The notes below the pieces were generated by a model. The model worked only from the letters and a program-made list of their open reading frames with translations. It had not been told where the DNA came from and searched no databases. This document shows positions 1 to 64,000 of a stretch of DNA of 64,000 nucleotides, piece by piece. Position 1 is the stretch's first letter; each line of letters starts with the position of its first letter. The stretch is taken from the NCBI GenBank assembly GCA_004022145.1, contig RCNU01000013.1, one strand, 5' to 3'. Made by a program: the position numbers and the translations under genes. The stretch is from Paecilomyces variotii. Its lineage: Eukaryota.

Positions 1-1169
1 TATCGGCGATGTCACCAACAGCAAAGAAGTTGGGGTATTTCTCATCCGAGAATTGCATCGTGGGTTTCACGCGGATATACCCATTCTGAGGATTAATTAT
101 GGAATCCGGTGCGGAGGCAGACAATCCCTTTACAAGCTCATTATTAGGACTCTGGCCCGTGGCCGGAATGACGAACCCTGCTGGGATCCCTGTTCCGTTT
201 GTGAGTTGGACTTGGAATGTGCTACCATCATTAGGGAAACCGTTTGATGGAATAACAACACGTGCACCTGTGATGAGTCTTTCCTCCCCCAAGAATGATA
301 AGTCAGCTATTTTTCCTAGGTTATAAAAACTCGGAATCTTGGACGTACCGGACTCCTAGCTCATCGAACCTCTTCTGGACGAGACTATGGAACTTTTCAT
401 GAAACTGTGGCATCACTCGCACCCGAGACTGCACCACAGTAACCTCCTTGTCGGGGTAATATTCTTTCAAATCCGTCGCCATCTGCACCCCTACGGCTCC
501 GCCTCCGGCGATGACGATTGACTTTGCTCGCTTGATCTCAGACTGGTACTGTCTCAAGTACTGAATAGAAGACTGTTTATCGTGAGAAGGCATGTTCCCC
601 GGTGGAGACAGCACTGTTCCGGTTGCGATAGCGAGATATTCGAAGGGAATCTCATTAGATCCCTGCCATTCGCGGTCGACCTCCACATGCTGAGGTTGCA
701 CTGAGAGGACGCGGGCCTGTACGACAGCATGTGCGGATGGATCGGGGGTAGCGGCGAAGAGGTTACTGTATGGAATGAAGGCTTTATGCTCATGATCTGG
801 GACAATTGAGAATCGAGGCTAGATTGGCCCTTCAATCAGTATCATGGACTGGGGGTTCCTGAACAACTGCAGAAGGAGGCTTACGAAAGCAAACAGGTGG
901 TTAAAGTGACTATGTGGCTCGATCAACAGCACCTGAATAACTCATTAGCATCATTCACAAGACATGAAATGCGGAAACATTGCCGACCCTGTGCGATTTC
1001 GGGATAATTCTCGCGAGTTCCTGAGCTGTAGCCTATATGACAATGTATCATCTCGTTAGCAACTGAATGCTATCCAAGCAAGCGCGGAATAATTCCGTCT
1101 ACGCGTCAAACTCACTCGTCCGACATAGGACCCTCCAACAACGACAATATTCTTAATCAAAGGTGTCAT
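1..1169 (-). CDS. AIF/AMID-like FAD-dependent pyridine nucleotide-disulfide oxidoreductase (multi-exon, 3' end runs off the window)
   Basis: Starts MTPLIKNIVVVGGSYVG (ATG 1169). Also has YLAIATGT, a second Rossmann motif IVIAGGGAVGVQMA, and FFAVGDIAD at the left edge. GT-AG introns link the pieces. Confidence 0.85.
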
Positions 1170-2537
1170 TTTCGTATATTCAAGAACAGTCGATATTTCT
1201 CTTAATCGTAAGCATGTAATGATACTCAGGAAAATGAACAAAACCGTCCCCTTTATACGCCCTAGGGTCATCGTTAAGACCGAGCTCCGCGGGTCATGGA
1301 CTGAACTGTAGTCTCGGAGATATCTTTTGCCACGATTCGACAGTCCCTCCCCATAGTTATCAGATTATCTGATAATTAATAACCTGGAACCACCGAGTCT
1401 CGTCTCAGATCTGTTTCTCGGCATTGTTGCATCTCCGAAGCCGGCGTTACTCAGCGAACCCTTCCCGTTGGTAAGTTAGCGGGAAGTGGCCACGGCAGAT
1501 TTAAGTATTGGGGGACATTGTTGCACGGGTGAATAGTTCACGGCCGAGTATACTGCAGACTCTATTGTATTCAATCGAAAATAGCGTCTTACTGTAAGTA
1601 GCTATAGATATTATATCTACTGAGTGAAATAATTCATCTATGCACCTTCGAAAGGCCCACTGAGTAGGGACTAAGGATCTCTCTCATACGTGCTATCTAT
1701 GTGGCGGCACACAAGCTCGGCTCGGAAGGACTTAATGGGATATCCGAGCCGAGATTAACTTCATACCATACTATCACCAGTTAACCCTCGTTGTGGGTAC
1801 AAGAATATGAGACACTTTTTTTGTCGGTTAATATAACTGGATCTCAGAAGTACTGCTGGTGAGACTGATACTAATATACTAACCTCAGACGAGGGTATCA
1901 CGCGTCTTTTCTTGGACGGTTCTTCGAATGCTCAACAACGAAACAATCGCGTATGGATTGAACAGAATCACCACTTTGGTCTTTCTACTAAGCTTTTCTG
2001 AAACGGACGCATGCTTTACTTTACAGGCCCGTAGGCCCAGCTCAATTGTCTGTATTGACTAATGGCCTAGCTAGTACAAGGCTAAGCTACCTCGAAGACA
2101 GCAAACAGCGCTCTATGTACAGATGGAGGATACCCACGCATTCCAAAACAGTCCCTGTCTTGCTATGTGACAGAAACTGTCATAAGCCAGCCGGGCGCAT
2201 CAGAAAATCCGGTTGTCCTCAACGTGACCTGTGGTGAATAATCGTTCACCTACCATCAGACCGCTATCTGGGAGGGGACATATGCGACCACTCTCGTAGT
2301 CGCGACCTTGATCAGGCCTGCCCGTCTCGGGGTCATGAAAAACTAGACTACTGTGTTAGAATCAAATCAGTCTGAATCGCCGGTCGATCCTAGAGGTGAA
2401 CCATAGATGGTTGAACTACATGCTGATGCTGGGAGCCTTCGAAGAGGGTACGAAGCTGGGAACACCTCGTGGGGGTAACTGCGTTGAAGGGGCAAGCCCC
2501 GAAGGGATGTAGCGGTTAGTCACAAAGGGACACCTGT

Positions 2538-4740
<2,203 letters not shown>

Positions 4741-5301
4741 ATTGCTTCCCTTGGACGCTCGCGTGTTCACTCAACTTAAGTGCTTGGGGATGGACGAGGG
4801 TATCAAGCCGTTGAAGACGAAGAGACTAAGAGACGAGGGAGAAACACCGAGATCAAAGAGAAACGAAAAAGGGAAGAAAACCAAGACAAAAAAGTACAAA
4901 GAGAAACACAAGTGAACGTATGGCGCGGAACAGAGTCCTTCGAACTTGAAGCGCTGGCGAGGCCTTGGAAGGAGGGAATCAATGAATGAAGGTTTATCAT
5001 CCAGCCATTCTCCTCCTCGCTCCGTTGATGACTAACCCCAGTTCCCGCCGCTGGAAGATCTGTGGTCACGTGGCGCTACATTTCTGCCAATCACTGGATG
5101 GAATGCCCTGAGGGTGACCAACACTACTACTCCGGGCGCTTATCACAACCCAGTTACTGGACAAAAAGTGAAGAACGAGTCCTTATTTTAGGAGACATGA
5201 AACGCTATACAGTGCAACTGATTGAGTGATGGAGTTTCATGTTCGCGTTCCTCTGCTCTGACTACCCTGTAACCCTGCCTATCCGGCGACTTCAGACAGC
5301 T

Positions 5302-6662
5302 TCAGCATTCAAAGAACTTGGCCAATTTCTCATCGAGCCATTTAACGTCATCTTTGCTATCTCCAGGCCCTCCCGCCCAGTCTATGTGCAGATGTGAGCA
5401 GATATGAGCTTTTGTAATCACGACTAGTTGGTGGAAACACTTACGACCCCATATCGACGGAAAGACGTCTAGCTGGCCTATCCCGTCTTTCATGCATTGA
5501 ACCTCATACTCGGAATCTTCAGGCCTGCCGGAAGTCAGTACAGCTAATATGTGAGCGACGAGTCTGCTAAACGTACGGGAAATACAGATCTGTCTTCCCT
5601 GGAAGAACTAAGGTCTTTGCTTTGATTGAAGCCAGAGCTTTCTCAAAATCTCCATTATACGGCTCCTGTTTCGAGACATCGCCATTCTGCCAAGTTTGGA
5701 GCATCACCAGCAAGTTATCAGGATCTATATTCATGGGTCAGCGGAACCTACGTCGATCATCTCCTTATCAGCCATGTCTCACCTTTCGAGCAAGCCCACT
5801 TCTCCCAGAAGTTGACCATGAAATCCTCAAGCGACTTGTATCCAAGAACGTTTTCATATACTTTCTCTCTGTAGAAAGCTTGACTGAATCCCCTATTTAC
5901 TCTTTGTCAGCCTCTCATTGATCGTAGACTACATACCAAGCGCATATCTCACCATCCAGCATATCCTCTTCCAAAGGCCTTGAGCCCAATGTCTTTCTCC
6001 TCGGGTGTCCACTCCCTATACGCAACCCCATCAACAACTACAGCGCCCTCCCCCGAACCTGCAGAAGGGATCTTTTTCGCCGCGAGAAGAGCGCTCTTAA
6101 CACCTTCCAGGAAGACTTGATTATGCAAAGAAGTCCTCGCGGAGCCGCAGAATGGTACCACCAGATCCATGAAATCAGGATACTGCGTCGCCCATTGGAA
6201 ACTCTGCGCGGCTCCCATCGACCAACCGACAACTGCACGCAGGTGCTTAATTCCTAGGTGCTTCGTCACGAGCTCATACTGAGCCCGGACGTTATCGTAG
6301 AAAGAACACCTCGGAAACGGCTTAGCCGTAGGGTGATTTGACGGAGAAGACGATTGACCGTTCCCGAACAGTGCCGGTATGATAATGAAATACTTAGTCG
6401 GATTCAAAGTCTTATCCTCTCCTATCAACCAGATATTATCGGAGATAGCTTCAATCGTAGAGTACCTATCTATCAGCACCTTAATCAACCTATCCGCGGG
6501 GTCAGAATGCTTACATCCGGAGAACCACGTCGGATACACAATCGCAGGATTCTTTGGGTCTCCAAAGGTCTTGTAAGCGATATGAGCGGCTTCGATCTTT
6601 TCACCGCTCTGCAGGTCCCAGTCTCCTAGCTTGAAGACCTCATATTCGGCATTGCCCGTCAT
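5302..6662 (-). CDS. Homoserine O-acetyltransferase-like alpha/beta hydrolase
   Basis: Nucleophile elbow VVGWSMGA, plus FGNGQSSSPSN, DLYFP and a C-terminal WG|HWAGGP; several GT-AG introns. Confidence 0.85.
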
Positions 6663-7899
6663 TGTGCCGTTTCCTAATCAAAGGTTCTGGCTTTCGATAT
6701 ATTTCGTTTGCGGGTAACAACTCGAACTTGGATCTGAAAGTGATTCTCTGTAAGAACAGCGACAAAAAGACTCTCTTCGGGTAGTTTCATCGCGTGCTTA
6801 GAGAGTCGGGCGATAGGATACAACGCCCCAATTTCCTGATAAGACACCTTCCCCGCATTTGCAGTGCCGCGTCCGTCGTATTTAGTCAGAGATACTGGTT
6901 TAGTTACGTAGTTTTTTCCGATTCCTACAGCGCCTATGCGAAGACACTATTATTTTTTTTGTTGTATATTGAGAGTTTTCTATAAGAGCACTCCTTCCAA
7001 AGAGTTCTTGTTAACCAGAGCTCCTATGATCTAAATAATATCTTCGCGCTGACCGCGGCGGATTGAAGATAAGCTCCCAGATCCCCACTCTCAGGGGGAT
7101 GCAGCGCTTATCCCCGGAGGCGACTGCATGTAAGCTGAGACCAAAAGAAACAACATGGAGCAGCTGCATAACTAGATTATCACTATTATTTCGCCATCGC
7201 ATAATTAGGATCCGCATCCATGGATGCAATAGAATAAATAAAGAATCACGAGGTAGGTCTATCGTGGGACCTACCCCCATAGTATTGAAAAATGGGTCGG
7301 ACAAAATATTCGACTGTTGCTCAGCGAAAGTATCACAGTGACACGCGGAGAAAGTCCGCATAACATCTTGCGTGGGAGTGAGGGACAAGAACCACGTATA
7401 CAACGCCCGCAGGATCGGCAGCCGTGGTGGTATTCCGAGTTAGGTAACCCGAGGTGGCATCGGCCCGTGGTCCACAGATCGGTAGATTAATAGTGTATCT
7501 CCAGCCCTTTTGCTCTCGGTATGAATCCGTATGATGTCACGAATATCGTGGGAATTGGACGGTTATGCGTTTCTTTTCCCGTGGCATCAAGCCGTGCCGT
7601 ACGTACCTGGGGCCCTCCACAATATGCGGACTATGCGGAGTTTCGGTTTTCGTTGGCTTGGGAAGTAAATGAGAGAGTGTTCTTGCATTAAGTATTTCAC
7701 TATGGAGTAGCCTGCCAGATTGACCACGATCCCTTCATCTGCTGCGATCGGGACGCGGTCCAACTTTGAGGAGATTCAAGCCTCACGACCGGACTTCAAT
7801 CTCAATCGGGATGCACCTACGTTCAACAACCCAAGCAGGACTGGAAGCAGGGTGACGGTCCAAACGACGGAGGAGAGTATCTGAAAAAGGACCATGCTC

Positions 7900-8760
7900 T
7901 GGTTCCTTTTCAGCATTCTTCTTTTCTTGGATGGTCTCCGGTTTCCAAATATCACAGGGTCCCTTTTTATTATATGAAACGCACCCCCAAAATATAAAGT
8001 CACAAGGTCCAGTCCAGCACCGTCGTGTACAAGTTGGATTATAAGCTTCATCTGCTTTATGCCAGACCCTAATTGCCCCGCAGCGCTGATCCAAACCAGC
8101 AAATGTTTCATCGTTCCATATGACGTTTTTCCACTCCTCAAGTTTCCAACATCGATAGTTAAAGCTTGTATCTTGAAAATCCATCCTCGCGAAGAATTCA
8201 AGAGGCAGACGCATGGGAGATACCAGCTTCAGATACAAGAATCTCCGCGGATTTTTCGCTCCCAGCTCGATCCTTTTGAACTGAGTCCAAGATGGCTTTT
8301 TTGGTGACCTCTGTAGTGCTTCTTGGTCGTCCAGAACGGGGAGCATCGATCACATATTCGTCCTTAATAATAGGATCCTCCTCTGGCCGATAGCCGCGTT
8401 GAAAGGCTCGCTTCTTAATATCTTTTTGTGTGCTAGGAGGTATGCCTGTGAGCTTTTGTATATCTTCAGGTCTGTATCCTACTAGGAGTAAGGTAAGAGC
8501 TTGAACTCGAGCGGCAGTTTGATGAACAGGCATTTTAGATCGGTATCGCTTCGGGGTTGCTGGCACAATCGCTGGCACGGTGGTGTTTGCAGTCAGGAAG
8601 GTCTAGGATATAGACAGAATAGAATATTGATTTAGATAGCTTCATATTTGATGAAATAGTGAAAATAGCGGTGAAGTAGTAAGTAGTTAAACGAAGTAGG
8701 AGTTGTAATCGAAATACAACGCTAGCGGTGCCGATCAACGAGAATTTCGACACGCTGCTC
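7900..8760 (-). mobile_element. Degenerate, 3'-truncated Tc1/mariner-superfamily transposon (transposase relic)
   Basis: HTH-type N-terminus with DAPRSGRPR. After frameshifts, WKNVIWNDET (first catalytic Asp) and FIFWGCVSYNKKGPC follow. The sequence breaks near 7900 before the remaining D/E. No partner TIR found. Confidence 0.8.
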
Positions 8761-9118
8761 TGTAGTTACCTACTGTCCAGTGTCAAGTCATCAACAATGA
8801 TCCCCCGGCTTTATGCCATTGGATTCATCGGCTCTTTAGAGCAAATAAAGGGCACTGTGAGAAATATTCATGTCATCAACATGGTCTCAGAGGATTCCGT
8901 GGAGGCAGCCAACGCTTCTGTATGGTGTGTCAGGACGGGAGGTAACTATCCGGTCTTTTCTGGGTGCGCGGGGACGACATCAATGAGAGCAAGGACATTG
9001 TTAACCTGGATGTCCTCAAACCGACATTCGTTCAGGTGGAACTGCATATGGGCGAAATATCGTGATACATACCAAAAGCCTAGCTTCTGGATTTTATGAG
9101 GGTTTGCCTGTGTACTCT

Positions 9119-9162
9119 GTATATATATATATGTCTGTCTCTCTCTCTCTCTCTTTCTCTTC
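9119..9162. repeat. Compound (TA)n/(CT)n microsatellite
   Basis: gtatatatatatatgtctgtctctctctctctctctttctct read directly. Confidence 0.9.
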
Positions 9163-9955
9163 TGTACAAAAGACTAAAACCCGAGAGAGCCCAGCCCCGT
9201 CGAATGGAAACAATTAAATGGAGAACCATTCGAATCGGGACTTTCTGCCCGCTTCTTCAAGAGCATTGTCAATCTAGTTAGGAACTCTAACTACACTTAC
9301 CCCGCTGGTCTAGGCCAGTTCTCCACCGCAAGTCATGGCCCCGTCGCCGTTCCAACGGATCTTAGGCGTTAGCGAAGGGCCAACGATCCACACGGCTGGG
9401 GTAGATAGAAGATATCATCTTCGAATGCGCGCACACGATAATAGGGTTCCTAGGCATGGGCTAGACGTGCAGATCTTGGGAAGACTGTTCGCAATATCCT
9501 CCTCCCCGAGCCAAGAGAGCCTGCAGGGACGGAGGTAACACCGTGGCGCGGGAAACGTTCTGGAAGGGAACAAGCCGTTGCTTATTTGTAGGAATGGGCT
9601 AACCAGAAGCCGGGATGGTCGCTGGTGGGCGTCAACCCGATGGCGTGGGCTAGAAGGTCGTCAAAGCGTGCGAGTGACCAGCAAAAAGTCGATAGGGTGT
9701 CTTGGCTGCGAACTGCCATCATCATCTACCCCAGACACTCTTCTCCTTCTACCAAGCCAAATCTCGTCACTTGCGCTGCGACAAGGCCCATGGATTTTGT
9801 GTCGTCTCTACTGCTGAAACTTTCCTGGATTCGCTCCATCTCAGGCTTGCTATTGCCTACCTTGACCATTGGCCCCTTGGGTTAAGAGGTTTCAATACCT
9901 ACTTACAGGGGACCGCCCATGTGCCGCGGGCACCGATGACCACATCCCGCTCGCA

Positions 9956-12900
9956 ATGAGCCCGCCTTCCCCCGCGAAGAAGAACGGCAGCAACAATATC
10001 TCCCAACCCAGGCAGATTCGCTTCGTTTCAACAGATGGACAGCCGCAGACAAAGCGGCGCAGAGTGACGGCGGCGTAAGTCATGTCGCGACCAGGCTCAC
10101 TGCCGCCATACCCTCGTGTTTGTATGTACTAACATAGTCCCGCGGATTCGCACAGATGTCGAACGTGTCGCAAGCGCAAGATCAGGTGCTCTGGTGAGCA
10201 GCCAGGTATTCTCTTTTTACCTTGACAATCCCCACGAGGCAGACAAGACCTGACAATATACCCAAGTGTGCAAGACGTGCTCGGATTATGGCCATACCTG
10301 CCTGGGATACAACGACCCTCCGTCGCAGCCCCCCGCCGACATCACTTCCCAAAGCGCGGCACCAGCAAGCCATCCAGAGAACACGAAAACCCGTCCTCGA
10401 GCTCTAAGTGATTCCCCTAGTGCGCTCAAACCAAGTGCACAGTCGAGTGGCCAGGATAAACCACCTACTCTCCCGGAGGCTGCGGAGTCCAAGTCGGTTC
10501 CCTTGACAAAAGAGGTCCTCCCTTCCACCAGTAAGGACCAGAATCAACCAGGAAGAGAAAGTCCTGAGAGCAGTCAGTGCACCTCTTTTCTTGACCGTTA
10601 TCAGCCTTGCGCCGCGGTGCTAATATATTTTCCTTTGAAGCTGCAGATCGCACGTCAATAAGCTCAAGCAATCGTACCCATGTGCCCTATTTCAGGTACT
10701 TTGGCCCTACGGCCATTGTGCCAGGGTTCAAGCAAATGGTTAGACACGAGCTCCTCAAAGAATACAGTGTGGTAGACCCCGTTGTGCTGACCGAGTGGTC
10801 AGGTGGTTCGTGTTCGCGAGTCTCGCAAGAGTAACCCTTCCATGTCATCGGGTAAGTAAAAGGAAACCTCCAAAAAGCCCCTACAATTCTGAGCATTTGA
10901 CCAACATGTGTGGTAAAACATATAGACTCGGTTTCGCCCTTAGTGGGTTCAAATCTTGATGCGCCAGACGCCTCATTAGCTGCGGCACTTGCCGACATTC
11001 GCGATTCGAACACTATTCCATTCTATGATCGCGACGACAATCTGCCAGTTAGCAACCTCGTCATACACCTTTGCGAGCTGTTCTTTGTGCATCTGGGTTG
11101 CAGCTTCCAGTTCCTTCAGCGGGATAGGTTCCTGCGAGATCTCAAGGAAAAGAAGATCGATACCATCCTCGTGGACGCGGTTTGTGCTCTAGCGGCGAGA
11201 TTCTCTCCGCATCCCTTGTTGAGTCCCCCACGAGCGCGATCGATCGATGGAGCAGAGCCTGAGAATGACGTCAAGAAGTCAGATCATGGCCAGGCTTTTG
11301 CTCATAGAGCAATGATGGCTTTGGTCGATGCGCTGTCATGCCCTACTCTCTCCGTCGTGCAGGCGTGTCTCTTGTTGGCTTACGAGGAATTTGGTTCAAA
11401 TCGCGATAGTGGTCTTTGGATGTACCTTGGTATATCGATTCGGATGGCACAGGATCTAGGGTTACAGAAGCTACAGGGGCTAAAGTACAAATACGGACGA
11501 ACAGGGTTGACCCCCAAAGCTATCAAGACCGGACAAGCAGGGAAACTTAGTGAGGAACAATATGACTGTCCCGATCCTCCCGAGAAACGCCAGGAGCAAG
11601 ATCCCGCGACAGCCGATGAGCGTGCAAGGGAACGGGAAAGAGTGGATACCTTTTGGAGTATTTTCTTCCTGGACCGAGTTATCTCGTCAGGGACTGGCAG
11701 GCCGGTAACGCTACGGGATGAAGACATTGAGCTATACTTTCCCTTACAGTCAGACTGCGTGCTCCCGAATGGCTGGCCGGCCCCCTTCCCGCCATTGATG
11801 CGCATAATACATCTTTATGGAAGAGTAACCGACTTGATCAATGCCATAGAGGAGGTCAACCACGTCACGCCAGACACGCTGAAGCGTCTGGCTGGTATGG
11901 AAAGTGACCTCACAGGTGAGTAATATGATCATGGCTCCCTTCACGAGATAGCGGCTATCTGACGCGTTATAGGTATCTATCAACGCCTATCCCCAAGACT
12001 TCATTTTAACGCGGTCAATTTCCAAACTTATGTTCGAGCTGAAGAGGGTACTAATTTTATTTTGCTTCATTTCGTAAGATGATTATCCCTCAACCTGCCC
12101 CGGGGTTCCCTGACTGACCTTGAGAGCAGTGGTTTCACACGTTGATTGTGCTATTACATCAACCGACTCTCCTAAGTTCTTTTGGAGGGCGAATACAACA
12201 GCTATATCCGAATAGCCGTGAGCTATCGATGTCGTCGGCGAAGACAATAGCGGATATTCTGTCTTTTTCCGAACTGATCGACGCAAAAAGCTTCATAGGC
12301 AATCCTTTCACCAGCCAGCCCATGTACATCGCCGCATGTGCCTTCCTCATGGAGAGTTCATATTATTCATCTCCAACATCTAAATCTGGATCGTCACCTG
12401 TACAGCCGCTGTTGGCCAACCAAACTGCCAGCTTCCTCACACCCGGTATCGAGATTCCAAACGGACCAGAGCGGAGACTGAATCCTAAACACAGTTTATT
12501 GGCCTCCGCAGCAAAAGAAAACTACCAGAGATGTTACAAGGCTCTCAAATCCTTGGAGACTTACTGGGAAGGCACCAGGTATATTTTGACCGTGTTGGAT
12601 CAGAAAGCGAAAGGAATAGGCGACCCTCAACTGTACACGGCTGAAGAGATGGATGGTGCCGGTGATATACTCTCACTCGCCCCAAGCGGTTGGCGAAAAG
12701 CGGCTACGCGCCAGAGCTCGATAGAGCCACCTGCGAGGCAAGGGTATTATCCTTCTGCTTCTGGGCAGGAACTTGACGGCACGTCGGAAACGGCAGGGTC
12801 GCCTAGATTCGATCCTAGCCAAGGTAGGCAATGTGTTCTCTCGGATTTCTCTGGATTTCACTAACGTCGTGTCACAGCTATCGGATGGGCACTGACTGGC

Positions 12901-13605
12901 GCGACTAATTCTTCGCAACCGAATCTGAGCTTACTTTATCAAATGCCAAGCGCCCAAGCAAATACGCTTTCAGCACAGGCAAACTACGGTCCTCAGTACA
13001 GCCATAGCTACCCAACTGTCTCGCTTGAAGCGCAAGTTCCACAGAACAGCAGCCGTCTGCATGCTGACAGCCTTCCTGCATATCCATCAACAAATCTACC
13101 ACACTCGTCTGCTTTACCTGCAAAGGACCGGAAGTACCCTTCTCACACCACAGGAGGCGTAAATATATCAGACGCTGACTTGCTTCTCGGCTTGAACACA
13201 CCCTATACCCCTTCTCATTCTCGTGTCGCACGAAATCTGCCCGCAACATACAGTCAGAATCTTGAGGCCCCGACAGTGGGCGTCTCATCATCCTATCACT
13301 ACGCTCCCGCATCTGGGTCCGAAGGCGCCGACCACGACCCCCCAAACTGTAATGCTAATGACCATGTTAGTCCCGGTGCAAGCGCACAAATCGGCGATAT
13401 GATGATTGGAACTCAGGACATCGACATGAATACCCTGCAGAATCAGGAGGCATTCCCGTTTGCGTTCAATGGCGAACTTCTCCCATGGCTGGAGTACCTT
13501 CCGCAGGATGTGCTCAGCTATTTCGGGGATCATCAGACTTACAGTCCTCTGATGAGTCCCCAAGATAACGCTAATATTCCCAATCAGCGTCCTCCACAGC
13601 GCTGA
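9956..13605 (+). CDS. Zn(II)2Cys6 transcription factor with fungal-specific TF middle domain
   Basis: Spliced cluster CRTCRKRKIRCSGEQPVCKTCSDYGHTC (Cx2Cx6Cx6Cx2Cx6C). Middle domain has WMYLGISIRMAQDLGL and TFWSIFFLDRVISSGTGRP. The start codon is uncertain. Confidence 0.92.
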
Positions 13606-14406
13606 CCCAGTCCGTTAAGTTTCTGTATGAAAATTCGATCTTATTGTTTCTACACGGGAGCTTTGGATGATGATATGTCATTTTGCAAGCAGGCGAGCAT
13701 CTTCCCGGGCGTCTGGTGGGTTCTGAAGTCCAGTGTTGTGGATGGAATACATAGGACTAGTCTACGCTCTACTTCTTTTTCTTTATCTGGGGAACATATG
13801 TGTCATGAAGCAAGCGATGAGAGACGTCTACATTTGGGGCTTTATAAAAACATGTTGCATTTGATTGATATTTTTTCTTATACTTCAAGGGCCAGCAATA
13901 GATGTATAGAATGTCTTGGCCAAACATGAGCAGCAAAAGCCCACCTATCTTATTAGCTATTTTGGTCGTCTATATTAGAGGATACTACGCGCATACTAAT
14001 TTATATATATTGTAATACATACATTGGGCGCGAAAGATCACCACTGCAGCAACCGAGGGGAGATGAGAAAGGCGGTGAGAGGCTGCATGGTGGCAGCGGT
14101 TGCCCTGCACAACGGATGAGGATAAACATCATCAGATAACATGTGTAGCAACCTCATCATCATATTATTGTGATAACACGACGCTTTCTGTTGTTGCATT
14201 CACCTCAGGTTTTACATTATATAAATTTCTGCTTCTCAATCTCAGAACTAGTTATATTCACAGTATCAGGTACTGGCACGCTGCGTGGATCCCTCTGGCA
14301 TTTTGCCGTGCTGGGGCCCCACACTCTCCGGCTGTGAGCATATTGCTTCAAAGCAATATCATTATCGGTCGAAATAGACGAGGAATATTGTTGAGATAGA
14401 TCTCAA

Positions 14407-16311
14407 ATGGAGGACATATTCGATGCCTCGAAAGTGACTAAGGTGGATGACGGCGATACCACATTACAGCCACATGCCTTCGACGGGGATCAACTTTCAT
14501 CTACTTTTGTGACTGCGGAAATTCCTGCCGATGTGACTGACTCTCTTGAGCACCCGGACGATGAATACCCTAGAGATGGCAGCGATGTGAACTATGGATA
14601 CAATTCTTCCTCTTCTTCTCGTCTTTCCGGTCGCGACTCGCTCGAAGATGACTTGAGTGATGACGCGCCTCATGTACAATCCGCAGCGTCTAGTCGTTCT
14701 TCGATTTCATCAATTCCTGAATCTGTCCTCATCCATCCGACGGATTATGCCCCGACGCCTACTACTTCGGACTCAAAAAGAACAGGCAATGGGCATGCTA
14801 CTGCCGATAGGGATTGGTCGGACAAGAGAGACGGGTCCATGAAATTCGTGCCTAAAGTTCGGGATCGCCAGCCAGCCTTCCGGAAACCGAGCTCAGTGAG
14901 AGCTATGCAAATGCATACCGAAGATGAGGATGAGGACTATCTCTCGCCGACCAGGCGCCGTGCCACTGGTTATAGCCCACGACATTCGGGAATGACACCA
15001 GTGAAGCGGTCACCTTGCCACTCGCCTTACGGTTCTGCGCATAAACCGAAGGTCAAGAAGGAATATCCGCTCGTATTGCTTCATTGCAACCTCCTGCCAC
15101 CTTCTCTTTCTCTTCCAGCTGGAATTGGAAATCCCACTTCTCAGATTCTTCAGGAGGTGCTGCCTCTGCGCTACTGGAAACGTTGGAAGTTACTAGAGGA
15201 AAAGGTCATCGGATCAGGAGTTCTTCGCGAACGCGGTGTCTTGATATCTCATCCGCAAGATGCTTATGATGTGTTGGAGGAGCGACTCCTAGAAAGCTTG
15301 GAGCTTGTGCATCCTAGACTGCGGAATGGACATTTCCTGAGTGGCGGGGGAGATGACACGGAGAAAGAAGACTCCGAGACTGATACAAAAATCGACGCTG
15401 AGAGTGAAGAGGGTGAAGAATGTCCCGACTGCGGTGGATGGGTAGTCGATCACAAAGACAGCGGTAGGAAATGGGAGATTAAGGTCTATGCGGCCAATGG
15501 CTTGATGCGCGCCGGGGCATGGGCTGCCGCCTGGAAGGAAATGGAGAAGGTGGACGTGGAAGTCAGTCTATGGCTCCCATCCAAAATAAGAAGGGAGCTG
15601 GAGAAGAGGTTTCTGGAGGAGCGTGCCAACCGCTCCGAGGAAGAGTTCCGCAATTCCGAGGAGGATAAGAGACGCATCGACCTTTATGCGGCAGCTCCGA
15701 CGCTTATTGACGGGTTTGACGATACTCCACGGTTCAATAACGAGCACTTCCATGTCCCGCAACCAAAGGATTTGCAGCAGAATCAGCAATCGCCCATCCC
15801 TCCTGGATATGATCCTAAGGCGGCCAGAGAAATCGACCTTCAAACCTTGTTGATCAATTATATTCGCATTCTCGCACGTGACAGGCGTAACCTCGTTATC
15901 GCTTTTCTGAGCGTGCTAGTCGTCTTTTTTGCATTTGGAGCTCATCCGGCCGGTCGAGAAGTCGCCCGCATTCAGACAGAAACCGTCCCTGTTGCCGCGG
16001 TCAGTGCAGCGCAATACTCTGCTGTGAGCTACACGCCCTCCTCCCAAGCCCAGCCTAAGATCGAAACTGTAGTCGAACCTGCGGTTCACGTCAAGTCAGA
16101 GGAACCCGTGGCTCAGGCCACTGCAGAACTGAGTGTCGTCTCTAGTCTATCTGTTTCCGAGAAAGTGGCTTCGAAAGACGATTATCCGGATCCAGTTCCG
16201 GCAGTTTTAGCCGTGGATTCTCCAGTTGAAGCTGGTATGGATCAAGTGGAGGTAGCTATCGAACCGCAACTCCTCGAGCCCGGCAAGGAATTGCTGTTGT
16301 TAGATGCTTAA
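14407..16311 (+). CDS. Uncharacterised fungal protein (634 aa) with disordered N-terminus, CxxC and one C-terminal hydrophobic helix
   Basis: Single long ORF with a globular-looking core (EYPLVLLHCNLLP, CPDCGG, WEIKVYAANGLMRAGAWAAAWKEME) and a hydrophobic segment LVIAFLSVLVVFFAFG. Confidence 0.8.
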   Translation: MEDIFDASKVTKVDDGDTTLQPHAFDGDQLSSTFVTAEIPADVTDSLEHPDDEYPRDGSDVNYGYNSSSSSRLSGRDSLEDDLSDDAPHVQSAASSRSSISSIPESVLIHPTDYAPTPTTSDSKRTGNGHATADRDWSDKRDGSMKFVPKVRDRQPAFRKPSSVRAMQMHTEDEDEDYLSPTRRRATGYSPRHSGMTPVKRSPCHSPYGSAHKPKVKKEYPLVLLHCNLLPPSLSLPAGIGNPTSQILQEVLPLRYWKRWKLLEEKVIGSGVLRERGVLISHPQDAYDVLEERLLESLELVHPRLRNGHFLSGGGDDTEKEDSETDTKIDAESEEGEECPDCGGWVVDHKDSGRKWEIKVYAANGLMRAGAWAAAWKEMEKVDVEVSLWLPSKIRRELEKRFLEERANRSEEEFRNSEEDKRRIDLYAAAPTLIDGFDDTPRFNNEHFHVPQPKDLQQNQQSPIPPGYDPKAAREIDLQTLLINYIRILARDRRNLVIAFLSVLVVFFAFGAHPAGREVARIQTETVPVAAVSAAQYSAVSYTPSSQAQPKIETVVEPAVHVKSEEPVAQATAELSVVSSLSVSEKVASKDDYPDPVPAVLAVDSPVEAGMDQVEVAIEPQLLEPGKELLLLDA

Positions 16312-16968
16312 AGTCCAACGACGACAGCAAGATAGATTTACGAATCTCGAACCTGAATACGCAATTTCCCACTATCTCTATTAATTTGCACATATGCCGG
16401 TGACAAGGTCTATGATATGAGCGATTTGTTGATGAAGGGTGATGTCAAATATCGAATGACTTTATGTTCTGGTGCTGTGGAGTTATCTCGTTGGAAGCAA
16501 GACTGTTTCAGAAATGTATGTAGTAGCGTTTAACGATAGTGAAAAGAGCTTTCTATGGAATTTCATCAAATTGAGTTGAACGGTATATGCAGAGTATATG
16601 CAGAGTATCTGTATATATCTTCTAGAATCTAGTCGCGGTACCCCTATAGCCAATATATCATCTCTGCAGCGGAGAGATTCACTCTATAAGAGTGAAGCTT
16701 CCAAGACCCTTGATGTAAACTTGCACACGAATATGGGAGGGTGGCTGGAGTATAGGAAACATGTGAGTGTCAAGTAGACTGTATTTGTAGCTTGCAAGGA
16801 GCCAAGATGGTTAGATCAGTAATGTATTTTTGATCTAACTCGCTTGCCAGCTTGGACTGCATAAGTACGTTACCAACAAAACAATCGATGTCGCAGAGCA
16901 TCCCACACCTCTCCTCTCAACGTTGCCCTCTTCCTGAAAGTGTCTTTCTTTCCTGCCCGTTAATCGCA

Positions 16969-18002
16969 ATGACTTCTGTTATCGAGCTCAAAGAGCGCAA
17001 CAAGGCTAACCGTCTCGCCCTCCGGAAGCTGGAAGCTCACGTTACTAGTCTCGAGAAATTCTCATTCCATCCAGCTAACCTGCAGAACGCCGCGATTAGC
17101 ATAATACCAGCCCCGTTCGAATGTCAGAATGGCAAACCCGAGTTCACTCCAAGTTTCTTTGCCCCCTACCCGAGTGATCTTCTGATGGCGCCCAAGGATG
17201 GATGGGTTCCGTTCGAGTTCCCCAAATACGACAGCGAACGGGCACAACGCCGTCATGAGACGCCCATCGACCGGGCGCGTCAACTTTGTTACTACCTCGA
17301 GCAGTCCCTGAGTGGGTACCGGAGTCGCTGTCCGGAAGTTCAATATCCCGTCTTTCTGATTTCGGGATGGCGCTATCAAGAGTATGTTTGACCTTCCCAT
17401 CTGCCGTCTCCTCGTGTCCTTTCTCTCATGGGTGTAATATAGCATCGGTGAGTATGGGTTTAAAAAAGACCTTTGGGAGTACGGTCTGCAGATCGGTATG
17501 GAAGATTCGAAGTGCCCTCCCCAGTGGACCGTCGACGCAGTTTACCATTACCACGACACAAAATTCCCGCATCTGAAGAGCATGATGATCTCTGATGTCG
17601 ATGGCGATTATGAGATGTTGTTCCGAGGGGAACTTCTCGCTTTGATCAGGATGATCCGGGGGCGTCTGGAGACAAAAAGATTTGCTAGATATCCTGTCCA
17701 CCCGGTAGGTTCCTACCTCACATAGACTCGGGGATAACCGTCTTGATCAGTCTTGATCTTTCCTGTAAAAAAAGCCGTCCTGCCAGGCCGCTCGTTGCTA
17801 ACTGCTTTTCGAACCATAGGTACTCCTCTTCTCCATGATGGGCACACAACACGCGCGGATCCTCCAGGCCCATTTCAATGGTACTGAGCTGGTTATCCAT
17901 CACAGCAAATTCTATGACTTCCGATACGAGGATGCTGTTCTCTTGGAGTTGTTTGCGCAGTGGTTTATCAGCTCTCCGGTAGGCGAGACTGAGCCGGAGT
18001 AA
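16969..18002 (+). CDS. Uncharacterised 3-exon protein (gene A); distant paralog of the gene at 28875-30122
   Basis: Introns 17382-17442 and 17705-17819 join an open frame ending VLLFSMMGTQHARILQAHFNGTELVIHHSKFYDF...SSPVGETEPE*. Confidence 0.75.
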
Positions 18003-18416
18003 TGAGTTCTTACTTACTCGGTGGGATAACGGCATACCTGGGAGGCGTTTTGGTTGTGTCTTTTTTCGATAGGATATTATTTCGGTGGCTATAAGTTATA
18101 TGTATATCGCGACGGTATTGTTCTTCGCTTTCAGCCTCTTATTCTTTCTTTTTTGGATATACAGCAGCAAGGCCCCAGATAGGTACCTTCTACCCTTGCT
18201 ATTTATCTGACCCGAGTACCAGTTCCGCACCTAAAGTACCGCTGTGCATGCGGCATATGTTCCTATACCATACCCAAGCTCTGTAATCCCGGGTTGGGCG
18301 CTAAGGGTGTGGATATACTGTTAGATCTTAAGGCATCTAGGTATACCATAAAGTTTTAGTCGATATTAGCTCTAAATAGGCTCTTAAGCTTAAATCCTAT
18401 AATTTTTATATAAGTA

Positions 18417-18762
18417 CAGTAAAACCTGGATATAACGAATCATTTTAGCCAGGTAGTGTAATTCGTTGTATAGAGGATTCGTTATATAAAAAGTGGGTCT
18501 GTATTAGTAATATTGGTATGGGCAGTGAAATTTTCGAAAAAATTACCCTAATAGGAAATTGTCAATGAGGTAATCACTGACTAATAAGGTAAATTTGTAC
18601 CTTTGTATAACGAATTGTATAGAAAAGGCCTGAAAAAATTAACGAATTTCGTAGTAGGGAGGAATAACGAATTTTGTATAGGATTTTGATTTTGACACGG
18701 TTTCAAATTCGTTATGTCGAGGTATTCGTTATACCCGGGTTCGTTATAGCCAGGTTTTACTG
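18417..18762. mobile_element. 346-bp non-autonomous MITE, pogo/Tc1-mariner superfamily
   Basis: 23-bp TIRs CAGTAAAACCTGG(A/C)TATAACGAA with one mismatch, TA on both flanks (18415-16, 18763-64), repeated internal TAACGAAT/ATTCGTTA motifs, and no ORF. Confidence 0.92.
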
Positions 18763-18810
18763 TATTAATCTATTTAATAAGGGTATTAGGTATATATTTT
18801 ATTACTTATC

Positions 18811-20390
18811 ATAGTAGACCATCTGGATACGGTGTGCGGAAATGATCAAAACATTGGCCTTGCCTATATTTACTTCAATTTTCGGCGCTCTCACAAGCAG
18901 CGACTGGAAGATGTGCTCGAGAGTCTGCTGAAACAGTTGACTCAAGGACGACCATCTCTACTAGATCGGGTGAAGGCACTGTATCATCAGCACTATGAGG
19001 GCGGAAGACCAAGTGACTTTTCAAACGCCCTACAAACTGTTATCAGCGGGTACATGAAGGTATTCATCATCGTTGATGCGCTGGATGAATGCCAGTCGAC
19101 AGACAGGTCTCGTGACCGGCACCTGAAAATTTCGAACTTCAAGCCCGGTTTAACATTAGCTTCTTTGCCACGGCTCGATCTATACCAGGAATTAAGACGA
19201 GATTTGAAGGAATACCTTCTCTGGAGATTAGAGCGAGTCGTTATGACGCTGAGAAATACCTACAGGGCATTGTTGGTCGACTTCCGCGGTTTGTCTCACA
19301 GAATGCCAAACTGCAAGAAGAAATTATCCAGGTTATCACAGATGCGGTGGATGGGATGTAGGTTACTCTGGTCAATGGGGTCTTTGAACAAGCTAATTTA
19401 CCTTTAGGTTCTTTCGCGCTTGGCTCTCCATCTTGACTCATTAATCGGGAAACGGTCTCCTAAAACCACTCGAAACGCATTGAAGAGCCTTCCAACTGGG
19501 TTGCGCGCATATTATTTTGCGTACCGAGATGCCATAGAACGGATTCAGGGGCAGGTATCTGACCAAAAAGAGATGGCATTTCATGTGTTGTCGTGGATCA
19601 GTTGCGCCGAGCGACAGACGACAGCTTCAGGACTGCAACACGCACTTGCAGTCGAGGTTGGCGAACCAACCCTTGACAAGGATGATCTTCCTGAAGTAGA
19701 AGATATGATCTCTGTCTGCGCAGGATTGGTCGTGGTGGATGAACAAAGTGATACCTGATATGTTCGACTCGTTTACTATACAACACACAGGAATATTTCG
19801 AGAAAACAAACAGGCAAAGACTGGGTCGCCGATGCTCATCAAGAGATAGCTAAGATTTGCATCTCTCATTTATCACTTGATGACTTCAACGCCGGATTTT
19901 GCAGCACGGGTGAGGAGTTTGAAGCTCGTCAAGAACACTACCGATTGCAGTACTCTAAAGCAGCCCGTTACTGATGCAATCAATATTGATTCTGAACTTT
20001 CTGCAGAATCTACCAAAGGTTATTATTAAGTAATGCCTGTGGCTAGGGTCTGCTAGCTCGAAAAAACTACGGCAGGATCGGTTTCAGGGTTCACTACATC
20101 CAGGCACCGAAACAAATCACGGGCCATCATTTTGTGGCACACTTCGGCTTGGAATGTCTGACGCAGATGTTAATCGAGTGTGATGGTCGATTTGATAGAG
20201 AAGATGAGCGTGGTCGAACACCACTGTCATGGACAGCATTAAAGGGTGTCTCCTACTGAAGTATGGAACTGATCCTGACTCTAAGGATAATATTTATCAA
20301 ACACCTCTGGACAATCGCCGCAGACTTCGGTCATGAGGCTATAATCAAGCTCCTACTGGAGCACGGAGCTGACCCGGAAGCTAGGCGACT
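18811..20390 (+). pseudogene. NACHT-ankyrin (fungal NLR-like) pseudogene
   Basis: IGLAYIYFNFR, Walker B VFIIVDALDEC, LALHLDSL, LQHALAVE, ISVCAGLVVVDE, YYTTQEYF, then ankyrin remnants (RGRTPLSW; ADFGHEAIIKLLLEHGADPEAR). Frameshifts and stops are present, and no Walker A is readable. Confidence 0.85.
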
Positions 20391-21620
20391 CGGGCTTTAG
20401 CATGGATGAGACTAATCGAGATTCGAACCTTGGTTCGAGGCCTGAGCTTCGGAAACGCCAAACGCTAAGTATGTATAGCCGCTAAGGAACGCCTGGAGAA
20501 GTTGCAAGATCAAGATTGGACTTAGATCGCCCTTGTGGGAACTCAATTATTGATTCCTGCTGTACCAGAGCCAGTCCGGGATCCCACATTAACAAGCCAC
20601 CGAATTCTGCCCCTCCGACTAGTGAATTCCCGGATACTCGGGTTCGCAGGGATCGCCCATAGTTAATTGTTTGTCGGACCCAACAACAGAAGCGGGAATT
20701 TGGAATTTGTTGGGCTGCAGCGGTGTTGCGCCGTCCAACGTTCCGTGTTTTTCTGTCTTGACTCTGGGGTTTGATCTCTATTTGTATCGCAAGTTGCAGC
20801 CCCGAGTCCAGGGTACCCTATTATTCAAGAGAAGTGGACACTTTCAGTCTCACCTCTAGCACCAGATCTCCAGGGTCTAACTAGGTAAGAAATGTACGCA
20901 ATCGGAGACCCGGTTTCGTTTTTTCCAATAGATCCCTTGCAGCCTCGTCGGGGTCTCACGGAGATGGCTGAAGCTGACTATTCGCGTAACATAACTTTCA
21001 GCATTTGTTATCACGAACAATAAGAAAGTGCAAGTGCATTTTCTGAGCTCCGCTCTGACAATTGGAACGTATTATTAGTGAACTTCACGGCTGGCTGAAC
21101 ACGCTAGTTATACCCATCTTCTAGTTCTTCTGGGCTGGACCATATCCCGTCAGCTATGAACTGTTCACCGACTGCATGCTATTTCCGGCTCTATGGGGGC
21201 CTTTTACAATCTTGCTGATCTGTCTCTGACAGATACGAGCGTCCGTGTGCGCCCAACTGGCATCAGTCACTCCTGTCGTGGGACGCCTAATGGGCGTTGA
21301 CATTCCGTTGGCTTGGACTTTTATCTGTCACTATGCGCTTGTCCAAGGCTGAACACTCAACATGCCACATGGTACTCCGTACATCGTGCATGTAAGGCCG
21401 ACTCTCGGTCGATCACCTGTCTATGTAGACTAGCCACGAGCTGATAATACATAGGTCTTCCAAGTGGAGAGATGGGCCGACGACGGTGCCCACTATGGAT
21501 ATAGACGGCCGAAGGAGACTGGAAAGGTTCCCCCCTTGAGCTCATGTACATAAATCATGAAAGCCTTCCCGATCCTTTCGTTATTGACCTAAACGAAAGC
21601 TTCACGACATCGCCGCCGCA

Positions 21621-23580
21621 ATGGGTAACTCAGGGATCTCCGGCGGTATGCTGTTCCTGCTGTCTCTGCTCGGGCTCCTGCATTGGGTCCACGCCGTACC
21701 GACCCTGTCTGCGAATGTGTCTGCGACTGCACGAACCCCTGTGCAGTTTGCAATCACATTGACGCAGTCGGAGGTATACCATGATGGCTTCAAGAGGCCG
21801 GGTGGTATTTTGATGAATGGTCAATTCCCCGGTCCGATGTTGGAACTGCGTCAAGGAGATGATGTCGAATTCACGGTTTGGAATCTTCTGCCGTATGCGA
21901 CTACGGTTCATTTCCACGGTGGGTATTTTCACATTTCCACATGGTTGTCATGGTCGTGTGTAGAGCTCTGACGTTGCAAAAGGAATCGATCAGCTAGGTA
22001 CCCCGTGGTCCGATGGTGTGCCGGGTGTGTCGCAGAAAGGCATCCAGCCCGGAGAATTCTTCGTATACAAGTGGACAGCGACCCAGTATGGAAGCTACTT
22101 TTACCATGCACATGAAAGAAGCCATATTGAAGATGGCCTTGTTGGTCCTATATACATCAAGCCGGCCGACTCCGTGGAGAGGCCCTTTGCGCTGATCAGC
22201 AACGACTCAAACGAGCTCGAGGCCATGCGGAAGGCAGAGGAAAATACAAGACCACTTGTGCTAAGTGACTGGCGCCACTTGCCCTCCGAGCAGGTTTGGC
22301 AGGCAGAAGAAGCCACTGGGCTTGACGCATTCTGTGCCAGTTCGCTCTTGATCAACGGAAAGGGGTCCGTTAACTGCTTGTCGCGAGCGACAATTGATGA
22401 GTTTACATCTCCTGCGCTGAAACAGCTGCTTAATGGCACTCAGTTGACCGATATGGGGTGTGTACTGAACAGTTTTGTGGGGGTGTGAGTAAATCAAGCT
22501 GATTGAATTACGTCTAGATGCATTCCTCCAACTATCGTCGCTACTCAAGGCCCATACCCGCATAACTTCAGTGCTATACCACCTGGTCTATTCTCTGGTT
22601 GTGAACCTACGGAAGGCAGTACGGAGATTCTTACTGTTGATCCCCATGATGGTTATGTAAGCTGGGATCTTATCGGAGCGAACAGTCTGTTGAATATTGC
22701 CTTCTCCATCGACGAACACCCTATGTACATATATGCCGTCGATGGTCGATACGTCGAGCCGCAGCTCGTGGACGCTGTGACAATCACGAATGGTCGACGA
22801 TTCTCGGTGCTCGTGAAGTTGGACAAGCCGGCTGGAGACTACACAGTCCGTTTTGTTGTCAATGGTCTCAGCCAAATGATGAATGGCAGCGCTATCCTGA
22901 CGTACGTCAACGCAGTGAAAACACAGAGCGGACCGTCTGAGCCATACATCAATCTCGTCGGATCCAATGCCACTGCAGACGTCACTTTCCAGAACGAGTC
23001 TGCGATGGTTCCCTTCCCTGTCGAGACACCTGCACAGACCGCTGATCAAACCTTCATCCTGAGTCTCAATCACTACAATGCTTCATATCGCTGGACACTC
23101 GGAAACAGCAGCTACCCGCTATCTTTGGAGGAATCGCAACCACTCCTCTTCTACCCAGACTCCCCAGCAGCTTACAATGACCTGACCATCCGCACCAAGA
23201 ACGGCACCTGGGTCGATTTCATCTTCAATGTGACCGGGCCTGTCCAGCCTCCACACCCTATTCACAAGCATTCTAATAAATTCTTCCTTCTCGGGTCCGG
23301 AGAAGGTGCATGGACCTACGCCTCCGTCAGTGAGGCAATGCAGCACATCCCGCACAGTCTGAACCTCAAAAACCCGCCTTTGCTAGACACATCTTACACA
23401 CCCGCTGCGGCGACGGGACCAACATGGATGGCGATCCGCTACCAGGTAACGAACCCCGGTGCATTCCTCATGCATTGCCACATCCAAGTGCATCAGAGCG
23501 GCGGGATGGCTCTTGCGATCCTGGACGGTGTAGACGCATGGCCGACTATACCGCTTGAATATCAACTTCATTCGTTGTAA
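21621..23580 (+). CDS. Secreted multicopper oxidase / laccase (resembles the pigment-type Abr2/yA group)
   Basis: Hydrophobic signal peptide; copper motifs TVHFHG, YFYHAH, HPIHKH and MHCHIQVHQSGGM (Met axial ligand); two introns. Confidence 0.92.
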
Positions 23581-25034
23581 AGATTTTTGAGCATCTAATT
23601 TCATTTCCTTCTTCTTTTTGGGTCTATATCTCTGCATTCACCACCTGCATTGACCTGTCGATACTCACTGCGAGTTTGGGTTCATGATAACTCATTTTGT
23701 TTTGGCGTACATCTCTTGAGAACATAATGGTATCTAATGAACTGCATTGTGACATTCCCATTTACGGTATGGATATAGCTATGTAACGTACAAAACCAGA
23801 TGATATATACTTAAGAATCCACGTCTATTATTGCGGATTGACTATGAATATATTTCTGCATGATAGCTCCAAACAGTAGATATTCCCATCTGACCTCTCG
23901 TTAACCCGGCATTCACGGCGCCGCAGTATGATTCGAGGGTCCCATAATACCAACTATTCACCGTTCTATTCATTGTTTGGCACCTCTCGAGTCTTGTTCA
24001 ATCGATCCGCTCTCTTTACCCCTCTTCCATCTTCTAGCTGCTCTTTATTCTATTTGATTTCTTCTTCCACACTCTGTACGTAGAAGAGAACATCTGTTAG
24101 AAACATTACTCGCGCTCAGAGAATTTATAAGACTGAATTTGACACTCTTGCTAATAGGAAGATACGAAGGATATCTTCTTCACGAGAGACACAACACCAA
24201 GTAAGAATCTATCCCTTATATCGTTGATACTAGCTAATTTAAGAAAAATAGAGAAAACATGGTTAAAGCTGCAAGTATACTTTAACTGTAATCTTTATAA
24301 TGCCTATAAGTATAGCATACTTGTTGGTATTGCGACCAGCGTGGGCATATACATGCATCTGGTTGTTCGATTTGCTCGAACAGTAGGTGATCTGGCGTCG
24401 CTTGGTAAATAAAGAAGCTGTATAGTTAACTAGTAACCAAACAAAGCAGACAGATACAAGTCCTCTTTCTCGTCTCCCTACGCTCTTTATTTACTACTCT
24501 TTAACCTTCACTGCTCTTGAAGCTTCATTGCTTTTACAATATTAAAGAATCATTTTGCTCCAAGCCTGTCTCTCTTCAGCTAAAATCTCTTCTATCATGG
24601 CATTTGCTTTACAACAGCTCCAAGCCGATATTTCGGCCTATGGCCCCCCTGACCATATGATTCGCACCACTTCTTTGGTAAGTCTGGATCAAACGAGCCC
24701 AGATTCAAGGACTAATATGAGGCACTCGCTTATTAGTGACGACGAGATCCTCTCCTCCCGGTTCCAGTAGGTTCTGGCAAAAACACTGTACTTGACAGTA
24801 CTCGCAGATCAAAAACCTTCTATGTTTACACGGCCCAATGCCCCCTCCGCCTCGGAACAGCTATGCTTTTACAACAACTTGTATTTCATTTTCAACTACG
24901 TCGAAGCAGTTAAAACATCCCAACTTAAAACTCGATTATATTAGATTTTATAAAAAAAGGCACTTTATTTATGACGCCTCCTTAGACAGAAAGGGCGATA
25001 ATAATTAATTTCAAAATGAACAAAATGCCTATCT

Positions 25035-25074
25035 TGAATTTTTCCTTGTCAATATGAATTTTTCCTTGTCAATA
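25035..25074. repeat. Perfect 20-bp tandem duplication
   Basis: TGAATTTTTCCTTGTCAATA occurs twice in tandem. Confidence 0.9.
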
Positions 25075-25198
25075 TACAAAGACCTCAAGCTCACAAAAGG
25101 AAGTAAGTTTCAAAACCTCGACGAATCTTTCCTATCATGGAAAAGACGTAGATATACTGATGTGATTCTCTGCTGAGTAAGAATCCCTTTCCAAAAAC

Positions 25199-25931
25199 AT
25201 GGAAGATCTGAACTTGACCAGCGCGCGTTTGAAAAAAAAAAAAAAAGGAATACTTCCTCCAAGAAAGTCCGAGATGGTTACGAATGAAAGTCTTTTGATT
25301 ACTTCAAACACGGCATCGCCTACGACAAATATCATTCGCCAGTTCATGTCCTATGTTGCAGACGGGGCACAAGGCTACTCAGAAAATGGCAAGATGTCGA
25401 GACGTACCGCGATTAATTATACTGCGTCGCTCTTCGGAGCAATATCTTACTGCAACAAGGGCCTTGATAAAGAGATCCAGCAACAAGTTCTGCTATGGAT
25501 CGAGAACATTCTGACTACAGAGTTAGAACTCAATAAGCGTTTGGTTATCTCGAAATCAACTGTTTATCGCGAGGACGTGTCATTGATAATACGAAACCTT
25601 TAACTATTCCCCGCTAGACATCCGCTGACTATTATCGATACGTGTTATTCTAGCTATTTGTATATTCATCAATTTGATGCTCGCTGCCTGCGGCAGAATA
25701 TACGAGATCACGTCGACAGAGAGGTATCCGAACCAGTACCTTCGATAAAAGGACTTAGATATTTACGCGTTCAATCGCAATGGAACCAATAGCCTCTTAG
25801 CGACTCTTAGGGTGTCTGGCCTGAGATGGAAGGACCGGACAGAAAACTACCAGGAGTTTATTATGAATTTGTTGCCTGCTCACATGTGGCCGGAGGATAG
25901 CATTGGCTGTCATCATTTGGGTTATACCTGA
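25199..25931 (+). pseudogene. Degenerate tyrosine recombinase resembling a Starship captain (DUF3435-type), 3'-truncated
   Basis: Frame 1: SPTTNIIRQFMSYVADGAQG...QVLLWIENILTTELEL...TVYREDVSLIIRNL*. After a frameshift, from 25641: RVILAICIFINLMLAACGRIYEI...YPNQYLR*KDLDIYAF...EFIMNLLPAHMWPEDS. GRIYEI fits the box-I catalytic Arg motif. Confidence 0.72.
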
Positions 25932-26679
25932 AAAGTCGTGAAAAGAACAAGTGCCGAAAGATATGAATGCTGAAATGATCCAGGTCAAAATCAATACCTT
26001 TCATTTTACAACGTCCGCGCCAGAAGGCTCCGTAAGTATTCAAGCCCGCTGCGTCCAGCTTGGAAGAGGTGACGCTTTTTACTTATTTCAAATATGTGAG
26101 ACATTGATAATCAAAACACCCACTCAAGCGCACGAAAAAGCTCAATGTCTAGTGGCGTTGCAGAATTAGGAGGTATGTGCCCCATGGTCGAGGTAGATGC
26201 GTCTCTGCATGAACTGTTGGTCTGACGACTCCCCAGTTCGCAAGCATGCCCTCCTACCATCGACGCCTCGCCAGACTAGCACAGGCCCTTCGCGATGATT
26301 ACAGTCTTTACATTCGCCCATTCTTCCTGTTCGAAGATATCACGGGGGCAGTGAGTATAACATACGGGGAGATCGTGTCGATGTTGTTGGACAAGTTCTG
26401 GATGGAAAACTAGAGGCTGAGGCTTCATTTGGGCACAAGATTCACTTCGAATTACAATCCATGAGCTTTGCTCATCTAGAGCTTTCCCCAACCAACGCTG
26501 TAACAGTGAGATCTGACATACGACATACATACATTGAAGCTGGTGATAGTAGCAGTTTTCTCATCACGGTGGGATTCTGGGAGTAATAATCATCACTAAA
26601 TTTCCTCTATGAGAGTAGCTGTATTTGCATCGATAGACGTCCGGATTTGTTCGAAGTACTCGGTACTCAATTCACGAGG

Positions 26680-38660: not shown

Positions 38661-39639
38661 TTGCGCGCTGCAAGTGATCTGGACAACAGACAGCGGGTTC
38701 CTAATCAGTGCATTGATATTGGACGGAGATGAGATGAGGGCAGCATGATTCATATATTATCCAGCACCGCAACGGCTGGCTGTGCCGAGATCTCCTCAGC
38801 GGAACTGGTTGACAGATAGTCGCTTATCCGGCTGAACACATCATGACCTCATGAACAGCCAACCAGGAGGCAGCGAGTTCGAGCAATGCAAAGAAACACC
38901 GATTCGCATTCGCTCAGTCCGGCATGGTAGAGTCCCTATTCCTCCGCCTGCCCGCCGCAGCGAGTGGAGGAGGGCATCTCTTGTCGATTGAACGACGTCC
39001 CCTGGAACGGGGAGGATCCGTAGGCTTCCGACAATGGAATGCTTCCAGTCTATCCATCTCGGTGCACAGGCCCGAAAGGGGGAGTGGAACAGTCCGTTCC
39101 GCAGCAGGTAGAACGCTCCGACATCGTCGTTTGTCCCTGTGAGTCAAGGGTAGTAGTTAGTAGTAGTGTAGAATAATAATAAGTTAGTTAGTTCGTGTTA
39201 ACTGGCAGGTGGTGAGTTGAGTTAGCTAGCTAGTTAGTAGTTAGTTAACTAGGTATTGTTATTAATAAATCAGAACGCAGACGGGACACCGCTGAATCTT
39301 ATAATAATATACCATGGACATCTTCAGGTCACGCCATTGTTAATCTGTTGCTTCCGCTTCATGGCTGTTCCAGAAGTTCTCTAGATAACTCTTAAGTAGC
39401 TCAATTAGTGCCTCTATCCTTCTCGTATGATCTCAAATCTACTCTCCAGGCTGTCTCCTTAGCAAGCTCGAGTCTTGTAATTCTGTCCGACGCTTCCGAG
39501 CCGATCGGCCCCGCTGGAGACTAAAAGTCCAAGATATCATCGAAGAAAGACCGACCCTAGTTGATTAACCAGACAGACAAGGACAGATAAGCATTTGGCA
39601 GTGAGGGTGGGGAAAAATGATAAATGAGAATAGAATAGA

Positions 39640-39663
39640 ATATTATTATTATTATTATTATTA
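39640..39663. repeat. (TAT)n microsatellite
   Basis: tattattattattattattatta read directly. Confidence 0.9.
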
Positions 39664-41273
39664 CCCGTATTCCGTAGAAATAGTCACGGTCTCGGGTTCG
39701 GATCTAGAAGAGTGTTTCTTTTTTTGTTCCTTCAGACCGAGAGACGTGAAACGATTTGGTCAGCAGTCGCATAGTTATCCAGTGGTGGTTAGTTAGTAAT
39801 CCCAGTTTCTTCGATTAGTTACTGACTCAATTACACCTTTTGAGACCTCATCGAGAGTTAGCTAATAAGTAATGTCTATGCCAGTTGCGTAGTCACGGTT
39901 TAATTATCATTGGTGGACGGAAACACTAAGTACAGCGGACATGGAGGATAAACAGGTTGACGATACGCCATCTACGTGATATCCTCCAAATTGCACTGCT
40001 GAAGTGTTGAAAAGGATGCTGGATTCTTCCTGAACTCCCTAACTTAATAATAATAATAATTCCCGAACCTTTCTAAGCACGGACGGAGGAACGGAGGTAT
40101 TATTACTAAAGCATGGATCTACAGACTCATGCCATAAGCAAATTATTATTTAAAAAAACAATCCCCCCTCTATACAACCGGAAGCTGGCTGACAATCCCG
40201 TTCTTTTTCACCGCAGTATCTATACAGAGTGGTGTTCCCAGGAGCAGTTGCGAAATAGAGCTTATTCCGCATAGCAACGCCTGAAAGCCGATGAAATCCC
40301 GCTTGGTCTGGAGTAATCACAGCAGTTTCACTAAACCAGGGTGTAATCTCCACGCCGTTCGCATCAACAAGTTGGATTTGAATTCGTATCTGAGGACGAA
40401 TTGCAGGACCAGCCGTTGTAGATATGCTTGTAACTACCTACCCATCTCCGTCGCTGATCGTAAGATCTATTATCTAGAAGACTTTCTCTCCCAAGTCTTC
40501 TATCCGAGCATCTATGATCGCGTCCTCTGAGATCTCTTCCAGGAAGAAGTCCGCTGTGACTCTCATCTTGACCGTTTGCAATATCTCTTTGGTCACCCTC
40601 GGTGGAAACCAATCGCTATTGTCGAGTGCCCTCCGTAGGATCTCTCTGGTCCTTTTTTAATTTAATCTTCAACAACGCCTAGTCATTTGGGCTTATAAGA
40701 AGAATATCTTGTAGAAAATTGGTGTCTCCGTTAAGTGACCGGGAACAGCGAAGTACCACAGCGGAAGAAGAACAGTCAACCGCTGCTGGGATGCAATATC
40801 ACGCTCGATCCAAGGTATGGAGTCTGAAAGTTCCAAATTCCCAATCCTGCGAATGGCGACAAGTTCACGATCACGAATTCGGAGAGACCTGTGGATTTAC
40901 CCTGGCGTCGCCCTGATGAGGGGCATAGAGGTGCACTGCTAGTTGGCAGTATGTCACCGCCTTAGTTAGCATATCTAGCTCATCCTCGCGGAGGGGAAAT
41001 AGCAAGCATCTTACCTCCTCCACGTCTGCCAGTAGTCATCACGCAGGGTTCTCCTGCATCAAGCCATATCAAGTGGTAGCATGTCCTCATCGATTTGAGA
41101 CCTCCTATCATCAAGTTTAACGTTTGTACTTTGTTTTCAGTCGCCTGTTGGTACAGGCTTAGCCGTGGGGATTCCACGCCGTCGATCATCACCGCGCCAC
41201 TCACTAGTGGCATCTCCCCTCATCGAAACACAAATCATTTCATCAGAATTTTGTCTACTTTCTTTTCCCCTGT

Positions 41274-41640
41274 GCCCTCCCCGCCCAAAATCCGCCTAAC
41301 GACAGTGGAAGGTGTCTTGGGTGGCAATTTCTTGCTGCTCTCGGTCGGTAAGGGACTGAAGGAACCATTCAAACCCTCCTTTGCCATCCTTCCAGATCCA
41401 CTGGCTGTCTCTTGACATGGCCTTGTGGGCGTCTTGGACTATTCTGTCTGGTTGGCAGTCTTTGTCGTAGAACAGAACTCGTGACAACCCATCGGCGACT
41501 TTGTTCCTGGGTCCGGGGATGTAGACGAGGTCTAGACTGAGTTCACGAAGTTTGACAACCCAATACGCATACACTCCCTCGTGGTTATCACTCTGGACGA
41601 ACCGTAGTAAGGGCTTATGGTCTGTATGCCATATCCCGGG
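41274..41640 (-). mobile_element. Ty3/Gypsy LTR-retrotransposon pol fragment (C-terminal RNase H region)
   Basis: HTDHKPLL...WVVKLRELSLDLVYIPGPRNKVADGLSR matches the TDH.PL ... Y.PG..N.VAD.LSR signature. No LTRs, RT or integrase are visible. Confidence 0.85.
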
Positions 41641-43899
41641 TCTGTAGGTGGCCGAGGAGAGAAAGGAGAAGAGATCTCGAGGGGTGGGAGGAGGGTATTT
41701 ATCGTAGCGACGATGGTGTTATATTACCTGTTGCTTCAACATTGGCGATGATCTCTCCGCGATACGTGCTAATAAACTGCCAGCCACAACGAATCCTTGC
41801 AAATGTAAGCATGTAATTATCAGTAAGTATCTGGGATAGTGCGAGTTAAATTAACCACCTCTAGCCCGCTAAGCAACAGGACTCCCAACGGCAATCGACT
41901 AGATATCGGCACTTACTACTCAAGACACGCTTCCCCTTAGAAGCACTGGCCACAGCCGGTCCAGCACCACCAGTCCCAGAGTGGGCACTGTCATCTGGAA
42001 CTAGCAAAGCGCATTGGACCGTTCGTTTCCCTTTTCCGCTTTCTTTCTCTGTAACCTCACTATAACTATTATAACACCTTCGATATCAGCAGTGAGTGTT
42101 TGATAATGGTTCTTCTGCCATTCTGAGCCATGGTCTTGATCCGCTTTCGTCAAAATAAGTGTGTACTATCTCTTTGTCCAGGCTGTAGTCTGCACAAGCT
42201 GTCCTTAATAGAGACACTCTGTAACAGCGTAACGGAAGCTCGGACTCGAATCGTTTGTTCCCGGCTATCTCTGTGCAAACAATTAGTGATCTAATAGATA
42301 TCATTGGTTAGATGACATACCGCGGTGCTTCTGCGAATTACGCGGTTCATAGACCCCCATAAACAGTATTTTGCGTCGAAAATATCTTCTTGGATCCATT
42401 TGAAGGCCAGTGATGCAGCAATAGATGCCATTTAGTCCGCAAAAGAGGAATAGAATCCATTCAAAATCCTGCTCGTAATTCGAAAGACCTGCCACTAATG
42501 CAATGATCGATGCTCAAGAGAGGAACAATTTCTTCATTGCTCCGATAACCGGTATATATTGCAATAGATGTTGCATGATGGTCCTTACCGGACGGCAATT
42601 TGGAAATGTTCGTGTGATTACTTTGCCACTGATCAAATTTGGAGAAAAGGAAGCTGAATTGATAGCAGATGACTTCGGGTTCATCTTACGGTTCAGCGTT
42701 AGGTATGCCTTTGCGATATACATGAATTAATTGTGGCAGTTCGCTCATCCGCAAGAAGAGATAGATTATAGAGAAAACCGTAGAATATACGTAGTGTATA
42801 GCAACTATTTTATCCGTTGTGACTACTCTTGATAATTATATATACCATAAGAAACGATGGCAACGACCATCTCGTTCATTTTTCCTTAGAATCCCGAGTA
42901 GTATTTATGGAAGACAACGATATGTAAAAGCCAGCCAGCTAGGTTAGCTTCTGCGGGAAGGGAGAGCATGGTAGAAGAAATAAAATAAGAGGAAGAGGAA
43001 GAGGGAAGAAGACAAAAGCAGTGCTTAATTAGTATTACAGCCTATTGAATCAGACCGCAGCGCCGTGAATACCAGACAAGTAACCGCTTTTTTCGCCCCT
43101 TCAGCTCGGATGAGCGAATCTCCGGAGTATTGTCCAGTGAAAGTTGTCGATGAATATCGTAACTCTTATGGCTCCTTCCATCTTTTGAAGTTATTCCCCG
43201 AAGTTCAACTGATATTTGATTCGGTTGCTGCCAGCCTATCTTCGCATCGCATCCAGCGTCCGCCCCTCATTCTCAGCGCTGCGAGACAAGCCTCAAACGC
43301 TTACGACCACAGGAACAACACTAACCACTAGATAGTGATCATACTGACAGTGGCGCAGTCATCCAGAGTAATAATTGATCTGATCAATATGAATTCAAGG
43401 CAGCAAGATTTCCGACGCGTCACGTCGGCCTTTAGTCTCGGTGCTTCCGGCTTTATCATTGGACAATCGGACAATCGCAGCGGCTTCAGCTGCCAAAAGG
43501 AGCAGATTACCCTTTCTGCTCTCGTTGAGGCTTCATTATTCGCCTCCGATGCGATTCTGCGACCAATCCTGTATGAACAGGCGCAGTTCCAGATCATAGT
43601 ATCACTTTTACTAGCATGACAACGCGCAATGGCGAAACTGCACTGCGACGGTGGCGGTGGGAGCATGGGTAAGTGAATGTCGCATTTTATGTCTGCCTGG
43701 AGAGCCCAGTCGTCTATATAAGAAGCCATTCTTCCATGTTGGATATGTTCTTTTCTCCATCATCTTCAAGACGCTTTTTCCTACAAAGCAAATTTATCTT
43801 GCTCTCTTGCAGTCCAAGCGGACTTTTGATCTGAAAAATCTGAAAAAGTGCTATCTGCTCATACCACATTCAATCAATCAAAACTTCACTAACAACAGG

Positions 43900-45006
43900 A
43901 TGGCTTCTGTGCACCATTTCCACCATCATCCCCATAGCTTCCATGGCTTTGGGGAGTCTCCCATGGATATGGGAAGTGGTCCCTTCTTTGGTCCTCATGG
44001 TCACCCTCATCATCATCGTCACCACCATCACGGCCCACCTCCCTTCTGGGAACATGCTCATGGCTCCTGGCAGGCCCAGGAATGCTCAGACCACCCTTCT
44101 TCTGAGGAAGCTGATGATGCTTCGCCTTCTGAAAACGAGGGAACTGCAGCTCCCCGCGCAGGTCCAGGTGACCAAGCGGGCGAGCGAAGCCCCGAAGGAC
44201 GTAGACAGGGACGCCGCGGCCGCGGTCACGCTCACGGCCACCACCATGGCGGTCCTCGTGCGTTCCGTGGACACGGTCCAGGTCATCATGGATTTGCTGC
44301 TTTCTCTACTGACTTTACTCGTGGCCGGGGCGGGTTCCACGGCCACCGCGGAGGTCCTCGTGGTCATGGACCGCACTTTGGCCGACGTGGAGGCCACTTC
44401 CACGGCCCTACTCTTAATCAAGAGATCGACTTCATCCCCCGTGCTGACGTCTTCAGTACTGCAAATGAGTTTGTAGTCCATGTTCCCCTGCCTGGAGCCA
44501 AGAAGTCGGACATCAGCGTCGAGTATGATGCTGATCATTCCAGCCTCCGTCTGAAGGGCGTCGTGCACCGACCTGGTATCACTGAAGAGATGAAGGACGC
44601 GCTCGTCCTCGACGGACACGCCTACTGGACGGGTGCGTTTGAAAGAAAAATCAAACTCGGATACCGACGAGAACCAGCTCATATCGACAGCGATAAAATC
44701 ACCGCCTCTCTCAACGATGGTATTCTCGTCGTGGTCTTACCCAAAATCGCCGTCGACCCTGAGAATCAAACAAAGAAAATCCGCATCGAGGTGGTTGACG
44801 ATAAGACCGACTCAACAGGTGAGGATCGCAAGGCAGATGAAGAACAGAGTCCACCAGCCGCGCAACTAGACGCCATGACCGTGGACAGCGAGACGGAAAA
44901 AGGTGAGGACGGTGAGCGAGTCCACACACCCGGTCCCGAATCCGACTTTAGCGATGTTGAGGAAGAAGCAGAAGGTCACGAGTACGTCAAGGTCGACGTG
45001 CAGTAG
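43900..45006 (+). CDS. HSP20/alpha-crystallin-domain protein with His/Gly/Arg-rich N-terminus
   Basis: DFIPRADVF...VPLPGAKKSDISVEYD...GAFERKIKL...ITASLNDGILVVVLPK, followed by an acidic tail. Confidence 0.9.
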   Translation: MASVHHFHHHPHSFHGFGESPMDMGSGPFFGPHGHPHHHRHHHHGPPPFWEHAHGSWQAQECSDHPSSEEADDASPSENEGTAAPRAGPGDQAGERSPEGRRQGRRGRGHAHGHHHGGPRAFRGHGPGHHGFAAFSTDFTRGRGGFHGHRGGPRGHGPHFGRRGGHFHGPTLNQEIDFIPRADVFSTANEFVVHVPLPGAKKSDISVEYDADHSSLRLKGVVHRPGITEEMKDALVLDGHAYWTGAFERKIKLGYRREPAHIDSDKITASLNDGILVVVLPKIAVDPENQTKKIRIEVVDDKTDSTGEDRKADEEQSPPAAQLDAMTVDSETEKGEDGERVHTPGPESDFSDVEEEAEGHEYVKVDVQ

Positions 45007-45427
45007 ACCAAAACAGGGAAACAATGCAGAAAAGTACTGTACAAGACACAAAGGATGAAGAGAGGAACATCAAGGCAAAAACATACAATCGAAAATATAC
45101 AACTGAAGATCCTTATGATCTTCTGATTATTTAGTTTAGGAGTTCGGAGTTTTGAATCTATTGGCTTTCCCCTTTGGGGGTTTTTTTTTATTACTTCCAT
45201 TGTAAGTCATGAGCAATAATAATATATCCAATACCACACATGGCGGATAAAGAGAATCCAATGACTGGGCTGCTTCCGCCCGTCCCAAATATCATAACTT
45301 CATAAAAATTTCATGACAACAACTTTTGAATATATACAGCCCCCCCCTTCTTTTTCCAGATCCAAAGTCTCATCATATATACCTAATATCACAAAATATT
45401 CATAAACCCATACATATACCTCATTAC

Positions 45428-48400
45428 TCATGACTCCCCACGGCTAACTTCCCTACTGCTTCGAGCGAGAAAACTCGTTTTCGCTACTCCATTCGCGTAA
45501 CGATATGCGCTCGGGGATGCTTCGCGTGTTGAAACCGGTAGGACACTCGTAGAGAAGACTGAGTCATTACCGCGCTGGCTCCTGGCCACACTGAGGATCT
45601 TTTCCATGTGTAGCGTGCGAGCCGATTCGCCCTGGCCGCAGTTTTGATGCTGGGGTTTCTTCTTCTTCTTCTTCTTCTTCCGTATTGAGAGCCATTGCTT
45701 CATTCCGCGTAAGGCTCGCTGGAAAGCGTCGCGGATGTCGTCAATGGAGAGGGCGACAAGGATGAGAGGGATGGAAATGGCGAAGCCGATGCCAAAAACG
45801 TATTTGCAGACGTAGGATATAGGGAGGCTCTCTTGGCCGTTATTGTCGTGGGGCAGTTCGCTGATGCTGATGGCGAAGAAGGAGGTGATGAATGATAAAG
45901 GTAGGAAAATGATCGTCACGAGAGTGAAGACCATGATTGTCTTTCCCTGTCTCGCAGTTCCAGCGGCCTGGTCGCGGGCGAAACGGGCCTCGAAGGCGTT
46001 GGCGTGTTTCTGCTTGAGATCGAGTAAGTCGGTGATGGAAGCATAGATTCGTTCCGCTTGCTTGTCCATCCGGTCGACGTCTTTGACGTGCATTTCGATC
46101 GTCCTCTGTTGGTCCTTGAATCGTTTCTTTACTTCGTGCTGGGACCGGTGTTCTCCGTGATAGATATCGCATATGGCATCCTGCAGAGCCGTGAGGACCT
46201 GTTCCTGGTGTTCCAGCACTGTCCGGATCATCCTGAGTTCGTCACGGATATCCTTGGCTTCGGCGAGAAGGTCCGTCTCCTGACCGATATCGAGCAATTT
46301 ATCGACAAAGAGGGGTTCCTGATTCTCATCTTCGTCGTCCAGTCCGTCTCTACTGTCATCCTTGCGGTCGTGCTTCTTGGATGCAGATTCGAGATTCCGG
46401 GAAAAGCGATTCGGCTTGCGGTGATGCTTTAACCATTCAGATGCTTGGGCTGACGCCTCGTTGAACTCCTTGAACAGCACCGTCTCGCGATCTGTTGCCG
46501 TGCCGATAGACGACTCAAACATATCGAGAAACTGGTATTCCTCGTCGCCCATTCTATAGCGGTCGAACACGCCCGAGCACCGATTTGTGATCGTCATAGC
46601 GAGGTCGTAGACAGTTTTGACAGGATCTCGAGTCTTCGAGTTGATGTCCTCGATGATACCGTCGAGCACATTCAGCGGATCATTCTTTGGCTGCTCCCAC
46701 CGTTGCGGAAAGCTAGTCACGACGACATTTTTACCCAAAATCCACATCCATAACTGGTCTACCATGAAAATCTTAGGCTCATCTGGACATCTGCTGGTAC
46801 CCTGGGCTTTGATCTGGTAACGATAGACGACTTGATCCTGGTCGCGACTCCTGGTGTCTATGTTCGGGTAGAAGAACTGATCTAATGTTCGACGCACATG
46901 TAATGAAGTTGTTGAAGATGTAAGATGCGCCCTTATAAGCATCTCATCGCACGTGCGCGGTTTGTATAGTCCCGGGTGAAAAGTCCGCATCTCGGCTCGT
47001 TGGATGGCCTCTTGCATCTTTTGTCGTCCTTCAGCGGTCTCAAAGTGAAGATACGGCATGAACACGCAGACATTACATCTTGGAACAGAAGTGGGATCTT
47101 TCCATGCAGGCGAAGGCAGAGCGCGCCGATGATCTGAACCGGCATTCAATTTCTTCTGGTCCGCTTTCATATGGTCCTGTCCAGCACGGCCACGTTTTCC
47201 AGACCCCTTTCCTTTCTTTCCCTGCGAGTCGCCGGTATCGTCGTGAGATGATGAATCTTGCCGCTCTCCTTTCATGGTCGAAGTCCTTGACAACTTTTTC
47301 GGCGGGGCCTCTTGCAGCGTTATCGACTTGGTCTGGGTCATCGCCTTGGATTGGCCGCCAATAAGGATACTTGGGATGGTAGGCTCCTCTCGTCTGTCCG
47401 ATTCCTCTTCGTCCCTGTTCCGCGGCGCACGCGGGGTGCTTTGACAAAGAGGCCTCATGAATACGGAATGGGTCCGCTGTCCGCGATGCTGGTAGTTGAA
47501 CGACTTTTCAAGACCCTTGAACGCTTCCACATCACTTGCGCCTTCTTCGATAAAAGCCTTCGTCAGAAGCGCTTCGACCCACGCCATGTTGTTCGCAGGG
47601 AGATGGATCCATCGGAAATCAGTTGCCCTGTCTTCATCCGGGAGAGTCGTGAAAGCCTGCTTTCGCGGATTCTCGGGATCCCTACCATACAATAGGTCGA
47701 ATACGGTTATCTTCCTCACTCTGTTCTCGTTTCGATAGTTTCCGAAATCCACTACAGTCGCATCGAATCCTTCGCAAGCGCCTCTTGCATCCTCTGAGAG
47801 AGCTTCGACATGGTTAAAGGGAGCTAGAAGTCGAACTATCTCCTTCCTCCTGAACTGGGCAGCTCGCAGGAAAGGAGTACTGCCGAACGTGTCACGGATC
47901 CTCCTCTTGGTCTCTGGTATTTCCAACAGACACTCGACAACCTTCAAGTGACCAGCCTGCGCAGCAATATGCAATGACGTAGTCCCGTTGAGCAATTGAC
48001 TGTTGACATCCGAACCAGCGCGCAAGAGCATACGGACGATCTTCTCGGAGCCTTTATCGCAAGCATTGTGTAAGGGCGTCCATCCACCATCGCTCCTCGC
48101 GTTGATGTCAGCATTGTACTTGAGCAACAAGTCTACCATGTCATCTCTGTCGTGAGCCGCTGCAATATGAAGTGCGGTCTTCCCTCTCGATTCGGTTTCG
48201 TTGATATCAGCCTTGGGGCCATTGAGTCTGGTAAGCAGCATCTGCGCCAGACGTACTTTGCCGGTAGCGCAGGCCCAGTGCAACGGCGTGCGTCCCAGCT
48301 CATCCTGCGCTTCGATCTTGCAATCTGTATCCAACAGCAGACGAATTATATCTTCACCCCAGTCGCACTGCTTATCTGCACCGAGGTTATGCAAGACATT

Positions 48401-48859
48401 CCGTCTTCTGTGATCGGTCCTGTTGACATCTGCACCTCTACAGATCAGCAGGTGAAGAATATGCCAGTGATTCTGCCACGCAGCCGTCATCAACGGAGTG
48501 CGACCCTTTTTATCCTGCGTCTCCGGCGATGCTCCGTAATCGAGCAGGACTTGCACGACCCTGATATGGTTCCGCTCCACGGCTCGCAGGAGCGGAGAAG
48601 GTTGATTGCCCTCGACATCGGTCTTTGCGCCTTGACTCAACAGAAACTGTGTCGTTGCGACGCATCCTCGCGTCGCGCTTCGCATGAGCCCGATTCGCAA
48701 GAAGTCGTCGCTGAATTGCCCATTGTTGCGCGCTTCTTGGATAATGTGCCGCAGAGCGTCTGTATCATCCTGCTCCGCCGCCCGCAGCAGCTTCGGTTCC
48801 AAACGGGCATTATTGTCGCTTCCAATAGTTGACCTGGACCTCGACCTCGCCATTCTCAT
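45428..48859 (-). CDS. Ankyrin-repeat protein with C-terminal CorA-like two-TM domain
   Basis: Multiple ankyrin repeats (GRTPLMTAA, GRTPLHWAC, GKTALHIAA, GWTPLHNAC), then WIHLPANN, RRTLDQF, MVDQLWMWIL and the TM segment IMVFTLVTIIFLPLSFITSFF. Confidence 0.9.
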   Translation of the reverse strand: MRMARSRSRSTIGSDNNARLEPKLLRAAEQDDTDALRHIIQEARNNGQFSDDFLRIGLMRSATRGCVATTQFLLSQGAKTDVEGNQPSPLLRAVERNHIRVVQVLLDYGASPETQDKKGRTPLMTAAWQNHWHILHLLICRGADVNRTDHRRRNVLHNLGADKQCDWGEDIIRLLLDTDCKIEAQDELGRTPLHWACATGKVRLAQMLLTRLNGPKADINETESRGKTALHIAAAHDRDDMVDLLLKYNADINARSDGGWTPLHNACDKGSEKIVRMLLRAGSDVNSQLLNGTTSLHIAAQAGHLKVVECLLEIPETKRRIRDTFGSTPFLRAAQFRRKEIVRLLAPFNHVEALSEDARGACEGFDATVVDFGNYRNENRVRKITVFDLLYGRDPENPRKQAFTTLPDEDRATDFRWIHLPANNMAWVEALLTKAFIEEGASDVEAFKGLEKSFNYQHRGQRTHSVFMRPLCQSTPRAPRNRDEEESDRREEPTIPSILIGGQSKAMTQTKSITLQEAPPKKLSRTSTMKGERQDSSSHDDTGDSQGKKGKGSGKRGRAGQDHMKADQKKLNAGSDHRRALPSPAWKDPTSVPRCNVCVFMPYLHFETAEGRQKMQEAIQRAEMRTFHPGLYKPRTCDEMLIRAHLTSSTTSLHVRRTLDQFFYPNIDTRSRDQDQVVYRYQIKAQGTSRCPDEPKIFMVDQLWMWILGKNVVVTSFPQRWEQPKNDPLNVLDGIIEDINSKTRDPVKTVYDLAMTITNRCSGVFDRYRMGDEEYQFLDMFESSIGTATDRETVLFKEFNEASAQASEWLKHHRKPNRFSRNLESASKKHDRKDDSRDGLDDEDENQEPLFVDKLLDIGQETDLLAEAKDIRDELRMIRTVLEHQEQVLTALQDAICDIYHGEHRSQHEVKKRFKDQQRTIEMHVKDVDRMDKQAERIYASITDLLDLKQKHANAFEARFARDQAAGTARQGKTIMVFTLVTIIFLPLSFITSFFAISISELPHDNNGQESLPISYVCKYVFGIGFAISIPLILVALSIDDIRDAFQRALRGMKQWLSIRKKKKKKKKPQHQNCGQGESARTLHMEKILSVARSQRGNDSVFSTSVLPVSTREASPSAYRYANGVAKTSFLARSSREVSRGES

Positions 48860-50304
48860 AATACACAGTTCCCTACCTATCCTGTTTGGAGAGCCTGGCT
48901 CACCACCATATCTTTATCGTCAGCTAGGAAGTCATTCGGCGGCTGGGGATCGTGCGCTCCCCGCAAGAAAACAACGATACTCGAATGCGCTCTGTGTGCA
49001 GATTAGTGTACCGTAGACAGTCGCCTATCAGCAATTGCACAATATTACCAGAGATGATCGAAACCGCACAAAACATCCGCAGCAGAGGTACTTTCACCAG
49101 GACAAATCAGTCCAACATCGAAGCAAAACCGTCGAGATAAGCTCGCACACACTTTCTCAAGCTGGATGCCATAATGGCGCCTCAGACCTAAGTACCCCCG
49201 GTCATCTCTTTTCTTACTTAGTGGCGCCTCGTATTCTTCCCGTGCGGACGATCTTCTGCGGCTGAGAAGAGCCGGCGTCAGCGGTCTAGAACAGAGCGGG
49301 AAAAATGAAACGACCTACCTAGGTACAGATAGATACATCTCGCAGAAATTATTTTCAGCCAATGTATGTAAATTCAATCATGACGCAGGCTAAGTAGATG
49401 TTGTCGTCTTTTTCTACCTTTTCTTGTTCCTGGAACCGCATCTCGGGGAGAACCTTTGCGAGATTAAACTTAAGCATGGATACGTAGAACCACGGAACTC
49501 GCAGTGGAATCGAACCATGGCCTACTTAGAATTAGATGCTGTTTTAGCGGCGGCCCCGACCTTGTTTGCTTCCCCGCCGCAGGTTTATTTAACATCAGTG
49601 GAGCAATCTGAAGGATTATCTGAAACCTCAATTATGAGTGTTTCAATTTTAACCTGCTGGGGCTGATTACTTGGCTCGTGAGGTTGCTATAGTTCTATGG
49701 CATGTACTATGTACCGACGGGAGTTAGACGATGAGAATCACTTCTGCGCAATACTTATACCATAACACCTGATGGAATGAATGCTTCTTATTTCTCTATC
49801 TGGATCAGAGCAGCCATCCCAACGACGCCTTGAATGCAGTCACAAATTAAACGGTTCTTTTTTCGTCTCTTCCCTTTCTATCAGTAAGATCATGTCACCT
49901 TGCGCCGGGCCACCCACCCCTCCGGACCACTTATAAAAGGAAAAGAGAGGAAAAAACAAAAAAAAAAAAAAAGAAAAAAGAAAAAAAGACTACACACACA
50001 GAAGGCAAAAGGATATTATGGTTCATTACAGTCAGCAAGGACGCAAACAGGTCAAGGGATAGTAGTAAGTACCAAGAAAGTAAAATCGAGGGGGGTTACC
50101 GGATGGCAGACTCCAAAAGATTCTCATAAACAGGACAACATGCAGATTATGATGTAGGGAGAGGCAACCATAGTAATAACGGTCCCTGATGCTAGATTCA
50201 GTAAAACAAAACTCTCGGGAAGTACTTGGAAAGGGGTATAAAGCCAGTTGAAGAGCTTGATAATCGATAGACTCGTGTGATGACATCTGCACTAAGGGCT
50301 ATCA

Positions 50305-52988
50305 TTATTTCTTTCCCTTCTGGGGCATATCCTTGAGGATATCGTCGAAACTCATGCCGGGGTTTCCACGGCTGACTGGACGAGCAGGCGGTTCTAATGG
50401 CGAAACACCCATAGGGAGAGGCAATGCTTCAAGCCCCGGATGGATCGAGAGACGGCGGCTCTGCCTCATGCTTCCTGCGGGGGAGGTTGAGCGAGGAATC
50501 GGAAGATTACCGGGGGAAAGGAGTGGAGTGGGTTGCACGTCTGAGACTGAGCCGACTGACGATAGAGGAGCGGGAGGAGGCGACGAGAAAGACGAGGTGT
50601 CGTTATCATCCGGCATGGGCATAGCCATGATCTCGTCCGTTTCGGCCCATTGCATGGCAACCTGCCAGCAATGGCTACGACGGTAGGTACCCTCCACACC
50701 GTTAGTGACAATATCGGTCGGAAGACTAACGACACCCTGGCCACCAGCAACACCGAACCAGCTGCGCGCCGCTTTGCCGTCATTATGGATCCATGGCGCA
50801 CCGCCGCGAGGTGCCACGCACAGGAAGTACTCGACGCCTTCCGTGTATACCACGTCAGCGGCGTCTACCACAAGCATGGGAAGAGCCTGAATGACCGCAT
50901 ACAGGAAGAGCCATTGGCCACAGCGGAGATCGCAGATGTCGTCCAGACTCTTTCCGTGAGCGGAGCGGCGCTCAAACTGCATGAAACTCTCCACGAATGG
51001 AGTCGGTTTCAGGCTCTCGCGCGTGTAAGAGCCCATTAGGATCTCGTTGATATCAGAATCCTTGAGCCTCTTGGTACGCTCCTTGGCCTCCTTCTTAGCA
51101 TCCATTGGCTTCCGTCGGACAGCCGTGAGATTCGGTAACTGGGGTATGTCAAAGGGGATGGGAGGGAGGACAGGCGGAGAGCTTCTGTCGTACTCGCTCA
51201 TCATCTGCCGCAGGGCCCGGATTATCTGCTCCGTCTGGTCAGGCGAATCAGATGTGTCGCCTGCGCTGTCGGTAGTCCGAGTGGTGAGAGAAGTCCGATC
51301 AACAATCATATCATATAGATCCGCAAAATCATCGTACAACTCTTTTAGGATTAGGCGGTTAAGGCCACTGTCGTCGATACCGTTCTTTTTCGCGTTCGAT
51401 TTCGGCGGCCATGATCCAAACTTCTGCCTGTAGTACTGCATGATATGTTTCCTGAATGACAAGAAGGACGCCTTCCACGCCTTAAACCGGACTACTTTGC
51501 TTTCTGCCGCCATGTTGGAATTCGCAATACCTGCCCACAAAGAAGGGAAATCGAAATCTTCGAGCTTGAACTTCATGGTCCTGACGCGGGTGTTCAAGTC
51601 CATGTAGCCCCGCTCCAGTCTCTTCTTGGTCACAGGATTCAAGGCCGCGTACTTGATACTATTCAACTGCTTCAGCTCGTCAAGCTTGCCCACTCCATGC
51701 ACGAATCCCTCGAGATAAAGCGGGTAGTAGCGCAGACCCTCTCCTAGGATCATGGCTTCGATCGTCTTCTCCCGACTATGCCTAACATCCGCGAGACGTA
51801 GCTCGTCGCAGTAGTTGGCGAAACTCGATGTCGCTGTCTCGCCAAAGTTCGAGCCATCAAGATTGGAGAATTCATACCGTGTCAATTGGTGGGACACCTC
51901 CATAAAGATGGTAAATAGGTCTGGATATCCAGGCGTCGCAATCAGAGCCTGTCCCAGAAGAAAGGCGAAGAGGTTTCGAATAACGAGCAACATTTCCGTG
52001 TCCTGGGGAGTCAACTTGAGTTCCTGATTTGAGACGTCGCTCTCCAAGGGGATAGGAATATAGAGATGCAGTGGCTGCTCATCCGCGGCGTCGTCCACCA
52101 TTTCTATCCTACCACTACCCGCGCTATCCGTGTCGAAGTCTGGGAAACGCTCCTGCGGAGAAAGCGGGGGTGACGCCGGTCCTCCAAGGGACAGGTCTTT
52201 CGTTGACTGCCTCAAACTATCCATTTTCGGATCTTTTCCGTGTGCCAGATATGTCAACAAGGGCGAGGCAGCAAAGACGGACGAGTCGACCTTGAAGGAG
52301 GGAGGTCTATTGGTGGTCTGTGGGAAAAGGTAGACGAAGGTATCTCCCTGTTCGTTCCAAAGTTCCGCAATCTGGTGCAATGATTAGCAACGGGTGTCGC
52401 AACGACGTCTGTCAATCCACGTACCGGTTCACCTCTCGCTAGAGGACCTAGGTCGTAGACGACCTTTTGCTCCAACCCAGCCACCCACGCAGTGGACACG
52501 TCTGCAGGCATTGGCACGCTTGGTCTGTTATCAACCGAGCTCGCTCGTGTCCGACCGGGCATCCAGCTGCGGCGTTTGTTCTTATGGTCCGTTGGAGTCC
52601 CCGGACGGGACCCTGATCGTGACCCCGGAGGGGCCAGGCCTCCCGATGTCGACGGTCTGCCTCTGCTCTGTGGTCTGCCATTGGAAGAATTGCCTGCGCT
52701 GTTGGCCAGGTCCTGGTTCACTGCCAACAAAGACGGAGGAGGAGGAAGGGGCTCGTTCAAGTCCAGGTCATCTGCAGGGCCTGAACCGCTGGCCCGCGAC
52801 TCGCTGGAAAGAACGTGTGGTGATGACACATGGCGGGCGGAGCGAGAACTGCCCCGGGGAGCGTCGACTGCTATGTGATCTGGGGAGCCCGTGGGCGAGG
52901 AGGACGAGGAACCGTGGTCCTTGGTCGATCCTCCCAGATTGAAGAGGGAGGATATGCGTTTGGCGGATTTGACAGGAGCCGACAACAT
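50305..52988 (-). CDS. Conserved fungal hypothetical protein (Ser/Pro-rich N-terminus, large helical domain)
   Basis: Two long ORFs joined by an intron near 52372-52424 (LARGEP|IAELWNEQGDTFVYLFP); conserved-looking blocks EGFVHGVG, FGSWPP and YRRSHCW. Confidence 0.82.
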
Positions 52989-53821
52989 CGTAGACTTCAC
53001 TGCACAAACAATGAGAATGAGATACCGCCGGAATTAAGAGACAAAGGAACAACCGAACAGGGACGGGTTAGAATACCATGTATTGCTCCCACTAGTAGTA
53101 TTCAAGAAGGAATTCGAAATCGAATTCGTCGGTCTCGAGTGCCGCTCTGCAAAGGAGGGGGGTGGGAGGGAGGAATGGATCGACGATATAGCTGCGGGAT
53201 CGGGGCGGGAGGCGCACTGCCAGGAGCAGCACGACTGGTGGGAGAGACAGAGAAGGCGTCTTCGCGTGAAAGATGCAGCAAGACGCTGCGTGAGACAAAG
53301 GATCAGAAAATTTTGAGGAGAGGCATTGACCGGGAGTTAGCAGGTTCTGATAAATCCTGAGCGGGTGGAGAGGCCGCTGGACGATGGGCCCGACTAAACG
53401 ACGCGAAGCTTAGCCCAGGGATGGAGCAGTCAGTCTGAGCCCGGAAGACTCAGGAGAACAAGAGAGAGTGTGTGTGTGTGTGTGGCGTTCTTCCCAGCAG
53501 TCCGGAATGCTGCGCAACAGACGATCCTGATCCGCAAGAACAGAGATCTATCAGGGGCGGTTTGAAGGAAGTTTCGGGCTGTCGTCCACTTTTAGTAGTA
53601 GTTAGGGGATGAGAGGATGAGCAGTTCCAGGCTGGAGAAAAGAAAATCCCCCAGCATGGCCTCGCAAACGGATCGGATCGTCGCGCAATCCAAGGCCCAC
53701 GAGTAGTGAAGTTATGTTAGTTATGTTAGTAGTTAGTTAGTTTAGTTATAACTTACCTTGGTAGAGAGCCTTGTGCCTAACTCATGAGTCGGTCATGACT
53801 GTCCTTTTTTGAGACATCAAC

Positions 53822-53880
53822 AAATAATGTAATGTAATGTAATGTAATAATAATAATAATAATAAATAAATATAAATAAT
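53822..53880. repeat. (TAATG)n/(TAA)n low-complexity tract
   Basis: aataatgtaatgtaatgtaatgtaataataataataataataaataaa read directly. Confidence 0.85.
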
Positions 53881-54726
53881 GTGGAGAGAAACAAGCCAAC
53901 GCTGCCGGATGACGTGGGAGATTGACCAGCTAACAACGTCCTAAATGTGTCTAAACCACCAGCGCTTGACTGCAAAGCCTCAAGCGTCGTGGAATGCCTG
54001 TCCTCGGGCTCTTGATCGCATCGCCAAATGGCCGCTAGAAAGCGCACGCCATTCCACAATCCCCAACTCTGGTGCGCCGGTTAAGCGCTAAAACACGTCT
54101 GTGAGCCGCCGTCACGGCTGAGGCTTGGACCGTTTTCTCTTTTTTTTCCTTCTTTTTTTTTTGGCTTGGAAGGTCGGATCCGTGGCTCGCAGAATGTTCG
54201 AAAATAGAACTAGTAGTCTAGCCAGCTGTGTCGTCCATACGTGCGAGGCTGAATCCACTAATTATTTTTTTTTATTTTTGTTCTTGAACCAACTACGGAG
54301 TAGACTATCTAACTATCTACCATCCTTACTGGGGCCGAAACTCCGTGAGATCCGTACCCGTTCGGAGAACTCAACCGCTGACGATCCGATCTTACAGACA
54401 CAGGCAAACGCAGACAAAACGATACAACGATACTTACCAGACAGCACTGCCCGAACTAACTAACTAACGATTTCGACGCTTCGCCATTTGTTCTCGAAGC
54501 CGCGCCAGGGTTCACGGAAGTCGGATTGTCGTTCTCTTATCCACTTCGCGGATTCCCCAGCCACCCACAGATACGTGCCCATACCTCCTACTACATGATA
54601 CGAGGCATCCCTCCTCTCAGCCTGGCTGGACAGTTTATGTTTATTATTGTATGTCACTAGACTCCTCCTGCTTCCCTGGGTCAGTTGTCAAGGTCAGCGG
54701 GTCTTTGCCAACAACAGATCTTCAAC

Positions 54727-56312
54727 ATGACGGGATCAGCCCTACCGGCTGCGGTCAAGGATCATATCAATCTTTTCCGTGGCTGGCCAAACCCCGCATT
54801 GCTACCAGTTGCCGATCTCTCCAAGGCATCCAGGACCGTGCTGTCCACGCCCTCCATCTACGAACCAGGGCTGCAGTATGGTCCAGACGAAGGTTATCAG
54901 CCCTTGCGCCAGCACGTGGCGGAGTGGTTGACAAGCTTCTACCAACCTCGCGACCCAGTGACGCAAGATCGTATCTGCATCACTGGCGGTGCCAGCCAGA
55001 ATCTAGCGTGCGTTCTTCAGGCCTTCACTGATCCCGTGTACACTCGCAATGTTTGGATAGTGGCCCCGATGTATTACCTTGCGGGCCGGATCTTCGATGA
55101 TTCAGGCTTCGCAGGGCGTCTGAGAGGCATCCCTGAAGACGAAGAAGGCATTGACCTTGACTTCCTCGAACGGGGGCTGGAAGAAGCAGAGAAGAAGGCG
55201 ATCTCAGAGGGAAACAATGAGCCGGTACGGTAGACGATTGCTAACGTGGAGAGATACGCGGAGAAATACGTGGGCCCTTTGCCAGGTATTCCCGTTGCGC
55301 GTATCATCCGTAATCCTCCGCCTTCTGCCAGACAAGCACACGACTAATCTGATCCTGTATCAAGAAATTGAAACCCCCACGGCCTTGGAGGAAGATATAC
55401 AAATATGTAATCTACGCTACGCCCACCTTCTCCAACCCGTCGATGAAGGTAATGTCGCTGCGGCGGCGGGAACGACTGACACGACTGGCGCGACGATTCG
55501 ATGCTCTAATCGTGACTGACGACGTATACGACTTCCTGCAATGGTCAAATACTCCGAATACACCCCTAGCTCGCCCCGACCACGCGTATATGCCGCGTCT
55601 TATCGACGTTGATCGCTATCTGGACGGTGGACCCAAGGACGAATGGGGCAATGTCGTTAGCAATGGCAGTTTTAGCAAGCTCATCGGACCGGGTGCAAGA
55701 ACAGGCTGGGCAGAGAGTACGGAAAAGTTCTCATATGGCTTGTCCCAGACGTAAGATATCTCGATACCTTGAAAAACTCGCCCAGCCGCCTTTTATCTGT
55801 GACGGCCAAGAGGCCCGCTGACGCAATTGGAATGCAGAGGCTCTTCGCGATCGGGCGGAGCGCCATCACAGCTGACCGCAACCTTCGTTGATCAGCTGCT
55901 ATCGACGTCTGTCATCCAGAATCATATCATTAACGTCCTTCAGCCCGCCTATGCTGACAGATACCACCGCACGCTGTCGGCAATCCAGGAGTATCTCCTT
56001 CCGCTCGGACTCACCATACCTCCCAACCCACACGAAGCCGCAGGGGGCTATTTCGTCTGGCTTGATTTACCGGAACCATTGCGAGCCAGCGACCTGGCAC
56101 GACGCGCTATGGAAGAGGAGAATCTTTTGATCGCCAGCGGTGACCTGTTCCAGGTGCCGGGGGAAGACGGTCCCCACCATGATGACTTCGAGCGCAGTGT
56201 GCGCCTCTGTTTTGCATGGGAGGAACCGAATAAATTGGGAGAAGGGATACAAAGGCTCGCTGCAGTTGTACAGCGGGCCATGGCTTCTGCAGCGGAGAAG
56301 TCGCATGAATAG
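54727..56312 (+). CDS. PLP-dependent class I/II aminotransferase
   Basis: INLFRGWP, LQYGPDEGY, ITGGASQ, PTFSNP, TDDVYDFL, SNGSFSKLIGPGARTGW (PLP lysine), GGYFVW and RLCFAW; two introns. Confidence 0.92.
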
Positions 56313-58292
56313 ATAACGAATGATCGCAGAGCAGCATATGCATTGGCCAGCGTTAGTATAATAGCTGTGCAAGCTTCTATATCCTTATGAAATGGCATAT
56401 GTGCTGTATTGCTAACGTTCACGAGCTGCGCTTTTAATGGATGGGTTGAATCTCAGTGCTTGTAGTATTCGACTGCAGCTATAGCCACAGAACAACTTCA
56501 TACCACAACCCCTACACCAGGAGTAACCCACATGTAGCACAAACCGGACCCTCGTAAAAGTACCTAATACTTTTGTAACTAGATCTGGACTCTGGGGAGT
56601 CGATCTTATCTTATCAGTCACCTGATGGTGCGATCTGGCCCACCGGGCGGGAGCAGCAGTTACTATGAAAGATTGTTCTGGATATTCAGTCTACCCTTTA
56701 ACTGAAAAATGTATTGTTGTATCAATAGATGCACTTCAGATCGATATGCCTCCAGGAAGTGTGATCCGGAGTTTGGACGATGAAGACGATGCTCTGTCTG
56801 GCCCGTCAAAACCTCTCAAGACAAGATCAAGAGGACTCGAATAGAAGCAACATCTGCAGGGGATACGTCATTGCTACTTATCCTATGTAGGACGAAAGAG
56901 CAGTATTTGAACAAAAATTGGCCAGAGCACATCGTGTCGAATTCTATAGCGGAGAAGCGAAACATGGAACTGAATATAGCCGTGAAGCAAACCTATCCAG
57001 CGTCTATCTATGGTCTACTTATCCCCTAGAGACTGTACGCGATTCAGATACTGATCCTGGTACAGCCTGGGATATTGCTCCGATACGGGACGTCTCCAAT
57101 CCGCACGGGGTTCAAAGGGGCAATGCAGCTGGCTTGTACTGTATGCGTTTTGAGTGCGACAATTTTCTAAATAGTAACTAGGACTACAATATCAATCCAG
57201 ACTTGTTTCTATTTCCCAGAAAGACATTCCCCTTCTCATATAATATCTAGCCCATTCACCATTATGGATCCTTCTTCCATAATCATTTCAAGTCCGTGGT
57301 CCACTTCACAGATTTCATTGCACTATACAAGTCATCATCTATAGACTAGTATCCGACAGCAGTCATTTACATAACCTCACTATACTCTAGACTCTAGAGT
57401 AAGTAGTCAAGTCTAGAACGAGCATCAAGGATCCGTCGACGCCATAACCTCGGCAGATAAACATTGTGGCTGCGCGTTTTGTCCACCATTCCGTTTCCGG
57501 GTAATTAATCCTTTCTACCTTATCTTTGATATCTCGATTAGACTATCTAACCGGGAATTAACATATCGATCTCATCGTTGTTATCCCACGTGTTGGTTAA
57601 ATCTTGGAACACGTGGCGTCGTGTTGTTGTGGTATGTGAGCTTATTAACTGGGCGAGGATGGCAAGTTGGGTTATATATATATATATTTAGTCTGTAGAG
57701 ATTGCTCTATCTAGCTCGATGTAGCAACGAAATAGACTCGACAAATAAGTTTTAGTTTTACCGTAAAGTCCATTCATTGACTGTCGATATTCGCTCTTAC
57801 GGCAATCTCAATACCATCAGTCTTTGTCGCGTGCCACGGCATCGTTGTTTCGCTATACTTATGCGCAAAATCTGGCTTCCGCTTGAAAGTTTCCCTACTG
57901 TGTTAGGTACACAGTCTTGTTATTTCAGCCAGTGAATGTAAAAGATGAAATTCTACCAGGCTTTGATATAGGTAGTCCACGCTGTTCAAACATGTACTTC
58001 TGGTGGTAGGTTAATTTCTGTTTTAGGAAGGTAGTATTGTTCAAAGAAGTCGCTTCTAAATAGGAAGGCGGTAGAACCAATCACATGACATCGAAAACGA
58101 CAGCCAATGAAATAACTCAATCATCTCTCCGTCCCCATGGGTGTTTCGAGCGATATCTGAAGTAGTATAGCTTCTCCAACTTAGCGGAAATAGAACTTTG
58201 CGCGACTCAAACGCGTCAACATCGAACTTATCTATAGATTTTTTCCCCCTCTTAGGCATGTACCGCGTTCTAGCTGTCCAGTATCGTTGACA

Positions 58293-59528
58293 ATGGGAGA
58301 TAATAATCCTCTCCGCGCGGGGCAATTGCCCCCATTCCGCATAAGAACGTCAGCTGCGCCGGCTCCGCCACCACCGTCTTCTTCGAGGGTTGATTTCCAG
58401 CGAGATCCTATTGTTTTCTATATGCAGGCCGCGACGGCTGCTATTGCTTCCCCTCCAAACCCAGCGCCTGGGGCACTACCGCCGGCGTCGAGGAATACGA
58501 TGCAGGTTCCAAGGAATATACAGCCGCCGGGGAATTTACGACCACCAGGCATTATTGCACAGCCATCGGGAAATGCACCACAACCACCTAGGTTTACGCA
58601 GCCAGCGGGGAATAATGCACAGCCGTCAGGAAATGCAGCACAGCCGCCGAGGTCCATGCAGCCAGCAGGGAATACACAGCAATCAGGAACTGCAGCACAG
58701 CCGCCGAGGAATGTATCGCGATCAAGGAAGAAGCTGAACGAGAGGGAAGAGGCAGAGATATGGTTGGCGTGTTTATTTTACGAACGGCGATATCTCGGGC
58801 TTTCTACTCATAACCAGTTCTGGATGGCGGTTGCAGCTAGAGTCAGCGAGAAAATAAACCGTCCGTATAGTCCGCAATCGTGCAAACGGCATGTTGATAT
58901 CAAGACGCGGTTGCGGCGTGAGGAAATAGAGCACGCGAAGAAGGGGGATGGGAGGGTATGGGACTCGCCCATGATGGACTTGATCGACAAATGGATAGAT
59001 GTTCAGGACATATACCAACGTAAGAAGGAAGAAAAGGAGGCTAGACTTAGGGAAGCGGAAAATGAGATCCTTAGAGCTGAAGGACGAGCGCCGCTTTTGT
59101 CGAGTCTTGCTTCGAGGAAACGAAATATAGATGATTCAAGCCGACCGTCCTCGCCAGACCGACCTGCGCCGCAAACTCGACCTCAGCAAATCAGACCTTC
59201 CCAGGAAATGAGTCAAAGTCAACCCACTCCTGCTTCAACTGGCGCCTCGTCTGACGAGGGGATCAGCGACAGCGAGTTCCGAAGCATATTATTGATGATG
59301 GCCAGGCAACTAGCGACCAGATTGTCACACGATGAGAAAGTCAGGCAAACAATGGACCGCCAAAAAGACGAACTTGCTGGCATTCGTAAAGGGCTAGAAG
59401 AGAACCGGAAGATACTAAAGGACATCATGGAAACCCAGGAAAAGATATTTGAGTTGATCAAGAAAATCGAGCCGAAAAACTTGGAGCGCCGAACTACCGA
59501 TGTTAAGGTTGAACCCAGCTCTCCGTGA
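58293..59528 (+). CDS. Intronless protein with Pro/Gln repeats, a Myb/SANT-like helical domain and a C-terminal coiled coil
   Basis: LNEREEAEIWLACL...QFWMAVAARVSEKINRPYSPQSCKRHV resembles a trihelix/Myb-SANT domain, and the C-terminus shows a heptad pattern. The ORF is solid but the domain call is by eye. Confidence 0.65.
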   Translation: MGDNNPLRAGQLPPFRIRTSAAPAPPPPSSSRVDFQRDPIVFYMQAATAAIASPPNPAPGALPPASRNTMQVPRNIQPPGNLRPPGIIAQPSGNAPQPPRFTQPAGNNAQPSGNAAQPPRSMQPAGNTQQSGTAAQPPRNVSRSRKKLNEREEAEIWLACLFYERRYLGLSTHNQFWMAVAARVSEKINRPYSPQSCKRHVDIKTRLRREEIEHAKKGDGRVWDSPMMDLIDKWIDVQDIYQRKKEEKEARLREAENEILRAEGRAPLLSSLASRKRNIDDSSRPSSPDRPAPQTRPQQIRPSQEMSQSQPTPASTGASSDEGISDSEFRSILLMMARQLATRLSHDEKVRQTMDRQKDELAGIRKGLEENRKILKDIMETQEKIFELIKKIEPKNLERRTTDVKVEPSSP

Positions 59529-62480
59529 TAAAGGAGAGGGGGGATGTGAGCTTTTTGTGTCTTATTGTTACTCGTGATGGTGATGATATAATGCAGCGTC
59601 TAACCTATATGCCTTTGTACTCTGCATAGCGTTACAGTCCTAATTAGTTGACATAATAATTGTAAATGTGTAATCTTTGTGGGCGAGAGAAATAACCGAA
59701 ACGTTGCAGGCGAAAAAAGAGAGTGGTGATTGATTTCAGCGACGTTAACACACTACTATACAACGGTGGAAACCAACTACGGCCTACGGATTTCCATCCG
59801 AAGAGTTTCCTCCAAGACACGATTCGCTTCCCAAGCATATTCAAGAATACCAGATAGACCTCACAAGAGGTTTCTCCAGGGTTCGATGCGTGCAAGCCGG
59901 ATTGAAGTAGGCCGGCATTCGAGATCCCGAAAGGTTCTTTGATCTTCTCTACGTAGCGCATCACGGCAGTTCGAAAGGTCTTCTCTGGCACTCTGCTGAC
60001 TTGATCCACTTTTCGACGAGCATGAAAGCAGTGTTTTGTCAGCTTGGAACCTCTAGTTAGACGACTGCACTAACTAGATAGTTATGCTGGCCGTGTAGAC
60101 TCAATCCGTTGGTCGTCCTGTGCGCATACAGCTTTCGCATGAACAGGGACGACATGACCGTCCGAGATCTCCGTGTACTCCGTACTATTGAGACATCTGG
60201 CGACGGGTTGAGCTCAGGCACCAACAGTCGGATAGCTTTCCGATTATATCTCCACGCGAACGAACGGGCCGATATGCGCTGTTCATCCCATATTGCTGTA
60301 TTTGCGCCCCCCTGTCTGTATCATATCGGTAGCTCATGTCGCGTGGGCACAAAATGTTATGAAACGATCTGCAATGTGATTTATTGTTTCCAGCCCTTTT
60401 CGAAACTCTTGGACGACTCGACGCCCAGTGGCGTATAATGTGGTTATTGTTCCTGGAGAGAGGATAGATAGCACGTTTCGGCAAGCGAAAATGAAATCCC
60501 CTGGCGGTTTATTTTTCCCCTGGAACTCTCCACTCGGTGGGGAAGCTGGATCAAAAGCTTGGCCTCTGCGGTCGGGAGGATTCAAGAGCCTTTGCGTTTA
60601 TTGGGAAAAGCGGCTCGTCTCGTCGTTTCGCATCGTTCTGATTCACTGTGTCCACGAAACAACTGGGAGATGAGTCTCTCTGATCATTGATGATCCTTTC
60701 GCAGACCTGCAGGTGGCTAGAGGGAAATCACACGGACGCCGTCGCCTGGAGAAGAACCTTGGCTATCTATCGATCTGGATTCTGGTGGATGCCTGCGAAT
60801 ATTGAATATTCTAATAAACTCTCGCCACGAGGCTGGTATCCCCCTCGAATCCAGGTGGTGATGCCTCTGCTGGCTTGAAAAATCAAGATTGCGATGGGAA
60901 CTGACATTCCGCGATGCTTGGCTCTGTGGGAGGAATCCCATTCCCGCAGCACAGGCATGCCGTCGCCATGCCGCCTCTATGACCCTCACATATGGCACGG
61001 AGGAAAAAAGAAGGGCGGAATGGAAGAAAGCGTGTTTCCCCCACTGCTGCGGAGACACAGTCAAAGTCCTTATGCGCGTGGGATATAAGATGACGGTGGA
61101 GGCTTCGCGGTCTCCCTCGAAACCGCGTCTTCAACGTCTGAGAATGGCATTCCATCACCACGCGTGTCTACCAGAAGGGGCAATATCGAGCCCACGATGC
61201 AGGCCAGATGGTGGAGGGGGCAGGACAACGAAGACATACCGACCACCAGAAAGGCATAATGGCTGGTTGATCGTGAACACCAATCGAGGGTATATAGGAA
61301 GCCCGTTCCAGAGAGACTGTTGTTTCTCGTAGAGTACTATCTAGACTGTCTATTATCTATCTATCTAGACATCAACTCCCTGCATATCGTGCGTCTTTCA
61401 GTCTTTCACGAACTGCATTTCCAGCCGCCATCTGTGCGTTCTCTCGATTATTATTCTTCTCTTTGTCCCTCTGCATCTAGACCGGCCAACCCTCGAACGA
61501 CTTCTGATCTTCCTGTCCGGGTCATCGGTAGTGTTTCAGGTATACGCGATCGCCCAGTCCGGCGCTGTCAGCAACCCAGACAGTCCAATCGTCCAGCCAG
61601 CCGCTGCGCTTCTCTTGCACGCCGTCGCTGGCTACTGCAGGGAATCAAGGACGAGAGAGCCCCGTTCTATCAAACGAAATCCATAGTCTGTCTCTGCGCG
61701 TTGGAGTTGGACTGCCGGGTGTGGAGTACCAGCAATAAGCCGGTGCCTCAAGAGGCTCCAGCTCTCCTTCATCCTTGACCTCTGGGCAGTTCCCAGAGGC
61801 TGCTTTTTTACGCGCCCTAAATATTAATTTAGGGTCAATACTTAATTAGGGGCGTCTTGTTTTCGCCCGGGCCACACGGAGGCGCTCTCCCTAGAGCCAC
61901 GATCCGATCCGCCAAGTTTATCTTGAGCGGACTCGCCATCGGCCATCTGCTCTCTCTCTTTCTCTTCCTCTCGTCGCCTCGCGCACCTTCACTTCGCCTG
62001 CTCATTGTTTGCTGAGCGCCCATTCGTTTGTCTCATATTCATTCACTTGTTGTGTTGCCAGCAGTTTTGACTGGCTGCTGTTCATACACTTTCGCTCTTT
62101 CCCTGCGCTTTGTTTGCGCGCTGAACTTCCTCGAGGAGTACTCCTACAGAAGTACAACACAAGGAACATATCACATCTGCTCTCTTGCAAAGAACATATT
62201 CACACTGTCGTTTTCTATTGTCACCTACATTCTTTGTCTTTCTGTACTTACCTATACCCTCTTTCGCAGGCGACTCCCTCCTTCATTTCCCTGCTCGCTT
62301 ATCAGTACGCTGCTTCCCTCAGCGCAACTGATCAACCAAGTGAGCGCAAGAGTATATTTCGAGTCTCCAGTGCTGGTTGCTGCAGACAACGCGTGAAAAC
62401 GTCAACATTGGAAGCATCTGTTTTTCTGCTTGTTCGATTTCCAATCTCGCATCTTCCGTTTGAGTGGAATCATCTTGACG

Positions 62481-64000
62481 ATGGCTATTCTTCAGTCCAC
62501 CATGCTGTTTATTGTGCATATTCTCCTCCTGCTGGGGCTTTCTACCTTCCTGGTGGACGCTGCTCCCATGCCGCAGGCCAGCGCATCCGCTGCGACATCC
62601 GACTTCTGGGTTTCCACGATCAAGCGCCAGGGTACTACTCCCTTCGGACAGAGTAACTACCAGGTGTACCGCAACGTGAAGGACTTTGGTGCTAAGGGTA
62701 AGACTCATTTTCCATGTATTCACTGTACAAACTGACAGGCCATTAGGTGATGGCTCCACTGATGACACCGATGCCATTAACAAGGCTATCTCGTCTGGCA
62801 ACCGCTGTGGAGAAAACTGCGACTCGTCCACTGTTACTCCTGCTCTGGTTTACTTCCCACCCGGTACCTACGTTGTCTCCAAGCCCATCATCGAGTACTA
62901 CTACACGCAGATGGTTGGTGATGCGCTCGATGTTCCCACTCTGAAGGCCGCTCCTGGATTCCAGGGTATTGCTGTTATCGACGCCGACCCTTACAACAAT
63001 GACGGTTCCAACTGGTACACCAACCAGAACAACTTCTTCCGCTCTGTTCGCAACTTCGTTATCGATCTCACGGCTATGCCTCAGGGCTCGGGAGCCGGTA
63101 TCCACTGGCAGGTTGCTCAGGCTTCCAGCCTGCAGAACATTCGCTTCGAGATGGTCAAGGGAGGCGGTGATGCCAACAAGCAGATGGGTATCTTCATGGA
63201 CAACGGTTCCGGTGGCTTCATGACCGACCTGACTTTCAACGGTGGAAACTACGGCATGTTCTTGGGCAACCAGCAGTTCACCACCCGCAACATGACCTTC
63301 AACGACTGCAACACGGCCATCTTCATGAACTGGAACTGGCTGTGGACCTTCAAGTCTCTCAACATCAACAACTGCCAGGTTGGTCTCAACATGTCGAACT
63401 CGCCCCAGAACCAGACTGTCGGATCGGTCTTGATCGCGGACAGCAAGCTCACCAACACCCCCAAGGGAGTGATCACTGCTTTCACAACCGACAGCATCCC
63501 TATCGGCGGTGGTGCCTTGGTTCTCAACAACGTTGACTTCACTGGTTCCACTGTTGCTGTTGCTGGGCTTTCTGGCAACACTATCCTTGCTGGTGGCTCT
63601 GTCATCGACTCTTGGATGCAGGGTAACACGTATACACCCCAAGACGCTCAGCTGTCGATCTCTCTCAAGGCTAGAGCCGAGCCCCCCAAGGTGCGACGTG
63701 ATGTTTGTATCGCCCGTCCTCCGCCATCCGCTCAACCCCCTGCTCCTGAGTCTGAAGCTCCTGCTCCTGCCCCTGCTTCTACCCAAGCTCCGGCTCCAGC
63801 CGCTCCAGCTCCAGCTTCTTCTGAAGCGCCAGCTGCTCAGCCGTCAGTCGCTGTGTCTCAAGCACCAGCCCCAGTTTCTGTTCAGACATCTGCGGCTCAA
63901 GCTCCTGCTCCTGTTTCTTCTGCCATGTCTCAGGTCCCCGCCGCTCAGCCTGCGTCTTCCTCTTCTGCCTCTCCCGCAGCCCAGAGCCAGCAGCCTGCCG
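62481..64000 (+). CDS. Secreted GH55 exo-beta-1,3-glucanase (partial, runs off right edge)
   Basis: Signal peptide, YRNVKDFGAK|GDGSTDDTDAIN, VYFPPGTY, NQNNFFRSVRNFVID, GIHWQVAQASSLQN, GGFMTDLTFNGG and GNQQFTTRN, then an Ala/Pro/Ser-rich insert. Confidence 0.95.

Follow-up and report, generated by a model that had tools for sequence, protein, structure and literature searches.

DUF3435 genes form a single clade of eukaryotic tyrosine recombinases, apart from the Cryptons, and lead the elements called Starships (Gluck-Thaler et al., 2022; PMC9156397). An R-K-H-R-Y catalytic pentad and variable indels in box 1 have been described for them (Urquhart et al., 2023, PMC10104507; Gluck-Thaler and Vogan, 2024, PMC11162782). 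Starship transposition has been demonstrated in Paecilomyces, the host genus of the DNA studied here (PMC10104507), and three accounts describe remnant Starships and pseudogenised captains as common (PMC10104507; PMC9156397; PMC11162782). One of them started from 10,771 predicted recombinase genes, discarded 2402 of these as fragmentary or pseudogenic and kept 8369, with many others described as possible pseudogenes (PMC11162782); another defines a degraded Starship by at least three matches to conserved accessory genes (DUF3723, ferric reductase, patatin-like and NLR; PMC9156397). Cryptons are fungal tyrosine recombinase elements too, as captains are eukaryotic tyrosine recombinases. DUF3435 repeats were first annotated as Cryptons, and the DUF3435 clade is placed as far from the Crypton enzymes as from the bacterial ones (PMC9156397).

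Our analysis of a 64,000-nucleotide stretch of Paecilomyces variotii DNA (the window) places a pseudogene fragment of about 0.6 kb, some 200 codons, at 25304-25904 on the + strand. Judged by its alignments, it is very probably the dead, doubly truncated remnant of a captain-type DUF3435 recombinase gene, derived from such a gene and not a working member of the family. It is homologous to the Starship captains (PF11917; e.g. HhpA of HEPHAESTUS, from P. variotii), the likeness being at the family level, and it shares with them the Arg and Glu of box I as well as the L-x-W-x-D signature, in which a stop now replaces the W. Unlike them, it amounts to about 200 of roughly 800-1100 codons, is interrupted by a frameshift and two stops, and has neither the H/YxxR-Y part nor a surrounding element. 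As in the degraded Starships, decayed captain sequence persists in the chromosome, but the locus offers only one probable NLR pseudogene, and on the other side of the relic. The relic is an ordinary fossil, one more trace of Starship activity in a genus where remnants were already expected, and raises no new question by itself.

The homology was established with a read-through of the relic carrying X at the breaks (P0003), which was compared by phmmer with 1.84 billion representative proteins. This gave 40 matches at E ≤ 1e-3 (39 foreign proteins and the relic's own open reading frame, P0005), 12 at E ≤ 1e-10 and three at E ≤ 1e-30. The best foreign match, P0006 (384 aa), aligned in a single stretch with 47% identity and E = 1e-45 (query 46-241 against residues 99-295), and 30 of the 40 matches crossed the break region in a single alignment. 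A profile of 41 relatives, run against the window's 2816 six-frame pieces, recognised only three stop-to-stop pieces below E = 1, namely 25181-25600 (E = 3e-32), 25629-25745 (9e-12) and 25749-25928 (1e-11), and these are collinear on the profile (58-155, 166-203 and 205-258). On these comparisons the homology of the relic is genuine and far above chance. The idea that the resemblance is accidental, or that the relic belongs to an unrelated family, could draw on the lack of a direct Pfam match, but an E-value of 1e-45 among 1.84 billion proteins, three collinear significant pieces and the fact that no other family matches better make it next to impossible. Chance similarity as such is refuted by that E-value and the three collinear pieces.

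The relic consists of two coding pieces in different frames. The first, 25304-25600 on the + strand in the frame of 25181, encodes the core-binding (N-terminal) part and corresponds to residues ~100-194 of P0006, which aligns with 25319-25600 in tblastn at 51% identity; against the 41-relative profile, residues 42-140 of the piece match positions 58-155 with E = 3e-32. The second, 25605-25904 on the + strand in the frame of 25605, contains box I of the catalytic domain and corresponds to P0006 residues 195-295 (tblastn, 25605-25904, 50% identity). Homology begins near 25304 on the first piece and ends after EDS (25904) on the second. Over 25181-25931 on the + strand, the frame of 25181 stays open for 140 codons before a TAA at 25601-03, and within it lies an ATG-to-TAA reading frame of 134 codons (25199-25603, with codons 25199-25600), the 134-aa fragment that had been noticed originally and that is now found again as a gene call with 100% identity (P0045, 134 aa). 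Two shorter calls, P0005 (109 aa) and P0046 (85 aa), are likewise 100% identical to the DNA, starting at 25274 and 25346 respectively and ending, like P0045, at 25600. We infer that these hypothetical proteins of 85-134 aa are artefacts of the relic and not genes. The short hypothetical-protein call is a dead captain piece, which annotation pipelines and tools for finding Starships would do well to mask.

The original prediction had followed the first fragment into another frame by a shift at about 25641, with TAA stops at 25601-03 and 25746-48, both taken to stand where Trp would fit. Its continuation reads as written (in the frame of 25629, LLSIRVILAICIFINLMLAACGRIYEITSTERYPNQYLR-stop-KDLDIYAF...LLPAHMWPEDS), and both stops are indeed TAA, but the shift has to be moved to 25601-25604 (+ strand), a junction of four extra bases with a net effect of +1. 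In the tblastn alignments of six relatives (P0006, P0007, P0013, P0023, P0037 and P0051), adjoining residues map to codons 25598-600 and 25605-07, the two codons on either side of the junction. The frame of 25605 reads YSPLDIR-stop-LLSIRVIL opposite FSPLGLRQVMSMRVLL in the closest relative, P0006, and a shift at 25601-04 scores 220.4 bits against the profile as compared with 212.7 bits for one at ~25641. Past 25604 the original frame scores -2.9 bits and has no similarity. A shift at ~25641 and a Trp at 25601-03 are both rejected on the tblastn alignments and the profile scores.

Of the two proposed Trp sites, therefore, the one at 25601-03 falls within the shift junction and is abandoned, and the one at 25746-25748 (+ strand) stands: this in-frame TAA replaces the near-invariant Trp of L-x-W-x-D, which is W in 31 of 32 relatives. 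To these we add a third lesion that had been missed, an in-frame TGA at 25626-25628 (+ strand), where the three closest relatives covering the site (P0006, P0007 and P0009) have Gln within LRQV; the aligned segments are LDIR-stop-LLSIR in the relic and LGLRQVMSMR. The relic is therefore broken three times, by a frameshift (25601-04, net +1) and by two in-frame stops, the TGA at 25626-28 and the TAA at 25746-48; either stop could stem from a C-to-T or a G-to-A change.

The TAA stops had been attributed to RIP-like G-to-A decay, and the composition of the relic gives this no support. RIP leaves a high TpA/ApT ratio, a low (CpA+TpG)/(ApC+GpT) ratio and a positive composite index, with thresholds of about 0.89, 1.03 and 0. 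The relic (25304-25904) has values of 0.84, 1.09 and -0.26, close to those of the whole window (0.73, 1.20 and -0.48), and bears no RIP signature. RIP is described as active in Paecilomyces (PMC10104507) and may have caused the decay of the relic.

The catalytic landmarks fit a captain-like recombinase. The core of box I, R-I-Y-E, is encoded at 25695-25706 on the + strand, with R172 (codon 25695-97) and E175 matching columns that hold R in 32 and E in 34 of the 35 relatives. After box I the relic reads L-R-stop-K-D where the relatives show L-x-W-x-D. The box I motif and the L-x-W/Y-K-D region claimed to follow it were accordingly read correctly: R172 and E175 are kept and L-R-stop-K-D comes after them. 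From the usual box I pattern, R172 is a candidate for the catalytic Arg that comes first in the R-K-H-R-Y pentad, and this candidate is all that the relic retains of the pentad, two near-invariant Lys being now R and Q. Of the 20 columns that are best conserved over the span of the relic, 16 are intact, the losses being D168A, W189stop, K215R and K224Q.

What is covered is the core-binding part and box I (residues about 100-295), and the gene has been lost on both sides of them. A tblastn search with 47 relatives found no further homologous piece in the window. Profiles of the first ~100 residues (N-terminal) and of the 330 residues past the relic (C-terminal, with the H/YxxR and the Tyr) found neither region among the 2816 six-frame pieces, the best E-value across both profiles being 1.7-1.8. 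The predicted truncation before the H/YxxR and the catalytic Tyr is borne out, tblastn and the C-terminal profile finding neither in the window. The view of the relic as the dead 5' end of a Starship fares worse: the element's 5' terminus is not recognisably preserved, because the gene's first ~100 codons are missing as well.

The assignment to the DUF3435 family is made through intermediate homologues, because the relic itself has no Pfam match: scans of both pieces and both read-throughs gave nothing at E ≤ 10, DUF3435 included. The absence of a direct PF11917 match is explained by the part of the protein that survives, which spans the region ahead of the domain and about its first fifth. 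The DUF3435 match in the relatives begins at about residue 200-255, and the relic spans residues ~100-310; judged from P0006, it overlaps about profile positions 26-108 of 418. With the PF11917 gathering score at 25.8 bits, six of ten relatives scanned lie above the cut-off (P0011, P0027, P0034, P0044, P0025 and P0037; 48.6-93.8 bits; 547-1100 aa), two lie below it (P0006, 21.8 bits; P0040, 17.1 bits) and two have no match. Four further proteins were scanned, of which P0051 (87.6 bits) and P0049 (51.1 bits) are above and P0047 (16.3 bits) is below the cut-off, the fourth, the window's own reading frame, giving no match. Full-length relatives carrying DUF3435 measure about 950-1100 aa. Starship captains are grouped into 11 families by phylogeny of their core-binding and catalytic domains. 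The relic reaches the PF11917-positive proteins directly by phmmer, with E-values of 4.8e-14 (P0011), 5.8e-08 (P0025), 3.7e-07 (P0027), 1.8e-05 (P0034), 6.0e-05 (P0037) and 8.1e-04 (P0044); P0025 additionally matches Phage_integrase weakly (23.8 bits, below cut-off). A repaired peptide had been proposed as the check on DUF3435 membership, and the answer is divided: the peptide has no direct Pfam match at E ≤ 10, but strong homology runs through the intermediates. With box I kept and PF11917-positive relatives, the identification of the relic as a DUF3435-type, captain-like recombinase is upheld.

A 13-sequence profile compared with solved structures matched mostly C2H2 zinc fingers, by way of the C-terminal region of the long relatives, and one weak integrase (3nkh_A, E = 0.018), which is no independent proof of a recombinase fold. 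The C-terminal third of P0011, P0027, P0034 and P0044 is rich in Cys and His, and its profile resembles GLI/KLF C2H2 zinc fingers (E = 2e-5 to 1e-3); P0011 also has a weak Zap1_zf1 match.

The closest relatives of the relic, P0006 (384 aa), P0007 (273 aa) and P0047 (400 aa), at 46-66% identity, are all short and under the DUF3435 cut-off. P0047 (XP_028481949.1, from P. variotii) is the closest named one, 66% identical to the second piece along 87-90 residues. It is a paralogue from a different locus, begins at the position matching 25638 and extends across an H-A-F-R stretch with no counterpart in the window. Neither phmmer nor a word-indexed search for longer proteins found a full-length relative closer than 33% identity, and in the latter none of the 1279 candidates scored reached E ≤ 1e-3. 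The sub-lineage of the relic may survive solely as partial or decayed copies. A scan of metagenome contigs with P0006 matched 139 pattern stretches, none of which was confirmed.

To place the relic within the species we used a word search with 22600-32500, which listed 24 sequencing runs, all of them found through holding this DNA. The share of words was 0.95-1.00 in 20 of the 24 runs and at most 0.02 in the other four, and no run had the intermediate share expected of a strain without the interval but with its laccase and amidase ends. In all four runs compared over 20500-34000, one of which the window may come from, the contigs span the region with no joint. No base difference is listed for these four between 24933 and 26344, non-coding flanks included. 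An empty site was thus found neither as a joint (four runs) nor as an intermediate share (24 runs), all runs being of the same species, and the relic and its lesions look fixed within it.

The same comparison bears on the idea that the frame of 109-134 codons (25199 or 25274 to 25600) has been domesticated and is expressed as a stand-alone core-binding-domain protein. The 140 open codons, the available ATG codons, the retention of all six conserved columns in that part and the identity of the frame in the four strains or runs compared would be in keeping with it. The flanking non-coding DNA, however, is equally identical among strains, the homologue's start is absent, and the homology does not end with the frame but, as expected of a pseudogene, carries on in a shifted one that contains two stops, so that we consider such a protein very unlikely. 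With its 140 codons open and 16 of 20 conserved residues kept across the relic, the N-terminal piece could conceivably still have some residual function.

Two minor sequence features lie on the 5' side of the relic. A perfect 20-nt tandem duplication at 25035-25074, present as one copy in three of the four runs, is the only indel near the relic. A run of 15 A at 25232-25246, just 5' of the start of recombinase homology, was skipped as a repeat in the read comparison.

On the origin of the relic, we propose that a captain-type gene, alone or heading an element, would once have stood at, or been copied to, this position flanked by a laccase and an amidase gene, and that both its ends would then have been lost by deletion, followed by drift; what is left would do nothing today. 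A multicopper oxidase (laccase) gene lies to the left of the relic (21588-23580) and an amidase gene to the right (31168-33137), and between the relic and the amidase are two genes on the - strand without a Pfam family, gene 1 (26930-27901) and gene 2 (28875-30236). Gene 1 has just six sequence relatives, four from named Paecilomyces (P. variotii and P. lecythidis) and two unnamed, one being 90% identical and the others, paralogues included, about 50%. The sole longer-protein match of gene 2 is a P. variotii hypothetical protein with 100% identity. The rest of the window encodes a poly(A) polymerase, a fungal transcription factor, NDH2, a class II aldolase, HSP20, an ankyrin/CorA protein and a rhamnogalacturonase-like protein, and ten translations of intergenic reading frames from 24158-26901 gave nothing below E = 0.05.

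A Starship is an insertion bounded by direct or terminal inverted repeats, with the captain as its first gene from the 5' end and an empty site to be seen in other genomes. The orientation here, a captain on the + strand with genes of this kind directly downstream, would suit a complete Starship that inserted at this site and became derelict, in which case the relic would be the last of its captain and genes 1 and 2, perhaps with the amidase and what lies beyond, its fixed cargo. The few relatives of gene 1, the single match of gene 2 to its own kind and the lack of a Pfam family for either point the same way, as does the G+C content of 0.40-0.46 across 24-27 kb, lower than in most of the window. 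Unannotated genes are described as enriched in Starship cargo (PMC11162782), and degraded elements with surviving cargo have been described (PMC9156397). Against this reading, DUF3723, ferric reductase (FRE) and patatin-like (PLP) genes were absent from the 42 open reading frame translations scanned, a set that short exons could escape, and the sole NLR-like sequence (18790-20259) is a probable pseudogene upstream of the relic, on the wrong side for cargo. Terminal inverted or direct repeats were sought over 23500-31500, where only two-copy matches of 14-31 nt (71-100% identity or complementarity) were found, which we judge to be of chance size. The window has no Rfam family and no tRNA, and hence no 5S rDNA or tRNA target. 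The 7.6 kb between laccase and amidase are half the smallest reported Starship, given as 15,020 bp (PMC11162782). The lost 5' part of the captain and the strain data, with neither a joint nor an intermediate-share run pointing to an empty site, also count against it. So do protein-atlas look-ups based on language-model features, in which genes 1 and 2 resemble unnamed hypothetical-protein clusters widespread in the Ascomycota. The suggestion that the genes to the right are stranded cargo is left unsupported by these searches, in which an empty site, terminal repeats, DUF3723, FRE and PLP all failed to appear. We therefore regard a derelict Starship at this locus as unlikely, and give the same low credence to its corollary that an ancient Starship has shrunk to a hull, namely the 7.6-kb interval or a larger region extending rightwards, that is fixed throughout the species, and that its unannotated genes, whose known relatives are Paecilomyces proteins wherever they are named, were retained by the host once the captain was destroyed. 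Were the neighbouring orphan genes retained cargo, they would offer an example of transposon cargo turning into ordinary genome, and a fixed Starship hull would amount to a datable cargo domestication in a species used as a Starship model.

About as likely as an origin in a whole Starship is that there never was a complete element here and that a piece of a captain gene came in during the repair of a break, as filler, or was carried in by another small repeat. The missing gene ends, the sharp edges of homology (~25304 and ~25904) and the absence of other element parts nearby suit this origin; the analysis turned up neither a second copy nor a source copy or flanking repeat, though, and a full copy that lost both ends accounts for the same facts. 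We thus hold insertion of a mere fragment to be rather improbable too. The reading that we prefer is a captain-type gene truncated at both ends, which stood alone or headed an element.

Gene 1 has some features of its own. Its product scores 0.76 by features against a cluster with a restriction-enzyme domain, too low a value to count, and ends with TDGAF...LAILEVKK, which resembles the D...E-x-K motif of PD-(D/E)XK nucleases. About 160 nt within the gene (27507-27673) have diverged extra copies in the genome, with a word depth of ~2x; they lie on contigs of their own that show 9-11 differences and 8 gap letters, which fits the paralogues of gene 1 at ~50% identity.

Across the laccase from the relic, an NLR-type gene at 18001-20259 (NPHP3_N/NACHT, winged helix and an ankyrin-like piece) is split into pieces in several frames, has an in-frame stop at 19405-07 and is probably a second pseudogene. 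The kilobase 18001-19000 is the only RIP-like one in the ~17-34 kb profiled, with a G+C content of 0.38, a TpA/ApT ratio of 1.16, a (CpA+TpG)/(ApC+GpT) ratio of 0.85 and a composite index of +0.31.
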